From: a virus
Taxonomy: Duplodnaviria; Caudoviricetes
Reading direction: 5' to 3' (one strand)
IMG/VR virus record: IMGVR_UViG_2700988937_000001
Coordinates: 6,507 to 70,506 of that record
Length of the DNA: 64,000 nucleotides
A model generated the notes under the pieces. It did not search any database. It was not told where the DNA came from and saw only the letters and a list, made by a program, of their open reading frames with translations. The position numbers were made by a program, and so were the translations under genes. This document shows positions 1 through 64,000 of this stretch, piece by piece. The stretch's first letter is position 1; the number at the start of each line of letters is the position of its first letter.

Positions 1-1
1 T

Positions 2-364
2 GGTAACGCAGAAGTCATGGCTGAGATCAATGTCGTGTGTCTGTTCGATGATCCGATGCCAAAGAATCGTGACGCTGAAATCCAAGAAGTTGTACTTTTG
101 GATTCCTCGAACCTGATTCTGAAAAGCATGGCTGTCGCAAAATTGCGAAAGTTGGGTTGGCAGTTCCCGACAGTTGATGCTTTTGGCAATCCGTTGACAG
201 ATGACGATATTGCAGCGATGTTGATTCAACAACAAGCCGCTCTGGCTGCTGCAATGGACCCGTTCTCAGCTAGCCTCGCTGGCGGGAATCCCGAGGAAAC
301 TTCTGATCAGTCCGAAGGCAACACACCCGATGACCAGACCATAGATCTTGGGGTGACCGGGTAA
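2..364 (+). CDS. Portal protein, C-terminal part (5'-truncated by window edge)
   Basis: The frame is open from position 2. 'FDDPMPKNRDAEIQE...' followed by an acidic low-complexity tail is typical of SPP1-like portal C-termini. It lies upstream of the head genes. Confidence 0.65.
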   Translation, partial: GNAEVMAEINVVCLFDDPMPKNRDAEIQEVVLLDSSNLILKSMAVAKLRKLGWQFPTVDAFGNPLTDDDIAAMLIQQQAALAAAMDPFSASLAGGNPEETSDQSEGNTPDDQTIDLGVTG

Positions 365-374
365 GATCGGGGCT

Positions 375-488
375 GTGGCCCGTATAGGTAGGCGTAAACG
401 TCGTCGCTTTTCGGTGATGACGAAATTTGTCTCGACCAAATACGGGAGCAAGGTAAAACTGGTGATTCCCGGACTAAGGAAAAGATGA
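375..488 (+). CDS. Small basic protein (37 aa, MARIGRRKRRRFSVMTKFVSTKYGSKVKLVIPGLRKR), not in ORF track
   Basis: Manual translation from GTG at 375. Its TGA overlaps the next ATG (ATGA). Composition matches the neighbouring basic proteins. Confidence 0.55.
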   Translation: MARIGRRKRRRFSVMTKFVSTKYGSKVKLVIPGLRKR

Positions 489-580
489 TGGATTATCAGT
501 TCGCCTGGACGTGGTTCGTCCTCAATCATATCTTGGTGCATTTTCTTCGTGAGATTGGCGAGGCGATGCATCATGATTAA
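485..580 (+). CDS. Small hydrophobic protein (31 aa, MMDYQFAWTWFVLNHILVHFLREIGEAMHHD), not in ORF track
   Basis: TAAGGA RBS upstream; ATGA overlap with the previous ORF; fills the gap before 596. Confidence 0.45.
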   Translation: MMDYQFAWTWFVLNHILVHFLREIGEAMHHD

Positions 581-595
581 TACGGGAGCCGACGC

Positions 596-793
596 ATGGC
601 CGGGAAAAAGAAAAAGCGCGGTACGTACCGGGGCTTCAAGAGCAAAAAGCAGTGGCGTTGGGCTTTCGCAACCAAGCAACCTTGGGCGCGTGAGAAAGCC
701 CATAAAACCAAGGGCGGCAAAAAGATAAGATATCGCCGTTTGCCTGAGTCAAAACATAGCGGTAAAAAAGGATCGCGTAGAAGGAAACGGTAG
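596..793 (+). CDS. Small highly basic protein
   Basis: 65 aa, K/R-rich; GGGAG RBS; abuts the next gene. Confidence 0.75.
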   Translation: MAGKKKKRGTYRGFKSKKQWRWAFATKQPWAREKAHKTKGGKKIRYRRLPESKHSGKKGSRRRKR

Positions 794-1216
794 ATGGCAA
801 GGGGCATGACTGCGCGTCAACGCGCAGCGCTGAAAAAGGCCCAAGCTGCAAGCGCAAGAAAACGCAGAGGTAAGGGCAAAGGAAAACTTGCTGCTGCTAA
901 TCGCAAGTTGGATTCCCGCAAGCGTCGTACTCGCAAAGCTCTGAAAATCGGTGTCGCCACTGCTGCTGTTGGTGGCGTCGCTTACGGAGCATATCGAGGA
1001 AACTCTATTCGTAATCGTAAAAACGCTGCGATCAAAGAAGCGAAGACGATTCAAAAGAAGCATCGCGACAACTTCCGAAAAGCTGTTGCTGATTCCAAAG
1101 CTGATCCTCATAACAAGAGAAAGAAAACTCTTGTCAGAGTGCATCGGCGTTCTTTGCGAATCGCGAGTGCCCGAAGCGTTCACAGAGCGATTATCAAGCA
1201 ACATACAGGACGATAA
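794..1216 (+). CDS. Basic leader-motif family protein 1
   Basis: MTARQRAALKKAQAASARKRR leader followed by a Gly/Ala hydrophobic segment. Confidence 0.85.
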   Translation: MARGMTARQRAALKKAQAASARKRRGKGKGKLAAANRKLDSRKRRTRKALKIGVATAAVGGVAYGAYRGNSIRNRKNAAIKEAKTIQKKHRDNFRKAVADSKADPHNKRKKTLVRVHRRSLRIASARSVHRAIIKQHTGR

Positions 1217-1438
1217 ATGAGACGCAGCGCACGCCAACGTGCAGCATCCCGGCGAAACCTGATTAAGGCTCGTCGGGTACGTGCTCATGACACCTGGACG
1301 CATTGGGGCAAAAAGGGTCTTAGCGCAATGGTTTCCACGGCTACTTTTGGTACCGGAAACAAGGCGAACACGTGGATTTCTGGGAACTACAGAAAGAAAC
1401 CGAGCAAGCTTTTCAAAGACCGTTCTAAGAGGCGCTGA
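1217..1438 (+). CDS. Basic protein with a divergent leader (SARQRAASRRNL)
   Basis: Tightly packed in the operon; partial match to the leader motif. Confidence 0.75.
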   Translation: MRRSARQRAASRRNLIKARRVRAHDTWTHWGKKGLSAMVSTATFGTGNKANTWISGNYRKKPSKLFKDRSKRR

Positions 1439-1980
1439 TGGCGAAAAACAAGCGTGGTCGTCATTATAAAATGACACCCCGGCGTAAGGCCGCTCTGCGC
1501 AAGGCCCAGGCTGCCAGTGCCAGGGCACGTCGTCGGCGCGTTGGCAAGGCGGCTGGCCTGGTGGCCGGTACGATTGCCGCAGGTGCGGTGGCCTACGCTG
1601 CTCACAGAAGTATCGATAATCGAAAAAGAACTGTGCAAACGAGAATGCGTCATGTTGCAGGGGTACGTGCCGCGCACCGACCGAAAAAGTACAGAGGGAC
1701 CAAGGCTTTAGTTCATCTTCCTGGTTTGGGATATACGCATTCTGACCCCAGGAAAACGGTGATTCCCCCAGGATGGGGTCAAGCTCATTTCAGCGCTCCG
1801 AAGAGTATCAAAACTACACCAGAAACAATTTTCAAAGTCTCATCCACTGGCACGGTTTCCCGCACAACGAAAAAGAGAATGATCTACGATCTGAATCGTA
1901 GACGGCAATATTGGCAGGCAAAACCCGTCGGTGGAGCACCACGTAAAAAGTACACTAGCAAAAAGCGAGGTAGGATGTAA
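1438..1980 (+). CDS. Basic leader-motif family protein 2
   Basis: YKMTPRRKAALRKAQAASARARR plus a hydrophobic segment; TGATG overlap. Confidence 0.85.
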   Translation: MAKNKRGRHYKMTPRRKAALRKAQAASARARRRRVGKAAGLVAGTIAAGAVAYAAHRSIDNRKRTVQTRMRHVAGVRAAHRPKKYRGTKALVHLPGLGYTHSDPRKTVIPPGWGQAHFSAPKSIKTTPETIFKVSSTGTVSRTTKKRMIYDLNRRRQYWQAKPVGGAPRKKYTSKKRGRM

Positions 1981-2525
1981 TGGCACGCAGACGTCGCTAT
2001 GGCAGCTTTACTCCTGCGCGCCGCGCTGCTCTGAAAAAGGCGCAACTCGCAAGTGCTCGTAAGCGTCGCCGTGGAATCAGTAAGAAAAAGGCTGTAATCG
2101 GCGCAACCCTCGCTCTGGCGGGTGGAGCCGCTGCGGTTTACGGTTCGAGAAAGTTGCAAACCGTCAATCGCAAGCAAAATGCGATGAAGAAACTTTCGGG
2201 AACTCGCGTGACGCTGACAATCACCAAGCCAATTAGCGGAAGATATTCCAGCTCTGGAATTTCTCGCTCCGGTTTGGGTGTGATGCGGGTTCATCACGGA
2301 TCGCTTACGCAAGGTTTGCGCATTTCCACTATCGGTGGAATGGGAATTTCGGCCTCTACGCTCACCGGCAAAAAGACTCCCAGTCGAGTTCGAAAGATCG
2401 ACAGGGACGCGATTCCGTTCTACGACAAGAATAATAGTCAGAGTTGGCCTAGCAAGCATGGCGGTACGATTGCAAACGTTCGTCGGGTCAATAGGTTAAA
2501 GCGTAAGAAGGGGTTGTTGGAGTAA
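1980..2525 (+). CDS. Basic leader-motif family protein 3
   Basis: FTPARRAALKKAQLASARKRR plus a hydrophobic segment; TAATG overlap. Confidence 0.85.
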   Translation: MARRRRYGSFTPARRAALKKAQLASARKRRRGISKKKAVIGATLALAGGAAAVYGSRKLQTVNRKQNAMKKLSGTRVTLTITKPISGRYSSSGISRSGLGVMRVHHGSLTQGLRISTIGGMGISASTLTGKKTPSRVRKIDRDAIPFYDKNNSQSWPSKHGGTIANVRRVNRLKRKKGLLE

Positions 2526-3412
2526 TGGCAAAGCGTCGTTATCGCGGTCCCTACAAAATGACCGCTCGTCGTCGGTATGCCTTGAAAAAGGCTCAAGAGG
2601 CGTCGGCCAAAAAGCGTAGGAAGAACGCGATCAAGAAAATCGGTGCTGCTGCTGGCGCAATCGGTGGACTTGCTGTTGCCGGTTACCTGGGGCACCGCTA
2701 CGGAAGCGCAAAAATCCAGCAATCCGTGAAGAACAATCGGATCAAGGTAATGACTGCGCATCGTGGTAAAGTCGTGCAACTCAACGCTGCACGAAAAGCA
2801 GTTCAGCCAGGGGCAAAAGAAGCGACTCGCGTAGCTAGCGCTATTTCTGTTGCGCACCCCAGCCGCACAACAATCACTGCTAGTGATCGGGCACGCGCAG
2901 AAAGCGTTCGCAGCAAGCTCAAAAAGCAGTCGATGCCGCCGATTTACGATTCGACCGGCAGGAACATTGGTGGTCCTGATCGTCGTTCTTACGACGAAGA
3001 CAACAACATTCGCTCTGAGGCGATGACAAATCGTTCTGTTCGCAGAACTTTGAAGCAATCGAAAAAGAACACTCAGGGCAAAAAGACAGGCTCACTCAAG
3101 GGAACTCCCGGTGGTACGAAAACGCCGCCCAAGGCAATTCCGCATCGTCCAGAAACTTGGAAAGACGATGATTGGGCCGCAGCGCTGGCCTTCGATACGC
3201 CTACGCGACAGCCGCTTTCAGGCGGCTCGTCCGGTAAGGGCCGCGGAACTACGGGAACGCCACGACGCGATCCTTTGCACACGCTTGCAAAGATGCGTTA
3301 CGACGACGCAAAACTTCTGGGATCGGGTGCTCCTGGCGCCGGTGACACAGATGCGTTTTTGCGAAATGCGGGAACTTCGCGATCTACTCCGAGACGACCA
3401 AAAAAAGCGTAA
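2525..3412 (+). CDS. Basic leader-motif family protein 4 (possible -1 frameshift extension to 3621)
   Basis: YKMTARRRYALKKAQEASAKKRR plus a hydrophobic segment; ends CCA AAA AAA GCG TAA followed by a hairpin. Confidence 0.85.
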   Translation: MAKRRYRGPYKMTARRRYALKKAQEASAKKRRKNAIKKIGAAAGAIGGLAVAGYLGHRYGSAKIQQSVKNNRIKVMTAHRGKVVQLNAARKAVQPGAKEATRVASAISVAHPSRTTITASDRARAESVRSKLKKQSMPPIYDSTGRNIGGPDRRSYDEDNNIRSEAMTNRSVRRTLKQSKKNTQGKKTGSLKGTPGGTKTPPKAIPHRPETWKDDDWAAALAFDTPTRQPLSGGSSGKGRGTTGTPRRDPLHTLAKMRYDDAKLLGSGAPGAGDTDAFLRNAGTSRSTPRRPKKA

Positions 3413-3613
3413 GCCCTTCGGGGCTTGGCGCTGGGTCAAAAGCTATTTATAGCGCTTCTCACGGAAGATCGTTGGAGAGAACTGAATACAAAGTCAATAT
3501 TGTAAAGGCTCATGCCAATGGGAAATACGATATTGAGTGGTCTTACGACTGGAACGGTAAAAAGGTTACCAACCGGAGAAAAAATGTTTCGGGTAGACGA
3601 ATAAGGGGTCTTG

Positions 3614-3964
3614 ATGGCTAGACGATACAGAATGACCCCTCGTAGACGCGCTGCTTTGAAAAAGGCTCAGGCCGCATCTGCAAGAAAGCGAAGGCGTAAT
3701 CGTGTCAAGTCTATTGCCAGAACTGTTGGCACTGGCGCTGCTTTTGTTGGCAGCACTTTTGCTGCATATCACCTGAACCGCTACATCGTGAATCCGCATC
3801 ATGCGGTTCGTGAAGGCGCGGCTGCTGGAAAGGCGATTGGCAAGGGTGCAACTTCACTCACTCGCAAAGTGAAAAAGAAGCCCGTGCGACGCACGAGTGA
3901 AATCAAACGTTCGGTGAAGACCGTGAAAAAGGCAACTGACTGGTCTAAGTTCGGATACCTGTAA
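3614..3964 (+). CDS. Basic leader-motif family protein 5
   Basis: YRMTPRRRAALKKAQAASARKRR; AAGGGG RBS before ATG 3614. Confidence 0.85.
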   Translation: MARRYRMTPRRRAALKKAQAASARKRRRNRVKSIARTVGTGAAFVGSTFAAYHLNRYIVNPHHAVREGAAAGKAIGKGATSLTRKVKKKPVRRTSEIKRSVKTVKKATDWSKFGYL

Positions 3965-4569
3965 TGGCGAAGCGACCTTATGTAATGACGCCTGCGCGAA
4001 AAGCTGCATTGCGCAAGGCGCAATTGGCATCTGCAAAAGCGCGCAAGGGAAAGCGTAAGGCTGGTACTCGTCGTCATTATAGCTCTAATCCGTACAAGCG
4101 CGGCGTAGGCGTGGCGGGTTTGAAGAAAAACACAGTTCCGTACGCACGCATTAACCAAAAATCGGGAACTATCGGTGTCAACAGTGGCACGATTATTCCG
4201 TTCACCGGCAAGCGCATTTCTTTCGGCGGATACGTTCGTGTTGAAAATCGCACGAAGCCAATCAGTGCGACCCAGACAAAAATTGCCAATAAGATTGCTC
4301 GTAAAGGATCTAAGCCTGGGGCTGTCAGAAGTTGGTTCAACGATAACGTAATCGTTCAGTCTCCTGCTGTGCGTGCTAATGTTGGTGGTGCGCAAGTAAG
4401 GCTGGGAACCTCTAGAAGTGCGGGTTCTACTGTCATTGTCCGTAAAGGTTCCCATAAAACAGTCCAAAAGAAATCAGTTGCAGGAGTCAGAAAGTATGAC
4501 CGACGGATGAGAACTATTGCGGGGCAACAGGTAAAAAAGAAGAAAAAGCGTCCCCAGCGAAGAGGCTAA
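3964..4569 (+). CDS. Basic leader-motif family protein 6
   Basis: YVMTPARKAALRKAQLASAKARK; the body is rich in beta-forming residues. Confidence 0.85.
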   Translation: MAKRPYVMTPARKAALRKAQLASAKARKGKRKAGTRRHYSSNPYKRGVGVAGLKKNTVPYARINQKSGTIGVNSGTIIPFTGKRISFGGYVRVENRTKPISATQTKIANKIARKGSKPGAVRSWFNDNVIVQSPAVRANVGGAQVRLGTSRSAGSTVIVRKGSHKTVQKKSVAGVRKYDRRMRTIAGQQVKKKKKRPQRRG

Positions 4570-4572
4570 AAT

Positions 4573-5013
4573 ATGACAGACGTGGATAACCCGGCCTCAC
4601 CAAGCCACAGAAATCATCTGATTTCAACAAACGGGAAACGCGCCGTTCTAATAGAGCCAGAAATCCCACTCTTAGAATCAACAGTTTCACAACTGCTGGA
4701 AGAGTTGGACGGGCACTATTTGGAGCGGTGCGGTTTCATATCCAAGCACGAACAAAATATCTACCCCGTTCACAACGCGCACGAGTTCGCGTCCATGAAT
4801 TTCTATATGGACGAAGACGATGCTGTAGAAGCCATTCGCAATATCTATGATCGTGATCATGATGAAATCATGGGGATTTATCATACGCATCCGAATGGTT
4901 ACCCTTGGCCGTCACCACGAGACATCTTGGGATGGCCGAAAGTAGAACTTGGGTGGCGTTACTTTTTGGTTTCACGGGGGAATGTCACGGAGTGGAGGCT
5001 CATAAGTGACTAG
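4573..5013 (+). CDS. JAB/MPN+ (JAMM) metalloprotease
   Basis: N-terminal ERCG (catalytic Glu) and the HxHx7SxxD motif YHTHPNGYPWPSPRD. Confidence 0.85.
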   Translation: MTDVDNPASPSHRNHLISTNGKRAVLIEPEIPLLESTVSQLLEELDGHYLERCGFISKHEQNIYPVHNAHEFASMNFYMDEDDAVEAIRNIYDRDHDEIMGIYHTHPNGYPWPSPRDILGWPKVELGWRYFLVSRGNVTEWRLISD

Positions 5014-5920
5014 TCCTACCCCTCATGATCGCGCAGACGATTACATGGAGCTTAGAAAACGATGGTTGAACAGATACGCACGGGTTCAGGCTCAGGCCGA
5101 CAAGAAACTCCGGGATGCTCTTATTCAAGCAGCGGAAGATGCGTACAAACAATTGATATCGGAGACTTCAAAAAGCACGTTTTCGGCACATGTGAAAAGT
5201 GCCCAAATCCGCATCCTGCTAAAGGAAATTAGGGGTATCCTTGATGACCTCTTCGGAGAAGAACTCAAAATTATCCATCTTGGACAATCAGACGCAGCTA
5301 TCGCCGCTGTCATGGCGTTCGCCGACACAGATCGAGATTACCTTAACGCCGTTTTCAAAGCCTCCGGAGGAAACACAGCAGATTTTATTGAAGGGCAAAA
5401 ACGTTCGGCTGTTACCGGGGTCGCCCACGCAATTTCCCGATTCGCAAAAACTGATAAAAGCCTATCGCAAAGAGTGTACGATACACGTGCCCTTGCAAAC
5501 GGATGGGTTAAACAGCGAGTTACTTCACATATTATTCGGGGAACGGGCGCAAAAGAACTTGCAAGGGATGTTCGCAAGTTTATCAAACCGAATACGCCTG
5601 GCGGGGTTAGCTACGCAGCGATGCGTCTTGCGCGCACAGAAATTAATAATGCGTTTCACGCGACGAGTGTCGCACTTGCAGAAGATCGACCCTGGGTAGA
5701 GGGAATGCGCTGGAATCTCAGCGCAACGCATTTGACAAAGAAGCACGATAACTGTTTGTGCGAAAGATACGCTGGTCAAATCTTTTCTATCGGAGACGTG
5801 CCAGGAAAGCCGCACCCACAATGTCGGTGTTTCGTCACGCCTCAAGTCGAATCATTGGACGTCTTTATGCGTCACTTGACGAGTGGACAATTTAGGAGTT
5901 GGATAAGTGAAGCAGCATAA
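5006..5920 (+). CDS. MuF/SPP1 gp7-like minor head protein
   Basis: RLARTE and PHPQCRC motifs; located in the head module. Confidence 0.85.
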   Translation: MTSPTPHDRADDYMELRKRWLNRYARVQAQADKKLRDALIQAAEDAYKQLISETSKSTFSAHVKSAQIRILLKEIRGILDDLFGEELKIIHLGQSDAAIAAVMAFADTDRDYLNAVFKASGGNTADFIEGQKRSAVTGVAHAISRFAKTDKSLSQRVYDTRALANGWVKQRVTSHIIRGTGAKELARDVRKFIKPNTPGGVSYAAMRLARTEINNAFHATSVALAEDRPWVEGMRWNLSATHLTKKHDNCLCERYAGQIFSIGDVPGKPHPQCRCFVTPQVESLDVFMRHLTSGQFRSWISEAA

Positions 5921-5942
5921 CCCCGGCAACGAAGGACATCCT

Positions 5943-6728
5943 GTGTCTGAGAACATTTCTTTCCCGTGGAGCAAGCGAATGGACCCGATGTTTTCTGTGA
6001 ACGCAGAGGAAATCGCGAAGCGAGTTCTGCCCATCTTCGGTGGTACCTCCCCCGAAACTACGAGCACGGAGACCGCGCAGACCACGCAGACTCCGCAGAC
6101 TGAAAAGAAGGACGAAGAGAAGTCTTCAGATTCGGGCAAGAGCGAGCCGCAGAAAAAGGAATACTCGCCCGAAGAAGTCTCGTCGATTCTTGAACAGGTC
6201 GCAGAAACTCAGGCCAAGCTCGAAGAAGCAACTAAGAAACTCAAGACTTTTGAGTCTGAGCAGGAAAAGCAAAAGCGCGCTGCGATGAGCAAGGAAGAAG
6301 CGCTTCAGGCTGATTATGAGCAGGCTCAGCAGATCATCGTTAAGCTTGACGCTGCTCTGAAAAATCAAGCTGTGATCAATGCGATCAATGGTTTCAAGGA
6401 CATTCAGTTCCATGACACGAAGTTTGTTCTGAACGAACTGAAGAATTCCGCCCCCGAGATTTTCGAAGACATGGAAGTCGATTTGGACGGCGGAACGGTT
6501 ACTGTTTCGGGTGTGGAAAATCACCTTCGCAGGATTGCCAAGGAAAAGGATTGGGCAGTCAAGAAAATTTCGACTCCCGAAAATTCGAATCAACATCAAA
6601 ATCCGACCCCGGTTCCTCGTGGGTCGGGTGCTCCCCCGGCTAACCCCGGTCTCAGCGGTGACAAGGCGACACGACGCAAGGCTCTCGCTGAGAAGTTCCC
6701 CGTGATCAGTCATGGACGTAGGCTGTGA
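5943..6728 (+). CDS. Capsid scaffolding protein
   Basis: Acidic, coiled-coil, with a Pro-rich C-terminus; upstream of the capsid genes. GAAGGA RBS before GTG 5943 (ORF track start 5907). Confidence 0.75.
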   Translation: MSENISFPWSKRMDPMFSVNAEEIAKRVLPIFGGTSPETTSTETAQTTQTPQTEKKDEEKSSDSGKSEPQKKEYSPEEVSSILEQVAETQAKLEEATKKLKTFESEQEKQKRAAMSKEEALQADYEQAQQIIVKLDAALKNQAVINAINGFKDIQFHDTKFVLNELKNSAPEIFEDMEVDLDGGTVTVSGVENHLRRIAKEKDWAVKKISTPENSNQHQNPTPVPRGSGAPPANPGLSGDKATRRKALAEKFPVISHGRRL

Positions 6729-6805
6729 CACGGCGTGTTCTTTCGGGATTATCCGGCTTGACACGGTAGTATTGACCCCGAACAACCCCTTACGGAGGAT
6801 TCACA

Positions 6806-7504
6806 ATGGCGCTTAAGACCAAGCCGCGCTGGGACAAGTACGACGGCTACGTTGGCAACTACCGGGGCGTCCTCGGTGAGGACATCGACCTGGACACCGA
6901 AGCGAACCGAGTTTTGGCAGTCGGCACAAATTCGAACGGCGCTATTGTTGTTGGTGCCGGTCAAACCGGAATCAAGGGTTTGATGATTGTTGCTGTCGGC
7001 GCTGACATTCACGGTGCGATGCTTGACGGTGGAATCAACAACCATGCGGGTGATCCGCAGGATGTCGGAAAGCACGGCGAAATCACGAATTTCCAACCGA
7101 CGGTTTTCGGACGAACCTTCGGAGTTGCGATTTCCGCAACCGAAGGAAACGTGAAGTTGGCCGTGAATGGTGTTGACACCGGAAACATCGCCTACGACAC
7201 ATCCGCTGCAAATCTGAAGTCGGGCATTGTTGCAGTCGATGACGGTTTTACTGCGGATGATTTTACGGTGACCGGTACGGCTCCGAATTTCACTATCGTT
7301 ACGACTCGAACTGACGTTACGATCACTGCTTCCGGTGAAGGTGTGACCGTTACCGAAGCAACTTCGGTTGCTGCGGCTGGCACGAATTACTACGGCCACG
7401 CGGACGGAACTGTAAATGCCGTCAAGGGTTCTGACGGTGTTTATGTCGGTCACACCCAAGAGGCTGATCGACTCATCGTGAACGTCAAGGACGAAGAAGA
7501 CTAG
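6806..7504 (+). CDS. Capsid accessory/decoration protein
   Basis: Gly/Thr/Val-rich beta-type protein between scaffold and MCP; GGAGG RBS. Confidence 0.65.
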   Translation: MALKTKPRWDKYDGYVGNYRGVLGEDIDLDTEANRVLAVGTNSNGAIVVGAGQTGIKGLMIVAVGADIHGAMLDGGINNHAGDPQDVGKHGEITNFQPTVFGRTFGVAISATEGNVKLAVNGVDTGNIAYDTSAANLKSGIVAVDDGFTADDFTVTGTAPNFTIVTTRTDVTITASGEGVTVTEATSVAAAGTNYYGHADGTVNAVKGSDGVYVGHTQEADRLIVNVKDEED

Positions 7505-7544
7505 TCCCGAATTCCACTGAGCTGAAAAGATCAATTAGAAGGGA

Positions 7545-8756
7545 ATGCCCAATATGGCAACCAAGGAACTGAAGATCGGCGGCGTTCCCGTCTTCCCGAT
7601 CTTTGGTGGAACCGCACCGGTTCGCCAAGAAGGGATAATGACGCAGGGTGACCTTGTAACAGTCACTTCTGACGGCATTGACCTCAACGCTCTGTGGAAT
7701 TCGTTCGCAGAGTCGATTGCCATCTACAACGAAGCGATGGATAACCTTATCCAGCTTTTGACTTATCCGGTCACCGTGCCGGTTGAGCCTGTTGTTCAGA
7801 TCGGCGAAACCACTTTTGAAGAGGCCACGGAGCTTGGCGTTCCGCGTGGTGCCGGTCTGCCCATTGAAGTTTTCCAAATGGGCTACGATCTGCGTCACTA
7901 CGACAAGCGGAATGCCTACTCGTGGATGTTCCTTGCTGATGCGGATGGGCGTCAGGTTGAGGCTATTCACGATGCAGTTCTGTGGGCTGACAAGCGCCTC
8001 GTTTTCCGTAAGGTGATGGAAGCGCTTTTCGACAACCGCACTCGTCGTGCAAACATCCGTAACCAGGCGTACAACGTTTATCCGCTGTACAACGGCGATG
8101 GCGTTCCCCCGCCACGGTTCAAGAACAACGTCTTCGATGAGACGCACTCGCACTACGTGATTTCGCACAACTCCGTTGTCGATTCCAGTGACCTGGAAGA
8201 TTTGATGGAGCTGCTTGCGGAGCACGGTTATTCGCCGCAAGCCGGAACGCAATTCCTGCTGCTGGCGAACAAGGCCGAAACGGATGCGATTCGTCAATTC
8301 CGTCGTGGCGTTGTGAACAACAACGGCGCGACTGCTGGCTACGATTTCATTCCGTCGCCGACGCAGCCCGCGATGATGCTTCCGAATGCCGAAGGTCTTC
8401 TCGGTAATCAGCCTGCACCCACTTTCGGTGGTCTGGCTGTTATCGGTTCCTACGGTTTCTGGAACATCGTGGAAGAGGATTACATTCCTCCCGGCTATCT
8501 CGTCGGTGTTGGTTACGGCGGCGCTTTCAACCTGGGCAACCCGGTTGGTCTGCGCCAACACGCAAATCCCGCGATGCAAGGTTTGCGAATCATCGCCGGT
8601 AACTACCAGCGTTATCCGCTCGTTGACGGTTTCTACGCTCGTAGCTTCGGCACCGGTGTTCGTCAACGCGGTGGTGCGGCGATCATGCAAATCAAGGCCA
8701 GCGGCGCTTACGAGTGCCCGCCGATTTACAAGAAGGGCGGGGGCTTCCTCGTCTAA
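7545..8756 (+). CDS. Major capsid protein
   Basis: 403 aa, strong codon bias, position after scaffold and accessory genes; the start may be ATG 7554. Confidence 0.85.
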   Translation: MPNMATKELKIGGVPVFPIFGGTAPVRQEGIMTQGDLVTVTSDGIDLNALWNSFAESIAIYNEAMDNLIQLLTYPVTVPVEPVVQIGETTFEEATELGVPRGAGLPIEVFQMGYDLRHYDKRNAYSWMFLADADGRQVEAIHDAVLWADKRLVFRKVMEALFDNRTRRANIRNQAYNVYPLYNGDGVPPPRFKNNVFDETHSHYVISHNSVVDSSDLEDLMELLAEHGYSPQAGTQFLLLANKAETDAIRQFRRGVVNNNGATAGYDFIPSPTQPAMMLPNAEGLLGNQPAPTFGGLAVIGSYGFWNIVEEDYIPPGYLVGVGYGGAFNLGNPVGLRQHANPAMQGLRIIAGNYQRYPLVDGFYARSFGTGVRQRGGAAIMQIKASGAYECPPIYKKGGGFLV

Positions 8757-8864
8757 AACGGTCAGGATTCCTGAGAGTAAAAACAGAGGTCGGACGAAAA
8801 CTGGTATCGCATGTCCGATTTAATAAACCAGACTTTCAGGTTTTCATTCTAGAAAGGGAATGGA

Positions 8865-9551
8865 ATGGGCCGATTTGTTGATTTGAATCAACGTCTCTCG
8901 GAAGAGGATAAAGCGTATCTGCGCTCTCGCGGTCGTGGTTATCTGATCCCGGCGAACGAGCGTCGATTCGGCACGAACGAAAATCCGCGTGAGCCTGAAG
9001 AGCACGAGCAGGCAGGACAAAATGCGATTTCTCCGTTCTACCAACCGGAAGATCGCGAGGCTGCGGTTTATGACAAGGGTGGTGCTCCACTCCCCGGCAC
9101 TGTTTTGGATTACAACACTGGACGTGTTGCGGATCGTGAAAACGGAAAGCTCGTGGAGTTCACCGGGCCAGGTCATACTCCTGGTGCCTTCGATCTTCAA
9201 AGCACACGAGGCTTGGAATATGCCGAAGGTGGATTCGTCGGATACGATGTCGATGAAAATGGCAATCCCGTTGACGACGAAATTGATGAAGACATCGTTG
9301 CGCATGTTCTCGCCGTGTCGAACGTTACGGCTCTGAAGAAGGAAATCAAGGAACGCGGTGGTGAATATGATTCTGACGCGAAGCGTCAGGATTTGGAAAA
9401 CACCCTCGCCATTCTTCTTCAGGATTTGCGCGATGCGGGCAATGAGCCGTTCGCTTTGCCTGCTCCCGATGGCACCAGCTTCGATTCGACCGGTGCTGGT
9501 TCTGACGGTGCCTACGAAGATGAAGACGAAGAGGACGACGAAACGGAGTAA
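8865..9551 (+). CDS. Acidic protein with a HeH/Rho-N-like motif
   Basis: NVTALKKEIKERGGEYDSDAKRQDL resembles HeH/LEM/Rho-N helices, which are often found after phage MCPs. Confidence 0.6.
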   Translation: MGRFVDLNQRLSEEDKAYLRSRGRGYLIPANERRFGTNENPREPEEHEQAGQNAISPFYQPEDREAAVYDKGGAPLPGTVLDYNTGRVADRENGKLVEFTGPGHTPGAFDLQSTRGLEYAEGGFVGYDVDENGNPVDDEIDEDIVAHVLAVSNVTALKKEIKERGGEYDSDAKRQDLENTLAILLQDLRDAGNEPFALPAPDGTSFDSTGAGSDGAYEDEDEEDDETE

Positions 9552-9553
9552 TT

Positions 9554-9883
9554 ATGGCTGACCAAGCCGCAATTACTGCCGTAAAACTTCAGATTCCCGA
9601 AGAGGCGTCAGACCTGGGTTTCGATGATGCAGCCATTGGCTCATTGTTGGACTCAGGTCTAACGCAATCCAAGGCCATTCTTGCGGTTTTACGCGGTATG
9701 AGTGCCAAGGCAGTGGGAATGGCTACGTCCATTTCTGAAAACTCATCGTCTCGAAGCATCAATTTCTTTGACAATCTTCGCCAGCTCATTGATATCTGGA
9801 CGAAAGTTGTTGCCGACGAAGATGTGCAGGCAGGCAACAATGTCAAAGAGGGTGCCCGAATCTACACGGCAAATAGGGTATAG
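9554..9883 (+). CDS. Head-to-tail adaptor (putative)
   Basis: Size, helical composition and synteny. Confidence 0.6.
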   Translation: MADQAAITAVKLQIPEEASDLGFDDAAIGSLLDSGLTQSKAILAVLRGMSAKAVGMATSISENSSSRSINFFDNLRQLIDIWTKVVADEDVQAGNNVKEGARIYTANRV

Positions 9884-10255
9884 ATGACTACCGCCGTTGA
9901 GCTGACATTGCAGCGTAGAGCGACAACGCAATTCATTTCCGCTAAGCCAAAAGATATCGTGCTGAAGCGGAGAACAAAGTCGTTCGTCGGCGGTACCTTG
10001 AAAAATATCACGATGCCGGATCGGGCAAGCCAGACTTTTAGAATTATCTTTCTCGAAGAAACCGGAATTCATGAACCACCACCAGAAGGAACACGCCGTT
10101 TCGATTTCGCCCTCGTCGGTGAATACGATGCAGAAGTTTCTATCGGAGATTTTTGGCAAGAGGGAAGCCAAGAGTTCGAGATAACGGCGATTTCTCCCTC
10201 AAACGGATGGGAGGTCAAGGCTTATGGAATCAGTCACGGGCCAAAGCCTACATGA
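9884..10255 (+). CDS. Head-to-tail stopper (putative)
   Basis: Beta-rich, with a 'GD.W.....FEI' pattern; synteny. Confidence 0.6.
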   Translation: MTTAVELTLQRRATTQFISAKPKDIVLKRRTKSFVGGTLKNITMPDRASQTFRIIFLEETGIHEPPPEGTRRFDFALVGEYDAEVSIGDFWQEGSQEFEITAISPSNGWEVKAYGISHGPKPT

Positions 10256-10263
10256 ACTGAGAA

Positions 10264-10458
10264 ATGAGACTCCATATGCGTGTCTTAGCTGCGGCTGCGA
10301 TTGTTCTCACTACCCTATTGCTGTGCCTGGCGGGTATATCTGTAATGGTTGCAACAGTGGATTTAGCTTCCAGATTTCATTTGAAGAGAGCCGAAACTCC
10401 CCCTTCCCTCGTCCTCGTAAAGGGAACAGAGCATGGCGAAGGTAGGGCTGGAATATAA
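10264..10458 (+). CDS. Small putative membrane protein
   Basis: Hydrophobic N-terminal stretch; fills the gap between connector genes. Confidence 0.4.
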   Translation: MRLHMRVLAAAAIVLTTLLLCLAGISVMVATVDLASRFHLKRAETPPSLVLVKGTEHGEGRAGI

Positions 10459-10801
10459 TGACAAGCTACTCCGACGAAATATCAAAAACTTCGACCGTAA
10501 CGTTAAGTCTGCCGTCAGAGCAACAGTTGATCGCAGGGCCGCAATAACTCAAGCTGACTTACGAAACGGTGCCCGTTGGACAGATAGAACAGGAGCCGCA
10601 AGAAGCGGTCTTATGGCAATCCCTGTCTCTCTTTCCAACGCAGAAGAAATCTTCATGGCGTACTCAGTTACATATGGAATATGGCTGGAGGTCGCCCATG
10701 ATCGCAAATATGCAATTATTACTCCTATGATGAGAATTGCCGGGGAAGCCCTCATGAATGATCTGCAATATTTGCTTGACAGATTGGGGGAGTTTCAGTG
10801 A
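10433..10801 (+). CDS. HK97 gp10-like neck/tail completion protein
   Basis: A.WTDRTG.AR.GL and Y..WLE motifs. Confidence 0.75.
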   Translation: MAKVGLEYNDKLLRRNIKNFDRNVKSAVRATVDRRAAITQADLRNGARWTDRTGAARSGLMAIPVSLSNAEEIFMAYSVTYGIWLEVAHDRKYAIITPMMRIAGEALMNDLQYLLDRLGEFQ

Positions 10802-11199
10802 ATCCAATCCTGCTGTACAACAAGCTTAATGCGATTCTTCCCGGCAGAGTTTATGAGTCACAGTCGTTGGATTCTCGTCCACATAACGATGGCTACTTTA
10901 TCACCGTCAATATGGAAGAATTGACCATTTCGAATTCAGCGATTTCCCGTGGTCCCCGCACAGTGACGATCGCAGTGCATCATCCAAGATCGGGAGATGC
11001 AGATTATGCGCCGATCACAAATTACTTGAATCAAATTGATTCGGCTCTTTTGCCCATCGAAAATGAAATGGGTGCCGATAATGTTAGGGTATCTCAGGTC
11101 GCCAGGGGTGGCCGATCAGGTAACCTTATTGACGAGGGCTGGAATACGATCACCCGAAACGCGACATACCGCGTGTCCTATGACGAATACGCCGTGTGA
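10798..11199 (+). CDS. Tail terminator (putative)
   Basis: Size and synteny before the major tail gene. Confidence 0.6.
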   Translation: MNPILLYNKLNAILPGRVYESQSLDSRPHNDGYFITVNMEELTISNSAISRGPRTVTIAVHHPRSGDADYAPITNYLNQIDSALLPIENEMGADNVRVSQVARGGRSGNLIDEGWNTITRNATYRVSYDEYAV

Positions 11200-11241
11200 C
11201 CGGATATGATGGCACACGACGACCTAGAAGGAGTCCCCCAG

Positions 11242-11628
11242 ATGGCGAACACACCCCGCACGAGCGCCGGTACCCGCGACGTGGCTGGTGAGGCCGCTCC
11301 CCTGTCGCCGGAAGAGCAGAGCAGCATCCTTGCCTCTGATGTCGCTGACACGACCAAAAAGGCCAAGGTTTCTGTTCCGAAGGGAAAGCGAATTCGCGCA
11401 ATTCCCACGAACATCACCCGTAGCGGTGATGTGGGAACCACGGTGGAAATTCGAGCCGAGGATTTCCAGCGTAAGGGAATCGAACATCACACGATTCGTT
11501 TCGATTTCCGAAACAACAGTTACATTCTTCCTGTCGGCGATGGTGAGGGTAAGGTTTCCGAAGAGGCCGCAAATTTCCTGACTTCGAACTACCCGACTTC
11601 GTTCGAGTTCATGGGCGGCAGTGAGTAA
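11242..11628 (+). CDS. Hypothetical virion-module protein
   Basis: GAAGGAG RBS before ATG 11242. Confidence 0.65.
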   Translation: MANTPRTSAGTRDVAGEAAPLSPEEQSSILASDVADTTKKAKVSVPKGKRIRAIPTNITRSGDVGTTVEIRAEDFQRKGIEHHTIRFDFRNNSYILPVGDGEGKVSEEAANFLTSNYPTSFEFMGGSE

Positions 11629-11633
11629 GTAAT

Positions 11634-11852
11634 GTGCCTGAGATTCGATGCAAACATAAGTTGCACGCAGAGGTTTCAGAAGAGGCCTCTGGGACTCTTT
11701 TCAAATACTGCGACAGTAAGTTTTGCAAAGAATTCGGGAACGAAGTTGTCATTCATGAATTCGATTTAGCAAAAGTAAGCGAAAACGGAATCATCTACCC
11801 GACTGACACGAAACGGTATAAAAGACCGGAAGTGAGAGGAATCAACAAATGA
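11634..11852 (+). CDS. Small Cys/His-containing protein
   Basis: CxxxxH ... CxxxxC ... H pattern; ATGA overlap with the major tail gene. Confidence 0.6.
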   Translation: MPEIRCKHKLHAEVSEEASGTLFKYCDSKFCKEFGNEVVIHEFDLAKVSENGIIYPTDTKRYKRPEVRGINK

Positions 11853-12697
11853 CCGCACCTGTTGCCGATGGTCTGCCGTATGGTGTGCGCGACATCAAGC
11901 TCACACAATACCTGGACGCACTCGGAATGGTTCTCGGCCCGACTTCTGTCGATCTGCCGTATATCCAAACTCTGAACTTCACCGAGGCCGAGGAATTCTC
12001 GGAACTGCGAGGCGATGACAAGCTCATCACCACTCGTGGCCGTGGTTCTTCGGTGAACTGGGATTTGGAATCGGGCGGTATTTCGATTGCCGCTTGGGCC
12101 ATTTTCACTGGTGGTTCGGTGATTGAGCGTGGCCTGGCTCCTGATCGCGAGGTCGAACTTCAAAAGAAGGCGACCCAGCCCCGTCCGTGGTTCCGCATCG
12201 ACGGCAAGATCATTTCCGATTCTGGTGGCGATGTGCTCGTTCGCATTTATCGTTGCCGTGCAAACGGTGATATCAGCGCCGGATTCACCGATGGCGAGTT
12301 CACGACTTCGAGCGTGACCGGCGTTGGTTATCCGCTGTTGGACGACACGAACGATCTTCTCTACTCGATCTTCCGTCGCGAAACCTCCAAGTCGCTGACT
12401 CTGACTCCAGACCCGAATCCACTTCAGTCTCCGCTGAATTTGTCGGTTGGCACTGTCACCGATGATGATGCAGAAGTGACCTGGACGCCGGTTGTCGGTG
12501 CTGAAGAGTACAAGGTCGAATATTCGACTTCTCCGTTCTCATCTTGGACGACGCTTACTCCGAATCCCACAGTTGCGAATGCGACTCTCGCATCTCTTAC
12601 GGCAAGCACGCTGTACCGGGTTCGAGTTTCGACCATCAAGGGTTCGCAAACTTCCGATCCCTGCCCGTACGTTACCTTCACCACAGCCAGCGGTTAA
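11849..12697 (+). CDS. Major tail protein with a C-terminal fibronectin-III (Ig-like) domain
   Basis: LPYGVRDIKL...LRGDD tail-tube pattern; C-terminal 'VTWTPVVGAEEYKVEY...LTASTLYRVRV' is an FN3 signature. Confidence 0.85.
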   Translation: MTAPVADGLPYGVRDIKLTQYLDALGMVLGPTSVDLPYIQTLNFTEAEEFSELRGDDKLITTRGRGSSVNWDLESGGISIAAWAIFTGGSVIERGLAPDREVELQKKATQPRPWFRIDGKIISDSGGDVLVRIYRCRANGDISAGFTDGEFTTSSVTGVGYPLLDDTNDLLYSIFRRETSKSLTLTPDPNPLQSPLNLSVGTVTDDDAEVTWTPVVGAEEYKVEYSTSPFSSWTTLTPNPTVANATLASLTASTLYRVRVSTIKGSQTSDPCPYVTFTTASG

Positions 12698-12775
12698 AAC
12701 ATTCGGCGCGGTCCCGACGCTTGAAATATCGGGCAACCCCAAAAATAACATTTCAGGGCGCCCAAGGAGGCCGAA

Positions 12776-13336
12776 ATGGCAAAGCAAATCTCGACCAAGT
12801 GGAAGAAAAACAAAGGCTTCAAGAAGCCTTTTGATTACACACTTGAAGACGGTAGCCAAACCGTAACGATTCGTCGGCTTGATATGCCCGATCTTCTGAA
12901 ACTCGGAATCGCCAACGAACTTGATTTCATGTCAAAGGCTCTCATGGGCAATAGCGTCAAGGATGAGGCCAGGGCGAAAGAAATCATCGCAGAGGCGACG
13001 AAAGAAGCCGACAATCTCGCCCGCATGGAGACAATGATCAACAAAGTTGTCGTGGCGGGTGTCATCGATCCGAACATTTACCCGGTTCCGATTCCTGCGG
13101 ATGAAAACGAAATTATTGTCCGCAACGAAGAAGTTATGTACGTGGATGAAATTCCGTGGGATGACCGCATGGAATTGTTTGGGGTGATCTTCGAATCCGA
13201 AGGGTTGTCTGACTTTCGCGAAGAACAAGAGCCTGGTGTGGGAAACGTGGCAGATGTGCAAACAGTACAATTGCCTGCCGACGGACCTATGGCCGATGTA
13301 CCATCCGGAGACACCGAAAGGGTTCTACCTCAATAG
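12776..13336 (+). CDS. Tail assembly chaperone (G)
   Basis: Lies between major tail and tape measure; GGAGG RBS. Confidence 0.8.
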   Translation: MAKQISTKWKKNKGFKKPFDYTLEDGSQTVTIRRLDMPDLLKLGIANELDFMSKALMGNSVKDEARAKEIIAEATKEADNLARMETMINKVVVAGVIDPNIYPVPIPADENEIIVRNEEVMYVDEIPWDDRMELFGVIFESEGLSDFREEQEPGVGNVADVQTVQLPADGPMADVPSGDTERVLPQ

Positions 13337-13595
13337 GGGAGTTTTCTATTTCGGTCGCAAGATCGAAAATGAAATGCAACAAGCAGAAAACCAATCGAGA
13401 AAGAACCGAAAGCCAGGACCAGGGACCGACAGATTGGCGAACGCTGCGAGACTTCGAGTTCTCGAAAAGTATCTAGGCGTTCCTGTAAAACGTCACAGAG
13501 ACCCCGGCAATGTGACGAACACGAATCCCTTTACGCAAGGGAGGGGTTCTGAACAGAAAAAGGATGAATCGGTAGTTGTAATGCGTGGATTCTAA
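13215..13595 (+). CDS. Tail assembly chaperone downstream (T) frame, probably reached by frameshift
   Basis: Overlapping frame open 13188-13595, in +1 relative to G; protein-like from FAKNKSLVWETW. Confidence 0.65.
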   Translation, partial: FAKNKSLVWETWQMCKQYNCLPTDLWPMYHPETPKGFYLNRGVFYFGRKIENEMQQAENQSRKNRKPGPGTDRLANAARLRVLEKYLGVPVKRHRDPGNVTNTNPFTQGRGSEQKKDESVVVMRGF

Positions 13596-13610
13596 GAAAG
13601 GTGGTGAACA

Positions 13611-16600
13611 GTGCCCAACGATAATCTGGGTACCGCTCACGGTAGAATTCGCATTACGTATGAAGGCAAGGGTGCTGACAAAGCCAATGCCGCACTAATC
13701 AAGATGGCTGCTCAGATGGAGCAGATGAACAAACGTCTTGAGCAAGTGCAAGGGGCTTTGGAAGAATCCAATTCTGAGCTGAATCGCACTTCCAAGGAGA
13801 TGCGTAAAGCTGGGAAGTCCAGCACCATCTTCTCTACCGACATTCTTCGCACTCACCGACGCATTCGCACTTTCCGTAATGAGGTCGGTTATCTCCGAGA
13901 CGACTTGAAGTCTCTTGGTCGTTTTGCACAATCGACCCGAACAAACTTCAATCGTCTTGGAATGGCGATGCGGGTGTTCAATCGTGCTGGTCAATTTAGT
14001 GGTGACCAACAGGTTGCAATTTTCCGCGCTATGTCAGTGTCAATGGCTGAGCTGGCAGCCAGGACCAAGGGTACCGCACAGACAATCCATAACTTTACGC
14101 ACAGCACACTGCGTCTTGGGAATCGTCTAGCCGGTACTCAATCTGCGGTTACGCTACTTGGCTCTGCTTACCTTGGCCTGCGCAATAAAATTTTCGGTGT
14201 TCAGCAGGCGATTGATAAATCGCCAGGTTGGGTCCGAAAAATGCATAATGTCACAATCGCTGTCGGCGCATTGTCCGGCGCGATGGGCATTCTCGGTCTA
14301 GCAATTCGACGGTTTGGGTTGCTGGAAAAACTGGCGCGAGCCGGTGTCTTCAAGGTTCTCGCGAATGGCGCGCACGGTGGGGCGACTGCCTTCCGTAGAT
14401 TCGGTAAAGTCACCGAATCCGTTTTCGGTAAGGATTACTTCTCTGGTTTTGTTCGCCGCTTGCTTCGTGCTGAAAACTCTCTAGATGAATTTGCGAAGAA
14501 CGCTGACAATCTTTTCCATCGAGTTGGCGTTCGAATTACCGCAAACGCAGCCGGTATGCGTAAGTGGGCAACTGAATCTAAGAGCCTTGTTGCCGGTATC
14601 GCTTTGGCAGTTAGCTCGCTGACGAATCTCTGGGGAAGACTGCAATGGTTCTTCAAACTCCCCAAGCCTCTGCTGGCGGGTTTGGCGATATTCTTCTCGC
14701 GAGTTTTGCCCAGTGCGCTTTATGCAACCGGGAAGGCTTTGGTATCAACTTCTAATTTCATCACCGGTCTTTGGGATGGAATTAAGGTTTTGACAAAGGG
14801 CCTCACGGTTCTGCCGGGTATTTTGGCAGGAATCGCTGCCGGTGTCACTTCGCTGATTCCGGTGTTTTCTGGTCTCAAGGATGCTTTTAAAGACGTCTTT
14901 TCTGAAGATCCGCAAAAAGCATGGGAAGCTTATTCCAAACTTCCGGCTCATTTGCGCCCGATAGCTGATGCGATTCGCAAGTTCATTCCTGTGTGGCAGA
15001 ACTTGCAGACTCGGCTTCAATCCTTTGCTTTCGCTGGTGTTGAAAAGCAAATGGAGTCTCTTGGAAACACCTACTTCCCGATTTTGGAAAAGGGTGCGCT
15101 GCGTGTCGTTGGGGCGCTGCGTAATGCCAAGGATCGCGTTGTCGAGTTCATGCAACAGGCCGACACGCAAGCTGAAATTAGCAATATTTACGGAGACCTG
15201 GCTCAAGGTCTCAATCAAATGGCCGATGCGATCAAGCCGGTTTTGACTGGCCTGAAAGATATGGCAGCGGTTGGTTCTGAATTTTTGCAGACCAACTCTG
15301 TTTGGGTCACGATTCTTTCCGAGCGTTTCCGTGATTGGGCGAGCGTTAATCGTCAAAACGGAAACATGGCAGCATGGATGAGTCAAGCCCGCCAGGGTGC
15401 GTTTGATCTTGGCAAGGGTCTTATCGATCTGACGAAATCAGCCTATCGTCTCATTACGCTTTTCGCAGATCGTAACTCTGGCGCTGATTTCCTGGATCGT
15501 TTCGCAGACGCGATGGAGCGTTTGAATCAGCGCATTGAAGATAGTGCGGCAACAGGTTTCCTGCGTGATCTTCGAGAGGGCGTTCGTGAACTTGGCGAAA
15601 AGAGGATGGACGACCTCATTCGCCTTTGGAAGATTTTCCGAGATACGATAGAGGCTGTCGCTCCGTTCGTTCAACAGATTTCGGATTCATTTACGAACAT
15701 CTTCATTCCGGCTGCCGACAGAGCTTTGTGGATTATCCAACAATTCATCAACGCTCTAGATGCAACCGGTTTGACTCGATTCATCGGCTGGATTCTCGGT
15801 GCCGCCGCTGCGGTTCGACTTCTGCCGAAGGTTTACTCAACAGCGATCACCGCTGCAAAACTGTTCGGTGCAACGTTCTTCATTCTTCGCGATAAGCAAA
15901 AGGTTATCGCTGGCATCACCAAGGCAATGACATTCCTTGGTGGAGCGATGGAGAAGCTTGGTCCTCTTGGTAGGACTGTTGGAAATGGTTTGGTCAATGT
16001 TGGTGTTGCTGCCGAAAAGTCTGCGAGTCTCATCGGTAAACTTGCCGGTGGTTTGCTTTATGGCGGCACTGCGATTCTTACGTTTATCGCAATCGTCAGC
16101 GAGTACAACCAGACCGCCGAAGAGTTCGATAAGCAACTCGAACAGAATCGCAGAAGTGTTAATGAGTTCGGTCAGGAACTTCGCAAGTCGTTTGTAACTG
16201 ATCGTGGCATGGTCGGCAAGTCTGTTCTGGACGCTGTGTCTCAGAGCCTTGACGACATGATGAATAACCTCAACAACACTGTTGATAAAGCTCCGAGTTT
16301 GTGGGAGCACTTGGGAGACATTTTCTCTCGTCCGTTTGAGCGTCAACGGAACTCCCCGGTTCAGACTGGCATTCTTGAAATCGACTCGCTTTTTGCTGAG
16401 TCTGATGAAATCAATCAACGTCAAGCTGAGGGCGCAGCGGCTGACTTGGCTCGCGCCAAGATTCAACAGCTCAAAGATGCGAATGTTGATCTTGTCAAAG
16501 TTATGTCGGGTTCCGACATTGCGTTTGATGCTTTTATCGATGATCTTCGCACGCAAGGTCAAGAGGGAAATGAAGCCGCAAAGGTACTTGAAGAGTACCG

Positions 16601-19600
16601 TCGAAAGTTCACCCAGGTCGAACGTGACATGCGTGAACTTGGCCCTGCTGGTGCAGCGGTTAAAGAGGGTATGCGGCAAATTTCAGAAGCCGCTGCTGAT
16701 GCAAGTCAAAAGCTCGATGGTTTGCGACTCGTCCTTGAAGGTCTCGGTTATCTTAAGGTAAATACTCTTCGGGCAACCGCAGAGTATCAAGAGGCTATTC
16801 AAACGATGGCCGACAGGATCACTGAATCCCTCGTCGGCCTTACCGATGCGCAAGACGCGTGGGGCGAAAGCGGCATCAACCTCAAGAGCGACGCTGGCCG
16901 AGCGATTCTCGATACGCTTATTCCGCTCAGTGACAAATTCCAGGCTCTTGCAGCCAGTGGAAAAGATGTCAATGAGATGTGGGCCGAAATGGCTCCTCAG
17001 ATTGACGACACTGTTGCAGCTCTGCAAAACGCCGGTGTTCAAATCACCAAGGAACAATTCGTAGACTTTCTGCAAAAGAGTCTCGGTATCGCCCCGGTGC
17101 CGATTGCGATTGCTCTCCAAACCGGCGATGGCAGTGATGTTGCCGAAGCCATGAAGCAAGTTATGCTTTCGCTTCAGGGTCTTGCTGACAATGGCATCTT
17201 CGTCCCGATTAACTTTGACGATCCCGAAGACACAAACCGAATCGACAAAAAGCTCGAAGAGGTTCTTGGTCGGGATATCACCGATGTCAGCGGAACGAAC
17301 TTGGTTCTCAAGCCTGGCATTAAGCTTGAACCGACTGACGTTCAACGTCTTCGTCAAGAGCTGATTAATCTTGGCTTCCAATTCCCAAATGAAGCTGCGC
17401 CGCAAAATCCGGCTACGATTCCCACACAAGTTGTTCCGCCGAATCCCGTAACTGCACCGGGTTCAGAACAACAACCGTCGAATTCTGCACAACAGATTCT
17501 TGAAGATTTCATCGGTCAAGCTAAGGATGCTGTCGATGAAGCTGGCAAGGATAATCAAACCAAGGGAAACTCTTTCTCAGAAGATTTCGCTCGCGGTATT
17601 CGTGACGGAATCCCTGCGATTGACAAGGCCGCAAAAGATGCCGCCGACGCTGCTGCGAAAAAGATGCCGGGTTCTCCCGCAAAGGAGGGTCCGCTGTCGG
17701 GACGCGGTTGGTCGCGTTACGGTGGTGAAGCGTTCTCGCGAGATTTCGCTTACGGTATTCGCAGTCGTACCGGCGAAGTTGGTTCTGCTGCGGAAGGCGT
17801 GGCGGGTGCTGCATCTTCGGGAATTGGTCGGGCTGGCGACAAAAATTACCAAGCTGGACAGTATCTTGGTCAGCTTACGCAGATGCTTGACTTTTTCGAG
17901 AATGCGACAAACGCTTTTGGAAAACTCGCAGAAACAATCCTCGGATTTGCAAAGTTCGCTTCTGACCCACTGGGCAAGGGAACGTTCTTCGGAAAACGCC
18001 CGCGTTGGGTTCGTGACCCGAATATTTCTGATGCAGAACTTGCCCGCCAACGGCAGGATGCAGCACAGCAACGTGCGTTTAGCTTCTACGGAAGCGGTCG
18101 CCGCCCTGACGTTTACGATCCTCGCACAGGTCGTATTCGTGGAGCTGCACCCGGCAATCTTGCGCCGAACGCTGGAAAACAAGATATCGCCAACTACATC
18201 ATTCAAAAGGCGATGTCCGAGGGGTATTCGCGAGAGCAAGCCAACATGTTTGTTGTGCAGGCTGTCGGTGAATCTGGACTTGACCGAAACAGCAAGAGTC
18301 CCAATGGTTTGTGGACGGGTATTTTTCAGTTCGATGCTCCGACGTGGGAAGACGCCGGTGGTGGAAATATCACCAATCCGCAAGAGAACATTGATAACTA
18401 CTTCAACCTTGCGCGAATCCGTGGCCTGACTCCCGAGAACTTCCGTTCGGGAACTCAGCTTGGAGAACAAGTTTCCATCGGTGGCCCTTGGCATCCTGAT
18501 AATGCTGCAAAGGGCGATCTTGCGGCAGCCCAAAAGAATGCTCAAGACTTCATCAAAAACTACCAGGAAAACGTTGGTCAGTATGTTGATGGAATTGTCT
18601 CCGGCATTCCTGCTGCAATCGGAAACCTGCCTGAGCCTAAGAAACTGAAAACTGGGCCAGGTCTTGAGCCGAACGCTCAGATAGTTGCTGCAATTCTCGA
18701 AGCGCAATTCCCGGGAATTACACAAATAGGCGGTCAAAGCAATCGACCTGCTGGTACTCCGCAGATGCACACCAAGGGCCGCGCTCTTGACGTGGGCATT
18801 GGAAGCGATCTTTCTCTGGGTGACGCAATCAACGAATTCTTGATTGCGAACGCAGAGCAATTCGGTATTCAGTCAACAATTTGGCGAAACAAAGGCTTGA
18901 ATCTTGTCGCCAATGAGGGTGGTGGACCTGGCACAACTTACACCGCTGAGGGACACTACGATCACGTCCACGTTCAGTTCGCTGACGGTGGGAAGATGGA
19001 CATTGGCCCTGACGGGACAACGTTCAAGATTCCTGCAAACTCTCCGTATGCTGGTGCTGATTTTGGTCTGCCTCCTACGCCCGAAGAGCTTGCAAATCCC
19101 CCGGCTCCGAAAGAGCTGGTTGTTCGCAATCCCGATGGAACTTTTTCGCCGGTTCACGGCACCGGTGATCAGCCGGGACCGATGGATATCAACCCCGCGA
19201 CTGGTCGTCCTTGGACACCGGAAGAGGCAAGCGAATTCTGGAATCGTCCTGAAAACGCGCTGCAATATGACAAGTCGATCCTTAAGCCTGGCGATCTGGA
19301 CCAAAACGGAATTTTCCAAGGTACAGAGGATCAGCTTGAAGAGGCTCTGAAGAATAACAATCCCTCTTTGGCCGAGGCGATTGCGACAGCGCAAAACGAA
19401 AACGCATCCAATGAGGACGTTGCGAACGCGCTGAGTGTTATTGAAGATGAAGCAGAGCGTCAAAAGCAACTTGATACTCCGCAGAGTCGTGCGCAATCTA
19501 AATTTCTTGAGGGAGTTGTTTCTGACGCTGCAAGTGAGCGTGGGCTTGCAAAGGAACAAAATCCGATTGATCAAGCTATGGAAATAGCGGGCGCAGCTAC

Positions 19601-20258
19601 ATCTGTCGCCGGTGATATCTTTGCTGTTCTGAATTCCACTATTGAAGCTATTGGTGCGGCCAAGAGTATCGCGGATACACTTGTTCGCTACCCGAGCAAC
19701 ACTGAAGATATCTTCAATATGGTTGATGATATTCAGAAGTTTATTCAATTGGGCGCGGACATCGCAGGCGCTGTTTCTTCCGTCGCAAGTACAATCGGTG
19801 GTTTCGTTGGCGCTGGCGGGTCAGGCGATCCGAGTGGTTCTACTGCTGGTGTGGCGGCTGCAATCGGCGCGGTTTCTCAAATTGCCGGATTAGTACAAGC
19901 AGGTTTGGAAACTGCGAATGCGATTATTGATCTTGGTCAAGAAGCGTATCGCATCGTCGGTTCGTACGTTGGCGATTTCCTTGGAATCCTCACGGGTGGT
20001 GCTGCGGGTGCTCTCGAAGGTCAAGTTAGATATCTTTTGGATCAGCAAACTAATCAACTTTTGGCTTGGAGTGCAGATAACCCGATGGACAAGCGAGCTC
20101 ACGATCTTGCGTTCCGCGAGGGTAATCCTGATGCACGCAACCAATTGATTGGTAATATCAATGTGTACGGTGGCCCCGGAACAGACCCCCGTGACATGAC
20201 GAGGCAAATGATGTTCCAGGTTAAGGCATCGACTATGGGACAGGCTGTAGGACAATGA
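13611..20258 (+). CDS. Tape measure protein with C-terminal lytic transglycosylase-like and peptidase-like domains
   Basis: 2215 aa, Ala/Leu helical. GESGL...GIFQF is lysozyme-like (~18170-18560). H..GRALD...HYDHVH is a Zn-peptidase-like motif (~18760-18980). Confidence 0.95.
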   Translation: MPNDNLGTAHGRIRITYEGKGADKANAALIKMAAQMEQMNKRLEQVQGALEESNSELNRTSKEMRKAGKSSTIFSTDILRTHRRIRTFRNEVGYLRDDLKSLGRFAQSTRTNFNRLGMAMRVFNRAGQFSGDQQVAIFRAMSVSMAELAARTKGTAQTIHNFTHSTLRLGNRLAGTQSAVTLLGSAYLGLRNKIFGVQQAIDKSPGWVRKMHNVTIAVGALSGAMGILGLAIRRFGLLEKLARAGVFKVLANGAHGGATAFRRFGKVTESVFGKDYFSGFVRRLLRAENSLDEFAKNADNLFHRVGVRITANAAGMRKWATESKSLVAGIALAVSSLTNLWGRLQWFFKLPKPLLAGLAIFFSRVLPSALYATGKALVSTSNFITGLWDGIKVLTKGLTVLPGILAGIAAGVTSLIPVFSGLKDAFKDVFSEDPQKAWEAYSKLPAHLRPIADAIRKFIPVWQNLQTRLQSFAFAGVEKQMESLGNTYFPILEKGALRVVGALRNAKDRVVEFMQQADTQAEISNIYGDLAQGLNQMADAIKPVLTGLKDMAAVGSEFLQTNSVWVTILSERFRDWASVNRQNGNMAAWMSQARQGAFDLGKGLIDLTKSAYRLITLFADRNSGADFLDRFADAMERLNQRIEDSAATGFLRDLREGVRELGEKRMDDLIRLWKIFRDTIEAVAPFVQQISDSFTNIFIPAADRALWIIQQFINALDATGLTRFIGWILGAAAAVRLLPKVYSTAITAAKLFGATFFILRDKQKVIAGITKAMTFLGGAMEKLGPLGRTVGNGLVNVGVAAEKSASLIGKLAGGLLYGGTAILTFIAIVSEYNQTAEEFDKQLEQNRRSVNEFGQELRKSFVTDRGMVGKSVLDAVSQSLDDMMNNLNNTVDKAPSLWEHLGDIFSRPFERQRNSPVQTGILEIDSLFAESDEINQRQAEGAAADLARAKIQQLKDANVDLVKVMSGSDIAFDAFIDDLRTQGQEGNEAAKVLEEYRRKFTQVERDMRELGPAGAAVKEGMRQISEAAADASQKLDGLRLVLEGLGYLKVNTLRATAEYQEAIQTMADRITESLVGLTDAQDAWGESGINLKSDAGRAILDTLIPLSDKFQALAASGKDVNEMWAEMAPQIDDTVAALQNAGVQITKEQFVDFLQKSLGIAPVPIAIALQTGDGSDVAEAMKQVMLSLQGLADNGIFVPINFDDPEDTNRIDKKLEEVLGRDITDVSGTNLVLKPGIKLEPTDVQRLRQELINLGFQFPNEAAPQNPATIPTQVVPPNPVTAPGSEQQPSNSAQQILEDFIGQAKDAVDEAGKDNQTKGNSFSEDFARGIRDGIPAIDKAAKDAADAAAKKMPGSPAKEGPLSGRGWSRYGGEAFSRDFAYGIRSRTGEVGSAAEGVAGAASSGIGRAGDKNYQAGQYLGQLTQMLDFFENATNAFGKLAETILGFAKFASDPLGKGTFFGKRPRWVRDPNISDAELARQRQDAAQQRAFSFYGSGRRPDVYDPRTGRIRGAAPGNLAPNAGKQDIANYIIQKAMSEGYSREQANMFVVQAVGESGLDRNSKSPNGLWTGIFQFDAPTWEDAGGGNITNPQENIDNYFNLARIRGLTPENFRSGTQLGEQVSIGGPWHPDNAAKGDLAAAQKNAQDFIKNYQENVGQYVDGIVSGIPAAIGNLPEPKKLKTGPGLEPNAQIVAAILEAQFPGITQIGGQSNRPAGTPQMHTKGRALDVGIGSDLSLGDAINEFLIANAEQFGIQSTIWRNKGLNLVANEGGGPGTTYTAEGHYDHVHVQFADGGKMDIGPDGTTFKIPANSPYAGADFGLPPTPEELANPPAPKELVVRNPDGTFSPVHGTGDQPGPMDINPATGRPWTPEEASEFWNRPENALQYDKSILKPGDLDQNGIFQGTEDQLEEALKNNNPSLAEAIATAQNENASNEDVANALSVIEDEAERQKQLDTPQSRAQSKFLEGVVSDAASERGLAKEQNPIDQAMEIAGAATSVAGDIFAVLNSTIEAIGAAKSIADTLVRYPSNTEDIFNMVDDIQKFIQLGADIAGAVSSVASTIGGFVGAGGSGDPSGSTAGVAAAIGAVSQIAGLVQAGLETANAIIDLGQEAYRIVGSYVGDFLGILTGGAAGALEGQVRYLLDQQTNQLLAWSADNPMDKRAHDLAFREGNPDARNQLIGNINVYGGPGTDPRDMTRQMMFQVKASTMGQAVGQ

Positions 20259-21145
20259 GCTATTACAGAAACCTCGTTAAGGGGCAATGGCAAATTGGCG
20301 ATCTTGTCTTCGGCCACGGAACCAACATTTTAGTAAATTCAACCGAAGTCGCTGCTGCCGATGTTAACGGCCAAGATTATCAAATGGCTCGTTCTGACAG
20401 TAAGAACTTTGGTTTTGACCAGCTCGTTCCCACAACAATTCAGTTTGATCTTTCAGTGCTGCACAATTACTTGTTGCCTGGCAACGAAGAGATGATTCCG
20501 AATTTCTGGCATTCAATGCCTACGATTGAAGACCTGGCTCACGAGTGGGGTGCCGACGACGTTCGTAATAAATGGGGAGAGATGAAGCCGATTTATCATC
20601 GGTCTCGTCTTGACGACATTCCCAAAGTTATTTACGGAAGACCGGGAAGTTTTCAGTACCGGATGGACGATGAATACAACCGTGGCGAGGTCATGAATGT
20701 CGTCGCTGAATTCCGCAGGGGAGATACCTTGGCGTACGGAATTCAAGAGAAGCGTGCTACAATTACCGCGGGGGAACCAGAAATAACCATTAATGGCCAC
20801 TCTGGTAAGGCTCCAACCCCAATGAGAATTCTTCTCGTTGGTCCGATTGAACACCCAATCGTGACCCTCACTAATCTTTGGGATCAGTCGGAACCTGTTG
20901 TTGTTGAGCTTGATTATGACGTGGACGAGGGCGAAGTTGTTGAAATCTCCGGTTATCCGTGGAGTCGCAGAGTCGTCTCTAGTACGGGAGAAGCATTGCC
21001 GCGCTACCTTATTGGCGATTCTCCGTATCTCGATAAGCTCTATTTTAATTTTAACGCTGTTGTTCACATCGATGTAGTTGCTTCACATGCCGACGAAAAC
21101 ACCAGAGTTCATGTGCTTTTTCGAGATGCTTACCGGGTGATCTAG
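20255..21145 (+). CDS. Minor tail protein (distal tail, Dit-like)
   Basis: Immediately after the TMP; ~300 aa. Confidence 0.8.
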   Translation: MSYYRNLVKGQWQIGDLVFGHGTNILVNSTEVAAADVNGQDYQMARSDSKNFGFDQLVPTTIQFDLSVLHNYLLPGNEEMIPNFWHSMPTIEDLAHEWGADDVRNKWGEMKPIYHRSRLDDIPKVIYGRPGSFQYRMDDEYNRGEVMNVVAEFRRGDTLAYGIQEKRATITAGEPEITINGHSGKAPTPMRILLVGPIEHPIVTLTNLWDQSEPVVVELDYDVDEGEVVEISGYPWSRRVVSSTGEALPRYLIGDSPYLDKLYFNFNAVVHIDVVASHADENTRVHVLFRDAYRVI

Positions 21146-22788
21146 TGATTACAGACAGACTGCGAATTACTGTTCTCGAAGCGAATACTGGCGAAATCCT
21201 GACTCGCGATTTGGTGGTTAAAGAACCGACTGTAATCGTGAATCTTTCTGCCCCAAGCCACATTTCGTTCAATATCGATCAAGGACAACGGTTCGCGTCT
21301 GCTGCTGGAATCGACTGGAAATCGTGGGGACAGGTTATCGTTCCTGAACTTGAAACCGATCAGTACGGTCGCATTTGCCTTGGCGCGCAAATCATTTCTG
21401 ATGGCGGGGTTCGTATCGATCCCGAGTCGGGCGATCTCGTAATCGACGCAGTAGGATTCATGGGATACCCGAAAGGAATCCCGTGGCTAGAAAATTTTAA
21501 TCCTATCGCAGTAGATCCCGCAGAAGTTATTCAAAGGGTATGGGCGCATCTGCAAAGTTTTCCGCATTGCGATATGGGTGTTCAGGTTTTGCCGTCTTCA
21601 ACCGGAACGCAGATGCTTCCCGGTCACGGGTTCGATGGAAGCATTTTGAGTTTTGACTTTTTCGCTCTCTTCATCCGTGCAGCTGACTTCAACGATTGTG
21701 GCGACACGATTACCGGTCTGGCACGAGATTTGCCGCTGGATATGTTCGAGGAAGTTTCATGGAACGAAGATCGAACTGAATTAAAAAAGGTTTTGCGACT
21801 GGCATATCCTCTCGGAGGTGTCCAGCAGGATTATCTTGCTTTTCGTCTCGGCGAAAATGTTATTAACTGCGAACTTGCAGAAGAGCTAGAAATTGAGCCT
21901 GTTTCTGATGTGATCATTCGAGGCTGGCTTCCCGGCAAGGTCTATACCTCTCAGCTCACCAACGCAGACCCCTCCCGGTTCAGGCGCGTGGTGCTAGAAG
22001 AGGACGCCAGCATATCGTCAACAGAGCGGGCGGCTGCCTGGGCCAAGCGGAAGCTGACAAGGCGTAACATTCCGAAGTCTTTTTCAAAAATTCAGATTGA
22101 TCCAAATCATCCTCACGCTCCCTTCGGCTCTTTCTGGGTTGGAGACTCGATTTTTATTGAAGCCCCGAATTATCCGTGGGTCGGAGATATTCAACAGTGG
22201 CATCGGATCGTCTCAATTACCTACAAAGAGGGCGAACCGTTTATGGAATTGGGAGTGAAGGTTGAAGGTGCTTTCAATTACGACCCAATCGAATACAACC
22301 CCGACTGGGAAGAAGAGCCTACAGAAGACCCGAATCTTCTCTCGAACGGCTATTTCTCTAAGTCTCTTCGTGGCTGGTATGCACGTAAGGGCCAATGGTT
22401 CCGCGTTGCTCAAGACGGTTACACTTCTCCCGGTTGTGTGCGCGTTGATTGCGACGATTTCGGTGAACGCCTGGAATCAGAGAAAGTCGTTGCTATTCCT
22501 GGCGAAACTCTTGATTGTCAAGTCAGAGTTCGGTACCAAGAAATTGAGACTAGCGGAAGTCCTAACGGAACTTTTGCAATCTCTGCCATTCCTTACGCCA
22601 ACGGTGGAGCAGTCGGACCCGCCACGGTTATCGATAGCATCGACGTTGACGGAACCGGAGGATACACTCTTCTAAGAGGGGACTACGAAGTTCCAGAAGA
22701 GGCCAACGAAATTACGCTGAATCTAGTTGTTGCAAACAACGTTTCAGGGGGAATTTCATTTTGGGATGATGCGAGGATTCTTAGATGA
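21145..22788 (+). CDS. Minor tail protein (baseplate hub-like) with a C-terminal carbohydrate-binding-like domain
   Basis: Synteny; C-terminal NLLSNGYF...FWDDA is a CBM4-like pattern. Confidence 0.8.
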   Translation: MITDRLRITVLEANTGEILTRDLVVKEPTVIVNLSAPSHISFNIDQGQRFASAAGIDWKSWGQVIVPELETDQYGRICLGAQIISDGGVRIDPESGDLVIDAVGFMGYPKGIPWLENFNPIAVDPAEVIQRVWAHLQSFPHCDMGVQVLPSSTGTQMLPGHGFDGSILSFDFFALFIRAADFNDCGDTITGLARDLPLDMFEEVSWNEDRTELKKVLRLAYPLGGVQQDYLAFRLGENVINCELAEELEIEPVSDVIIRGWLPGKVYTSQLTNADPSRFRRVVLEEDASISSTERAAAWAKRKLTRRNIPKSFSKIQIDPNHPHAPFGSFWVGDSIFIEAPNYPWVGDIQQWHRIVSITYKEGEPFMELGVKVEGAFNYDPIEYNPDWEEEPTEDPNLLSNGYFSKSLRGWYARKGQWFRVAQDGYTSPGCVRVDCDDFGERLESEKVVAIPGETLDCQVRVRYQEIETSGSPNGTFAISAIPYANGGAVGPATVIDSIDVDGTGGYTLLRGDYEVPEEANEITLNLVVANNVSGGISFWDDARILR

Positions 22789-25700
22789 GCGCACCAATGG
22801 GACAAATCGGTGGGTACCGTTATGAATCTCCGGAAGCTCGTCGCCTTGGTAACATCAATCCTCAGAGTTACGATTATCGGGACCAGACGAAAACAGTTGC
22901 GAAACTGGTCAACGATGTTTCGTATATGGCTGGTATGCAACGGAAGATGCAAAAAGGCATCGACGAGGCAAACCAGAACTTCATCCAAGAAATCCAGGCG
23001 TTCATCAATGACATTCTCGTCCTTCTAGGCGGTGGCGGGGATACCGGCCTTGACTTCGGTGATCTGAAATACATTCTTCAGGCTATCGGCGCACTCTTTG
23101 GTTTTGAGCCGGGTGTTCCGTTGCCGCTGAATCTTTTTCAAGCTGCGTGGCACTTCTTCTCGAATTACATTCTCCCCGTTGGTAATTTCGAAGAAGCCAT
23201 AAACATGATCATCGATGGGGCAATCGCCACCATCCTTGACATCTTCGGTGAAGTTCCGATTGTCGGCCAGGCTCTTCAGCAGCTTGCACAGATTATTTCG
23301 GCTATTCGCGATTCCCTTCTTCCGCTGATTGACGCTTTTGAGGCGCTGTTGGAAGCCTTGAGTATCGATTGGGAAGACGTTGAGAACGCGATCCTCGCTT
23401 TGTTTGGGCCGCTGCGTCCCATCTTTGACTTTTTGATTGCAGCTCTCGATGATGTTAATTTGCCTAATTTCGTGCCGGTTTTCAACGCAATTGCGAACTG
23501 GAATCAGGGAATCATTACCGCGCTGACGACAATCATTACAGCGTTCGGAACTTTTATCGAAATCATCACCGGTGGAGATTGGGATGACCTTGGGTCGATC
23601 CTCGAAGACCTGGCAGGGATTTTCACCCTCACTGGTATTGGCAGCGGTGTCAATCCGGTTCAATGGGCAATTAATCTCATCACCGAATTGCTCGCTCCCA
23701 CAGGGCTTCTCGGTGGAGCCAACTGGGAAGAACTGTACGAGTTTTTGACCGGTGCAGCGGGTGGATTGGAAGATCTCGCAAACTTTCTGCTTTCAGGAAT
23801 CTTTGGACAGATTAACCCTGGTCGTCTGTCGTCAATTCCTCTTGGTGCAATCGCTAACTTCAGTCCGAATATGCTTGATACCCCAAGCTTTTCGACTGCT
23901 GTCTCAATGCCCTCCGGTGGTAACCCCGAACACGATGCAACAGACGGGCATTCATCAAACGGTTGCGCAAAGTTCACTGCCGATGGTGAAGAGCATTCTA
24001 TCGTTTCGAACTGGATCAATGTTCAACAGGGCCAAAAGATTAAGATGTCGGCCTGGGTTAAGTGGGAGAACCTGACAGTTTCTTCTGCTAGTCAAGCGCC
24101 TATTCGACTGGTTTTGCGCTCTTACAACGGTAGCACTTTGGTCAACGCCGCTAACGTCACGAGCATTACCAATCCATCTGGGAATTCGTCTAATTCGGGG
24201 CAAAACAACTTCGTCAAGCTCGCCGAGTATGAGTACACAGTCCCCTCGAATGTCACGCGTATCTTGATTCAGCCGACCGTGACTGCGGTTGCCACGGGTG
24301 GAACTGTGAAGTTCGATGACGGCAACGTGTACGTATCTGGCTTGCTACCAATGGAATTCATCGGCGGTCTTGTCGAGAACCTGCTCGAAAAGCTCAATGT
24401 CGATGAATGGGACGATTGGCTGGCGACCGCCTTTTCTCCGCTGAACAGTATCCTCAATCAGATCATTGATATTCTACGAGGGATTCCTACAACTCCGATT
24501 AACTCTGCGGTTCAGGGTGTTAAGGACTGGTGGCAGGACACCGTAAATGGAATTACGGGTGCTATCAATAATATTCAGAACACCTGGAATAAAATCGTCG
24601 GTGGCTACTACCGAACGACCGTCACCGATCAAACTGAGGCTGACGTCGAAGAAGTCATGATGACTGTCGGCCAAGAAATTTTGGTCGCACAGGAATCCAC
24701 AATTACGCTTGCCAATCAGGCCAATGCGCCAAAGAATGTGGCGTACTGGGAAACTCCGAATCCGTTTGAGGACGTGTCTTTTCCGCGGTCGGAGCTTGTG
24801 CCGGTGCCTACGTATGCAGTATCGGGGACCACGGCCCGCGCGAACCTCGGCACCCTGCCCGCGAACTGGACCGCGAGCGTCGCTGATGACGTTGAGGTCC
24901 ACACGCACAACATCAACGGTCTGACGGTGACGACAACGTGGAATCGTCCTCTCTACACGATCCCGGATGGAACGCTGGCGCTGTCGGCGGTGCGGATCAA
25001 ACAAGATCGACTCGTTAACATTGCTCGGTTTATCGCTGGCGGTGGAACCCCGCCATCGACCGCGTTGTACGTCGGCCTGTACACCATTGACCCTGAGACC
25101 GGAAATATGGCTCTAGTCCACAACTTTGGGGACATAAAGGGCGAAATTTCTACTGGCTCAGGAATTTACGAAACCCCGTGTGAGCTTCCCGCAGATGTCC
25201 TAGTTGACGCTGGGGCGCTATTCGCCGTTGGCATTCTGCCGGTCGGCGGCTCGTTCTCGGTGGCCGCGATCCGGCGTCAGCCGATCACGACATCGGCGTT
25301 GATTTACCCGCAGGCCGCAACAGAACTGCTGACCGGGCAGTCTTCGCTACCGTCGACAATTTCTGAATCGGCACTGAATCATACTTCGACTCACCGTATC
25401 TGGGTGAGCGTCGGTCAGGCCGTGGAATCGACACCGGAAGATAATAGCCCGGTGACACTGAGTATGACCTTTGACGTGGCGAACACGAGCAACTGGTCGT
25501 CGCCATCATTCCAGCAATTCGGTACTTCTGGTAGCCGATTCGGAATCGATGGTGGAGCAATTTACTGTGCTTCTGATCTTCTCGCCCTTGGGGAAGAGGT
25601 TCACTGGCGTTCTGCTCTGTGTCTGACTCCGGTTCATACAAACGATCATTCGGCGTCAATTGTTTTGGATACGCAGTTCAACGCGAATACTTACGGATAC

Positions 25701-26087
25701 ACGACAACTCGTGCTTACGTACGATGCAACAGCGGCGGAACCTCGGGCGTTGCAATGCATCTGGACTCAAACTCGGCGGGCAACCTGCGTATCAGGATCG
25801 CCAACATCTCTAACATGACCTCTTTGGGAACTGTTAGAGCCACCGCAACAACAACTTTTAGTCCCGGCGATGAAATTGAAATCAGAGCAATCGGGTCGCT
25901 GTACAAGGTTTACAAGAACGGCGTGGCGGTACCCGGTGCGGAGTGGGACGACACCGCTGAAATCGTTCCTATCGGCAAGGCGTGGCGTCGGCACGGCTAC
26001 GGCCTGGGCAACCGCAACGTCTCCGCGTTCACGACGTACCGCACTGCTTACATTGATCGTTATCGAGCAATGGATTTGGTGCCCTAA
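22785..26087 (+). CDS. Large minor tail protein (putative receptor-binding)
   Basis: 1100 aa; NMLDTPSF...KFDD CBM-like domain; beta-rich C-terminal domains. Confidence 0.8.
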   Translation: MSAPMGQIGGYRYESPEARRLGNINPQSYDYRDQTKTVAKLVNDVSYMAGMQRKMQKGIDEANQNFIQEIQAFINDILVLLGGGGDTGLDFGDLKYILQAIGALFGFEPGVPLPLNLFQAAWHFFSNYILPVGNFEEAINMIIDGAIATILDIFGEVPIVGQALQQLAQIISAIRDSLLPLIDAFEALLEALSIDWEDVENAILALFGPLRPIFDFLIAALDDVNLPNFVPVFNAIANWNQGIITALTTIITAFGTFIEIITGGDWDDLGSILEDLAGIFTLTGIGSGVNPVQWAINLITELLAPTGLLGGANWEELYEFLTGAAGGLEDLANFLLSGIFGQINPGRLSSIPLGAIANFSPNMLDTPSFSTAVSMPSGGNPEHDATDGHSSNGCAKFTADGEEHSIVSNWINVQQGQKIKMSAWVKWENLTVSSASQAPIRLVLRSYNGSTLVNAANVTSITNPSGNSSNSGQNNFVKLAEYEYTVPSNVTRILIQPTVTAVATGGTVKFDDGNVYVSGLLPMEFIGGLVENLLEKLNVDEWDDWLATAFSPLNSILNQIIDILRGIPTTPINSAVQGVKDWWQDTVNGITGAINNIQNTWNKIVGGYYRTTVTDQTEADVEEVMMTVGQEILVAQESTITLANQANAPKNVAYWETPNPFEDVSFPRSELVPVPTYAVSGTTARANLGTLPANWTASVADDVEVHTHNINGLTVTTTWNRPLYTIPDGTLALSAVRIKQDRLVNIARFIAGGGTPPSTALYVGLYTIDPETGNMALVHNFGDIKGEISTGSGIYETPCELPADVLVDAGALFAVGILPVGGSFSVAAIRRQPITTSALIYPQAATELLTGQSSLPSTISESALNHTSTHRIWVSVGQAVESTPEDNSPVTLSMTFDVANTSNWSSPSFQQFGTSGSRFGIDGGAIYCASDLLALGEEVHWRSALCLTPVHTNDHSASIVLDTQFNANTYGYTTTRAYVRCNSGGTSGVAMHLDSNSAGNLRIRIANISNMTSLGTVRATATTTFSPGDEIEIRAIGSLYKVYKNGVAVPGAEWDDTAEIVPIGKAWRRHGYGLGNRNVSAFTTYRTAYIDRYRAMDLVP

Positions 26088-27127
26088 TGCCGTTCTACAC
26101 AAATCCGGTAGTCGATCCAGGCACCTGGCGGGGATGGTTCAACGACCTTCCCCCGACTCCGGTTTTGGAAAAGCAAGGTTGGTTTAATTTTTACGAACGA
26201 ATTATTGCTGATAATGGAGTCGGAGCAGATTCTACCGACCCAATGAAGATTGCTCAGTTTCTTCAAGACACCGGAATTGGCGTTGACCTTGCTTCACTGA
26301 AGGCTAAAGAGAATGTTTCCGATTCTGGTGGGGGAGAAGATCTTTCGAAGGTTGTCATATATGCACCGGATCAGGGCGTCGGTTCTGACCATTCAAGCAT
26401 TGTTCTTCCTGTTCCTGGGATTGGGGTTGGACAAGATAGTCTCAGCGTTGACAGTTTGATTTTGTCTGCCTATGAATCAGGTCTTGGCAGTGACGTAATT
26501 AATTTTATCAAGCCGATTATTTCGGTTTCTGATTCCGGTGTGGGACAAGATGTCGGCACGGGAATCTTTACTCCGCAAGCTGGCGTTACCACTACGATTA
26601 CTGCAACTGGAAGCACGACATACACAATTCCTGTGTGGTGTCGATATATTGATATTATTTTGCTTGGTGCTGGTGGTGGTGGTCGTGGCCTTGGTCTCAT
26701 TGGTGCCTGGGGCAACGGCGGGGAAGCTGGAAAATGGTATGTCGTAACTCTTGAACGCGGTGTAGATATTCCGTGGACACTGATTAGCTTTACAGTTAAT
26801 GTCGGAACCGGCGGAAGCGGTGGTTCGCAATCTGGTAGTTCTCCCGGTTCAGCCGGAAATCCAACGACAGCAGTTATTTCGGGAGTAGGAACTTTAACGG
26901 GAGCTGGTGGAGCTGGTGGTACAGGAACCTTAGATTATCCAGGAAAAGCAGTTTCTCCCTCAAGTCAAACTGTCGCCGGACAAACATATACAGGTGGTGG
27001 GAGTCAAAGTTCTGCTGCACAGCAAGGAATTCCGCCCGGTGGTGGTGGAGCAGGATCTATTGTTACATTTGTCAGCGGTGGCCCCGGTGCTCGTGGACAA
27101 GCTTGGATCAGAGCACGACAATCATAG
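26087..27127 (+). CDS. Minor tail protein, glycine-rich
   Basis: YTIPVWCRYIDIILLGAGGGG...GQAWIRARQ, typical of actinophage Gly-rich minor tails. Confidence 0.85.
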   Translation: MPFYTNPVVDPGTWRGWFNDLPPTPVLEKQGWFNFYERIIADNGVGADSTDPMKIAQFLQDTGIGVDLASLKAKENVSDSGGGEDLSKVVIYAPDQGVGSDHSSIVLPVPGIGVGQDSLSVDSLILSAYESGLGSDVINFIKPIISVSDSGVGQDVGTGIFTPQAGVTTTITATGSTTYTIPVWCRYIDIILLGAGGGGRGLGLIGAWGNGGEAGKWYVVTLERGVDIPWTLISFTVNVGTGGSGGSQSGSSPGSAGNPTTAVISGVGTLTGAGGAGGTGTLDYPGKAVSPSSQTVAGQTYTGGGSQSSAAQQGIPPGGGGAGSIVTFVSGGPGARGQAWIRARQS

Positions 27128-27136
27128 GAGATAGAA

Positions 27137-27502
27137 ATGGCATCGGTTTACACAGACGCTCATCGCAACGCTTGTGCGAATGCGATTACTGCACTTGGTA
27201 ATCGAATTGGTTTGTATGTAGGTTCAACTCGTGTCGGCACGGTTTATGCCGATACAACTTGGGGTTCTGCTGCAAAAGTTAACGAGGGCGGAACCGACAA
27301 GGCCGTTGCGACCGGCAGCACTGTAACAATTACTGTGCCTGGTGGAACCGTGTCAAACGGTACAGTGATTACCCACTACGGAATTCACAATGGATCGACC
27401 CTGCTTCGGCGAGAGGCACTTCCGTTGTCGCTCACTGTAAATGATGGGTCGCAGTCATTTTCGGTCGATGTTACGCCAGTGTTCAAATACTACGGTTTGT
27501 AA
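27137..27502 (+). CDS. Minor tail protein
   Basis: Beta-rich, 121 aa; AGGAG RBS. Confidence 0.7.
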   Translation: MASVYTDAHRNACANAITALGNRIGLYVGSTRVGTVYADTTWGSAAKVNEGGTDKAVATGSTVTITVPGGTVSNGTVITHYGIHNGSTLLRREALPLSLTVNDGSQSFSVDVTPVFKYYGL

Positions 27503-27590
27503 CGGTACAACGACACTCCCGGCCTAACCTCCCCCTGTCCTAGCCTACCTGGGGGTATGCTGTAGGCAACCGGGCGGAGGTTTGCTGACC

Positions 27591-27893
27591 ATGAACAAAT
27601 TCTTAGCGTTCGTCGCAGAAGAGTTGTGGAAACATTTGCAACCCTGGCTGGAAGCAAAATGGAACGAAGTTAAACCAAAGATTTTCGAGTTCATCAAAGA
27701 GCAGTTCAAAGAATGGATGCCGAAAATCATGCAGACGGTTGTCGTTACCCTTTCTGAATCCGCTGGGCAGCTTGTCGTAAATAGCGCCGACAAAATTACC
27801 GATGTGATTCCAGGTCAGGTTGACGACGTTATCGTTGATCGACTTGTGAATCGTGCTCGAAATGCACTAAAACAGTTTGGAATTGAGTTCTGA
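27591..27893 (+). CDS. Hypothetical protein upstream of lysin A
   Basis: GGAGG RBS; 'TDVIPGQVDD' motif; TGATG overlap with lysin A. Confidence 0.7.
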   Translation: MNKFLAFVAEELWKHLQPWLEAKWNEVKPKIFEFIKEQFKEWMPKIMQTVVVTLSESAGQLVVNSADKITDVIPGQVDDVIVDRLVNRARNALKQFGIEF

Positions 27894-29284
27894 TGCCTTT
27901 CGCACCTAACGCCTATACGCCCGACACCATCATGATCGGTATTATTCGTGCGTGTAAGCAACTTGGCGTGGACGATCTTGCAACAGTTTGTGCCATCGCA
28001 TGTTCGGCAGTTGAGTCGAACCACAAGATGTATGCGAACGAAGCTGACCCTGATACTTTGAACTATCCGTATCAGGCTCTTTCGAAAGATAAGAATTCCG
28101 CTGGTATCTATCAACAGCGTGCTCCTTGGTGGGACGATCCCGACACCGATGACAACGGCGGTTCGTCTGACAGGATGGATATTTTTCGATCAACGAAAAT
28201 GTTCATCAATTCACTTCTGAAGCAAAAGAATCCGACTTACCGTGAAAATCCTGGCGTTGCGATTGCCAACGTTCAACAGCCTGCACTTCAATATCGCGGT
28301 CGATATGCAGAGCGGATGGACGAGTCCTGGGCAAATTTCAATCGGCTCAAGGGCGCTGCAATGGCCCCGCCGACAGGGACGACCCCAACCCCGGCTCCTG
28401 AAGTTAACGCTCCGCCAAAGCCCGAATTCCGTGAATTGGATTACATGACCGGTGGCGGGCGTACAACTCGAACTCGTCCGATCATTAACTTTTTCCTTCA
28501 CACCGAAGAGGGAAATGCGTCGGCAGAGGCTTTGGCGATCTACTGTAACGGTAAAAACGGTGTTTCTTATCATTACACTCTTCGGGACCGAATTCTTTGC
28601 GATGTGGTCGATACGGACTATGCTTCTTGGTCTGTACTGGACGCCAACGTATTTTCGATTAACCTCTGCTTTGCGGGTTCTCGTGCGTCAATGACCCGCG
28701 AGCAGTGGTTGCAGCGAGAAGACGATATCAAGATTGCAGCATGGATCGCGGTTCAGGATTGTCGCAAGTATGGACAATCGATGAGTACGTTCGTGATTAA
28801 GCCTCCCTATTCTTTCAAGGGACCGGGAATCTCAGATCACAAGTACGTGACTCAGGCTTTGAAAATCGGGACGCATACTGATGTGGGTCCGAATTTTCCA
28901 TGGGATGTTTTTGAAAAGTATGTCCTACTCTACAATGGAAACACCAATTCGGGAGACGAAATGACCAAAGAGGAACACGACAAGCTTTTCCAGTTGTGGG
29001 GCGTTTTTATGAACAACACTTGGTCAAGTTCGCCGTATGCGCCTCCTTCTGAGGGAAATCGATGGCCGACGAAAGAAATGATTCGGCACACCGATGGTTT
29101 CTCTCACGCTCAAATCGTGGATCACAACGCGATCATTCTCGGCATTCCAGAAGATGTGAAGCTTGTTTACCAAGCCATGAGCTACGACGACGAATACAAA
29201 GCCGACCGTGCTCGTCGTGTTTGGAAACGAATCCCCGATCAATACAAAGAAGAAGCCGGTCTTCCCACAGGTGCGGTGACCTAA
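27893..29284 (+). CDS. lysA: Lysin A (N-terminal lysozyme-like domain plus amidase-2 domain)
   Basis: VES...SAGIYQQR glycosidase-like motif; LHTEEG...H...HTDVGPNFPW amidase motif. Confidence 0.9.
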   Translation: MPFAPNAYTPDTIMIGIIRACKQLGVDDLATVCAIACSAVESNHKMYANEADPDTLNYPYQALSKDKNSAGIYQQRAPWWDDPDTDDNGGSSDRMDIFRSTKMFINSLLKQKNPTYRENPGVAIANVQQPALQYRGRYAERMDESWANFNRLKGAAMAPPTGTTPTPAPEVNAPPKPEFRELDYMTGGGRTTRTRPIINFFLHTEEGNASAEALAIYCNGKNGVSYHYTLRDRILCDVVDTDYASWSVLDANVFSINLCFAGSRASMTREQWLQREDDIKIAAWIAVQDCRKYGQSMSTFVIKPPYSFKGPGISDHKYVTQALKIGTHTDVGPNFPWDVFEKYVLLYNGNTNSGDEMTKEEHDKLFQLWGVFMNNTWSSSPYAPPSEGNRWPTKEMIRHTDGFSHAQIVDHNAIILGIPEDVKLVYQAMSYDDEYKADRARRVWKRIPDQYKEEAGLPTGAVT

Positions 29285-29285
29285 A

Positions 29286-30311
29286 ATGAAGGGTCCTGAC
29301 GGCAGCTACATCGGCATCGGACTCGGAGATGTTTCTTCCGAAGTTCTAAAAATCAAGCAGTTCATTAATCGTAAGTTTTCTCGATTCAAGCTGCTTGAAA
29401 CTGAGATTTATGATGCTGCGATGGAGGCTGCCGTCAGGGAACTTCAAACGATTTACAAGAACAACGGAACTCTTACTGATCCGTTTATCCCTGGCGTGGT
29501 AAACCTTGCAACGAAGTACGCAATCGGATATCTGAAGAAAGACGTCATTCTTCCGATTCACTTCAGCGTTGAAGGCCACATGTCAGATATGTGGATTGGC
29601 CCTGCTGCCTATGTGGGTGAAGTGCTGCGCGCTGAGAACAGGGCACTTCATTTCCCGACAGGGTATGACAATCGCGCTCTGCCGTTCAATAACAAAAGTG
29701 GCGTTGAACAACTCGTGCAACGTGTTGGGGCCGCAGAGTTCTTCATTGATGGGAAAGTTATTAAATTCCCGCCAGGCACACCGTGGACCGCATCTGCTTT
29801 TTCACAGGGCGCGATGATCTGGTGTGATTTCTATCGTCAATATTTAATGCCAGGGAAACCTTTGCACTGGCGTCTCAAAGATTTGCGAGCTGTGATTTGT
29901 TGTGGAAATCCAGATCGCGAAAAGGGAGTTTGTGTTGATTGGATTCCGGACAAGCCTGGTCCCGACCGTCAAGGGATTATGGACGACGAGAATCGTATGG
30001 TTAACACCCCTTGGTACTGGCTTGAATTGGCACGAAAAGGGGACATGTATACCGACAACGAATCTTCCGGCGAACGCGGTTTGAACAAAACTGCGATTGC
30101 GAAAATCATCACGCAGAACAAGTGGAGCGGTGGTCCTGCTGGACTTCTCGCACGGGTGACTGATCTTTTGGTGAATCCGATTGATGATGTTATTCCGATT
30201 ACGCTTGCTTTGTACGATGCAATCAGGTTCGGTGCCGGTGGCATCCGAGCGCATGGCGGGTATGACATGGAGCCTGCTGTTCAATTTTGTAGGGAAAGGC
30301 TGGCTGCATAA
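29286..30311 (+). CDS. lysB: Lysin B (peptidoglycan-binding domain plus cutinase-like esterase)
   Basis: N-terminal PG-binding-like region; FSQGA nucleophile elbow; GNP; C-terminal His. Confidence 0.88.
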   Translation: MKGPDGSYIGIGLGDVSSEVLKIKQFINRKFSRFKLLETEIYDAAMEAAVRELQTIYKNNGTLTDPFIPGVVNLATKYAIGYLKKDVILPIHFSVEGHMSDMWIGPAAYVGEVLRAENRALHFPTGYDNRALPFNNKSGVEQLVQRVGAAEFFIDGKVIKFPPGTPWTASAFSQGAMIWCDFYRQYLMPGKPLHWRLKDLRAVICCGNPDREKGVCVDWIPDKPGPDRQGIMDDENRMVNTPWYWLELARKGDMYTDNESSGERGLNKTAIAKIITQNKWSGGPAGLLARVTDLLVNPIDDVIPITLALYDAIRFGAGGIRAHGGYDMEPAVQFCRERLAA

Positions 30312-30652
30312 TGGTGCTTGGTTACCCAGGTTACGAACCGGAAGAGCCAAAGAAAACCGATCCCGAACACAGCATCTTGGAGGAACCAACAGTGGAAATC
30401 GTTCAGAAGATCGAGTCCAAAATCGGTGTTCCGTGGAAATCGATCCTTGCTTTCTTCGGAGTTTTTCTCGGCCAAATTTGGGCGCGAGCAACCGTAAATG
30501 ACATCCCCGTTATCCCCGATACGCTCAGCGGTTGGAGCGCGCTTATCGGTGGAAGCTTCATTGGGGCGATTGGCGTTTACCTGAAGGGCAACGTTTACAC
30601 CACTCAACAAGTCGAGCAGAAAGCAGAGCTAGCAGCGAAAAAGGGTGTCTAG
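30311..30652 (+). CDS. Holin-like membrane protein (2 TM)
   Basis: Two hydrophobic segments; follows the lysins. Confidence 0.65.
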   Translation: MVLGYPGYEPEEPKKTDPEHSILEEPTVEIVQKIESKIGVPWKSILAFFGVFLGQIWARATVNDIPVIPDTLSGWSALIGGSFIGAIGVYLKGNVYTTQQVEQKAELAAKKGV

Positions 30653-31147
30653 ATGATTGAATATCTAGATGCCTGGTGGGAGAAGAATTCCTCGCAGAGA
30701 CGATACGACAGAGGCCCAATGTATTTTTGGGTTATGTTCGCGTCACTACTAACTGCAATTTCGATGGTCTTAACAGGCCCTATTCCTAATGGTTCGATTT
30801 CTGAACTGAATGAGTCGGAACAAATTATCTTAGGGTGGACTCTTTTGGTTGGTGCGACGATATCTACGTTCGCTTCACTAACTGGCTCGCGCTTTTTGTT
30901 TCCGCATTGGACCCGCGTTAAAAGCTACAGCGTGGGACTAATTGGTGTCCCGCTCGTAAGCTCTTCATTCTCTTTTTATGCATATGCACTATACATCAAC
31001 ACAGCCAACATCACTTCTGGTCTCTCAGGTACCCTTGTCCCTTGTCTTGCTCTGGGGTCGGCGATAAATGGGGTTTATTTCTTTCTCGAAATTCGCCGCA
31101 TTCAGAGGAATGTGAAATTTCTGAAAGAGACAGACCCATATGTTTGA
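30653..31147 (+). CDS. Membrane protein (about 4 TM), lysis cassette
   Basis: Four hydrophobic segments. Confidence 0.7.
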   Translation: MIEYLDAWWEKNSSQRRYDRGPMYFWVMFASLLTAISMVLTGPIPNGSISELNESEQIILGWTLLVGATISTFASLTGSRFLFPHWTRVKSYSVGLIGVPLVSSSFSFYAYALYINTANITSGLSGTLVPCLALGSAINGVYFFLEIRRIQRNVKFLKETDPYV

Positions 31148-31526
31148 CAAGATTCAACTGATTGCCACACTCCTATTCGGCGGTGGCGGGTTGCTTGCTG
31201 GTCTCATTGCAATTTTTATGGTGCGTGCGAACAAAGGAAAAGTTGTCGCCGACACCAAAGAAACTGAGATGAGAGCTATTCAACTTTCGGATTCGATAGA
31301 TGCCGAAAGAGAAAAGCGATGGCAAGCAAAAGTTGATAACGTTAAACAACAGTGGGAAGAAGACGTTGACGAACTTCGTGAAGAAATCGGTTGGCTAAAA
31401 CTTTTGATTGAAAACCATGTCCCTTGGGACTGGGAGATGCAGCGTAAAATGACGATGGCAGGGATTGAACATCCCAAGCCACCTACGCTAAACTACATCA
31501 AAGGCCGAACTCCGAAAGAGGCATAA
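31140..31526 (+). CDS. Membrane-anchored coiled-coil protein, lysis cassette
   Basis: N-terminal TM, then a coiled coil, ending ENH.PWD...PP.L. Confidence 0.7.
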   Translation: MFDKIQLIATLLFGGGGLLAGLIAIFMVRANKGKVVADTKETEMRAIQLSDSIDAEREKRWQAKVDNVKQQWEEDVDELREEIGWLKLLIENHVPWDWEMQRKMTMAGIEHPKPPTLNYIKGRTPKEA

Positions 31527-31843
31527 TGCACCCTCGTACCCGTGTCCCCCAGTCAACGGAACTACGCTCCCCCTCCGGCGAATTGATTGGCGATGAACGA
31601 CAAAAAATCTATATCGCTGCGCTGGAAAAGCAAATTGTAAGATTGTCAATTAGAGACGTGCAGTTCCGTAGCGCTCTTGAGGCCGCGACCGGACGCCCGT
31701 ATGACTCATTCGATCCTCGTGGTATGAGCTACGAGGATATTTGTGAAGTCATCGCAAGCGACCTCGCCCGTGGTCTGAATTTGTCAATACAAGAAGCACG
31801 ATCGCTCGTGCAGGAAAACTCCCAAACGGCAAATCCATCGTAG
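31526..31843 (+). CDS. Hypothetical protein
   Basis: TAATG overlap; last gene of the late operon. Confidence 0.65.
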   Translation: MHPRTRVPQSTELRSPSGELIGDERQKIYIAALEKQIVRLSIRDVQFRSALEAATGRPYDSFDPRGMSYEDICEVIASDLARGLNLSIQEARSLVQENSQTANPS

Positions 31844-32077
31844 ATGGAAAACCCAATTTAGGGCTGCGCGCACATATAGTTTGTAGAGCTAGCTCACAAA
31901 CCGATTCCTTCGTGATCCCGTTCGTCGCAGGAGGAATCACGCAGTAATGCGCTTAAGCATTATGCGCGAGCATACGCAGGGCTGCTTTAAAACCATCTGA
32001 CATTAGTCTTGACAAAAGTCTTGATCTTTTATGTCCGGCTCTTATCGTCCTCTTAAGTTACTGGTCGGTAACCCCGT

Positions 32078-32154
32078 CTGACCTGGGGTTTTGTGCCGTT
32101 TTGGCTGGTGGGAGGTGGTTTCCGGCGAAAAACCGGTCCTGACCTGGGGTTTTG
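32078..32154. repeat. Direct repeat CTGACCTGGGGTTTTG x2 (32078-32093, 32139-32154)
   Basis: Exact 16-bp copies; related copies at 60577 and, inverted, at 63924 and 63961. Confidence 0.85.
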
Positions 32155-32181
32155 CGGCGAATTTGTCGGACGGTGTAGTGT
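32152..32181 (+). promoter_or_regulatory. Putative SigA-like promoter (TTGCGG-N18-TAGTGT)
   Basis: Partial consensus match upstream of the first early gene. Confidence 0.4.
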
Positions 32182-32246
32182 TCTCGGCGTCGATCAGCAA
32201 CCGGCTGGTCGTGGTCAGATCAAGACAGTCACGAGAGGCGAGAACT

Positions 32247-32963
32247 ATGTCGCAAAACCTGCTTAATTCGCTGAGCGAAGCTCAGATTCAGCGACTGCTT
32301 GCAGTCGCCGGAATCGAAACCGCCGAAGGCGGTTCGGCGAAGCCGGAATCCGAACCGGCGAAGCCGGTTTCGGATCGGACCCGGTTCATGGTGATTCGCG
32401 CGATTAACGCGAGCAGCGTCCCTGACGACGAAGTCGTCACCGTTTCGGCGGAAAGCGACGAAGTCGCTTACTGGGGCGACGGCACCCCGGTCACCTTCGG
32501 TGACTTGCGATTCGCCGTCGAAGACGGCGCAACGCGAAAGGACGGCACGAAGTGCCGCGACTACCCGAACACGGCGCTGCTTACGCAGGACGCTGCTTAC
32601 GCAGCGTTGCAGATCGCCAATCGCTATCCGCCGAAGGCGGCGGAAAAGCGTCAGGGTCGGCCGAAGGCCGCTGCGAAAAACGCGAGTGATTCGGCGAAGC
32701 CGAATGACGACCGGCTCGCTCGGCTCGAAGCGCTCGTGCAGCAACTGGCCGAAGGCCAGTTCCGCGAGTCGCAGCAACCGGCGAAGCCGGTTCCGGCCAA
32801 GGGTCACGTGAAGGCCCCGCAGCGCCGCAACGAAGTTGCGGAAATCGCCAGCGAGCTGGCGATCGACATCGCCGAAGGCGATGTTGTGCGAATCGATGGC
32901 CAGCTGTGGCAGGTCACCGTGCGGGCCAATGGCACGCCCGGTTTCCGCAAGACCATCGTTTAG
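32247..32963 (+). CDS. Hypothetical protein (238 aa) whose coding sequence carries a hairpin array
   Basis: GAGAGG RBS before ATG 32247; visibly GC-richer than its flanks. Confidence 0.75.
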   Translation: MSQNLLNSLSEAQIQRLLAVAGIETAEGGSAKPESEPAKPVSDRTRFMVIRAINASSVPDDEVVTVSAESDEVAYWGDGTPVTFGDLRFAVEDGATRKDGTKCRDYPNTALLTQDAAYAALQIANRYPPKAAEKRQGRPKAAAKNASDSAKPNDDRLARLEALVQQLAEGQFRESQQPAKPVPAKGHVKAPQRRNEVAEIASELAIDIAEGDVVRIDGQLWQVTVRANGTPGFRKTIV

Positions 32964-32992
32964 CCCGAAGGGCTAAATTCCGCCGAAGGCGG
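32271..32992 (+). repeat. Array of C-GAA-G triloop inverted repeats (17 on + strand, 1 on - strand)
   Basis: Each stem was checked by eye; see findings. Confidence 0.92.
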
Positions 32993-33017
32993 GCACCGAA
33001 TCCCGGTGCCCGCTTTT
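32989..33017 (+). terminator. Intrinsic terminator-like hairpin
   Basis: GCGGGCACCG-AATCC-CGGTGCCCGC followed by TTTT. Confidence 0.65.
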
Positions 33018-33049
33018 GGCGTTTTTTCGCGCGCGTTTTCACGCGCGTT

Positions 33050-33127
33050 GCGCATACGTGCGCGTTTTTATTTGGGCCACCCTTTAGGGTTGACAATTCC
33101 CAATTGTCGGCGCGCATACGTGCGCGT
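33050..33127. repeat. Direct repeat GCGCATACGTGCGCGT x2 (33050-33065, 33112-33127)
   Basis: Exact copies flanking TTGACA and the palindrome GACAATT-CCC-AATTGTC. Confidence 0.85.
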
Positions 33128-33195
33128 ATTTATGGCGCAACTCAGAATGAGTTGCGCCCTTTGTTGTCCGCACACACGAAAGGAAATTTTGGACA

Positions 33196-33576
33196 ATGAG
33201 CATTGGAGAGATCTACTTCGGATTGCAGGAAACGATGCCGCTGCCCAGCACAGAAGTTCCGACTTGCGATTTCTGCGGGCTGGATGGCGAAATGGTCTTC
33301 GTCTACAGCGGAGTCGATGCCGTCGGGCCGTTCGGTGGCGGGTTCTCAAATCTCTGCCAGTTCTGCGATGAAATCAATTCGCTGCTCTGGGACTTGTCGG
33401 AGATTAAAACGCGCAGAGGCGCTTTTCGGGTTGGTACGATCCCGATTGAAGGAGATGGCGAAACGGAGTACTTGAACTTCGCCACTTTCCGTGAGGCTGA
33501 CGAATTCGTTCGCACTCGTCAGCACAATTACATTCCCGCGTGGCACGTTGATCGCGCTGGAAATGAGATTCGATGA
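33196..33576 (+). CDS. Hypothetical protein with 2 CxxC motifs
   Basis: AAGGA RBS; CDFC and CQFC. Confidence 0.7.
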   Translation: MSIGEIYFGLQETMPLPSTEVPTCDFCGLDGEMVFVYSGVDAVGPFGGGFSNLCQFCDEINSLLWDLSEIKTRRGAFRVGTIPIEGDGETEYLNFATFREADEFVRTRQHNYIPAWHVDRAGNEIR

Positions 33577-33729
33577 TGAAGAGCTTGCTTTTCTTTCGAG
33601 CGGCTGTCGCTTGGATCATCGGATTCTTTTTGTTCTGCTGCCTGCTTGCAATGTTTGGCAGCATGGCATTCGTTATTTCTTCGGCCTACTGGATCAAGAA
33701 TGGCTGACGGCAATCAAGGGAGTCTTTTC

Positions 33730-33927
33730 ATGGCCTTGTTCGAAAAGGATGATCGCGTTAAAGCTCATCCCGCCACAGACGTTTTTATGGCTGGCGACGT
33801 ATATGGCACGGTCGTCAAAATTGGGCACAAGTACATTCACGTGCTCATGGATCGCTCTGGCAAAGTGCGACGTTTCGCGCCAGAGAATTTAATCGGTCTC
33901 GACAAGAAAGAAGGTTCTGATGCCTGA
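33730..33927 (+). CDS. Small SH3/KOW-like protein
   Basis: 'DRV.....GTVVKIG...IHVLMD.SGKVRRFAPENL' pattern; GGGAG RBS. Confidence 0.6.
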   Translation: MALFEKDDRVKAHPATDVFMAGDVYGTVVKIGHKYIHVLMDRSGKVRRFAPENLIGLDKKEGSDA

Positions 33928-34162
33928 GCCACAAGAAATCACCAAGCCTCGTGGCGGGCTTATCACGCAGACGAACAAAGCATTGATGGTCGCGTACATC
34001 AACAATCAGGGTCGCTACGATTTGGACGTACGCAAGTCGTTCGTCTATTACAACAGCGATGGCGATTTTGTATTCGCGCTGTCGAATAAGTTGGATGGGC
34101 CACGCGCCCAAGAGGTTTTTGACAAGCTGGATATTAAGTTTTGGTCGAAGGGAATCAAGTGA
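33920..34162 (+). CDS. Hypothetical protein
   Basis: Operon packing and RBS. Confidence 0.65.
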   Translation: MPEPQEITKPRGGLITQTNKALMVAYINNQGRYDLDVRKSFVYYNSDGDFVFALSNKLDGPRAQEVFDKLDIKFWSKGIK

Positions 34163-34521
34163 AAATCAAAATTTATCTGAATGACGGCGAAGATCATTTC
34201 TTCGGCTTCCACAACAAGTTTGCAAATCGTCCGGAATTGACGATGGTGCATTCCTTGGAGACCACCGATGATTTTGACGGTGTGCTCACTGAAGAAAAAA
34301 TCTTCGAGATTCTGGCGTGGGTCTTCTACGAGTTCAACATTGGCGAAAGCCAACACGCGAAGGCATACCGTGCTAAACTGTTGCGGTCGCTGAGCGTGGG
34401 TGATGTGGTCGTGGTCGGCGAAACCGCGTGGGCTTGTGAGTCTATCGGATGGAAGCGACTTACAACAGACGAATTGCAAGCGGCAATTATCTGGGACGAC
34501 GAAATGGAGTCTGTTCGATGA
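34159..34521 (+). CDS. YodL-like hypothetical protein
   Basis: RSLSVGDVVVV motif. Confidence 0.6.
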   Translation: MKIKIYLNDGEDHFFGFHNKFANRPELTMVHSLETTDDFDGVLTEEKIFEILAWVFYEFNIGESQHAKAYRAKLLRSLSVGDVVVVGETAWACESIGWKRLTTDELQAAIIWDDEMESVR

Positions 34522-34614
34522 TCGGAACTCTTAAGAGTTGGTTGTCAACGATGTTGTGGGGAGTCGCGTTCGGCTCCCCCTTAATCATGGTTATTACGAT
34601 TGTGGGGTTGTTCG

Positions 34615-34935
34615 ATGTTCCTTGAGACTGTCAATGAAGAGACTGGCGAAATCGTCAAAGAGGGCGATGCCGTCAGAGATTTCCGTGGCGAGGTCTACAC
34701 ATTTGTGCAGGCAACTCGTCCACGGATTCCCGGGAAAACTGGAAAGGTGGTGGTGAGAGCGTGCGACGCGGTACAATTCGCGTACGGAACGCAATGGAAT
34801 CGCAATGACGAGAATCCGACAAGAGAATACTATGACAAAGTTTTCGGCCTCTCAGTCAGAGAGGTCGATGATGGGGAGCCAATGCCGGAATCAATTCCGG
34901 CTCCAGGTGCCGAACCATTTACGCGCCTCACTTAG
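34615..34935 (+). CDS. Hypothetical protein
   Basis: ORF with plausible composition. Confidence 0.6.
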   Translation: MFLETVNEETGEIVKEGDAVRDFRGEVYTFVQATRPRIPGKTGKVVVRACDAVQFAYGTQWNRNDENPTREYYDKVFGLSVREVDDGEPMPESIPAPGAEPFTRLT

Positions 34936-34943
34936 GGAGAAAA

Positions 34944-35348
34944 ATGAGTGACCAGAAACGAACCTTTGAGTTCGTCTTCAACCGTGAGTCCAACCAGAAG
35001 TTTCAGGAGAAGTTCACGGTTGAAGTCTGGTTAGAAGGCCGCGATTATGAAGTGACGACAGAAGCGTATCATCCGCGATACGCCTATAAGATCACTGCTC
35101 ATGATCGCGGCTGGGAATATGTGGACAATGACATTCGCGGTGGTGCGAATGAAATACCAGATGTTGCCGCTGGCGCAAAATCATTGTTCGCGTTTCTGCT
35201 CGCGTGTCAAGAGGGCTTGCCCGAAGACGCAGATGGCGAGAGTGAAAATGCAGACCTATTCCCGCCACACGTTCGAGAGTTCGCGTATGATCTTCTCGAA
35301 GAGATCGTTCCTGCCTACGCCCAGCTACAGAAAGAAATTGGAGAATAA
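34944..35348 (+). CDS. Hypothetical protein
   Basis: AGGAG RBS. Confidence 0.7.
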   Translation: MSDQKRTFEFVFNRESNQKFQEKFTVEVWLEGRDYEVTTEAYHPRYAYKITAHDRGWEYVDNDIRGGANEIPDVAAGAKSLFAFLLACQEGLPEDADGESENADLFPPHVREFAYDLLEEIVPAYAQLQKEIGE

Positions 35349-35350
35349 CA

Positions 35351-35545
35351 ATGCCCGGTCCCATGAGTGCTCCCAACGGAAACGCGATGCTCACTTACAA
35401 GCCGCGTGATCCACATACCAATGTTCGTACGGGAAAGACCGATCTGAAGCGTGGAAAGATTCGTAGTGCCAAGTCGGTCACCGAGGAAAATCGAATGAAG
35501 AAGAAGTTGAGTCGTGCCCGTAGGGAACAGCTCGAAGCCGACTGA
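35351..35545 (+). CDS. Small basic hypothetical protein
   Basis: GGAG RBS. Confidence 0.6.
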   Translation: MPGPMSAPNGNAMLTYKPRDPHTNVRTGKTDLKRGKIRSAKSVTEENRMKKKLSRARREQLEAD

Positions 35546-35596
35546 TTTTTCCATAGGTCACCTATGCAGAAAACCACAACCAGAAAGAGAAAATCA

Positions 35597-36028
35597 ATGA
35601 GCGAAAACTTCTGCCCCACCTGCAATGCTTCTGGCGACGATCCTTGCATCACCGCCAGCGGCAAACCGGCGAAAAAGATGCACGCCACCCGAAAGATCGG
35701 TCTGGCTGCCGAAACGATTCGTGAGACGGCGAAAGAACGGTTCGACCGAATTCGTGATTTCGGTCGTGCTGAGCGCAAAGCGAAGCGTGAACGCAAAGAG
35801 AAGCTGATCGAAAAGTACGGCGGCGATGTTTTCATGGCCGAACGTATGGACCCTGAGAAGCCCAGGCCGGTTCACAATCGCGCTTCTCGTCGTGCGATGG
35901 GCTTCTACAAGACGGCTCACCGAGGCGCGATGAAGCGCAAGCGTCTGATCAGGGCAAACGCAGAGGCACGAGCGTTCGTTACACCAAAAGTGAGCGATGA
36001 CCAGGCTTTTGTCAGTGCCCCCGAGTAA
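35597..36028 (+). CDS. Hypothetical protein with an N-terminal Zn-finger-like motif
   Basis: CPTC...C...H motif; AGAAAG RBS. Confidence 0.7.
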   Translation: MSENFCPTCNASGDDPCITASGKPAKKMHATRKIGLAAETIRETAKERFDRIRDFGRAERKAKRERKEKLIEKYGGDVFMAERMDPEKPRPVHNRASRRAMGFYKTAHRGAMKRKRLIRANAEARAFVTPKVSDDQAFVSAPE

Positions 36029-36043
36029 GGTCTAGGACACCCT

Positions 36044-36089
36044 TGAAGGCGGCCACCCCTTAACATAGGGGTGGCCGTCTTCACTTTTT
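36044..36089 (+). terminator. Intrinsic terminator
   Basis: TGAAGGCGGCCACCCCT / AGGGGTGGCCGTCTTCA stem followed by CTTTTT. Confidence 0.8.
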
Positions 36090-36104
36090 GAACAGGAGAA
36101 AATC

Positions 36105-36428
36105 ATGAACTGCAATCCCGGTCACGAACTGCTGACACTAAAGAGCGTCTGGCTGAAAGATTCACAAGTTCGAGTTCGCGTTCGAAAGATTGGAGAGAGC
36201 AAAAAGATTGCTGTGGACATGCAGGTTCTCACACCTGAAAGCTCAGAGATTCCGAGTTCAAGCGAGCTGAAAAGAATCGCTTGCGATACCGCCGTACTCT
36301 GCGGAGCAGCGTCTCGCGATTACTCCAAGCTCTACGATTACCAGACGGATAGGAAAACTGAACGTCTGGACGGGTCAAAAGTTTTGACCCACATTCACGA
36401 ATTGTCCCTCGCATTTCACGGAGTGTAA
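36105..36428 (+). CDS. Hypothetical protein
   Basis: AGGAG RBS. Confidence 0.7.
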   Translation: MNCNPGHELLTLKSVWLKDSQVRVRVRKIGESKKIAVDMQVLTPESSEIPSSSELKRIACDTAVLCGAASRDYSKLYDYQTDRKTERLDGSKVLTHIHELSLAFHGV

Positions 36429-36430
36429 AA

Positions 36431-36700
36431 ATGGCAGGCTGGTACATCGTAGGTTACACGTTTCAAGCAGAAATTCTGTGTGGCACCTGCGCCGTTCAGA
36501 AGTTTCTGACAGTCGAAATTGACCCCGGCTCCACAGTGTCGCCCGATACGGTCGAGAGGTTTTTCGACATCCTCGCTCTGTGGCGGGGAATCGACCGTTA
36601 CGAGGAAGAGTCTTTTGACTCTTCAGAGTTTCCAAAAGTCGTCTTGTCATGCACCGAGCATGACGAGAAATGCCATAACTGCAATGAGGAGTTGCGATGA
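36431..36700 (+). CDS. Hypothetical protein (Cys motifs)
   Basis: GGAG RBS; CxxC pairs. Confidence 0.7.
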   Translation: MAGWYIVGYTFQAEILCGTCAVQKFLTVEIDPGSTVSPDTVERFFDILALWRGIDRYEEESFDSSEFPKVVLSCTEHDEKCHNCNEELR

Positions 36701-37080
36701 AGTATTTCGTTCTGGAAGTCGGAGATGATGTTTCGATGGCCGATATTTCTGCCATCATGTATCTCGGAAAGCAACATCCAGAAGCGCCGGAATCAATTTC
36801 CAACACTTCGACATCAGTCTTTTCCGAGATTCCAGGGGACTACGTTCGCGCTGACGGAAAAGTTCGGCTGACATACCATCAGCGCGAAGCTCTATGGTTG
36901 TTGTGTGGACGGTACAATGTACCGTTTCGTGAAAGCGATTATCCGCTTTACGAAGGCAACGCGTTCGGCTCGAAACATATGGCAGAGGGCTGGATCGGTG
37001 GCCCGAATTACAACGGCCATAACAACATGGGGCAAACTATTTACGTTGGTGTGACCAAGGATGGAAGGGTGCATTCATGA
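36697..37080 (+). CDS. Hypothetical protein
   Basis: ATGA overlap. Confidence 0.7.
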   Translation: MKYFVLEVGDDVSMADISAIMYLGKQHPEAPESISNTSTSVFSEIPGDYVRADGKVRLTYHQREALWLLCGRYNVPFRESDYPLYEGNAFGSKHMAEGWIGGPNYNGHNNMGQTIYVGVTKDGRVHS

Positions 37081-37445
37081 GCGACTTCGGTGGAAGATTG
37101 ATTGAAACGATTCGAGAGGTTGCAAAAGAGTCCCCGAATCGGGTAAACAAAGCTTGTCAGTACGTTGATTTTGACACCCACGAAGGGTGCATTGTCGGCG
37201 AAGCTTTGTTCCGCATGGGAATCATCAAGAAAGATCCCAATGATGACCGTTACCGGGAAGTTCCGGCTCACGATATCAACAACGGAAAGTTTTTAATTGT
37301 CGGTATCGAATTGATCGGCAAGGCGAACTGGGACGAAATGACCCAAGAAGAACTCAAATGGGTCGACGTCGTTCAGGAATACCAGGACAAGAAGATGCCC
37401 TGGGGTGATGCTGTCAAAAAGGCAGATCGCTACTGCTCGCTGTAA
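37077..37445 (+). CDS. Hypothetical protein
   Basis: C.Y....GCIVG...QD...WG.A motif, seen in actinophage small proteins. Confidence 0.7.
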   Translation: MSDFGGRLIETIREVAKESPNRVNKACQYVDFDTHEGCIVGEALFRMGIIKKDPNDDRYREVPAHDINNGKFLIVGIELIGKANWDEMTQEELKWVDVVQEYQDKKMPWGDAVKKADRYCSL

Positions 37446-37479
37446 GTTTCACTCACTGGAAAGTTTCAGTAAACTTTCC

Positions 37480-37509
37480 TTGCATGGGCTAGTCCACATA
37501 TGCTATGCT
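37480..37509 (+). promoter_or_regulatory. Putative promoter (TTGCAT-N18-TATGCT) containing the operator-like TGGGCTAGTCCAC
   Basis: Consensus match; shares a palindrome with 56194-56207. Confidence 0.6.
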
Positions 37510-37571
37510 CATGTTGCTGTCCGAGAGTTCGGGATGGTCTCGAACTCTTACACACAGAAAGAAGAAAGAAA

Positions 37572-38876
37572 ATGGGTTACCACACTCGCGGCTACTACAA
37601 CACCAAGTGCTTCAAGGGCAACACCGACAAGACCGGTTTCGCCTGGTGGTACGATCAGTCGCTTGAAGACCCGAACAACCCTTCGCACTTCCCCGGCCCG
37701 ATTCCGGTCGAACTCATGCGGCGAATCTTCGGATGGACAGCTCACGAATCGGTTGAGCTGGTCGCAAAGTTCATGATCGATGGCAAGGAGTACGAAGTTC
37801 CGGTTCCGGCTGATCAGTACAAGGCGCTTGGTCGCGGTGACTGGATCGTTGACGGAATTCCGGAAACGGAAGAAGTTGGCGCTTCGAAGATTCTCTCTGT
37901 TGTCTCCGGTGATTACGGAATGCAGCAGCTCAAAGAAATCTTCATCACCAACGTGGCCGATCTTCTGAACGGTGCTGACAACATCGTTTTGGAATCGTTT
38001 GGAGAATTGAAGTGGGGCCGTCGCGCATTCGCTTCAGTGTCTATCCCAGAGAATCTTCTCAACAACGATTCGGGGCTGGAATTCCGACCGATCATGACGA
38101 TTGTGACATCGTTCGACCGTTCGATGGCAACCAAGTACGTGCGGACCTACGGAATTCCGGTGTGTGACAACACCGTGAATTACGAACTCGCTCGTGCCGG
38201 TGAAAAGGATGGGCACTTCGTTCTTCGTCACTCGAAGAATTCGGCAGCGCGACTGCCGGAGGCGAAGAAGCTTCTCGGGTTGCTTTCGGAGCAGGCAGAA
38301 GAGATGGACGCCTGGCTCACAGAGTTGACTCGCACCGAAGTCAGCGAACAGCAATTCCAGAAGTGGCTTGATGTGATGGTTCCGGTGCCGGAAATCAAGA
38401 AGACCGTCGTCACGGTCAAGTCGATTCAGGGCGAAGACACGCAGATCGAAAAGGTTTCCACCAATGCTCAGACAATCGCGCTTCGCAAGCGTGACAAGCT
38501 GATCGAGATGTGGGACCGTGACCCGCGAGTCAAGGACGTTCCCCCGTCGCGTGCGAAGATTTTCCAGCTTTGGAATACCTTCATGCAGTACGAAACGGGT
38601 GTGAAGGCCACCAAGGATTTGATGGGTGGCAAGGATGCTTCCGAACTGGACAGGAAGAATGCGAAGATTCGCGCTCGGATTGAAAAGAACATGGAAGCGA
38701 CCATCAATTCCGAGAACAGCAGTTCTTTCCTGAAGGAAGACATTCGCGCCTTGGACGCCATCGCAAAGATTCAGGCCGACGAACTGGAGACAGTTTCGAT
38801 TCCGCTGGGCGGTGGCACTGCGACGGCAACCAAGCCGAAGACGACTCGCTCGCGTAGCAAGTCGAGCAACAACTAA
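37572..38876 (+). CDS. DUF932-like phage/plasmid protein
   Basis: GEL..GRRAF, TSFD.S, PVCDNT and RHSKN motifs. Confidence 0.75.
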   Translation: MGYHTRGYYNTKCFKGNTDKTGFAWWYDQSLEDPNNPSHFPGPIPVELMRRIFGWTAHESVELVAKFMIDGKEYEVPVPADQYKALGRGDWIVDGIPETEEVGASKILSVVSGDYGMQQLKEIFITNVADLLNGADNIVLESFGELKWGRRAFASVSIPENLLNNDSGLEFRPIMTIVTSFDRSMATKYVRTYGIPVCDNTVNYELARAGEKDGHFVLRHSKNSAARLPEAKKLLGLLSEQAEEMDAWLTELTRTEVSEQQFQKWLDVMVPVPEIKKTVVTVKSIQGEDTQIEKVSTNAQTIALRKRDKLIEMWDRDPRVKDVPPSRAKIFQLWNTFMQYETGVKATKDLMGGKDASELDRKNAKIRARIEKNMEATINSENSSSFLKEDIRALDAIAKIQADELETVSIPLGGGTATATKPKTTRSRSKSSNN

Positions 38877-38886
38877 ATAGTTCAAA

Positions 38887-38925
38887 GCGACGGGGCCATT
38901 TCCGAAACGGGGGTGGCCCCGTCGC
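38887..38925 (+). terminator. Terminator-like hairpin (no U tract)
   Basis: GCGACGGGGCCA / TGGCCCCGTCGC stem immediately after the stop codon. Confidence 0.6.
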
Positions 38926-38949
38926 CATCCAACAAACAGAAAGAAAATC

Positions 38950-39096
38950 ATGAGTCGAAACATAAATTCGGATGAGGTCAAAGATTTCATCGAATGGCTC
39001 TATGACGAGCACGACATTTCTTTCATAAGGCCGGGGGAAGATCTTTCTGCGGAATACATCAAGGCCCTCTGGGATCAATTTTTGGACGGTGAATAG
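38950..39096 (+). CDS. Small hypothetical protein (48 aa), not in ORF track
   Basis: Manual translation MSRNINSDEVKDFIEWLYDEH...; AGAAAG RBS. Confidence 0.55.
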   Translation: MSRNINSDEVKDFIEWLYDEHDISFIRPGEDLSAEYIKALWDQFLDGE

Positions 39097-39333
39097 CCTA
39101 TGGATTCGGTGATCGAGTCAATGCTCATCGGTGCCGTGGCGGGTTATGTGGTCGCCAAATTTGAAATATGGCGCTACGAACACGCTGAATTAGTTCATCG
39201 AATTCTTTGGGGAATTCAGTGAAACCAATTTTTGAGATAATCGGTCTCATAGCGATGGCCGCATGGCTCGCATTCTGCGTGTACTGGGGCGTCGTGCTTG
39301 AAAGAAACTATCCGGTCAACCAGAAAGAAGACA

Positions 39334-39579
39334 ATGACAATGACAGTGAATATTGAGCAGCTTCGCAATGATGGCTATTGCGCAGTTGCGTACACCAAGG
39401 ATGGCAAATTCTACGATGCCTGTGGCAACGTGGAAACAGTTCGGACAATGGCAAACGAAGGGTATCGAATTGTTGCCATTGCAAATGATGGCGTGGTGAA
39501 CGTCGAAGAGATTCAGGCCATCGCAGATTACGAACTCGCAGCCGCCATTGACTGCTTTGGGGAGGATCACCGCAAATGA
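39334..39579 (+). CDS. Hypothetical protein
   Basis: AGAAAG RBS. Confidence 0.65.
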   Translation: MTMTVNIEQLRNDGYCAVAYTKDGKFYDACGNVETVRTMANEGYRIVAIANDGVVNVEEIQAIADYELAAAIDCFGEDHRK

Positions 39580-39721
39580 AAAAGCTCTGGAATTTCGTCC
39601 GTGAATTGGTAGCCTACAGAGGACCGAAGTGCCCTTCGTGTGGCGAGCCGATGTACGTGTGTTTGAACAAAAGCGCTCTGTGCCCGCCAATGACGCGGCC
39701 TGACGATTGGAAGGATTTGGG

Positions 39722-40129
39722 ATGAAGCGAAGATTTCACACACGGATGTTACTGATTGCAATTGCAATCGGGGCAATGATTGCAGCGATTGGAATAATCA
39801 TTTCCAGTCCGGCGAAAGCAACACCTTGGTCCTACGTAAGGGTCGAAGTGTTTTGGACAGGTACGCCTTGCATTTACGTAAGGGTGCCGGAAGGAGACTT
39901 GAGATACGCATGTGGTGGTGCATACACCTTTTGGAACGATGGTCCAGTCGGAAGTCTTCTCGGGGTAGATCCGATAATGGGCGCGGCATCGACGCTTTCA
40001 TGTGTGCTGTATCTAAATGGCTTGATTGAGCTGACAGATTACGGTGTCGCAGGTGATGGCACAGACATCAATTGCATGGGGAACACGTACATGAAAAATC
40101 CATCAAGGATTGGTACCCGTGCCATCTGA
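39722..40129 (+). CDS. Putative secreted/membrane protein
   Basis: Signal-peptide-like N-terminus ending in AKA; 4 Cys. Confidence 0.7.
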   Translation: MKRRFHTRMLLIAIAIGAMIAAIGIIISSPAKATPWSYVRVEVFWTGTPCIYVRVPEGDLRYACGGAYTFWNDGPVGSLLGVDPIMGAASTLSCVLYLNGLIELTDYGVAGDGTDINCMGNTYMKNPSRIGTRAI

Positions 40130-40285
40130 GCGAAAAACAGAACTGGAACAAGCAATTGAGCGATTGGACGTAAAACTTTCACAGTTGGATCAGATTCCAA
40201 GGCCAACGAAAGCTCAAGTTAACTCGCTCATCATTCTGTGTCAAAAAGTAGTCGTAGAATTCTACAAAAAGAAAGGAAATCAGTG

Positions 40286-40489
40286 ATGGCAAAGAAAAAT
40301 AAGGCAAGCACATACGTTCGTTTGCTGGAAGAAGGGGACAAGTTTTACAGCAATGATTACGTTGATGTTTATCTTGTCAAGCGTGTTGAAGTCAACGATG
40401 AGACAGGGATGGTGAAAGTATTCGTCCAAGGCAGACACAGAGCGTTTGTCTTCGGAATGAATGATCGCGTCAATCTCTGCAACCACTGA
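40286..40489 (+). CDS. Hypothetical protein
   Basis: GAAAGGA RBS. Confidence 0.65.
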   Translation: MAKKNKASTYVRLLEEGDKFYSNDYVDVYLVKRVEVNDETGMVKVFVQGRHRAFVFGMNDRVNLCNH

Positions 40490-40504
40490 AAAGGACAAGA
40501 ATAA

Positions 40505-40837
40505 ATGACTGCTCTGCATCTTCTGACCAAGTTTTGCGATGACCAAGTTTACATCGAACTCGCAAAGTATCATGATAACACCACAGCAATTCGTTTTGTG
40601 GACGTGAATACTTTCGAACCTGTGGCAATCGCAACGGTCTGTCTGTCCAAGTTCAAAGAAGTTCCCGCTGAAGGGAATGTTTTCATTAAGGACTGGTCTG
40701 AGAATGAAGGCATGTTGAAGTGCCTTCAGGACGCCGGAATTCTCGGTGAGCAGGTCCGTGAAGTGGCAACAGGTTTCGTCATGGTTCAAGAGTGCCCGCT
40801 GCTCTTGAGCCCCGATGATGACAGAATCTTAAAATAG
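40505..40837 (+). CDS. Hypothetical protein (DUF4313-like)
   Basis: A.ATV.L....VFIKDWSENEG...L..AG pattern. Confidence 0.6.
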   Translation: MTALHLLTKFCDDQVYIELAKYHDNTTAIRFVDVNTFEPVAIATVCLSKFKEVPAEGNVFIKDWSENEGMLKCLQDAGILGEQVREVATGFVMVQECPLLLSPDDDRILK

Positions 40838-40857
40838 TCAAGCAAAGGCGGTGGCCA

Positions 40858-41064
40858 GTGGGTAGTTTTGTTCCGTGTAGCCCGAAGCACAAAAGTTGCT
40901 CACCGGCACATGCTGCCCTTGTACGGGACTATCGGGTTGAACGCGAAAGACAGGAGGTTCTTAACGATAGAATTTTGAACAATCGAGAAGAAAAAAGAAT
41001 ATGGTTCGAAAATTTCAACAGACTGGTCACATTCCGTGACTGGCTACTCTGGCATAAGGAATGA
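40858..41064 (+). CDS. Hypothetical protein
   Basis: ORF in the operon. Confidence 0.55.
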   Translation: MGSFVPCSPKHKSCSPAHAALVRDYRVERERQEVLNDRILNNREEKRIWFENFNRLVTFRDWLLWHKE

Positions 41065-41067
41065 AAG

Positions 41068-41391
41068 ATGAAGAAATATTGGTCTCCCGCTCTCGCGTTT
41101 GCCGCTGGTGTTTTCGCTTTCGGTATGGCACTCGGAACTGCTTTTGCGCCTAACGCTGGTGCCGTTCCTCCTGGCCCGAATACTTGTGTTTCAGGCGGTG
41201 GCGGGTTCATCGGTGGTGGCAGCTTCCGAGATTGCGATTTGTGGCCGGACGGAAGTTTCTGGCATGAAGTCATTGGTTGGGGTCCATTCGCTCACGGTGG
41301 CAGCGCTGGTCGCGTGTGCGATTCTCCGCGGGGGAATCCGTTCCCTCCCGCAACTGACAGTGATCCGAACACAAAATGCCCTGGCTGGTAA
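41068..41391 (+). CDS. Putative secreted Cys/Gly/Pro-rich protein
   Basis: Signal peptide ending in AGA; CD..PDGS motif resembling small mycobacterial secreted proteins. Confidence 0.65.
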   Translation: MKKYWSPALAFAAGVFAFGMALGTAFAPNAGAVPPGPNTCVSGGGGFIGGGSFRDCDLWPDGSFWHEVIGWGPFAHGGSAGRVCDSPRGNPFPPATDSDPNTKCPGW

Positions 41392-41418
41392 ATTTTTAAA
41401 CCAGTAGTGGGAAAGTTT

Positions 41419-41457
41419 TGAGATTGGGAGTGGGCTGAATGTCCACTCCCAATCTCA
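41419..41457. terminator. Long intergenic hairpin
   Basis: TGAGATTGGGAGTGGGC-TGAAT-GTCCACTCCCAATCTCA. Confidence 0.6.
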
Positions 41458-41551
41458 TAAACCCACATTGAATTCTTAGGGTCCATGTCAACACCCCTGT
41501 GGTAGTGTCAGTAAAGGCGTGAACTCATTTCCACATTAACACGGAGGTATT

Positions 41552-41815
41552 ATGTCTACATCAGAGCCTATAGGCCCTGTCTATTTTTCGGAGCCTCGCG
41601 CAGTAAAGATTCGAGAACCTGAAAATTTGACGGCGATACATAGTGCTGTTCACGGCGAGCTGAATATTGTGACCGACTCTGTGCTGGAAACAAAATCAAT
41701 CATAGAAAACTGGTCGCTTATCATGCAAGCAGTTTCAGAAAAGGTTGAGCTGATTCTTTCCGAGGCAACCCCAACGAGCACAAACACGCCTGAAGGCATG
41801 AAGACAGGAATGTAA
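41552..41815 (+). CDS. Hypothetical protein
   Basis: GGAGG RBS. Confidence 0.7.
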   Translation: MSTSEPIGPVYFSEPRAVKIREPENLTAIHSAVHGELNIVTDSVLETKSIIENWSLIMQAVSEKVELILSEATPTSTNTPEGMKTGM

Positions 41816-42085
41816 ATGGAAAGGCGCGTCGGTTTAGAAGCCGCCCCGGATGACGCACAACTTGAAGATTGGCTTGGTCAGAAAATTGACTCTGCCAACG
41901 AGGAAATGGAGGAAATACTTGGTGATTTCGTAGACATGGTGAAATTAAGTATGGATGACGGTGATCCGTGGTTGTGGAATTACGCTCGCCTACTTAACTT
42001 TCTTGCTACGTTGGATAACCCGAAGATGATTCGGGTGCTTTCTGCTGCCCTCTGGACAATTATGGAAGCGGAGGTTACATCGTGA
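41816..42085 (+). CDS. Hypothetical protein
   Basis: Operon packing. Confidence 0.7.
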   Translation: MERRVGLEAAPDDAQLEDWLGQKIDSANEEMEEILGDFVDMVKLSMDDGDPWLWNYARLLNFLATLDNPKMIRVLSAALWTIMEAEVTS

Positions 42086-42672
42086 CAGTCCACAAATCAG
42101 AAGAAATGGCTGCTCATGCGGAAAAGTATGGCTGGCGGACAGCAGTCAGAACTGATCTGGAACATTACGAGGAAACCGGTAATGTCGAAGATATCAAGTG
42201 GATTCTTTTCGCTATTCGTGGCGAAGAGGATAAGCAAGAGATTCTGAAAGTTCGATGGTGGGGAGACTTGCAAGAGTCTGCCTTTTACAAGTACGGCGAT
42301 TATTCGCTTAGGCCAGCGCGTAAAGCGCCGGTGCTGAAACTAATTGAGGGTCAACCAAACCCGAAGAAATTTCGAAAGGAGGAAAAGAAATCAAAGCCCG
42401 CCACGGTTGAGGACAAGCTCGCTGGTAAAAGCGTTCCCTGGGAAGGCGATGATTCGCCAGCATTCGATATTTTGTTGGGTGTAATCGGACACACTATTAC
42501 TTGGATAGGTTCCGATGGGGAAGAACGCACCCAAAGTTGTCCCAAGGCTTCCAACCTTGGTAAGGCCCACTTCAAAGTCAAAACTACGAAAGCTGGGAAA
42601 CGAGTTCTTGAGTGGGCGAACTCATTCGGTTTCCATGCGTGCTATGTCGATAGCATCATCGTAGTTGTGTAG
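42082..42672 (+). CDS. Hypothetical protein
   Basis: GGAGG RBS; GTGA overlap. Confidence 0.75.
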   Translation: MTVHKSEEMAAHAEKYGWRTAVRTDLEHYEETGNVEDIKWILFAIRGEEDKQEILKVRWWGDLQESAFYKYGDYSLRPARKAPVLKLIEGQPNPKKFRKEEKKSKPATVEDKLAGKSVPWEGDDSPAFDILLGVIGHTITWIGSDGEERTQSCPKASNLGKAHFKVKTTKAGKRVLEWANSFGFHACYVDSIIVVV

Positions 42673-43210
42673 AAAGGAAAAAGACGTGGCTGTTCCTGGC
42701 GACCTGCACTGGGAGAGAATTGAAGCAGGTCTTTACCGAACAATGTTTTGGGCAAACGGATACAAGTACGAAATCAGTAAAGACGATTATTACGCGAACA
42801 CGTGGCGCGTGTACTACAAATGGCACAAAGATTCCACGAAGAAGTGGCGTCAACTGACCCGCTACGGCAGATCGTTTACGACTCTCAAGGAGGCAAAGCG
42901 CTACGCTGTGGCGCATAACATGCATCCTCGAATGAGATACAAGTTCTTCGGTCGTGCGACGAAGGACAATCCGAATATCAAGGGTTACGCGGGGGTTAAA
43001 TATGTCCTGAGCCGATACGAGGGATACTTGATGTTCGGCGAAGTCGATAAAAAGGGACAACGTAAAAGTAATAGTCTGTATGGCTATGAATTTATTTCCC
43101 CAGAAAAGTATTGGCCGAAGAAGAAAGAGCGCATAAGTCTTTCTGGTCAGATGGAGCAGATTGCAAAGGCAGCAAAGGCAGTACAGGCAGCTACTGAAAG
43201 GATTCTGTAA
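42665..43210 (+). CDS. Hypothetical protein (aromatic/basic)
   Basis: ORF abutting the helicase gene; start uncertain. Confidence 0.65.
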   Translation: MCRKEKDVAVPGDLHWERIEAGLYRTMFWANGYKYEISKDDYYANTWRVYYKWHKDSTKKWRQLTRYGRSFTTLKEAKRYAVAHNMHPRMRYKFFGRATKDNPNIKGYAGVKYVLSRYEGYLMFGEVDKKGQRKSNSLYGYEFISPEKYWPKKKERISLSGQMEQIAKAAKAVQAATERIL

Positions 43211-45243
43211 TGGCAAATAGGTGGCGCATTGGCTTGCGCGACAACGGAAAACGTGCATGGGTTGAATTCCCATACAGCGATGAGTACAAAAATCTTTTGA
43301 AAGAGCGCGTATCTGGCATTCGCTGGGACGCAAAAGCAAAACTTTGGCACGCTCCATTAGACATGGACACGCTCAAAGACATTCACTCCGTTGCAAAATA
43401 CTTCGGAGAGAAGTTGATGGTTGAAGCAGAACTCGCTTCGTGGATCAAAAAGGAGAAAGACCGGTATGCGAATCTCATTAAGCCTGATGATTTCAATGCC
43501 GATACATCGCAATGGCTGCCCCGTTTGCGCTCGGAGCGGCCAGCACTGGTTGCCGCGATGGAGTCTCAGCCGCACCAAATACCAGGGACTGCGTTCATGG
43601 TCGGGCAACGTTCGGTTCTGTTGGCCGATGATCCCGGCGCTGGGAAAACCATCCAGACGCTAGCCGCTGTAGCCGAGAAGGACGTGCGTGGACCTATCCT
43701 TGTGGTGGCCCCACGGTCGGCTGTGAATGTGACATGGCCCGAGGAAATCGAAAAATGGCTCGGCAAAGACGAGGTATTTTTTCGAATCAACGGTGCTATG
43801 AAACCTGATGAGCGCAAAATCACCTTGCGTGCAATTTTGGAGCATTCAAAAGATCGGCCACATGATCGTTTGTGGGTTCTATGTGGACCGAATTACCTGC
43901 GTATCCGTGCCGATCTGGACGACTATGGCAATTACGAGCGTGACGCGAAGGGCAACAAAATCATTCGCACGGTGAATGAAGGTCTCGCTGATCTGTTTCG
44001 TATCAAGTGGGCGTGTGTAATTGTTGACGAGAGTCACCAAACTCTCGCTGGATCGACTGGAAACAAAAAGAAACAGTCGGCGCAACGTCAGGGTTTGGGT
44101 GCGTTAGAACTTCGTGACAACGCATTGCAAATTGCAATCAGTGGAACTCCATTTCGAGGCAAGACAGAAAACCTCTGGGGAACTCTGAACTGGCTTTACC
44201 CTGACAAGTACACGTCATACTGGAATTGGGTGCGCAGACACTATGGTGTGTACGCCACAGATTCACGCTACGGTTCCGGTATCGGAAAAGGTGAAGTTAT
44301 CATTGACGAGAAACGTTTCTATGCGGAACTGAAACCGTTGATGATTCGTCGGACAAAAGCGGAAATTGCACCGTGGCTCCCTGCAAAGAAATACGGTGGC
44401 ACTCACCTGAAAGTTGCGACTGGCGAGCGCAGTTATTCTGAAGTGCCCGCTGGGCTGCAAGGCAATGATCGGGACAAGTGGATGCTGGAAAACTTCGGTC
44501 CCGTTGCCGTGTGGTTGCCGATGAGTGAAAAACAATCGAAGCAGTACGACGAAATTACGGCGAGCGCGATGCTTTCGATTGACGAGATGGGCGAGACCAT
44601 CAACGTCAACGGTGTGCTCGCAGAAATGACGCGTATGAAGCAGGTTGCCAATGCGTGTCTGGGCAGCAACCCGTCAGCTCGTGGCGGGGTCAGTCCGATT
44701 CTGCCAAGCAATAAGATCGAATGGATTGAGGACTTTCTCAATGATCGAATTGCAGCAGGAACGAAGACGATTGTAGCAAGTCAGTTCACCGGATTTATCG
44801 AACTGCTTTCCGATCATCTGAAGAAAAAGAAAATCAAGCATTACACGCTGACAGGAAAAACCAGTGACGCAGAACGAGCCTACATTAGAAAACATTTCCA
44901 AGATGAGGGGAATAACGAAGAGATGGTTATTCTTCTCAATACAAAAGCAGGCGGTGTATCGCTCACGCTTGACCTCGCAGACGACGTTGTTATTTGTGAT
45001 CAGACTTGGATTCCCGACGACCAGCAACAGGTCGAAGACCGGGCGCACCGGGTGTCTCGTAATCACAATGTCACAATCTGGTATTTGGCTTCGCTGGGAA
45101 CTTTGGACGAAGACATTGCACGCACGAACGCGGGCCGTGAAGATGCCGCTAGGTCTGTGCTTGACCAGCAACGCGGTGTCTCGTATGTCCGTGAGTTGAT
45201 CTCGCTGACTAAGAAACGGCAAAGTGGAAAAATAATCGCATGA
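43210..45243 (+). CDS. SNF2-family (SF2) helicase
   Basis: LADDPGAGKT, VDESH, SGTP and QVEDRAHR motifs. Confidence 0.92.
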   Translation: MANRWRIGLRDNGKRAWVEFPYSDEYKNLLKERVSGIRWDAKAKLWHAPLDMDTLKDIHSVAKYFGEKLMVEAELASWIKKEKDRYANLIKPDDFNADTSQWLPRLRSERPALVAAMESQPHQIPGTAFMVGQRSVLLADDPGAGKTIQTLAAVAEKDVRGPILVVAPRSAVNVTWPEEIEKWLGKDEVFFRINGAMKPDERKITLRAILEHSKDRPHDRLWVLCGPNYLRIRADLDDYGNYERDAKGNKIIRTVNEGLADLFRIKWACVIVDESHQTLAGSTGNKKKQSAQRQGLGALELRDNALQIAISGTPFRGKTENLWGTLNWLYPDKYTSYWNWVRRHYGVYATDSRYGSGIGKGEVIIDEKRFYAELKPLMIRRTKAEIAPWLPAKKYGGTHLKVATGERSYSEVPAGLQGNDRDKWMLENFGPVAVWLPMSEKQSKQYDEITASAMLSIDEMGETINVNGVLAEMTRMKQVANACLGSNPSARGGVSPILPSNKIEWIEDFLNDRIAAGTKTIVASQFTGFIELLSDHLKKKKIKHYTLTGKTSDAERAYIRKHFQDEGNNEEMVILLNTKAGGVSLTLDLADDVVICDQTWIPDDQQQVEDRAHRVSRNHNVTIWYLASLGTLDEDIARTNAGREDAARSVLDQQRGVSYVRELISLTKKRQSGKIIA

Positions 45244-45659
45244 TCGAAAATGATTCCTACGAAATGAGGTTTAAGGACGACGAGTTAGCGCTGGACTCTC
45301 GGCAGATTTTGTATTCTGATCGAGAATCTATACTAATTATTAACAAAACTCTGGCTGATGCAATTAATGAAAACAGTGTCGGCCATGAACTTTGGGTTGC
45401 GGATGGAACATTTTCGTTATATTTCAACAGAATCGTGCCAATATTTTCAGCACGTTGGAATGATCCAGGAGGTATTCATCACGGTAAAGTAGTAGAGTTC
45501 TCGTGGGTCGAACAAATTCACGAGCCAGAAAATAACAGGCGTGGTTTGAGCCTGAAAATAGAAGGGTACAAGAAATTCATCTGGGTTTTTCACTTGCATC
45601 CGCAACAACCGTGGTATGACAAGAGATTAAACCTTAGACTGGGGGTATGGCCGGACTAA
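45240..45659 (+). CDS. Hypothetical protein
   Basis: ATGA overlap. Confidence 0.65.
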   Translation: MIENDSYEMRFKDDELALDSRQILYSDRESILIINKTLADAINENSVGHELWVADGTFSLYFNRIVPIFSARWNDPGGIHHGKVVEFSWVEQIHEPENNRRGLSLKIEGYKKFIWVFHLHPQQPWYDKRLNLRLGVWPD

Positions 45660-45666
45660 TAGAGAG

Positions 45667-46017
45667 ATGAAAGAGATGATATGGCAGGACTGGCTACAGT
45701 TCGTAATGATCATAGCAATACTCGCTTGGGCACTGTGGCGTTCACATCAGATTCGCAAAAAGGAAAAAGAAGTCGATGAACGTTGGGAAAAGTTCATCAA
45801 TGACAGGAAGGAGTTGTACAAAAGATTAGCTGACCCAGAATGTATCGCCGAGCAGATGGAAAGAGGGGCGAGTCTACGCGAGATGCGTGATGCAAACCGC
45901 ACAACCCTCCCCCGCGAGGATGCAGGACCGCCAGCGGTGGTACACAGGCCACCGCTACGCGGAGTGAAACCTGGCACATGGCGACCTCGCAATCCTGGGA
46001 GCCCATCAAGTCAATGA
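45667..46017 (+). CDS. Putative membrane protein
   Basis: N-terminal TM segment. Confidence 0.65.
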   Translation: MKEMIWQDWLQFVMIIAILAWALWRSHQIRKKEKEVDERWEKFINDRKELYKRLADPECIAEQMERGASLREMRDANRTTLPREDAGPPAVVHRPPLRGVKPGTWRPRNPGSPSSQ

Positions 46018-46082
46018 AAACCGATCAGCGACGGTGCTCGTCATGCTTGTCATACGGGTACTGTTATTTTCCAGATCGGGAC

Positions 46083-46111
46083 TTGCGCGGTTGTCTGAAA
46101 GCAAGTAAGGT
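46083..46111 (+). promoter_or_regulatory. Putative SigA-like promoter (TTGCGC-N17-TAAGGT)
   Basis: Consensus spacing upstream of 46166. Confidence 0.5.
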
Positions 46112-46165
46112 AGAAAGTACAAACCGGACGACAGAAGTCCACAAAACAAACATTAGGAGATAGAA

Positions 46166-46720
46166 GTGACCGCAGTTGCAGACGACGTTCAGCTCATCGA
46201 TGAGGACACCAAGGGTGCTGTGGCGGGGTCCGACAGCGATGATGATGACGACGAGGATTCCAAGTCGCGTGACTTCACCAAGTTCACGGCCAAGCACGAG
46301 CAGATCGCGGAGTTCATCAACTCGAACGAGGATTTCCGCAAGGCGTTCGGTGACGAGCTGACTGTTTCGCCTGGTCTGGTCAAGGCGGTTTTCGCTCTCC
46401 GTACTGACTTCAACAACACTCCTGAGCAGGTTGCGGCTCGTGAAGAGCGTCGCAAGCGTCGTGAAGAGGAAAAGAAGAAGTACGAGGGTCTGACCCCTGA
46501 GCAGATCAAGGCACAGAAGGCCGCAGATCGCGCCGAGAAACAGGCTGCCAGGCTGCAAGAGCGGCTGCAAGCCGCTCTCGCAAAGGCGCAGGCTCTTCGA
46601 GAGGGCAAGGACGCTTCGGGCGAGGATATCGCCGCTGCCGTTGCTGCCGCTGCTTCCGATCAGGGCGAAGTTTCTGAGGACAAGCCCGCTGCAAAGCGCA
46701 AGATCGGGCGTAGCCGGTAA
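46166..46720 (+). CDS. Hypothetical acidic/coiled-coil protein
   Basis: AGGAG RBS; strong codon bias; has its own promoter and terminator. Confidence 0.8.
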   Translation: MTAVADDVQLIDEDTKGAVAGSDSDDDDDEDSKSRDFTKFTAKHEQIAEFINSNEDFRKAFGDELTVSPGLVKAVFALRTDFNNTPEQVAAREERRKRREEEKKKYEGLTPEQIKAQKAADRAEKQAARLQERLQAALAKAQALREGKDASGEDIAAAVAAAASDQGEVSEDKPAAKRKIGRSR

Positions 46721-46731
46721 CCCACCGAAAC

Positions 46732-46780
46732 AGGAGGCCGGGGGAGTTTTGAGGAAGACTTCCCCGGCCTTCTTTTCTCT
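46732..46780 (+). terminator. Intrinsic terminator
   Basis: AGGCCGGGGGAG / CTTCCCCGGCCT stem followed by a T-rich tail. Confidence 0.75.
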
Positions 46781-46822
46781 TCACCTAAAACAATTGAAAA
46801 CCGAGCGAACGGATATTCGTAA

Positions 46823-47059
46823 ATGGCTCACACAGAGCGACACATGCACACGTGGTTGTGCGACATCCCCGATTGCAAAGAAAAATTGACCGCAGCAGAA
46901 GATCATCTGTACGCAGTCGAAAAAAGTTGGGGACAGTACGAAATCAAATCATTCGGTATGGCCAGTGATAGTGAGAACTATCTTGCCAAGACCGAAATTT
47001 ATCTGTGCCCAGAGCACAACTCAGACTTGAGAGGATTTTTGTTCGATGACCGAAATTGA
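46823..47059 (+). CDS. Small Zn-binding hypothetical protein
   Basis: CD.PDC ... CPEH. Confidence 0.65.
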   Translation: MAHTERHMHTWLCDIPDCKEKLTAAEDHLYAVEKSWGQYEIKSFGMASDSENYLAKTEIYLCPEHNSDLRGFLFDDRN

Positions 47060-48278
47060 ACTTCCGATTCTTCGCCAGTCCGAACGTGGGGATTTCAAAA
47101 TGTGCCCCGCTAAGTGGAACTGGCGCTGGAATGAATGGTTGGTGCCCAAGATGCGCCGGTTTGACGCACGTTGGTTCGGCACCATGTGGCACCTGCTGTG
47201 GGCCACGGTGTACACCCCTCCCGAAGGGGCCGATGGTTTCACCAGAGCGATCACGAAACCTGAAGAGATACACCAACTTTGGGACGAGCTGGTAGGAAAC
47301 ATTTACACCACCGTATCTGGTGTTCCCCAGTGGTCTGAAGATGACGAGCTAGAATGGAATGACGCAAGAGCGTTGGGACACATCATGATTGATGGCCAGC
47401 TCAAGGAATGGAATCTTGATCCTCAGTGGGAAGTTCTTGGCCCTGAGCACCGATTCTCAGCGAACGTGCCGTACAACAAGTTTCAACTCGAAGCGCTGCG
47501 ACCGGACGACCTCGCACACCTTCCCCCTGGCAAGTTCATCACGCGTCTAGTGGGGACATACGATCTGCCGGTGCGCGACCATACCGATTACCCAACCCCA
47601 CTGTGCAAGGTCGTGGACTGGAAAACCACGAGCCGTCGAGAAAATCTCAAGCAGCTCAATAAAGATGACCAGACCGGAACGTACCTCATTACGGCTGGCT
47701 CATATCTTCGGGCGCAAGGCAAAATCGGCAAAGACGAGAGTATCGACTACATGATCTTCTCGTTCGCCCGAAAAGCTAAGCCCGCCAGCGAGACTAAGCT
47801 GGTGGACGAGCAGGGACGGATTCGCAACAAGCCGCAGAAGAATCATTATCAGTTGGCGCTCAAGCTAACTGATGCTGATATCAAAGGCTTGAAGATCGCT
47901 GATCTGGAAACTATCGCAAAGCGCGCTGGGATCACCGTGTTTGGCGAAGTCTCAAAGAATCAGGGGTCTCCGCTTTTCTGGCGCGATGTTGTGCGGCGCA
48001 ACCAGCACAACCGGCAGCGGCAGCTAGAGCGGATCGCTGACGAGGCAGAGGTCATGGCGAAAATTCGCGCTGGCTCGCTGCCTGTTATCAAGTCCCCTGG
48101 GGACCACTGCAACTGGGGATGCGACTACTCTGATCTGTGTGACATCGATGAGGATGGCGGGGATACCGAGAGCTTCATCAAGGATGTTTACAAAAAAGAA
48201 GATCCTTATGCCGATCATCGTTTGGGAGCGCAGAACTCGAAACGCTCTCTGCTAGAAAGGGAATTGGACAAGCGATGA
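47046..48278 (+). CDS. Cas4/RecB-like PD-(D/E)XK exonuclease
   Basis: S....FK.CP N-terminus, G...H, D...VDWKT, and a C-terminal C..C...C cluster. Confidence 0.85.
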   Translation: MTEIELPILRQSERGDFKMCPAKWNWRWNEWLVPKMRRFDARWFGTMWHLLWATVYTPPEGADGFTRAITKPEEIHQLWDELVGNIYTTVSGVPQWSEDDELEWNDARALGHIMIDGQLKEWNLDPQWEVLGPEHRFSANVPYNKFQLEALRPDDLAHLPPGKFITRLVGTYDLPVRDHTDYPTPLCKVVDWKTTSRRENLKQLNKDDQTGTYLITAGSYLRAQGKIGKDESIDYMIFSFARKAKPASETKLVDEQGRIRNKPQKNHYQLALKLTDADIKGLKIADLETIAKRAGITVFGEVSKNQGSPLFWRDVVRRNQHNRQRQLERIADEAEVMAKIRAGSLPVIKSPGDHCNWGCDYSDLCDIDEDGGDTESFIKDVYKKEDPYADHRLGAQNSKRSLLERELDKR

Positions 48279-48466
48279 ATCCATTTTTCAGATTCGCTGC
48301 GGCATTTGCCATCCTATTCGTTGGATTGTTTCTGTCGGCCATATTCTTTTGGCCGGTTGAGCGTCCTCCTGGATGGTTCTTTGCTCTAGAAGGAATCTTG
48401 ACTTTAGGCGCGACAATCTTTGCGACACTAGGAATTTTGGCTGATGGTGCTGACAACAAACGGTAA
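48275..48466 (+). CDS. Small membrane protein (2 TM)
   Basis: Two hydrophobic segments. Confidence 0.6.
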   Translation: MNPFFRFAAAFAILFVGLFLSAIFFWPVERPPGWFFALEGILTLGATIFATLGILADGADNKR

Positions 48467-48647
48467 AGACCCGAAGACGGTTGTGCGTCCGAGTTCGGAC
48501 TATAACCTCTTCTGCCCATTTTGTGACGACTGGTCAACGAGAGATTCAATGATTGGTCGGAAACGATTGGGGCAGCACATTGTTAATCAACACGACGATG
48601 AAGTGCGTTGGCGGGTAGGGGAAACCCCGCCACCGTTGGAGGACTGA
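48444..48647 (+). CDS. Small C2H2 Zn-finger-like protein
   Basis: CPFC...H...H. Confidence 0.6.
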   Translation: MVLTTNGKDPKTVVRPSSDYNLFCPFCDDWSTRDSMIGRKRLGQHIVNQHDDEVRWRVGETPPPLED

Positions 48648-48943
48648 TGATTGATTTACAGTTAATTTCAAGAACTCATTTCACAAGGTCCAACCAAATT
48701 GCCGATCGCTGGGAATGGTTCTGGGAGAAGGAGACTCCCAGTGGAAGGGTCATATGTGTCAGTGAAGTAGGCTACGATAGCTTGGGCGAGGCATTCGAGT
48801 CCTTCTACTCACGTGAGCCGATTGACGGACTGTGGAAGTATGGGATGCTACCCCCAATAAATTACGCGGTCCAAAAGTTCGCGGAAGACCACTGGGTGAT
48901 TACTCGACATCTCCCAGTAACACAAAAGAATATCGACAACTGA
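48647..48943 (+). CDS. Hypothetical protein
   Basis: GGAGG RBS; TGATG overlap. Confidence 0.6.
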   Translation: MIDLQLISRTHFTRSNQIADRWEWFWEKETPSGRVICVSEVGYDSLGEAFESFYSREPIDGLWKYGMLPPINYAVQKFAEDHWVITRHLPVTQKNIDN

Positions 48944-48986
48944 ATACCAAATAAACCGAGTCACAACATAGTTTAGGAGAAACATC

Positions 48987-50045
48987 GTGGCGACTCGTCC
49001 AAACCGACTCCCGCTCAAGGGGTCAATCAAATACTGGAACATCATGGTGTTTGGTGATCCTGGCGCTGGCAAGACCGTGTTCGCCGGTTCTGACACGAAA
49101 GTTCTTTTCGTAGCACCGGAAAACGATGGTCTGATGAGCGCCGAGCGCATGGGTTCGTCGGCAGAGCACATCGAAATCAAACATTGGCTTGATCTGAAGA
49201 ATGTCTATGAGTGGTATGACGCTCATCCTGACGAGCTGGCAGACACCAATGTTCTTTCGATTGACTCCATCAGCGAAATGCAGCGTCTCGCAAAGGAGTA
49301 CGTGCTCGAAACTGGCAAGGAAGAGAAGATTCGTAAGGGTCGTGATCCTGAAAAGATGGAGATTCAGGACTACGGTCTGATGCACGAACTTCTCGAAAAT
49401 CTTGTCCGTGGCTTCAATGATCTTCCAGTCAATGTCCTTTGGACTGCGACCTCGAAGAAAGTTGAGGACGCTGACAAGAATGAATTCCTGGTCCCTGAAC
49501 TTCAGGGCAAAAAGGAATATGGCGTGGCTATGAAGATGGCTGCGTTGATGACCAGTTACGGTCACATGCGTGTTGAGGTCCATGACGTTGCGATGGAACC
49601 TGACCCCAACGACGAAGAGAAGAAACCGCGCTACAAGAAAGTCAAGCGGCGCGTGATCTACTGGGAGGATTCGGGAACCATTCGTGGAAAAGATCGCACG
49701 ATGGCCCTGGCTCCGTTTACGGTCAATGCGACTCTTCAACAAGTTCGCTTGGCAATCGCTGGAAAGATGAAGCGAAATGCGGAAGGCTTCATCGTTAAGG
49801 TTGACGCTCAAAAAGCTTCTGCCCCAGTGAAAAAGGCTACGCCTCCGGTGAAAAAGGCTGCCCCGCAGACTAGCCCACAACCGGAAAAGGCGGTAGAGTC
49901 GAAGGAAACCCCGGACGACACCAAGCCTGTCACAGAGGCTACGGAGGTAACTCAAGTGCCCAATGTCACTGTGGCTGAAGGAAAGCCCGAAGAGAAAAAG
50001 GAGGATGCAGTCAAAGAACTCGATCTGGACGCCGTACAAGCGTAA
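48987..50045 (+). CDS. AAA ATPase, Sak4/RecA-like recombinase
   Basis: GDPGAGKT Walker A and IDSIS Walker B; lies between the nuclease and SSB-like genes. Confidence 0.85.
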   Translation: MATRPNRLPLKGSIKYWNIMVFGDPGAGKTVFAGSDTKVLFVAPENDGLMSAERMGSSAEHIEIKHWLDLKNVYEWYDAHPDELADTNVLSIDSISEMQRLAKEYVLETGKEEKIRKGRDPEKMEIQDYGLMHELLENLVRGFNDLPVNVLWTATSKKVEDADKNEFLVPELQGKKEYGVAMKMAALMTSYGHMRVEVHDVAMEPDPNDEEKKPRYKKVKRRVIYWEDSGTIRGKDRTMALAPFTVNATLQQVRLAIAGKMKRNAEGFIVKVDAQKASAPVKKATPPVKKAAPQTSPQPEKAVESKETPDDTKPVTEATEVTQVPNVTVAEGKPEEKKEDAVKELDLDAVQA

Positions 50046-50108
50046 CTACGCCAACAACAAAACAAACAAAATCAGTAGCTTAGAAGCTCGGAAGTAAGGA
50101 CAAGAAAA

Positions 50109-50795
50109 ATGGCAAAGTTCAACCTTGGAATCAACCTTGGAGACTCCGGTGTGGCACAGGCTCGTGAAGCCTGGTCGGGTGAATTGCCTCCCACCGGCTC
50201 CTACGATGGCGTTCTCAAGGTGATTTCCATCGGCGAAATCGGCCCCGAGGCAAAGAATGCGGGCAAGCCGAAGTTGTCGATTGGCGTGGAACTTCGTGCT
50301 CGTGAAAAAGGTTCTCCTAACAAGAAGTACGACGGTTTCATTGCGTGGGGAAATCTGAACCTGATCGAATCGGCTGCTCCGTTCATCAATCAGTTCCTTT
50401 TGGCTCTGACCGATGGATCGGATGAATCCCTGGCAAAGATTCAGCACGATTTCGAAAACAACATGCAGGTCGATGAGCGTAAGAAGCACGTTCTGAAGAT
50501 CGGCAAGTTGAACATCAATTCGCCCGAAGGCGAAACCCCGATCAAGGTTTCGCTGAAGAACACCCCGTTTACCAACTCTCGAACGAACGTGACTACGCAA
50601 CGCGTGGAAATCGCTTCGTATCTTCTGCGCGACGACGCAGAGGTTTACGGTGGCGGCGTGACCACGGGTCCGACTGAAGAGGTCATCGAAGAGGAAACTC
50701 CGGTTACGGTTGACCTCGAAGATGAGGGTGAAGTCTACGAGGGCGAATTCGAAGAATCCGCTGAACCGGAAGATGCTGAGTCACTTCTGGACTAA
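50109..50795 (+). CDS. ssDNA-binding protein-like (DUF669-like)
   Basis: P.G.Y motif, acidic C-terminal tail, synteny after the Sak4-like gene. Confidence 0.65.
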   Translation: MAKFNLGINLGDSGVAQAREAWSGELPPTGSYDGVLKVISIGEIGPEAKNAGKPKLSIGVELRAREKGSPNKKYDGFIAWGNLNLIESAAPFINQFLLALTDGSDESLAKIQHDFENNMQVDERKKHVLKIGKLNINSPEGETPIKVSLKNTPFTNSRTNVTTQRVEIASYLLRDDAEVYGGGVTTGPTEEVIEEETPVTVDLEDEGEVYEGEFEESAEPEDAESLLD

Positions 50796-50803
50796 GTAAG
50801 ACC

Positions 50804-50850
50804 GGATAGGGGTCAGAGACCGACTGGCATCTTTTCTCTGGCCCCTATCC
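50804..50850. terminator. Hairpin upstream of the tRNA
   Basis: GGATAGGGGTCAGAG / CTCTGGCCCCTATCC. Confidence 0.55.
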
Positions 50851-50853
50851 TTA

Positions 50854-50925
50854 TGCCTCATGGTGTAATTGGCAGCACGAGTGGTTTTGGTCCACTTAGT
50901 TCAGGTTCGAGTCCTGGTGAGGCAG
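50854..50925 (+). tRNA. trnQ: tRNA-Gln(UUG)
   Basis: Acceptor TGCCTCA/TGAGGCA; anticodon arm AGTGG-TTTTGGT-CCACT with TTG at 50887-50889; T-loop GTTCGAG; CCA is not encoded. Confidence 0.93.
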
Positions 50926-50926
50926 C

Positions 50927-51169
50927 GTGGACGTTTATTTGGTAAGTGTCGAAGACACCGTAATACAAATGCGTGACTACGCAGTACTCGCGAAAGATGA
51001 AGAGGATGCGAAGAATCGGATTGCACGCGGTGAGTTTTTGACCGAAAGTGAAGCATCGACAATCGACAACGTGGGGCCGTCCCGCGTGACAACAATAATG
51101 AAAGTTGAGGAAACAAATGCAGGCTCACGAAACGGATCAGTCGCCGAAATTCAACCCAACCAAGCCTGA
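50927..51169 (+). CDS. Hypothetical protein
   Basis: ORF immediately after the tRNA; start uncertain. Confidence 0.5.
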   Translation: MDVYLVSVEDTVIQMRDYAVLAKDEEDAKNRIARGEFLTESEASTIDNVGPSRVTTIMKVEETNAGSRNGSVAEIQPNQA

Positions 51170-51416
51170 TGGCGTGAAACCTCAAGCGGAGGATTCCGAA
51201 ATCTCGGCTGTGCTCGTTTCTGGCGAGTGGATTCCGATTGTTCCTGGCAGCTTCAAATACTATGTGTCTCAGCCAAATCCGAATGACAGGGCTAAGATGA
51301 TCCCGTATATCCAGTTCGACGTGGAGCCTAACCCGGCTTTCGGTGCTCTGGCGGGTACTCGGATCGAAGTTTTCCCTCAGTCAGTCGGTGGCTACGCTTA
51401 CAAGGTTGGAGTGTGA
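51117..51416 (+). CDS. Hypothetical protein
   Basis: GAGG RBS. Confidence 0.65.
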   Translation: MQAHETDQSPKFNPTKPDGVKPQAEDSEISAVLVSGEWIPIVPGSFKYYVSQPNPNDRAKMIPYIQFDVEPNPAFGALAGTRIEVFPQSVGGYAYKVGV

Positions 51417-51417
51417 C

Positions 51418-51759
51418 ATGGCGAACATGGCAAAAACCCATCTCATCATTGCGTTTAACGATGAAGATCGTAAGTTGCTATCGGGACTTATCGAAAAGCT
51501 CTCAGCGCCAACAACTGTCATCAACAACTCAGTTCCTGAAAATGATACCCGGCCCAATGAGGCCGGTTTTCATCTTTTGGTAGGAACCCTTTCGATGATC
51601 GGTTCAGAGCTAAACGAGATTCTTGACGATCCTGAGAAAGATATGTTCCTGAGAGCCAAGGCTTTACGCGAGCTGGGAAACAAAATCGATCAGATCAAGA
51701 TGAACTCTCTGAATAAAATCGAAGAGATGAAAAAGGAGCGAGAGAGTGACGGAAGCTGA
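51418..51759 (+). CDS. Hypothetical protein
   Basis: GGAG RBS. Confidence 0.65.
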   Translation: MANMAKTHLIIAFNDEDRKLLSGLIEKLSAPTTVINNSVPENDTRPNEAGFHLLVGTLSMIGSELNEILDDPEKDMFLRAKALRELGNKIDQIKMNSLNKIEEMKKERESDGS

Positions 51760-54700
51760 TGTTAAGCCTTCTATGGAATTCGTATCGTTTCATACTCATA
51801 CTACGTATTCGTACGCTGACGGCTTTGGATCAGTTGAAGAACACGTTAAGCGTGTCGCTAGTCTCGGTATGCGTGCGCTTGCTCTTTCAGAGCATGGCAA
51901 TGTTAATTCGCACGCAGCACTTGAACGTTACTGCCTTGAACATGGCATTAAGCCGATATTCGGACTTGAAGCGTACTTCGGCCCAGTCGGAGATGCAAAG
52001 ACGCGACAGAAAACACACCTGACAATCTTTGCGATGAACGAGATTGGGTACGGAAACCTCAATCGCATTGTTACGCAAAGCTATCTGGACGCCTATCAAT
52101 GGCCGACAGTATCTCCAGAAAGTCTGAAGAAACATAATGAAGGTCTTTTGGTTTTATCGGGATGCTCAGATTCTCTCATATCATGCACACTGCTGGGTGG
52201 TAAATTCCTTGGTCCCAAGAGAGACGATAACTTGGTCGTCCCAGACGCCCGAAGCAAAGCTGATCGGCGCTTACAATGGTTTTTGGATGTTTTTGGTCCC
52301 GAAAGATTTTTCCTGGAAGTTCAGAGATTTCCTAAGCTTGGCCGTACTTGTGCGCTCAATGAAACATTCGCACAACTTGGCGCAGAGCATGGAATTTCCC
52401 TTGTTGCAACGGCTGACGTCCATTATCCCTTCCCTACAGACAACAAGATGCAAGCAATTCTTCATGCGGCTCGTTGGAAATCTAGTCCTGACCTACAGGC
52501 CGAAACTGCTTGGGAATATCAGGCAAACCTTTCTTACCCCGAATCCGACGAGGAAATCATAAATGATCTGGTATCAACAGGACTCACTCGTGAGCAAGCC
52601 GAACTCTCAGTACGACAAACTTCAATTCTGGCTGAACGCTGCACTGTCGAACTCCCCAAGGCGCGTCCTCTCCGCGTTAACCTGCACGGCGAGGAAAACG
52701 CCGAATCCCTTCTTAAGAAACGAATCAACGAAGGGTGGAAGAAGCGGGTTTCGCAGCGACCTGATCTTGCTGGACGAAGCAAAGAATATGCTGCCAGAAT
52801 CAGAACAGAGCTCGATGTAATCGGGCCAAAAGATTTCAGCGATTACTTTCTTGCTACTGCCGAACTCGTATCTTTAGCTAAACAGGATAATGTCACTGTT
52901 GGCCCTGGACGCGGCTCTGCTGCTGGCTCTCTCGTTTGTTACATCTTGGGGATTACTGAAATCGATCCTCTGCACCCCACTTTCCAACGTATGATCTTCG
53001 AGCGATTCATCGATAAGAATCGTTCTGATATGCCAGACATTGATCTGGACTTTGATGATGAACTCCGCTGGAAAATTCCGGCACACGCCAGGAAGATTTA
53101 TGGAAATGAAAACGTCGCCAACGTCGCAAACCACATCACCTACAAAGGCAAAAACACGCTCAACGACATTGCCAGGGCTTACGGCTTCGCACAGAAAACT
53201 TTCGACGCCATTGCTAAAAGATGTCCAGATCGGGTGGAAACCGACACTCGACTTGGAAATGCAATTCTCGATGTTGTCACGGCGTATAAGCATCATCCTG
53301 AAATTTCGAAGCTGTTGGATACATACGGTGATGCTATTGAGGAAGCAATCAAACTCGAGGGAAACCAGCATTCGATGGGAATTCATGCTGGCGGGTTCGT
53401 TATTGCTTCGGACCCTATTCCAGAAGTGTGCCCGATTTATACGAAATACAAGGGACAAGGAAAGAAACGCGAACTAGCCCAAATCATTCCGTACGAAAAA
53501 CGAGATGCAGAACATCTCGGAATGCTCAAGATGGACTTTCTCGGTCTGTCAACAATGGGCATGATCGGGAAGATTCGTGGTTGGCTTCGGATGCCCTTGG
53601 ATGAGCTGTATTCGCTGTACTACAAAGACTATTCCAGTGGTGGAAAAGAAAATGAGCGAGTCCTCGAAGAATTCAGAAACGACAACCTCACCGGAATCTT
53701 TCAGTACGAAGGCGGAACTACGCGAGAAGTGGTGCGCAATGTGCGACCTGATAATTTCGATGAACTCGCCGCTTGCAACGCCTTGTCTCGCCCCGGCCCT
53801 TTGTACGGTGGACAAACACGTAAATACATCGCGGTAAAACGCGGGGAAGAAGATTGGGAGCGTGTACACCCTACAGGTTTTGATAGACATGTCGAATGGA
53901 CTTACGGTCAAATTGTCTACCAGGAACAGATCATGTGGATTCTTCGTGACCTGGCTGGATTTAGTACAGAACGAGTCCTTAAGGTTCGTAAAATCATTGG
54001 AAAGAAGCTTGGAGAATTTCAGTTCGCAGCTCTCTGGGAAGAGTTCAGAGATGGATGCGGAAATAATGGAGTATCAGAAGAAGCTGCTGAGAGAGTTTGG
54101 TCTGCAATCACAACTGCTGCCGGATACGCGTTCAACACATCCCACGCATACAGCTATGCTCTCGTCGCCTGGTGGTCTATGTATTTCAAAATCCATAACA
54201 CCAAGGAATTCTTCGCAGGAGCATTAGCGAAAAACGGAGACGGCAAGAAAGAGATTCCTCGTCGTACGTATCTTCTCCAAGATGCGATCAAAAATAACGT
54301 CAATATTTCACCTTTTGACCCAAATGTCATGGGCTACACGTGGACACCGGCAGCAGATAGTACCCGGCGCATCGTTCCTGGCTTCGTGCAGCTCCCTGAC
54401 TGTGGAGCGACCACGGCCAGCGATATCGTGGCGTGGCGCGATACAGTTCGAATGCCCAAGACTGAGTGGTGGCACCTGATCAATGTCAAGGGCATCGGGG
54501 AAAGCACAATTGTCAAGTGGGTGGATTTTATTTGTCAGGATGATCCGTTAGGAATCTTCAAGACTCATCATCAACTTCAGCTATTCCGTAAACAAGTTGA
54601 TAATGGAGAGTTTGACGGAACCGGTCTTCCTGACAGTGTTGATTTTGTATATGGTGAAATCCCGGATCAAACTGCTTGGGTTGCCTGGGTGGGGCTTGTA

Positions 54701-55006
54701 AGAAACATCGCTTACAAAGACCTGATTGAAGAGCGTCGTAAGAAAACTGGAAAATCCATTGAGCAAATCAAAGCTGACATGGAAGCTGAGGGACAAGACC
54801 CTGAGCAGAACAAGAAAGCGACGATTTACGCTTACGACGAATATGACGAGATGTCACTCCGCTTTTCGCCGTATACTTACACTCAGCTCGCCCCTCGTAT
54901 TGAGGCCATCACCGAGGATCACCATTTGGTCGTTGTATGGGGACGAACTTTCGAAGGGCGAAAAGGAATCCAAGTAAGAAATCTGTGGGTACTCGATCCG
55001 GAATAG
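51746..55006 (+). CDS. dnaE: DNA polymerase III alpha subunit (DnaE-like)
   Basis: PHP motif HTHTTYS; GRGSAAGSL, PDIDLDF, KMDFLGL and YAFN.SHA motifs. Confidence 0.96.
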   Translation: MTEADVKPSMEFVSFHTHTTYSYADGFGSVEEHVKRVASLGMRALALSEHGNVNSHAALERYCLEHGIKPIFGLEAYFGPVGDAKTRQKTHLTIFAMNEIGYGNLNRIVTQSYLDAYQWPTVSPESLKKHNEGLLVLSGCSDSLISCTLLGGKFLGPKRDDNLVVPDARSKADRRLQWFLDVFGPERFFLEVQRFPKLGRTCALNETFAQLGAEHGISLVATADVHYPFPTDNKMQAILHAARWKSSPDLQAETAWEYQANLSYPESDEEIINDLVSTGLTREQAELSVRQTSILAERCTVELPKARPLRVNLHGEENAESLLKKRINEGWKKRVSQRPDLAGRSKEYAARIRTELDVIGPKDFSDYFLATAELVSLAKQDNVTVGPGRGSAAGSLVCYILGITEIDPLHPTFQRMIFERFIDKNRSDMPDIDLDFDDELRWKIPAHARKIYGNENVANVANHITYKGKNTLNDIARAYGFAQKTFDAIAKRCPDRVETDTRLGNAILDVVTAYKHHPEISKLLDTYGDAIEEAIKLEGNQHSMGIHAGGFVIASDPIPEVCPIYTKYKGQGKKRELAQIIPYEKRDAEHLGMLKMDFLGLSTMGMIGKIRGWLRMPLDELYSLYYKDYSSGGKENERVLEEFRNDNLTGIFQYEGGTTREVVRNVRPDNFDELAACNALSRPGPLYGGQTRKYIAVKRGEEDWERVHPTGFDRHVEWTYGQIVYQEQIMWILRDLAGFSTERVLKVRKIIGKKLGEFQFAALWEEFRDGCGNNGVSEEAAERVWSAITTAAGYAFNTSHAYSYALVAWWSMYFKIHNTKEFFAGALAKNGDGKKEIPRRTYLLQDAIKNNVNISPFDPNVMGYTWTPAADSTRRIVPGFVQLPDCGATTASDIVAWRDTVRMPKTEWWHLINVKGIGESTIVKWVDFICQDDPLGIFKTHHQLQLFRKQVDNGEFDGTGLPDSVDFVYGEIPDQTAWVAWVGLVRNIAYKDLIEERRKKTGKSIEQIKADMEAEGQDPEQNKKATIYAYDEYDEMSLRFSPYTYTQLAPRIEAITEDHHLVVVWGRTFEGRKGIQVRNLWVLDPE

Positions 55007-55014
55007 GAGAAACC

Positions 55015-55470
55015 ATGTCCAAGCCAGGAATCAACTTTGAAGGTCTCAAGGAAAATCTTCGCAAGGCCGCAGAAGAACAGCGGAAAAATCGCGATCAACC
55101 CGCCACGGAGGGGGAGGATCTTAATCTTTTGCCGTTTCCTGTCACCCAAGAAATCTGTGCCAAGTGGATTCATTGGAAGTGGGAACCGTGCGGGGACGTT
55201 AACGTTTGGGGAATCCTTTACACCAAGGATTATGAAGACGACGGTACCGTTCATAAGAAGGGAGACTATGAAGTTCAGTTCTCTCCGAAGAACATTGCGT
55301 CGATCCGTTCTTTTTCTCAAGAGCACGCCAAGGCTATCGGCCACGCGCTGATGTCGGCGGCGAACTGGAAAAACGTGTGGAAGGAACACGCCGGAAAATT
55401 CCTCGAAATGTCTTTGATGGGTGAAGACGAAGATGGCGATGGCAAAGATGGCGATGGCAAAGATGAATAG
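55015..55470 (+). CDS. Hypothetical protein
   Basis: AGGAG RBS. Confidence 0.7.
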   Translation: MSKPGINFEGLKENLRKAAEEQRKNRDQPATEGEDLNLLPFPVTQEICAKWIHWKWEPCGDVNVWGILYTKDYEDDGTVHKKGDYEVQFSPKNIASIRSFSQEHAKAIGHALMSAANWKNVWKEHAGKFLEMSLMGEDEDGDGKDGDGKDE

Positions 55471-56161
55471 AACTTGTTACGTCGTCGCATTCGATCCAGG
55501 GGAGAGCACAGGTTACTGTGCTCTTTCCATTTATGCCGATGTGCTTCTGGACCCAACAGCACGCCTGCACAAGCATGTGTGTATTGAGGACGCGGGGACA
55601 ATCAACTGTGCGGCTCCCGATGGCCATGCACTAGGGGCCAACAAGCACGCCGGTCTTAACATTTTCGGCGAAAACGAAGGTATCTCAAAGATGCTGGAAG
55701 TCGTAGAGAATTTTAAGACCGCTGCGATTGTTGTTGAAGATTTCATTCCTGACATGCGGCGCATGGATCAGGCACGCCACACCCTATCCCCCGTACGCCT
55801 GATGGCGGGGTTTTCGTATGGATTTTTCGAGAACTGGCAAAAGTGGGGAATGTGGGAAGGTCTCGGCCTTGCTGAAGAACGAATCTTCATTCAGGACAGG
55901 GCAAATCCAAAAACTACGTGTACCAACGAAAGATTAAAAGAGTGGGGGCTGGACCTCAAAGGGGAAACCAGACACGCTCGTGATGCCATGCGTCATGCTC
56001 TCTACTTTCTACGCCTGTGTCATAATTTGTCGAATCAAACCGAGAAGGCCGCTGAGAAAAGGCATTTGGCGTGGCCTCATTATTTCGTCGATCCTGTTGC
56101 GGGCGGCTATGTTAAGCCTGTACGAGTGCGTAAGCCACGTCCCCCTGGCGAGGTCATTTAA
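55463..56161 (+). CDS. RuvC-like Holliday junction resolvase
   Basis: AFDPGESTG, IVVEDF and HARDA motifs. Confidence 0.8.
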   Translation: MNRTCYVVAFDPGESTGYCALSIYADVLLDPTARLHKHVCIEDAGTINCAAPDGHALGANKHAGLNIFGENEGISKMLEVVENFKTAAIVVEDFIPDMRRMDQARHTLSPVRLMAGFSYGFFENWQKWGMWEGLGLAEERIFIQDRANPKTTCTNERLKEWGLDLKGETRHARDAMRHALYFLRLCHNLSNQTEKAAEKRHLAWPHYFVDPVAGGYVKPVRVRKPRPPGEVI

Positions 56162-56187
56162 GGCTCTGAGATGGCTCGTCATTTAGG

Positions 56188-56216
56188 TTGAATGTGGACT
56201 AGTCCACTGATAGGCT
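56188..56216 (+). promoter_or_regulatory. Promoter (TTGAAT-N17-TAGGCT) with the perfect palindrome GTGGACTAGTCCAC in its spacer
   Basis: Seen directly, upstream of the RHH gene. Confidence 0.7.
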
Positions 56217-56236
56217 GAATACAGGAAGGAGGGAGA

Positions 56237-56422
56237 GTGAAACTGCCAAGTGACCCAACAGAAATTAAATCTGTTCATGTCAAAACGTATGTGGAGCCGA
56301 GTGTTTCAAGTGCAATTGAGTCTTTTCGCAAGAAACATCATCATGATTCAACAAGTTCCGCTGTGCGTGATCTAGTAATTCGGGCTTTGGAAGAAGTCGA
56401 ACGAATCACTTCTAAGACGTGA
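56237..56422 (+). CDS. Ribbon-helix-helix DNA-binding protein
   Basis: Alternating beta strand VHVKTYV, then a helix, then the S.SSAVR.LV..AL helix. Confidence 0.7.
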   Translation: MKLPSDPTEIKSVHVKTYVEPSVSSAIESFRKKHHHDSTSSAVRDLVIRALEEVERITSKT

Positions 56423-56793
56423 ACGGCGCTGGGGCCGTCGTTATGGGCGGTCTGTTGCTCATCTTCATCGTTATCGCTCAGACAGCGAAATGGTCAGGAA
56501 AACGAAAGGACGCAAAAGATGCTGAGGCGATTGCGAAAGATCCGCACCGCTATATCGCGGAAAGTTTCGGAGATGGCTTCTTCCGTGATTTTTACCGTGG
56601 GGCTATTAGTGTGGACAATGCTATCGACCGCGCCACCCGATCTAAGGAACCTGCCCCATTTGTAAGTCATTGTGAGTGTCCTGATTGCAATTACTTTGGG
56701 CTGCACCACATCCACAAATTCACAGGAAGATACGTTATCCGTCAGTGCGTAGACAGCACGTGCAAAAAGAAGTGGAAGCAACTGCGATGGTGA
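56419..56793 (+). CDS. Membrane-anchored Zn-ribbon protein
   Basis: N-terminal TM; CPDC ... C..C..W motif. Confidence 0.65.
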   Translation: MNGAGAVVMGGLLLIFIVIAQTAKWSGKRKDAKDAEAIAKDPHRYIAESFGDGFFRDFYRGAISVDNAIDRATRSKEPAPFVSHCECPDCNYFGLHHIHKFTGRYVIRQCVDSTCKKKWKQLRW

Positions 56794-56821
56794 ATAATAA
56801 TGAAGGGAGGGTTGTGTTGGC

Positions 56822-57151
56822 ATGATTATCGAGTCAACACGTGAATTCATGGTTTCGTGCGATTCGTTTAGGATCGAATGCAGCCAATGTGGTGATTGGT
56901 CAAACGGCTTCTCCCGCAACGATCTTGATGAGTTCAAAGCCAAGCATGAGCACAAGAACGAACGATTCTATGTCCAATGCAATTCAGAGGGTGAAGATTT
57001 GGCCGTAGTGAAAATGACCTACGATCAACAGGCCGTAATCGAAAAGTTTGAACGAGATTCGGAGCGAAAACGTCAGTGGCGCAAAGAGAATGAGGGCAAA
57101 TTTGCCACTCGTGAGGAACTGATGGAAGCGTACAAAAAGGAATTTTGTTGA
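56822..57151 (+). CDS. Hypothetical protein
   Basis: GGGAGG RBS; CSQC...H. Confidence 0.65.
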   Translation: MIIESTREFMVSCDSFRIECSQCGDWSNGFSRNDLDEFKAKHEHKNERFYVQCNSEGEDLAVVKMTYDQQAVIEKFERDSERKRQWRKENEGKFATREELMEAYKKEFC

Positions 57152-57498
57152 TGAACTTCAATACTGGAGCGAAGCCCATGCCTGAGTACCCCGGTCTCGT
57201 TTCTCGGCAAGACCTCGTAGATTTGTGCCGAGGCGAATTGCCAAGGCTCGTAAAGGAAAACGAGCTGTTGGCAGAAAATATCGATCTATTTGAGAGGCAA
57301 CATGGAGACCATCGAGCAACCATCCAATCGTTCAATCTTGGGCTGGCTGAGAATATCGGTTTCCAAAAGGCTCTTCGCATGGTTTGTGAGTGGGCCAAGG
57401 ATCATCTGGTCGAAGAACCAGCCATAGGCGATCCCGAAGACGAAATTGCCGACTACCGTAAACAATTGAAAGATAAGTTCGGCGCAAGTGATCACTAA
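57145..57498 (+). CDS. Hypothetical protein
   Basis: Operon packing. Confidence 0.65.
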   Translation: MLMNFNTGAKPMPEYPGLVSRQDLVDLCRGELPRLVKENELLAENIDLFERQHGDHRATIQSFNLGLAENIGFQKALRMVCEWAKDHLVEEPAIGDPEDEIADYRKQLKDKFGASDH

Positions 57499-57514
57499 CA
57501 GGAAAGGAAATTAA

Positions 57515-57781
57515 ATGAACGACGAAAAGCCCGAGAAGGAAATCGAAAAAGAAACCGACCAGACAGTCCCACCGGTGCAGGAAATCGCCAACATCCCAGT
57601 GGTTTTCATTCACTATGGTTTCGGTGAGCTGCAAATCACCACAGCGATGCCGCAGATTCCGGCTGTCAACGAGTCTGTGAGTTTCGACAGTGATGACATC
57701 CCCACCGGTCGTGTGTTCGGGGTGTCATGGGTGTACCAGCGCAAGACACAACAGTGGCACGCAGAGGTTCACATCCGGTGA
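57515..57781 (+). CDS. Hypothetical protein
   Basis: GAAAGGA RBS. Confidence 0.7.
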   Translation: MNDEKPEKEIEKETDQTVPPVQEIANIPVVFIHYGFGELQITTAMPQIPAVNESVSFDSDDIPTGRVFGVSWVYQRKTQQWHAEVHIR

Positions 57782-57930
57782 GTGTCCCTAGTGCTGTAAA
57801 TCATTCTGACCCAACGGGATTCGTCAGTGCAGCGGTGCAAAGTCTCAAACGCGCTGTACGAATCCTCAAGGGAGACACCGAGCTTGAAGAAATGATAGAT
57901 CGACTGGAAAAGAGGTTCGATCTTGATTAA
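57778..57930 (+). CDS. Small hypothetical protein
   Basis: GTGA overlap. Confidence 0.5.
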   Translation: MSVPSAVNHSDPTGFVSAAVQSLKRAVRILKGDTELEEMIDRLEKRFDLD

Positions 57931-58135
57931 TCAAACCGACCACAACAAGGAATGGTTTCAAATCACGGTGACTCTTGGGAATTTCGGAAGCCGTGAGGAA
58001 GCCCGCCAGGCGGTCGAAGAAATGATCAAACGTCCAGATTTCATCCAGTCGTACATAGAAGGATCGTGGAATGTCAAAGGACAAGAAGAACAAGAACAAC
58101 AAGAACTTTCGACCGGGACGGGATCGGGATTCTGA
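57923..58135 (+). CDS. Hypothetical protein
   Basis: Operon packing. Confidence 0.55.
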   Translation: MINQTDHNKEWFQITVTLGNFGSREEARQAVEEMIKRPDFIQSYIEGSWNVKGQEEQEQQELSTGTGSGF

Positions 58136-58481
58136 CGAAACCGCCGATCACATCAGACCGGTGGACAAGACTCGCTCTGTAGAAGCCCCGGCTGGACAGT
58201 TCGTGGACGTGCCACGGGGGATGATTGCGGTTCCCGGTGCAATCGTTGATGAACAAGGTGTGCTTCGCCGGGAAACCGGGGAACTGGCGATTTGGCATCA
58301 CCGCTGTAAATTCCACGGGCCGTGCGAAAGATACACGGACAAAACAAAATTCGTTCAGCCCGAAGAAGTAGTTGACATTGCCGGTTCGCCTTGGTGTCCC
58401 GATTGCGTTGACAAGATGCAAGAGGATGCGAAACGGAAGAAGGTTCACGAAATGTTTCGAGAAAAGTTGGAGGAAAACTGA
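58071..58481 (+). CDS. Hypothetical protein with Cys motifs
   Basis: C..HG ... CPDC. Confidence 0.65.
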   Translation: MSKDKKNKNNKNFRPGRDRDSDETADHIRPVDKTRSVEAPAGQFVDVPRGMIAVPGAIVDEQGVLRRETGELAIWHHRCKFHGPCERYTDKTKFVQPEEVVDIAGSPWCPDCVDKMQEDAKRKKVHEMFREKLEEN

Positions 58482-58789
58482 TGCGAGAAAATGGATCTAT
58501 TGAAAATGTCACAGAGGCCGTCAAGACGATTGAGGCATTGTGTTCGTATTTGAGTGGTCGTATCGTAGAGTTGCGAGAAGAAAGGAAGATGATCGAAAAC
58601 AAACACGCAGAAATTACCGCCGAACTGCAATACCATGAAACTTCCCTCGCACGTGCCAACCGAGCGATGGATGCTTTTTTAGGTAACGACGAGACTCGTC
58701 CTGCTGTTGACCCCGAGGCGGTGTCCTATGAGAGGGAAAGGGCTGAGGCAGCCAAGTTTATTCGCCGCGTTCCCAACTCTGAACTCTAA
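58481..58789 (+). CDS. Coiled-coil hypothetical protein
   Basis: GGAGG RBS; TGATG overlap. Confidence 0.7.
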   Translation: MRENGSIENVTEAVKTIEALCSYLSGRIVELREERKMIENKHAEITAELQYHETSLARANRAMDAFLGNDETRPAVDPEAVSYERERAEAAKFIRRVPNSEL

Positions 58790-58821
58790 CAATAACTTTC
58801 CCCGGACCTAGAAAGAAAAAC

Positions 58822-59286
58822 ATGACCAGCACCCTGAACTCTTTTGTCAACCCCGTCGGCAACATCAGCGGGGAAGGTAAAATCAAAATCATCGAAGGAC
58901 TCACAGTCCTTGCAACTGCGGTTGCTCGCAACAACTACGAAAAAGGTTGGCGCGAACCGGGGGCCGTTCCGCGACCTATTGGTGATCTGATCGCGCTGCT
59001 GCATTCAGAAGTCACCGAAGCGTTCGAGGCTTACCGCAACAACGAACCAGAGCTGTGGTTTGAATACCCTGACAAGGAAACGCCTTTCGAGGAATTCCGT
59101 ACCGACCCCGACACCGGGGAAACTACTTTGGGTAAGCCCCAAGGAATCACTTCCGAATTGGCAGACGTGATCATTCGCGTTTTCGATATGGCCGCGGAGT
59201 TGGAACTGCCGTTGGTGGAAGCACTTCTCGCTAAACACGAGTACAACCAGACCCGCCCGTATCGCCACGGAGGCAAAGCGGTATGA
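58822..59286 (+). CDS. MazG-like nucleotide pyrophosphohydrolase
   Basis: LLHSEVTEAFEA ... ELADVIIR..D ... K..YN..R..RHGGK. Confidence 0.85.
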   Translation: MTSTLNSFVNPVGNISGEGKIKIIEGLTVLATAVARNNYEKGWREPGAVPRPIGDLIALLHSEVTEAFEAYRNNEPELWFEYPDKETPFEEFRTDPDTGETTLGKPQGITSELADVIIRVFDMAAELELPLVEALLAKHEYNQTRPYRHGGKAV

Positions 59287-59546
59287 GAGCTAATGAAAAT
59301 TTCGAACAGAAAGAGATCACGAGTTACATGATTGGGTGCTCTTTCTGTTCGAAGAAAGTTCGCAAGGATGTCCCTGATTACGACCGAGATGACTATCGCG
59401 CCGGAAGCGCCGTTGAGAAAACTCGTCGTGATCTGCAAGCCCAAGCGATACAAGATGGTTGGACAGTGAAATCTACCAATCAAGGATATAAGATCAACCT
59501 CTGCCCCGACCACACAAAATCACTCAAGGAAGCAGGAATCCAATGA
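59283..59546 (+). CDS. Small Zn-binding hypothetical protein
   Basis: CSFC ... GW ... CPDH. Confidence 0.65.
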   Translation: MRANENFEQKEITSYMIGCSFCSKKVRKDVPDYDRDDYRAGSAVEKTRRDLQAQAIQDGWTVKSTNQGYKINLCPDHTKSLKEAGIQ

Positions 59547-59866
59547 ACCGAATTTTTCTCTACACCATCTGGCATCGAGTTGAAGACTTGATCGAAAATC
59601 CTGAGTGGCGGAAACTTTCACTTGAGCTGGAACAGATTTTCGCCGATGATCCAGAAGCGCAAGGCGCGACGGCTGAAGTCGAAAGTCTGCGTTCACAATT
59701 GCGAGAACTCCCGCAGATGATTACCGACCCGAACAATCCTCGTGGCGTGCGCTACGTGGCGGTCAAGGTCGTTGATTCCATCGATGTCGCACAGACTGTG
59801 TGCGCGCACCCTTCGGGGGAGTACACCTACACAATCGCTGAAGCGTGGTACGGAGAAAACGTCTAA
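59543..59866 (+). CDS. Hypothetical protein
   Basis: ATGA overlap. Confidence 0.7.
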   Translation: MNRIFLYTIWHRVEDLIENPEWRKLSLELEQIFADDPEAQGATAEVESLRSQLRELPQMITDPNNPRGVRYVAVKVVDSIDVAQTVCAHPSGEYTYTIAEAWYGENV

Positions 59867-59869
59867 ACC

Positions 59870-60259
59870 ATGAACGCAGCTGAGTTAGCCCGCCAGGTGG
59901 CAGAAGCGGAAGCTTTGGTTCGTCAACTCGAACGTGGACAAAAAGTCACTCCGAAGCAATCACAACCTGTGCTGAATAACTCTCACGGCGGTTACGCGGG
60001 GAAGTCCCTGATCCAAAAGATCAGGGACGACCTTCGCGAAACTATCGGTGAGAGAGAAGAAAAGAGAATTCGCAACAGCGATCAAATTGACACTGAGAGC
60101 GAATATCTCGACGGCCTGATCGACGGCATGTGTCATGCGCTGGGCATCCTGCGGCAGAATGAGGGCGATGTTGAGAGGCGCTGGGCTGAAGCCGAGTACC
60201 GACAGACCCTCAAGAACGAGCAAGACGTGACATCGGAGGGGAAAAACGAAAATGAGTGA
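59870..60259 (+). CDS. Hypothetical protein
   Basis: GGAG RBS. Confidence 0.7.
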   Translation: MNAAELARQVAEAEALVRQLERGQKVTPKQSQPVLNNSHGGYAGKSLIQKIRDDLRETIGEREEKRIRNSDQIDTESEYLDGLIDGMCHALGILRQNEGDVERRWAEAEYRQTLKNEQDVTSEGKNENE

Positions 60260-60572
60260 TGGGGGAGAGCTCGAAAAAGAAGAGCGCGAGCACCGTCGGT
60301 GGCTGGCAAAGCACGGTGTCTGTGAGGTCAAGGTGGAGTTCGTCGTTCAGGATGGCGAGTGCGGGCAAGTAACTTTTGTTCACCGAACGCTGTTGGACAA
60401 ACGCGATCTGGCCCAGTTTTCACAATGGGGAGATTACTTGTCGGAAGTGGCTTTTCCCGGAATGACTAAAGACATGCAATCTCATGTTAAAGAAAAGATC
60501 GAAGAGGGGAAATTGTGGGAAGGGGCATATCTTGTGACTCATCCCGACGACATGCCTACATCTAGTGATTAG
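60252..60572 (+). CDS. Hypothetical protein
   Basis: GGAGG RBS. Confidence 0.7.
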   Translation: MSDGGELEKEEREHRRWLAKHGVCEVKVEFVVQDGECGQVTFVHRTLLDKRDLAQFSQWGDYLSEVAFPGMTKDMQSHVKEKIEEGKLWEGAYLVTHPDDMPTSSD

Positions 60573-60639
60573 TGCTCTGACCTGCGGTTTCGTGATACCG
60601 TGGGAGTTTGCCCAACGACGACGACGTGGAGGTTTTTGC

Positions 60640-60813
60640 ATGGCTTCCAATGATGAAAACCAAAATTCCGAAGCCCCAGAAGATTTCGATGAAGAGGCTC
60701 GCCTCGCCTTTTTACAGGGTTACTGTGAACTAGCTAGTGAAACTCTTCTGGAAATGAAAACCAAACTGACCCAGGTTAGTGACAGCTTTAAGAATCTGAG
60801 GCCCGAAAATTGA
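60640..60813 (+). CDS. Small acidic hypothetical protein
   Basis: GGAGG RBS before ATG 60640. Confidence 0.55.
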   Translation: MASNDENQNSEAPEDFDEEARLAFLQGYCELASETLLEMKTKLTQVSDSFKNLRPEN

Positions 60814-63518
60814 GCGTTCCGACCGTGATGAATCCGTACCGGGACACTGCCACCAAGTACTACAACAACGCGTGGTTCGGTCCTCTCATCTTGCCGTACA
60901 AGATGAAAGAAAAACCGCCCAGTGCCTACACCGGACGGCAGGCGGATTACCCTCAGAAAGAAACCATCAAAGAGTGGATCAATGACGGTGAGAGACACAA
61001 TATCTGCATTCGCCTGGCGGGTGTTGACAAAGAGCATGAAATCATCGGGATCGATGTAGACGATTATTGGAAGGGCGACAAGAAAAAAGACGGGGGAGAA
61101 CAACTTCAACGGCTTGTCGATTCGCTTGGGCCGCTACCGGATACGTGGATTAGCAGTGCGCGTACCGATGGAACAAGCGGGATTCGATATTACCGGGTTC
61201 CACGCGGTCTGGCTTTTCGGGGTAAGGCTGACAAGGATATTGAAATTATCCAAAAGCGTCACCGATACGCAATCGTCTGGCCGTCAATCCACCCTGACGG
61301 AGGAACGTACTGGTGGTTCCCGCCAGGGATAGCTCCCGACAAAAACGGGAAGTCGGTGTGGGACGGAGTTTTACCTGACGCCCGACAACTGCCATTGCTT
61401 CCTGAGTCGTGGATAGAATTTTTATCCAACAACAGGTTGGTTATGCCCAAAGATGGACTTATCGACATGGATACGCCAGTCGATAACGTCTATGACTGGG
61501 CGACCGAAACCTTCCACGGCGACGATGACACGCAGCCGTGTACGAAGATGCGCGAAAAACTCGACAAGCACATCTTGAAGATCAAGAACAGCAGTACGTT
61601 TCACGATCTTCTGGTCAACGCACATTGGAATATTCTCAATCTCGCGTTTGAAGGCCACGTTGGGTGGAATGAAGCGATAAATGAGCTAGAACAAGTGTGG
61701 GCCAATGCGGTTGCCGAACGCGGTGGAACAACTGTGCGCGACCTCTCGACGCTAAATGGAGAAATTTTCCGGTCGAGAATTCAAGCTCTGAGGCAGATAA
61801 AAGCAAAATCTGATGACCGTGTTGAGCTTGGGGCCAAGCCGCTGGACCCGTGCTGCCTGGTGACCGGAGCGTGCGGTGGGGACGCTGCTGTGCCGGTCTC
61901 TGATAGCGACGATGGGACCGATGACCCGCTGTCGGACGTGCCTCAAGGCGCGATGAAAGGTGTGCCTGACTATGAAACTAACGATGACGGTAACGCACAA
62001 CATTTCGTAGATATGTTTTCGTCGTTGGAGACCGGACCTGCAATGCGTTATGCAGAAGGTGCCGGTTGGATGGTTTGGCACAAAGGAAAAGAAGGAAAAA
62101 CCGGGCACTGGGAACTTGATCCTGAAGGCGATCAGGTTGTCCGACGAATGTGGCAAAAAGTCAAGAAACGACAATCTGCTTATGCTGATGCGTGTTTTGG
62201 TGACTGGCAACAGAAGATTCAAGATTTCGCAAACGGTCAGGCTACCGAAGCTGATGTGAAAGCAGCCAAGGCGAGGTATGACAAGTGGAATCGATGGAGC
62301 GAGATGTCGGGAAACAACCGACAAGCGGAAAACGCGATCAAAGCCACTCGTTCAATACCCGGTGTTTCGATTTCTGTGAATTCACTAGACCGCAATCCGT
62401 TCCTCTTGGGTGTTGCCAATGGGGTAGTGGAACTAGGGGACGAACAGAACATCCGGTTGAGGACAGCGACGCCAGAAGATTTGATCACGCTGAACACAAA
62501 TCAACCTTACGAACAACCTTCAAAATTCGCGATGGAGAAGTGGCAGGAGTACCTAAACACGTTTCTTCCTGATCCAGATTTGCAACGCGTTACGCAGATC
62601 GCGATGGGTCACTGCTTGATCGGAGGCAATCCTGAAAAGATTCTGATCGTTCTCAAGGGCAAAACTAATACTGGTAAATCTACGATGATCAGTGCGATAG
62701 AAAGTGCTATTGGAGATTATGCGAAACCTGTTACTCAAACCATTTTCCAAAATCACAAACTCAATCCAGCTCTGGCATACGCGCTCACAAAACGGATCAT
62801 TGTATGTTCTGAATTTGACGAGAAGGATGCGCTTTCAGCTAGTCAAGTTAAGAGGCTCACGGGCGGTTCTGATAAAATTTCTGCTGAACTCAAAGGATCT
62901 AACACTCTCATTGAGGGTGTACCCCAGTTTGTTCCGATTCTCGCAACCAACGAAGTTCCTTCAATTTCAGGTGCAGACAAGGCTCTTGAAAACCGACTCT
63001 ATGTGATTCCGTTCAACGTCACGCCTCAAACTATCGACAAACGATCTGCGATGGTTATCGAAAAAGTGTGTGGTGTGGCTGTGTTGAACTGGCTTATTGA
63101 GGGTTATCGCATGTATCGGCAGATGGGAGAGTTGCCGAGAACAAATCAGATCAAAGCTGAAACTGCTGATTTCATGAGCGATCTGGACCCAATTGCAATG
63201 TTCGCACATGAGTGCATAGAGCGAGTGGATCAAGATGGCAAGCGTGGTTACATTAAAAATCCAGATATGTACTTACGGTTCAATCGTTGGTGGACTGAAA
63301 ATGAATTCAAGCACAATGACAAGCCGAGCCAACCGTTGTTTACGAAGAGAATGCGCGCTTTGGGATATATCCAAAGGCAAGCAACCATTGACGGAGATAA
63401 CGGTAAATGGTGGTTTGGCGTAGGATTTAAGAAAACCAAGAAGAGCAATGTTCTCAATATGCCCAATTTAAGCAAGACCAAAACTGTAAGTCAGACGGAA
63501 ACAGGAGATTTGATATGA
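60810..63518 (+). CDS. Bifunctional primase-polymerase / D5-like SF3 helicase
   Basis: N-terminal Prim-Pol (GIDVD, PSIHP); D5-like NGVVEL; Walker A GKTNTGKST; ATNE motif C. Confidence 0.9.
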   Translation: MSVPTVMNPYRDTATKYYNNAWFGPLILPYKMKEKPPSAYTGRQADYPQKETIKEWINDGERHNICIRLAGVDKEHEIIGIDVDDYWKGDKKKDGGEQLQRLVDSLGPLPDTWISSARTDGTSGIRYYRVPRGLAFRGKADKDIEIIQKRHRYAIVWPSIHPDGGTYWWFPPGIAPDKNGKSVWDGVLPDARQLPLLPESWIEFLSNNRLVMPKDGLIDMDTPVDNVYDWATETFHGDDDTQPCTKMREKLDKHILKIKNSSTFHDLLVNAHWNILNLAFEGHVGWNEAINELEQVWANAVAERGGTTVRDLSTLNGEIFRSRIQALRQIKAKSDDRVELGAKPLDPCCLVTGACGGDAAVPVSDSDDGTDDPLSDVPQGAMKGVPDYETNDDGNAQHFVDMFSSLETGPAMRYAEGAGWMVWHKGKEGKTGHWELDPEGDQVVRRMWQKVKKRQSAYADACFGDWQQKIQDFANGQATEADVKAAKARYDKWNRWSEMSGNNRQAENAIKATRSIPGVSISVNSLDRNPFLLGVANGVVELGDEQNIRLRTATPEDLITLNTNQPYEQPSKFAMEKWQEYLNTFLPDPDLQRVTQIAMGHCLIGGNPEKILIVLKGKTNTGKSTMISAIESAIGDYAKPVTQTIFQNHKLNPALAYALTKRIIVCSEFDEKDALSASQVKRLTGGSDKISAELKGSNTLIEGVPQFVPILATNEVPSISGADKALENRLYVIPFNVTPQTIDKRSAMVIEKVCGVAVLNWLIEGYRMYRQMGELPRTNQIKAETADFMSDLDPIAMFAHECIERVDQDGKRGYIKNPDMYLRFNRWWTENEFKHNDKPSQPLFTKRMRALGYIQRQATIDGDNGKWWFGVGFKKTKKSNVLNMPNLSKTKTVSQTETGDLI

Positions 63519-63769
63519 CAGAATGCGGCAATTGCCATCGAACCGATGTTGACGAAACCAAAGAGGGCAACTGGTTAACTTGGGTTTCGTGGTGCGAGGG
63601 TAACAAATTTATTTCTACACTCTTTTTGTGTGATCTCTGCTTTGAGGATGGCGACTATGAGGTCGGCGGTACAGGCGGGCTGGTGGACTACGGGTGGTCA
63701 GACGGGCACCAGTTGGCCGACAACTCTGAAACTTTTGCCACTCTGAAACACATGCGAAACCCTGCATAA
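63515..63769 (+). CDS. Hypothetical protein with CxxC pairs
   Basis: AGGAG RBS; ATGA overlap. Confidence 0.6.
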   Translation: MTECGNCHRTDVDETKEGNWLTWVSWCEGNKFISTLFLCDLCFEDGDYEVGGTGGLVDYGWSDGHQLADNSETFATLKHMRNPA

Positions 63770-63984
63770 GTCCTGGTCAAAGGCATTTTAGTTACAGAGT
63801 TTCAGAGATTACAGAGATTTAATCAAAATACACACGATATAAAGACAACGAAAAACTAAAACTACATACAGCACTTTCCCCTATAGCCGACGATGACCCC
63901 GATACCTGAAACTTCTGTAACTTCGCAGGTCAGGGCGTAATTTCACTGAAACCCAACACTGAAACCCCAGGTCAGACCTGAAAC
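63726..63984. repeat. Iteron-like CTG(A/T)AAC heptamers in both orientations around an A-rich spacer (putative origin)
   Basis: About 10 copies, listed in findings. Confidence 0.65.
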
Positions 63985-64000
63985 GAGGTACCCTAGAGCT

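Follow-up and report, generated by a model that had tools for sequence, protein, structure and literature searches.

A shared N-terminal leader on unrelated hyperbasic virion proteins as a candidate modular tag for internal head proteins of a mycobacteriophage

Introduction

What function is served by a run of small, extremely basic genes placed directly after the portal gene of a phage, and why do six of them begin alike? The T4 internal proteins IPI-III and Alt have a common N-terminal capsid targeting sequence, and internal head proteins with a common address tag are, to our knowledge, textbook material for T4-like phages only. The stretch of DNA analyzed here (the window; 64 kb, bases 6507-70506 of a 70,506-bp record) comes from the genome of a Patience-type mycobacteriophage and is 98.2% identical to mycobacteriophage Madruga. 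Gene coordinates in the window are obtained by subtracting 6506 from those listed in PMC4324244 (Table 1). Virion association of gp111 and gp10-gp18 is already published; the leader tag, its spread, its synteny and its modularity are new here, and a description of the tag was not found in the literature.

Results

Open reading frames were confirmed at the coordinates given below, all on the plus strand. The first gene in the window (2..364) is the last part of the portal gene and encodes the C terminus of gp8, identified by a phmmer match to the Madruga portal, a weak match to the portal family phrog_533 (E 6.7e-4) and Table 1 of PMC4324244. Two K/R-rich mini-proteins without leader follow, as the initial annotation had described them: gp111 (375..488; 37 aa, net charge +14), a virion protein by mass spectrometry (PMC4324244), and gp10 (596..793; 65 aa, net +26), which matches phrog_1375 at 1e-31. 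Homologues of gp111 occur at 7 of 34 other loci scanned (Madruga, L001, plus 6 of 30 viral-contig loci), while gp10 belongs to a conserved family found too in the array-less phages PBI1 and Send513.

Six tandem genes, starting at 794, 1438, 1980, 2525, 3614 and 3964, share an N-terminal leader of about 35 aa with the core Y-R-M-T-P-x-R-R-A-A-L-K-K-A-Q-x-A-S-A-R-K-R-R; an alignment of the six contains 11 invariant columns. When all stop-to-stop frames of at least 30 aa on both strands of the 64-kb window were searched, a leader HMM matched at E<=10 exactly the six genes on which the motif had been noticed: gp11 (794..1216; E 1e-19), gp13 (1438..1980; 1.9e-23), gp14 (1980..2525; 1.4e-25), gp15 (2525..3412; 3.6e-24), gp17 (3614..3964; 5e-29) and gp18 (3964..4569; 1e-11). 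The entire 70,506-bp genome likewise yielded six matches. The 21-codon core is 57-90% identical in amino acids and 51-71% identical in nucleotides, and 149 of 230 identical residues in pairwise comparisons use different codons. A DNA repeat was rejected on these grounds, and the differing codons therefore suggest selection at the protein level. The leader is predicted to be helical, with residues 10-34 forming a helix in the AF2 model of gp18 (block pLDDT up to 86; whole-model pLDDT 59.7). The proposed translational coupling of the array is borne out by stop and start codons that overlap or abut (TGATG, TAATG three times, TAAATG, TAGATG).

Two further array genes lie outside this set. The product of gp12 (1217..1438; 73 aa, net +20) had been read as a divergent copy of the leader. 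The resemblance by eye stands, but the leader HMM gives no match at E<=10 and hhalign returns a probability of 1.2%; the gp12 N terminus represents another type of leader, A(R/K)Q(R/K)AA..(R/K)NL.KAR, common to three tandem Send513 genes (gp8-10). The 49-aa virion protein gp16 (3472..3621; net +6; Table 1, PMC4324244) is without leader. For gp13, a start at 1438 is favored over the published 1471 because the pre-leader sequence MAKNKRG..Y is kept in relatives (P0009, P0017, P0020); the Madruga annotation has the long form. The gp17 start in the record is the ATG at 3614, and a TTG is present at 3611.

The six leader proteins are extremely basic, with net charges of +40 (gp11), +44 (gp13), +39 (gp14), +46 (gp15), +30 (gp17) and +49 (gp18). 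Calculated pI is 11.4 for gp15, whereas the other leader proteins, and likewise gp111, gp10 and gp12, reach 12.0, the highest value that the calculator returns. Beyond the leader the bodies are mutually unrelated, as had been claimed: the lowest blastp pair has E=0.49 and phmmer gives zero cross-hits at E<=10. In five of the six (gp11, 13, 14, 15 and 17) the expected Gly/Ala-rich segment, about 18 aa and uncharged, follows the leader, after a longer basic linker in gp11. It precedes a 237-aa low-complexity body in gp15, and in gp17 the family alignment reveals a conserved C-terminal ..GYL end. The exception, gp18, has no hydrophobic segment and carries a conserved strand-rich body (phrog_12708 at 1e-91) with the JAB gene always directly downstream. 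Insertion of the Gly/Ala segment into the host envelope, also suggested initially, is weakened, since on an approximate translocon free-energy scale these segments score +3.5 to +6.6 kcal/mol versus -6.2 to +0.4 kcal/mol for hydrophobic segments of other window ORFs. A classical transmembrane helix is thus not predicted from these sequences.

None of the six leader proteins matched a Pfam or NCBIfam family, DNA-binding families included (none at E<=0.1), and the leader profile found no solved structure at E<=1. Their PHROGs are unnamed families, apart from a 'head maturation protease' label that phrog_12708 and gp18 homologues in cluster H records bear. That function for gp18 is unsupported, as no Pfam or NCBIfam protease family is matched; the sole PDB match of the gp18 profile was to ribosome modulation factor (E 0.098). 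The leader has no evident cleavage site or link to a protease.

Downstream of the array, gp19 (4573..5013) is a JAB/MPN+ metalloprotease (Pfam Prok-JAB 6.8e-10, above the Pfam cut-off) whose JAMM motif E...HxHx7Sx2D is complete (E51, H104xH106, S114, D117) and invariant in an alignment of 12 sequences. It is followed by the MuF-like minor head protein gp20 (5006..5920; Pfam Phage_Mu_F 4e-7). Classification of the array as MuF-fused effectors was rejected, the cargo not being fused: MuF is a separate gene, and the six proteins are without MuF match. Next are a scaffolding-like protein, gp21 (5943..6728; phrog_4866 at 8.7e-65; PMC4324244), with PIFGG|T at residues 30-35; gp22 (6806..7504), the minor capsid protein that occurs as a trimer in the solved shell, matching the 8GIU chain 'gp_22 (Minor Capsid Protein)' over its full length at 1.5e-147; and the major capsid protein gp23 (7554..8756; phrog_3990 at 8.7e-175), with PIFGG|T at residues 15-20.

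The expectation that the array encodes virion components agrees with published mass spectrometry, which reports gp111 and gp10-gp18 in purified particles and finds there all genes inserted in the structural operon, bar gp9 (PMC4324244). In the same report gp15 is a prominent virion protein, an assignment by band size ('likely correspond') that assumes a 35-kDa capsid protein (PMC4324244). The 2.4-A capsid model begins the major capsid protein at Thr-20 (PMC11965321), from which residue on it is 41.9 kDa; because this differs from the 35 kDa assumed, the band ascribed to gp15 may be another protein. [quoted passage not shown] The 8GIU structure includes gp22, and no PDB relative was found for gp15, the gp18 profile or the leader profile. 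Leader proteins are thus absent from the solved capsid shell (8GIU, PMC11965321). With so high a charge, however, such proteins could adhere to DNA or capsids while particles are being purified.

Searching for the leader beyond this genome, as the initial annotation had proposed, yielded 642 protein clusters (by representatives) at E<=1e-3, 53 of them at E<=1e-10, with the match nearly always N-terminal. Among the best 150 of the 642, it begins within the first 10 residues in 149, core positions are 93-100% conserved, all proteins are net positive (+9 to +60, median +36) and 149 are devoid of a Pfam domain. The motif was present in 42 of 42 relative sequences inspected. Some 12 residues past the leader, 140 of these best 150 carry 14 or more consecutive uncharged residues (median 18 aa, 55% Gly+Ala, a borderline Kyte-Doolittle value of 1.64), figures that are biased in that the search profile itself included the Gly/Ala segment. 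The pattern small-xxx-small-xxx-small is found in 116 of the 140 segments, and translocon scores, on the approximate scale, have a median of +5.0 kcal/mol with 0 of 150 below 0. One related family, phrog_19343, is labelled 'membrane protein' in PHROGs.

In 20 of 30 viral-contig loci, 1-10 tandem leader ORFs occupy one shared slot after the portal, in the order portal, gp111/gp10, array, gp18 body, JAB protease, MuF. The array precedes JAB/MuF in every locus that reaches that far, with one L005 ORF between JAB and MuF. Beyond Madruga, four more named phages have the slot filled, with leaders of type A or A2 in Konstantine, Barnyard and Send513 and of a different type in Gordonia Wojtek; in Gordonia LittleFella it is likewise occupied, and there too the leader type is different. 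The other leader shared by Gordonia phages in this slot is AWGNALGG + RDxxGRF. The motif also turns up in structural modules whose capsid proteins are unrelated (phrog_10, phrog_1328), sometimes C-terminally, and at the C terminus of a 116-aa protein adjoining a terminase gene.

Sequence comparison shows the leader to be modular. Among the best 150 of the 642 relatives, 149 bodies fall into 64 clusters, 43 of them singletons, so that one leader is joined to bodies from at least 64 unrelated clusters. Conversely, gp18 orthologues carry different leaders: of 11 aligned gp18 bodies (window plus 10 relatives), 5 have type A, 2 a variant and 4 an NPxQxRDxxGRW leader. One relative, P0090, combines leader and Gly/Ala segment with an ADPrib_exo_Tox domain (9.7e-18).

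Discussion

On balance, we think it probable, by a modest measure, that the array encodes internal head proteins and that the leader is their modular tag. We infer a location inside the head, DNA binding, a role for the leader and ejection as follows. The mini-proteins gp111 and gp10, the leader-bearing gp11, gp13-15, gp17 and gp18, plus gp12 with its variant leader, would be made late alongside head proteins, be built into the procapsid and, once the DNA has been packaged, stay bound to it within the head as polycations. The leader would be an autonomous tag, moved onto unrelated bodies by recombination, that directs or retains a protein in the head or is itself a DNA-binding element. The Gly/Ala small-xxx-small segment would most likely serve helix-helix association between array proteins rather than ordinary membrane anchoring. 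Because the ADP-ribosyltransferase-bearing relative suggests delivery, some cargoes at least probably exit with the DNA into the host.

The minority reading that the leader is a generic DNA-binding basic helix and not a capsid address, the proteins being protamine- or histone-like condensers, strikes us as unlikely but worth serious weight. Here the helix would lie on DNA, Gly/Ala segments would pair helices into oligomers cross-linking neighbouring DNA strands, and procapsid entry would depend on something else, such as attraction to acidic scaffold. Association of the motif with unrelated capsid proteins and terminase genes, and its occasional C-terminal position, fit a universal partner; unrelated capsid proteins and C-terminal copies therefore favor a partner such as DNA over phage-specific docking. 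A phage-specific scaffold or capsid protein as docking partner is thereby weakened, and comparison of leader and scaffold profiles found nothing. The uniformly positive charge of the best 150 relatives, the prevalence of small-xxx-small-xxx-small and, by eye, basic residues seemingly all round the leader helix also speak for condensation, as does the leader pattern Q-x-A-S-A-R-K-R, which we take by eye to resemble basic regions of eukaryotic bZIP factors. It is countered by the lack of DNA-binding family or structural matches at the thresholds given above and by near-invariance at 11 positions, which is unusual for non-specific DNA binding. A separate loading route would still be required because DNA-bound proteins cannot pass the portal with the DNA.

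That the proteins are instead ejection (pilot) proteins, whose Gly/Ala segments, once released, enter the mycobacterial envelope and make up or line a DNA conduit in the manner of the T7 internal core proteins or the P22 E-proteins while the leader orders exit through portal and tail, we regard as rather doubtful. The frequent uncharged stretch, the 'membrane protein' label of phrog_19343, disordered bodies that could thread the tail tube and the ADP-ribosyltransferase-bearing relative, with the delivery into the cell that it implies, would suit this role. However, segment energies on the approximate scale are uniformly unfavorable, strongly basic flanks on both sides give no clear membrane topology, the segment is missing from gp18 and several relatives, and a conduit role in siphophages is usually given to the tape measure protein. 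We consider it quite improbable that the array encodes nucleic-acid-binding proteins, expressed late and with targets such as the host nucleoid or pre-packaging phage DNA, that co-purify by charge without being truly structural. Their extreme charge, the origin of the virion assignment in one mass-spectrometry study of purified particles and the fact that none is resolved in the capsid map are consistent with such an artifact; the reported presence of all ten in particles, the fixed head-module slot across viral contigs and named phages, and stop/start codons that overlap or abut those of neighbours argue against it.

We would further venture, while holding it unlikely, that leader and Gly/Ala zipper form a 'basic-zipper' module across phages with several unrelated capsid proteins. 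The zipper would oligomerise paralogues into a protamine-like network by which a supersized T=7 shell holds 70.5 kb, and interchangeable cargo, including enzymes, would reach the host, amounting to a general, undescribed cargo-loading and DNA-condensing system of siphophage heads. A phage with published proteomics and a 2.4-A capsid map carries about ten hyperbasic virion proteins beyond its solved shell, and their tag is common to hundreds of uncultured relatives. Should the tag direct encapsidation, it would be a convenient means of getting foreign proteins packaged in the heads of mycobacteriophages. Should the proteins neutralise DNA charge, they would bear on how the enlarged T=7 shell tolerates 70.5 kb: the products of the interval's 11 ORFs, at one copy apiece, sum to +311 versus 141,012 phosphates, and by arithmetic about 100 copies of each would offset roughly 22% of the charge. 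Both ideas are directly testable in Mycobacterium smegmatis.

Among known systems, adenovirus core proteins VII, V and mu and the protamines are Arg/Lys-rich. The array resembles them in this and in comprising several species, presumably packed with dsDNA in a capsid, but adenovirus belongs to another virus lineage, homology is not expected and DNA condensation here is putative. Ejection proteins of P22 (gp7, gp16, gp20) and T7 (gp14-16) are large, not hyperbasic and without common leader; they share with the array hydrophobic segments and a probable internal location, although for the array segments insertion in the form of a classical transmembrane helix is not predicted. As with MuF-linked effectors and polyvalent proteins (PMC5512222), variable cargo is encoded beside MuF and portal and presumably enters the head and reaches the host together with the DNA, yet here the common element is a separate short leader and most cargoes are disordered polycations, not enzymes. 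The array is most like T4 IPI-III and Alt in having several small basic proteins with unrelated bodies and a short common N-terminal sequence, encoded in a head-gene region and likely residing in the head. Alt is loaded into the T4 head and then injected (PMC5512222), and, as in Alt, an ADP-ribosyltransferase is borne by one relative, P0090. Unlike the T4 proteins, to which no Pfam, PHROG or NCBIfam link and hence no sequence similarity was found, the array has a hyperbasic leader of about 35 aa followed by a Gly/Ala segment, and it belongs to a siphophage, which has a JAB metalloprotease and a capsid of the HK97 fold, whereas T4 is a myophage with a gp21-type protease.

Results

The region analysed shares 98.2% identity with Mycobacterium phage Madruga, of the species Patiencevirus patience. 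The complete virus record is 70,506 bp, of which the window forms bases 6507-70506, and a window coordinate plus 6506 gives the position in the Patience gene table of PMC4324244. The interval following the portal gene holds gp111 (start 375), gp9 (485-580), gp10 (start 596), gp11 (start 794), gp12 (start 1217), gp13 (1438-1980), gp14 (start 1980), gp15 (start 2525), gp16 (start 3472), gp17 (3614-3964) and gp18 (3964-4569). Downstream lie gp19, a Prok-JAB metalloprotease gene, the MuF-like gp20, the scaffold-like gp21 (5943-6728), gp22 and the major capsid protein gene gp23 (7554-8756).

The initial annotation had described six ORFs of this interval (gp11, gp13, gp14, gp15, gp17 and gp18) as sharing an N-terminal leader. 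Their alignment contains 11 invariant columns, and a leader HMM run over every window frame matched these six ORFs (E 1e-11 to 5e-29) and no others; a whole-genome search also gave six matches. The leader cores are 57-90% identical as amino-acid sequences and 51-71% identical as nucleotide sequences, with different codons used at 149 of 230 identical residues. By these comparisons the likeness resides in the protein, not the DNA, which points to old paralogues under purifying selection rather than a recent repeat. Net charges of the six range from +30 to +49. Other elements of the original description also held: the mini-proteins encoded at 375 and 596 are basic (gp111, +14; gp10, +26), a Gly/Ala-rich uncharged segment is present in five of the six leader proteins, the bodies have no detectable similarity to one another, and the genes are coupled, with start and stop codons that abut or overlap. 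A predicted structure of the gp18 family (AF2 model, pLDDT 59.7) was too poor for a fold search. The product of gp12 (net charge +20), previously considered a divergent leader copy, was not supported as one, as neither the leader HMM nor hhalign matched it; its N-terminus represents a second leader type, also conserved, with which three tandem genes of phage Send513 begin.

Several gene models of the interval merit comment. The published gp13 start (window 1471, MTPRRK...; PMC4324244) leaves out 11 residues, MAKNKRGRHYK, that are kept in relatives and belong to the gene as annotated in Madruga; a start codon at 1438 shares sequence with the stop codon of gp12. For gp17, Table 1 of PMC4324244 gives 12.2 kDa, which fits translation from MTPRRR (12.13 kDa) and not from the listed coordinate (12.97 kDa). 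As that study reports mass spectrometry support for a revised gp17 start, there is a hint that peptides from the gp17 leader region were detected. The 31-aa acidic product of gp9, whose gene overlaps the end of gp111, is the sole one of the interval reported there as undetected by mass spectrometry, and gp9 may therefore not be a real gene. PHROGs and several GenBank records give the gp18 family, which has homologues at 4716-5489 of locus L002 and 4833-5468 of locus L003, the label "head/capsid maturation protease". The family matched no protease family or solved structure, and the label looks unfounded.

Relatives of the leader proved widespread. A profile of leader plus hydrophobic segment, searched against 1.84 billion representative proteins, gave 642 matches at E ≤ 1e-3 and 53 at E ≤ 1e-10, and the motif was present in all 42 relatives whose sequences were inspected. 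Among the best 150 of the 642, which are 71-332 aa long, the match begins within the first 10 residues in 149, and core positions are nearly invariant (T 99%, R 100%, A 99%, L 97%, K 93%, A 99%, Q 99%, S 99%, A 99%, K 95% and R 99%). Net charge is positive in every one of these 150 (median +36). In 140, a run of 14 or more uncharged residues (median 18 aa) lies about 12 residues past the leader, a count biased by inclusion of the segment in the search profile. Bodies from 149 of the same set formed 64 clusters, of which 43 have a single member, and 149 of the 150 had no Pfam domain. The exception, P0090, carries an ADP-ribosyltransferase domain (Pfam, 9.7e-18) after leader and segment. Its N-terminus, MPRKIGYG.FTPAR... 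followed by a Gly/Ala segment, is common to two further relatives, P0046 and P0091, in which the segment precedes a globular domain of about 200 aa that is unlike that of P0090 and was assigned to no family; an AF2 model of this domain (pLDDT 54.1) was too poor to classify. Two other relatives, P0025 and P0050, contain two leader copies per polypeptide, reflecting either fusion of adjacent array genes or a stop codon missed in gene calling.

The ESM Atlas gave generic long-helix look-alikes and no usable feature match. A homology search for longer fused forms returned three proteins, none new. In the phage collection, tblastn with gp17 and gp13 as queries recovered Madruga and Labelle alone; the gp17 alignment starts at residue 38 and leaves the leader unmatched, probably through masking as low complexity. 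A pattern scan of 185,579 prokaryote species genomes gave 54 pattern matches, none confirmed; this suggests, though weakly, that few sequenced prophages carry the family.

Genomic placement of the leader is conserved. Thirty IMG/VR loci encode a relative, and in 20 of these, local searches with the window's head proteins recovered the Patience order: terminase, portal, gp111, gp10, one to 10 tandem leader ORFs, gp18 body, JAB, MuF, scaffold, gp22-like and capsid protein. The leader ORFs number 10 in L017, nine in L005 and seven in L012, while one contig has seven and four at its two ends; in L005 a leader ORF lies between JAB and MuF. In cluster H phages (Konstantine and Barnyard), which share this module, the HMM identified one to three leader genes. 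Patience-like head genes are missing from the other 10 loci. In the six of these that were annotated here, the motif again occurs in structural modules, beside unrelated capsid proteins. Four of the 10 encode a 116-aa protein with the motif at its C-terminus (L026, 3145-3495; L029, 3658-4008; L030, 7737-8087; L034, 3937-4287). In the two annotated examples, L026 and L030, the gene is near that for the large terminase; no capsid or portal protein was recognised on these contigs, and Patience proteins detected no head genes there.

Leaders are also exchanged on a conserved body. In an alignment of the window's gp18 body with those of 10 relatives (11 in all), five have the leader described here, two a variant and four NPxQxRDxxGRW, and cluster H gp18 orthologues begin NPxQxRDRxGRW. 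The head module is the same in Gordonia phages LittleFella and Wojtek, and its slot is filled by hyperbasic proteins, often bearing Gly/Ala segments, that share another leader, AWGNALGG(Y/F) then RDxxG(R/K)F (L004, 1741-5510; L035, 4008-6871). The AWGNALGG half resembles the diglycine motif of the capsid and scaffold proteins. Between its portal gene and the array, Wojtek additionally encodes an acidic protein of 763 aa that carries an esterase annotation (L035, 1541-3832). PBI1 (cluster D, 64.5 kb) has a gp10 homologue alone, and Microbacterium phage Krampus (56.7 kb) neither basic genes nor JAB. Summed net charge of the portal-to-JAB interval runs from +26 (PBI1) to +326, with no clean relation to genome length among eight named genomes.

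Published data place these proteins in particles. HPLC-MS/MS found gp111 and gp10-gp18 particle-associated (Pope et al. 2014, PMC4324244), and the same paper describes an otherwise canonical structural operon in which all inserted genes but gp9, most of them termed orphams, are represented in particles. The words "basic", "arginine" and "lysine" do not occur in the text of that paper, so the shared leader goes undiscussed there. It suggested gp15, by size alone, as one of three major gel bands, and a 5.9-Å capsid study assigned gp15 to the shell by elimination, its predicted model misfitting the density (PMC7150772). In the 2.4-Å study, the shell is built from gp4, the major capsid protein and a minor capsid protein that forms trimers, and gp15 goes unmentioned (PMC11965321). 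The minor capsid protein in PDB entry 8GIU is gp22, and no PDB relatives of gp15, the gp18 family or the leader were found. Particle association together with absence from the solved shell indicates that the basic proteins belong to the virion and lie outside its ordered shell.

The head module also carries signs of possible diglycine processing. The motif (L/F)PIFGG↓T (arrow, putative cleavage point) occurs near the N-termini of gp21 (residues 30-35) and gp23 (residues 15-20), and is kept in the scaffold and capsid proteins of relatives (WPIFGG, LPFGG, IFGA and similar). A non-tryptic gp21 N-terminus at residue 35, after Gly (PMC4324244), and the start of the capsid protein model at Thr-20 (PMC11965321) both fall exactly after PIFGG↓T. 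This coincidence and the cryo-EM model conflict with the capsid cleavage proposed at 82/83 (PMC4324244); the description of the mature structure covers residues such as Glu26, Val58 and Val73 (PMC11965321). The JAMM site of gp19 is intact, and the protein weakly matches desampylase and Cap3, far below family cut-offs (29.9 versus 130 bits and 15.1 versus 200 bits). Desampylase and Cap3 are JAB enzymes that cut after Gly-Gly. The intact site and weak matches suggest that gp19 may be a diglycine-specific head protease. Cleavage at the GG of the hydrophobic segments was considered and rejected, as GG is missing from gp13 and gp17 and unconserved among the relatives inspected.

Discussion

Our best reading is that the array encodes internal head proteins, since its hyperbasic products come from the head module and associate with the virion without forming part of the ordered shell, and their bodies appear by eye to be low-complexity and are probably disordered. 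The leader, predicted to be helical (AF2 model), behaves as a portable module across the sequences compared. Its core residues hardly vary, which favours a specific partner, whereas its presence next to unrelated capsid proteins, and at either end of a protein, favours a generic one, for which DNA would be the obvious candidate. The leader may thus be an address tag, a DNA-binding element, or both. Mimicry of the scaffold C-terminal helix by the leader, suggested by an "RRxAL" resemblance seen by eye, was not supported (hhalign probability 0.2%).

Membrane insertion through a glycine zipper had been proposed for the Gly/Ala segment. Classical anchoring is disfavoured by its marginal hydrophobicity (Kyte-Doolittle 1.64) and by approximate translocon-scale values of +3.5 to +6.6 kcal/mol, compared with -6.2 to +0.4 for hydrophobic segments of other window ORFs. 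Small-xxx-small patterns occur in 116 of the 140 segments found among the best 150 of 642 relatives and, with the marginal hydrophobicity, favour a role in helix-helix association, although the segment may insert into a membrane as an oligomer after ejection. The ADP-ribosyltransferase of P0090 is paralleled by T4 Alt, which is packaged and then injected (PMC5512222), and by this analogy suggests that some cargoes at least act in the host.

No Pfam or NCBIfam family covers any of the six leader proteins, the leader profile matched no solved structure, and PHROGs holds only unnamed families for the six, plus the mislabelled one for gp18. Literature searches located no account of the motif or of its carriers as a group, and the motif strings searched occurred in no paper. 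That the proteins are virion-associated had been reported before; this analysis adds the leader they share, how widely it occurs, the slot conserved for it, the exchange of leaders and an enzyme cargo. In function, the T4 internal proteins that share a capsid targeting sequence come closest, and they are not homologous to the leader proteins. The system described here differs from that of T4 in its tag, its hyperbasic and Gly/Ala architecture, its setting in a siphophage that has an HK97-type head and a JAB protease, and its tandem expansion.

Follow-up and report, generated by a model that had tools for sequence, protein, structure and literature searches.

The d(C-GNA-G) mini-hairpin is a short stem capped by three nucleotides. 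The part of Kimoto and Hirao (2026; PMC13037366) drawn on here places such motifs at the initiation sites of G4, RSF1010 ssiA and N4, and describes them as poor binders of SSB. It also credits the triloop with stability in DNA, not in RNA, and gives the RNA versions a far lower stability (Tm 39 C for r(GCGAAAGC)). Each signal of G4, RSF1010 (where ssiA serves the RepB' primase) and N4 has between one and three hairpins, which lie in non-coding DNA between conserved flanks and have a known enzyme. Those of the ssi type are one or two conserved elements of about 40 nt that lie in a defined oriV, and an N4 promoter is a template-strand hairpin with a stem of 5-7 bp and three purines in its loop.

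Other systems place repeats inside a gene, or many hairpins in one molecule. The lambda origin in gene O is a dyad cluster inside an early gene with a short-lived product, as are those in P22 gene 18 and SPP1 gene 38. The lambda iterons share one sequence, are bound as duplex and have an AT-rich unwinding region next to them. CsrB/RsmZ sponges and MS2-type packaging signals have many hairpins with variable stems and one loop motif, and form a multivalent protein platform. Their loops carry GGA or ANYA-type motifs, and they belong to non-coding RNA or to the genomes of RNA viruses. REP, BIME and MITE-like elements are short GC-rich hairpins, sometimes in coding sequence, that occur as scattered copies of one sequence.

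The locus considered here belongs to mycobacteriophage Patience, a well-studied model phage. The window analysed is a 64,000-nt stretch of its genome (6507-70506 of 70,506 bp), and a preliminary description had reported that one gene within it is filled with hairpins closed by C-GAA-G. This is Patience gene 47. Two details of that description needed amendment. The ORF begins at 32247 rather than 32248, and it is not the first gene after the lysis module, because genes 43-46 lie between lysin B and gene 47.

Gene 47 is a genuine protein gene. Its product was seen by mass spectrometry in the early infection sample only, and is the sole protein found early and not late (Pope et al., 2014; PMC4324244). 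The same study used mass spectrometry to revise the start of the gene, described rapid turnover of gp47 (section 10), remarked on a GC content of 62% and proposed horizontal acquisition. The gene had already been noted as odd, being GC-rich and having no mycobacteriophage relatives. Homologues of gp47 were collected here in two sets (17, then 47 further). A Pfam search of gp47 gave no family, and PHROGs gave only phrog_29693, a family with no assigned function. An AlphaFold2 model has a mean pLDDT of 67.8, with a core at residues 40-130 near 90. This model had no match in the PDB by Foldseek (best E 0.96), a wide VIA-align search stayed within noise (best Z 3.6, Red-beta C-terminal domain) and the ESM Atlas gave no usable match. 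No RNA-binding or DNA-binding fold was recognised by Pfam, Foldseek or VIA-align.

All 17 perfect inverted repeats with a C-GAA-G loop that had been described on the + strand are present where they had been placed, with stems of 4-8 bp (Table 1). The same is true of the reversed GTCACC-TTC-GGTGAC at 32490 and of further stems at 32291, 32590 and 32844. Fifteen of the C-GAA-G hairpins lie in the ORF and two more are 3' of these, one across the stop codon and one just before the terminator. The ORF has 16 CGAAG pentamers and 15 of them have a stem of at least 4 bp, which leaves, as reported, a single stemless one (at 32727, with a stem of 1). Only one stem sequence is used twice (32353 and 32776). 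The GAA is a Glu codon in eight hairpins, falls across xCG-AAG (Lys) in seven and is never in the third frame. With two frames in use and heterogeneous stems, the array is not a protein repeat, in agreement with the preliminary description.

Table 1. Features of the gene 47 locus of Patience, by position in the 64,000-nt window. Hairpins are given with stem length and loop.
Position	Strand	Feature	Encoded residues or context	Remarks
32152..32181	+	candidate gene 47 promoter: TTGCGG, 18-nt spacer, TAGTGT		read by eye
32247..32963	+	gene 47 CDS	238 aa, early protein	Patience gene 47 (38753-39469), Table 1 of PMC4324244
32271..32285	+	6 bp, C-GAA-G	LSEAQ	L003: kept, 2 compensatory pair changes (ISEAD)
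32291..32308	+	7 bp, 4-nt loop CTTG		similar stem at same place in L003
32318..32334	+	7 bp, C-GAA-G	ETAEGGS	
32335..32345	+	4 bp, C-GAA-G	SAKP	aligned L003 site: 7-bp stem
32353..32369	+	7 bp, C-GAA-G	EPAKPV	
32423..32439	+	7 bp, C-GAA-G	PDDEVVT, in folded core (pLDDT)	
32453..32469	+	7 bp, C-GAA-G	ESDEVAY	
32490..32504	+	6 bp, reversed loop C-TTC-G	VTFGD	L003: 8 bp, 2 compensatory pair changes (LTFGK)
32513..32529	+	7 bp, C-GAA-G	FAVEDGA	L003: kept, 2 compensatory pair changes
32543..32557	+	6 bp, C-GAA-G	DGTKCR	
32590..32607	+	7 bp, 4-nt loop TTAC		
32628..32640	+	5 bp, C-GAA-G	PPKAA	
32658..32670	+	5 bp, C-GAA-G	RPKAA	L003: same arms, AAA loop
32689..32705	+	7 bp, C-GAA-G	DSAKPN	
32743..32761	+	8 bp, C-GAA-G	QLAEGQF	lost in L003 (QLIEQQF)
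32776..32792	+	7 bp, C-GAA-G	QPAKPV	identical in L003
32825..32841	+	7 bp, C-GAA-G	RRNEVAE	
32844..32863	+	8 bp, 4-nt loop CGAG		
32866..32884	+	8 bp, C-GAA-G	DIAEGDV	
32959..32977	+	8 bp, C-GAA-G	across stop codon	L003 stop codon also under C-GAA-G hairpin
32980..32992	+	5 bp, C-GAA-G	overlaps terminator stem	Madruga differs at one stem position
32989..33027	+	intrinsic-terminator-like hairpin: 10 bp, loop AATCC, then T run	end of gene 47 unit	
33071..33126	+	conserved intergenic block	TTGACA (33090-33095) inside palindrome	arms co-vary with L003
33134..33158	+	11 bp, GAA loop closed by A-T	just 5' of gene 48	

The concentration of these hairpins is extreme. Over the whole genome (70,506 bp scanned), 17 of the 23 C-GAA-G palindromes with a stem of at least 4 bp fall within 760 nt, as do 16 of the 18 with a stem of at least 5 bp. 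In the window only six lie outside 32271-32992, and just one of these (9373) has a stem of more than 5 bp.

What if the hairpins are a by-product of an Ala/Lys/Pro-rich protein with acidic motifs, of codon usage, or of transfer from a GC-rich source? PAKP written as CCG-GCG-AAG-CCG is automatically palindromic and accounts for about 5 of the 15 hairpins, GC3 is 0.74 throughout the gene and horizontal acquisition has been proposed. However, 5000 synonymous shuffles that keep both protein and codon usage give a mean of 2.40 hairpins and a maximum of 8, not 15. Shuffles of codon order (5000; mean 0.18, maximum 3) and of dinucleotides (2000; mean 0.12, maximum 3) are further still from the observed number, and stems of at least 7 bp number 10 against 0.27 in shuffles. 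The heterogeneous motifs and the two frames also speak against this explanation. Moreover, the proteins of all 18 close family members have 5-19 potential hairpins, against about one in shuffled protein sequences. Together with the exchanges of complementary amino-acid pairs and the shared high GC that are described below, this makes a by-product most improbable.

The composition of the gene is a related matter. It has 63% GC and no AT-rich tract. Stem pairing alone was considered as the cause and rejected, since the sequence between the hairpins retains a GC of 0.62 and 0.54. GC3 outside the stems is high too (0.76 and 0.72, against a background of 0.50), so a factor beyond stem pairing shapes the composition of the gene.

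The comparison at the DNA level covered Patience, Labelle, Madruga, a metagenomic phage contig (L003) and two short contig pieces. L003 was found by a metagenome scan with the homologue P0017. No relative came from a metagenome scan with query A2, from a search of GTDB genomes, or from a search of IMG/VR with the alignment pattern, the neighbour gp46, P0017 and two hairpin words. The IMG/VR loci that contain the hairpin words (9 + 2) have single hairpins only and are unrelated. L003 is syntenic with Patience, has about 46% GC and encodes a gp47 homologue that is about 30-35% identical. Its gene has 15 C-GAA-G hairpins (16 in the locus in total), two T-GAA-A hairpins and three reversed loops.

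Six of the seven Patience hairpins that can be aligned are kept in L003 and one is lost. Compensatory stem changes have occurred in this homologue, with six double substitutions in three shared hairpins, and the amino acids are altered. These changes swap pairs of residues, in the folded core as well (L..Q to I..D, V..D to L..K). The stem at 32490, one of the three, encodes T-F-G, the most conserved motif of the protein. A second line of evidence comes from closer relatives. Among the three near-identical phages Patience, Labelle and Madruga, none of the 11 variable ORF sites falls in triloop hairpins, which make up 37.5% of the ORF (P=0.0056). Purifying selection is indicated both by this lack of polymorphism in the hairpins and by the compensatory double changes.

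The conservation is not universal. The 32513 hairpin is weakened to about 3 bp in a relative from a wastewater metagenome, and the 32689 site is occupied in a metagenomic relative by another C-GAA-G hairpin, with a stem of 8 bp (in the loose end of run X3). Of the 47 additional family representatives, 12 have protein sequences compatible with no more than one hairpin of this kind, which means that the gp47 family does not share the array as a whole. Many hairpins coincide with insertions or deletions that separate Patience from L003, their positions turn over, and modules such as PAKPV, PAKPE and KPKAS are repeated up to three times in some homologues. The indels, the turnover, the repeated modules and the homologues without the array would suit functionless traces of a mutational or mobile process, either in-frame insertion and duplication of palindromic modules or the perfecting of quasi-palindromes by template switching in an often unwound gene. 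But the stems differ and so are not copies of a single element, they are gathered in one gene and not dispersed, and template switching would not fix one loop and one orientation. Given the signs of purifying selection as well, this origin is very unlikely.

A selected, strand-specific nucleic-acid code thus overlies gene 47. This bears out the proposal of a second code over a protein gene, and it follows from the excess over shuffles, the L003 array with its compensatory changes and the invariance of the hairpins in three phages. It also reframes the high GC of the gene. L003, a distant relative with a genome of only about 46% GC and a protein about 30-35% identical, shares this high GC of the gene, which is hard to square with the recent import that was proposed. 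The locus is an unusually clean case in which nucleic-acid structure constrains the protein of a dsDNA phage. Hairpins, palindromes, stem-loops and inverted repeats go unmentioned in the main texts of PMC4324244 and PMC4912749, and a literature search gave no paper that brings together Patience, mycobacteriophage, hairpin and Cluster U. Among the matches listed for the mini-hairpin literature, none is on mycobacteriophages by title.

How, then, does the array compare with the described systems? Its 17 C-GAA-G hairpins have the loop and closing pair of the d(C-GNA-G) mini-hairpins, on perfect stems of 4-8 bp. It resembles the G4, RSF1010 ssiA and N4 signals in its short GC-rich stems, it is found in a phage with a primase of the Prim-Pol type, and strand-specific action would match. 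Yet it differs from them in having some 20 differing stems that fill a translated ORF, which is also unlike the few conserved elements of an ssi-type oriV. The geometry fits that of N4 promoters, but there are 17 hairpins, on the sense strand of a co-directional gene. N4-type promoters would also lack their polymerase here, as Patience encodes no giant virion RNAP. Its largest ORFs are a tape measure (2215 aa), a minor tail protein (1100 aa) and Pol III alpha (1086 aa), and there is no RNAP among the genes in Table 1 of PMC4324244. The layout is lambda-like in that dyad elements cluster inside an early gene with a short-lived product, and in that this product has two domains with a linker between them. 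In place of uniform iterons beside an AT-rich element, however, Patience has only the loop in common from one element to the next, with stems that differ and change in concert, in a region of 63% GC. Unlike the CsrB/RsmZ and MS2-type platforms, its loop is GAA, it lies in the ORF of a dsDNA phage and G.U pairing is not used. Unlike REP or MITE-like elements, it has dissimilar stems, and a single gene holds 16 of the 18 hairpins with a stem of at least 5 bp.

Several properties of the stems bear on which nucleic acid is the active form. The strand specificity is pronounced, with GAA and TTC loops in a ratio of 17:1 in Patience and 17:3 in L003. About 210 stem pairs are strictly Watson-Crick, and G.T or G.U is not used. 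Of the 34 first mismatches past the stems, 7 are G.T and 4 are A.C, and pairing does not continue past any of them. Only the GAA loop is enriched. GCA and other GNA loops are not (the Ala-centred potential is 31, against 49 in shuffles), and this hints at recognition of the loop and not at stability alone. Predicted folding gives z of -7 to -9.6, equal for both strands and for RNA and DNA nearest-neighbour parameters, the latter without a special term for the C-GAA-G loop. Because the energies are equal, thermodynamic prediction cannot choose the active form.

The explanation that we favour, tentatively and with less than even confidence, is that the + (non-template) strand forms ssDNA mini-hairpins that would serve as an SSB-refractory zone for priming or for an R-loop. 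Early transcription or a passing fork would open the monocistronic gene 47 unit. The displaced + strand might then fold at once into successive, highly stable hairpins with little affinity for SSB, which would hold the region open as an R-loop or bubble. This could offer a structured landing or priming zone to the replication machinery of the phage, whose genes lie downstream (Prim-Pol/D5-type helicase and Pol III alpha). The mode of working would be akin to that of the RSF1010 ssi signals, the G4 complementary-strand origin and transcription-activated phage origins, and the layout would recall lambda, whose ori lies within the gene for an unstable early initiator. That the array fills a self-contained transcription unit, and that gp47 is early and rapidly turned over, would fit this explanation. 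DNA is preferred to RNA because the loop is the d(C-GNA-G) motif, because G.T pairs are unused in the stems and because the strand bias of the loop is strong. In addition, the + strand has more G than C along the entire 64-kb window, as expected of the strand that is more often single-stranded. If the ssDNA explanation is right, we know of no larger natural array of mini-hairpin DNA, and it would offer a handle on how Patience-like phages start replication or transcription.

Some observations count against the ssDNA explanation. Classical unwinding elements are not GC-rich as this region is (63%), and an mRNA of identical sequence would fold as well. The array is absent from part of the family, and of the shared hairpins one is lost and one weakened in relatives. 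There is also a competitor elsewhere in the window. An iteron-like cluster at 63726-63984 holds 9 of the window's 22 CTGWAAC words in 260 bp, around an A-rich spacer. It adjoins the primase-helicase gene (Prim-Pol, D5_N and helicase, 60810-63518), and by its sequence is a more conventional candidate for an origin or pac site.

Alternatively, the hairpins may act in the gene 47 mRNA, as a multivalent platform or sponge for a host or phage RNA-binding protein (possibly gp47), in the manner of CsrB/RsmZ or of RNA-phage packaging signals, or in controlling the stability, translation rate or timing of the transcript. This is only slightly less likely than the ssDNA explanation. The array matches the body of the transcript. 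It begins after codon 8, so that the start region is clear, and extends to the terminator. Hairpins cover 44% of the ORF and 3% of the 400-nt non-coding region upstream, where the array is absent. Every hairpin with the preferred loop is on the sense strand, the RNA is predicted to fold much more stably than its synonymous shuffles (z -7.1 and -9.5), and the bias towards GAA among GNA loops suggests that a protein recognises the loop. The early-only appearance of gp47 would likewise fit special control of its message. Against this, G.U pairs are unused although they would ease the coding constraint, the triloop is known for its stability as DNA (PMC13037366, in the part drawn on above), and gp47 has no recognised RNA-binding fold. 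Rfam 15 gave no family at gathering score (best 31.8, 23.3 and 18.6 bits, against 55, 50 and 75.9). If the mRNA is nevertheless the active form, the array would be a protein-binding platform of a new kind in Actinobacteria.

Either form could be accommodated in a broader proposal, namely that gene 47 is dual-coded and that a platform of about 20 GAA-capped hairpins, as ssDNA or RNA, co-evolves with the encoded protein as a working part of early infection. This too is conceivable rather than probable. Pairing would dictate complementary amino-acid pairs even inside a folded domain, and the platform may be a start for replication or priming, or a site that gp47 binds in cis. If true, it represents a class of phage control element hitherto undescribed.

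A role in double-stranded DNA is a further possibility, but an unlikely one. Cruciforms might be bound or cut by Endo VII, HNH/terminase or RuvC, for headful packaging or recombination-dependent replication. The strictly Watson-Crick stems suit this, and Patience is reported as circularly permuted and encodes Endo VII, HNH and RuvC proteins (PMC4324244, sections 6 and 9). The half-sites differ, which makes a sequence-specific dimer unlikely, and a strong strand bias of the loop is unexpected for a duplex or cruciform signal. Moreover, cruciform extrusion usually takes longer arms than these 4-8 bp. The earlier idea of a role in packaging or at genome ends gets no support from position: gene 47 is far from the terminase genes, in the middle of the map of a genome that is reported to be circularly permuted.

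The array occupies a self-contained, monocistronic transcription unit. At its 5' end a block (32161-32184) that overlaps the candidate promoter is conserved between Patience and L003 in the upstream alignment, and a strict sigma-70 scan of 31500-33400 found no promoter. At its 3' end the terminator is strong in both phages, L003 having a 14-bp stem followed by a T run. In a test for intrinsic terminators none of the + strand hairpins in the ORF had a T run; only 32981-33021 and downstream stems have one. The genes further downstream encode, besides the Prim-Pol/D5 helicase and Pol III alpha, a RecA-like ATPase and nucleases. Judged from its sequence, the conserved intergenic block beyond the terminator is probably the control region of this downstream operon and lies outside the array. 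The hairpin that precedes gene 48 has its own equivalent in L003, with a 12-bp stem and a TTC loop.

The array of C-GAA-G hairpins in gene 47 of mycobacteriophage Patience is real, strongly non-random and selected. Every hairpin listed in the preliminary description (perfect inverted repeats with a GAA triloop closed by C-G) is present in the sequence. The confinement that it claimed also holds up, with 17 of the 23 such palindromes in the window (stem of at least 4 bp) falling within 32271-32992. Six lie elsewhere in the window and just one of these has a stem longer than 5 bp. The sole other long C-GAA-G hairpin of the genome, at 9373-9389, has a 7-bp stem and is within the virion protein gene 24. 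Counted genome-wide, 17/23 palindromes centred on CGAAG (stem of at least 4 bp) and 16/18 (at least 5 bp) fall inside 760 nt. Stemless CGAAG is nearly absent from the ORF, as had been noted, because 15 of its 16 pentamers are hairpin loops. The GAA does indeed occupy more than one reading frame: it is a Glu codon in eight hairpins, spans xCG-AAG in seven and never falls in the third frame.

Synonymous shuffles of the ORF yield a mean of 2.40 hairpins (maximum 8 in 5000) compared with 15 observed, and shuffling codon order or dinucleotides yields only 0.18 and 0.12, respectively. When hairpins of any loop are counted (stem of at least 5 bp, loop of 3-5 nt), 22 are found in gene 47 and cover 44% of it, and the 400-nt non-coding stretch on its 5' side has one (3%). 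Gene 47 also contains 20 of the window's 101 hairpins with stems of at least 6 bp; the mean is 1.13 per equal-sized tile. A dispersed repeat family was considered for the array and rejected, and a comparison with Rfam matched no family.

The same array occurs in a distant relative, the 69-kb metagenome contig L003, whose neighbouring genes (lysin, holin and gp44-46) are those of Patience and which is the one lineage covered by DNA-level comparison at a distance. Within 10.7 kb of L003, 15 of 16 C-GAA-G hairpins fall in the gene 47 homologue. This gene also carries two T-GAA-A, three reversed C-TTC-G and several AAA, TTT and TCT triloops, and its total of 34 hairpins covers 60% of its length. 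When the two genes are aligned by codon, six of the seven alignable Patience hairpins persist in L003; the QLAEGQF hairpin, one of the shared set, is lost. The alignment also contains compensatory stem changes, in the form of six double substitutions. There are two in each of three hairpins (LSEAQ to ISEAD, VTFGD to LTFGK and AVEDGA to SVEDRD, Patience to L003), and those stems have no one-sided breaks. Through these changes the proteins differ at complementary pairs of residues, also within the core, which is modelled with confidence (pLDDT about 90). The remaining hairpins are mostly lineage-specific, often at indels; hairpin number is kept and positions are not.

A wastewater-metagenome contig has a different 8-bp C-GAA-G hairpin at the Patience DSAKPN site, and at the FAVEDGA site it carries a variant that reduces the stem to about 3 bp. 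Among Patience and the near-identical phages Labelle and Madruga, none of the 11 variable ORF sites lies in triloop hairpins, which make up 37.5% of the ORF (P=0.0056).

How widespread is the overlay? Homologues of gp47 include 17 metagenomic proteins (32-64% identity) and 52 representatives in a library clustered at 50%. The proxy used for them was whether the amino-acid sequence can encode C-GAA-G hairpins of at least 5 bp. This is a good proxy: potential sites are realised in 14/14 cases in Patience and 13/15 in the L003 protein (P0027). Each of the 18 sequences in the first set offers 5-19 potential sites compared with shuffle means of 0.3-1.6. Among 47 further representatives, 25 have at least five and 12 have at most one. 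Across all 65 proteins, the potential for in-frame palindromes is enriched around Glu about nine-fold (239 vs 26.4) and around Phe, the T-F-G motif with the loop reversed, about seven-fold (70 vs 9.5), but not around Ala (31 vs 49.4), which would give a GCA loop. The site counts and the enrichment for Glu and Phe but not Ala therefore indicate that the overlay is widespread in the family and GAA-specific. It is not universal, and the protein is thus able to exist in its absence.

The 1.3 kb surrounding the array matches Labelle at 99.2% and Madruga at 97.2% (Mycobacterium phages, genus Patiencevirus). With the window covering genome positions 6507-70506, its ORF at 32247-32963 corresponds to Patience gene 47 at 38753-39469. 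In the published account, gene 47 has no mycobacteriophage relatives and no known function, and horizontal acquisition was suggested (Pope et al. 2014, PMC4324244). At 62% GC it is listed there with one other region as deviating from the genome GC of 50.3%. Recent import is argued against because the GC island is shared with L003, a relative of low GC whose protein is about 30-35% identical: the L003 homologue is 60% GC, and 500-nt windows outside the gene within the locus are 40-52%. Stem pairing alone does not explain the island, since stems are 71% GC but sequence outside hairpins still reaches 62% in Patience and 54% in L003, and GC3 there is 0.76 and 0.72 compared with 0.50 in other genes.

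The gene is a real one. Of 81 proteins that the same study detected in infected cells, gp47 alone was present at 30 min and absent at 150 min, for which reason it was described as early and subject to rapid turnover (PMC4324244). Its start was revised there using peptide data, which fits the 238-aa ATG start and not the 290-aa TTG ORF. A Pfam search returned no family for gp47. The main text of PMC4324244 makes no mention of hairpins, palindromes, stem-loops or inverted repeats, and no published description of such an array was found among the papers searched, on Patience and on DNA mini-hairpins. One passage in the Discussion of PMC4324244 is probably a slip.

Gene 47 occupies the gap that separates the last of the lysis genes from a long rightward operon. 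It looks monocistronic because there is a terminator-like stem on its 3' side, a candidate promoter on its 5' side and a separate conserved block downstream (see table). L003 has a 14-bp stem and T run at the matching place after its homologue. The candidate promoter is a 24-nt block with TAGTGT, about 65 nt 5' of the ATG and common to both phages; a strict promoter scan detected none upstream of gene 47. The downstream block has TTGACA/TTGACT within a palindrome (7-bp arms, CCC centre, one compensatory arm change), is followed by GC-rich palindromes and probably serves the gene 48 operon as promoter/operator. The hairpin before the next gene has a GAA loop, 11 bp and A-T closure in Patience and a TTC loop and 12 bp in L003, with unrelated stem sequences. 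Madruga lacks 17 bp (window 33043-33059), including one copy of a duplicated GCGCATACGTGCGC palindrome, and has an 8-bp patch rewritten (window 33121-33128) just 5' of the 11-bp-stem hairpin.

Features flanking gene 47 in Patience and in the distant contig L003
Feature	Window	L003	Strand	Remark
Two conserved blocks sharing CAGGGCTGC	31844-31990	4681-4830		just past gene 46 stop codon
Terminator-like 10-bp stem and T run	32989-33027		+	directly 3' of gene 47
Conserved intergenic block, ~55 nt	33071-33126	about 6005-6061		Patience/L003 comparison
Long-stem hairpin	33134-33158	6070-6096		directly before next gene

Do the hairpins act as DNA or as RNA? Sequence alone does not decide this. Compared with synonymous shuffles, the gene is predicted to fold at far lower energy with both the RNA and the DNA parameter sets, and the two strands have equal values. 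Action as RNA, in the gene 47 transcript, would suit an array that matches the transcript body and spares the start region, and among GNA loops only GAA is enriched, which suggests recognition. We regard this reading as only slightly less probable than one based on DNA, and neither as likelier than not. Other features lean towards DNA. One is that the loop and C-G closure are those of the mini-hairpin DNA motif. A recent paper places this motif at the G4 origin, RSF1010 ssiA and N4 promoters, and describes poor SSB binding by mini-hairpin DNA and much less stable RNA counterparts (Kimoto and Hirao 2026, PMC13037366). Another is that G.T pairs are unused in building or extending stems: the 34 first mismatches beyond stems include 7 G.T and 4 A.C, and no stem continues past one. 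The orientation bias, which puts the stable loop on the strand displaced in transcription, leans the same way. That strand, the + strand, also has more G than C along the entire window.

Perhaps, then, single-stranded mini-hairpins of the + strand mark an open or R-loop zone for priming or start, although this is held only tentatively. In this scenario early transcription would open the gene 47 unit, and the displaced + strand would fold into a row of SSB-refractory mini-hairpins. The row would stabilise the open or R-loop state, and the phage Prim-Pol/helicase and Pol III alpha could use the open zone for priming or start. The layout of the proposed zone is like that of origins located within an initiator gene whose early product is unstable. 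However, the GC-rich array region counts against priming or an R-loop, and so does a more conventional candidate elsewhere. The window contains 22 CTGWAAC words, and 9 of them fall within 260 bp at 63726-63984, where they form an iteron-like cluster, with words in both orientations flanking an A-rich spacer. This conventional-looking candidate for an origin or pac is found near the right-hand end of the genome map, past the Prim-Pol/helicase gene and the small gene downstream of it.

Among known systems the array is best filed with mini-hairpin signals, here overprinted on a protein gene. It has its motif in common with mini-hairpin initiation signals, but these are few, non-coding, conserved in sequence and have a known enzyme, a definition that the array does not fit. 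An N4-type promoter set was rejected because no giant RNAP is encoded, and a lambda-type iteron origin because the stems are not alike and an AT-rich element is absent. Antisense ORFs of 192 aa (window 32229-32807, - strand) and 237 aa (L003 4944-5657, - strand) cross the hairpin gene in the two phages, and are probably a by-product of GC-rich palindromes without stops.
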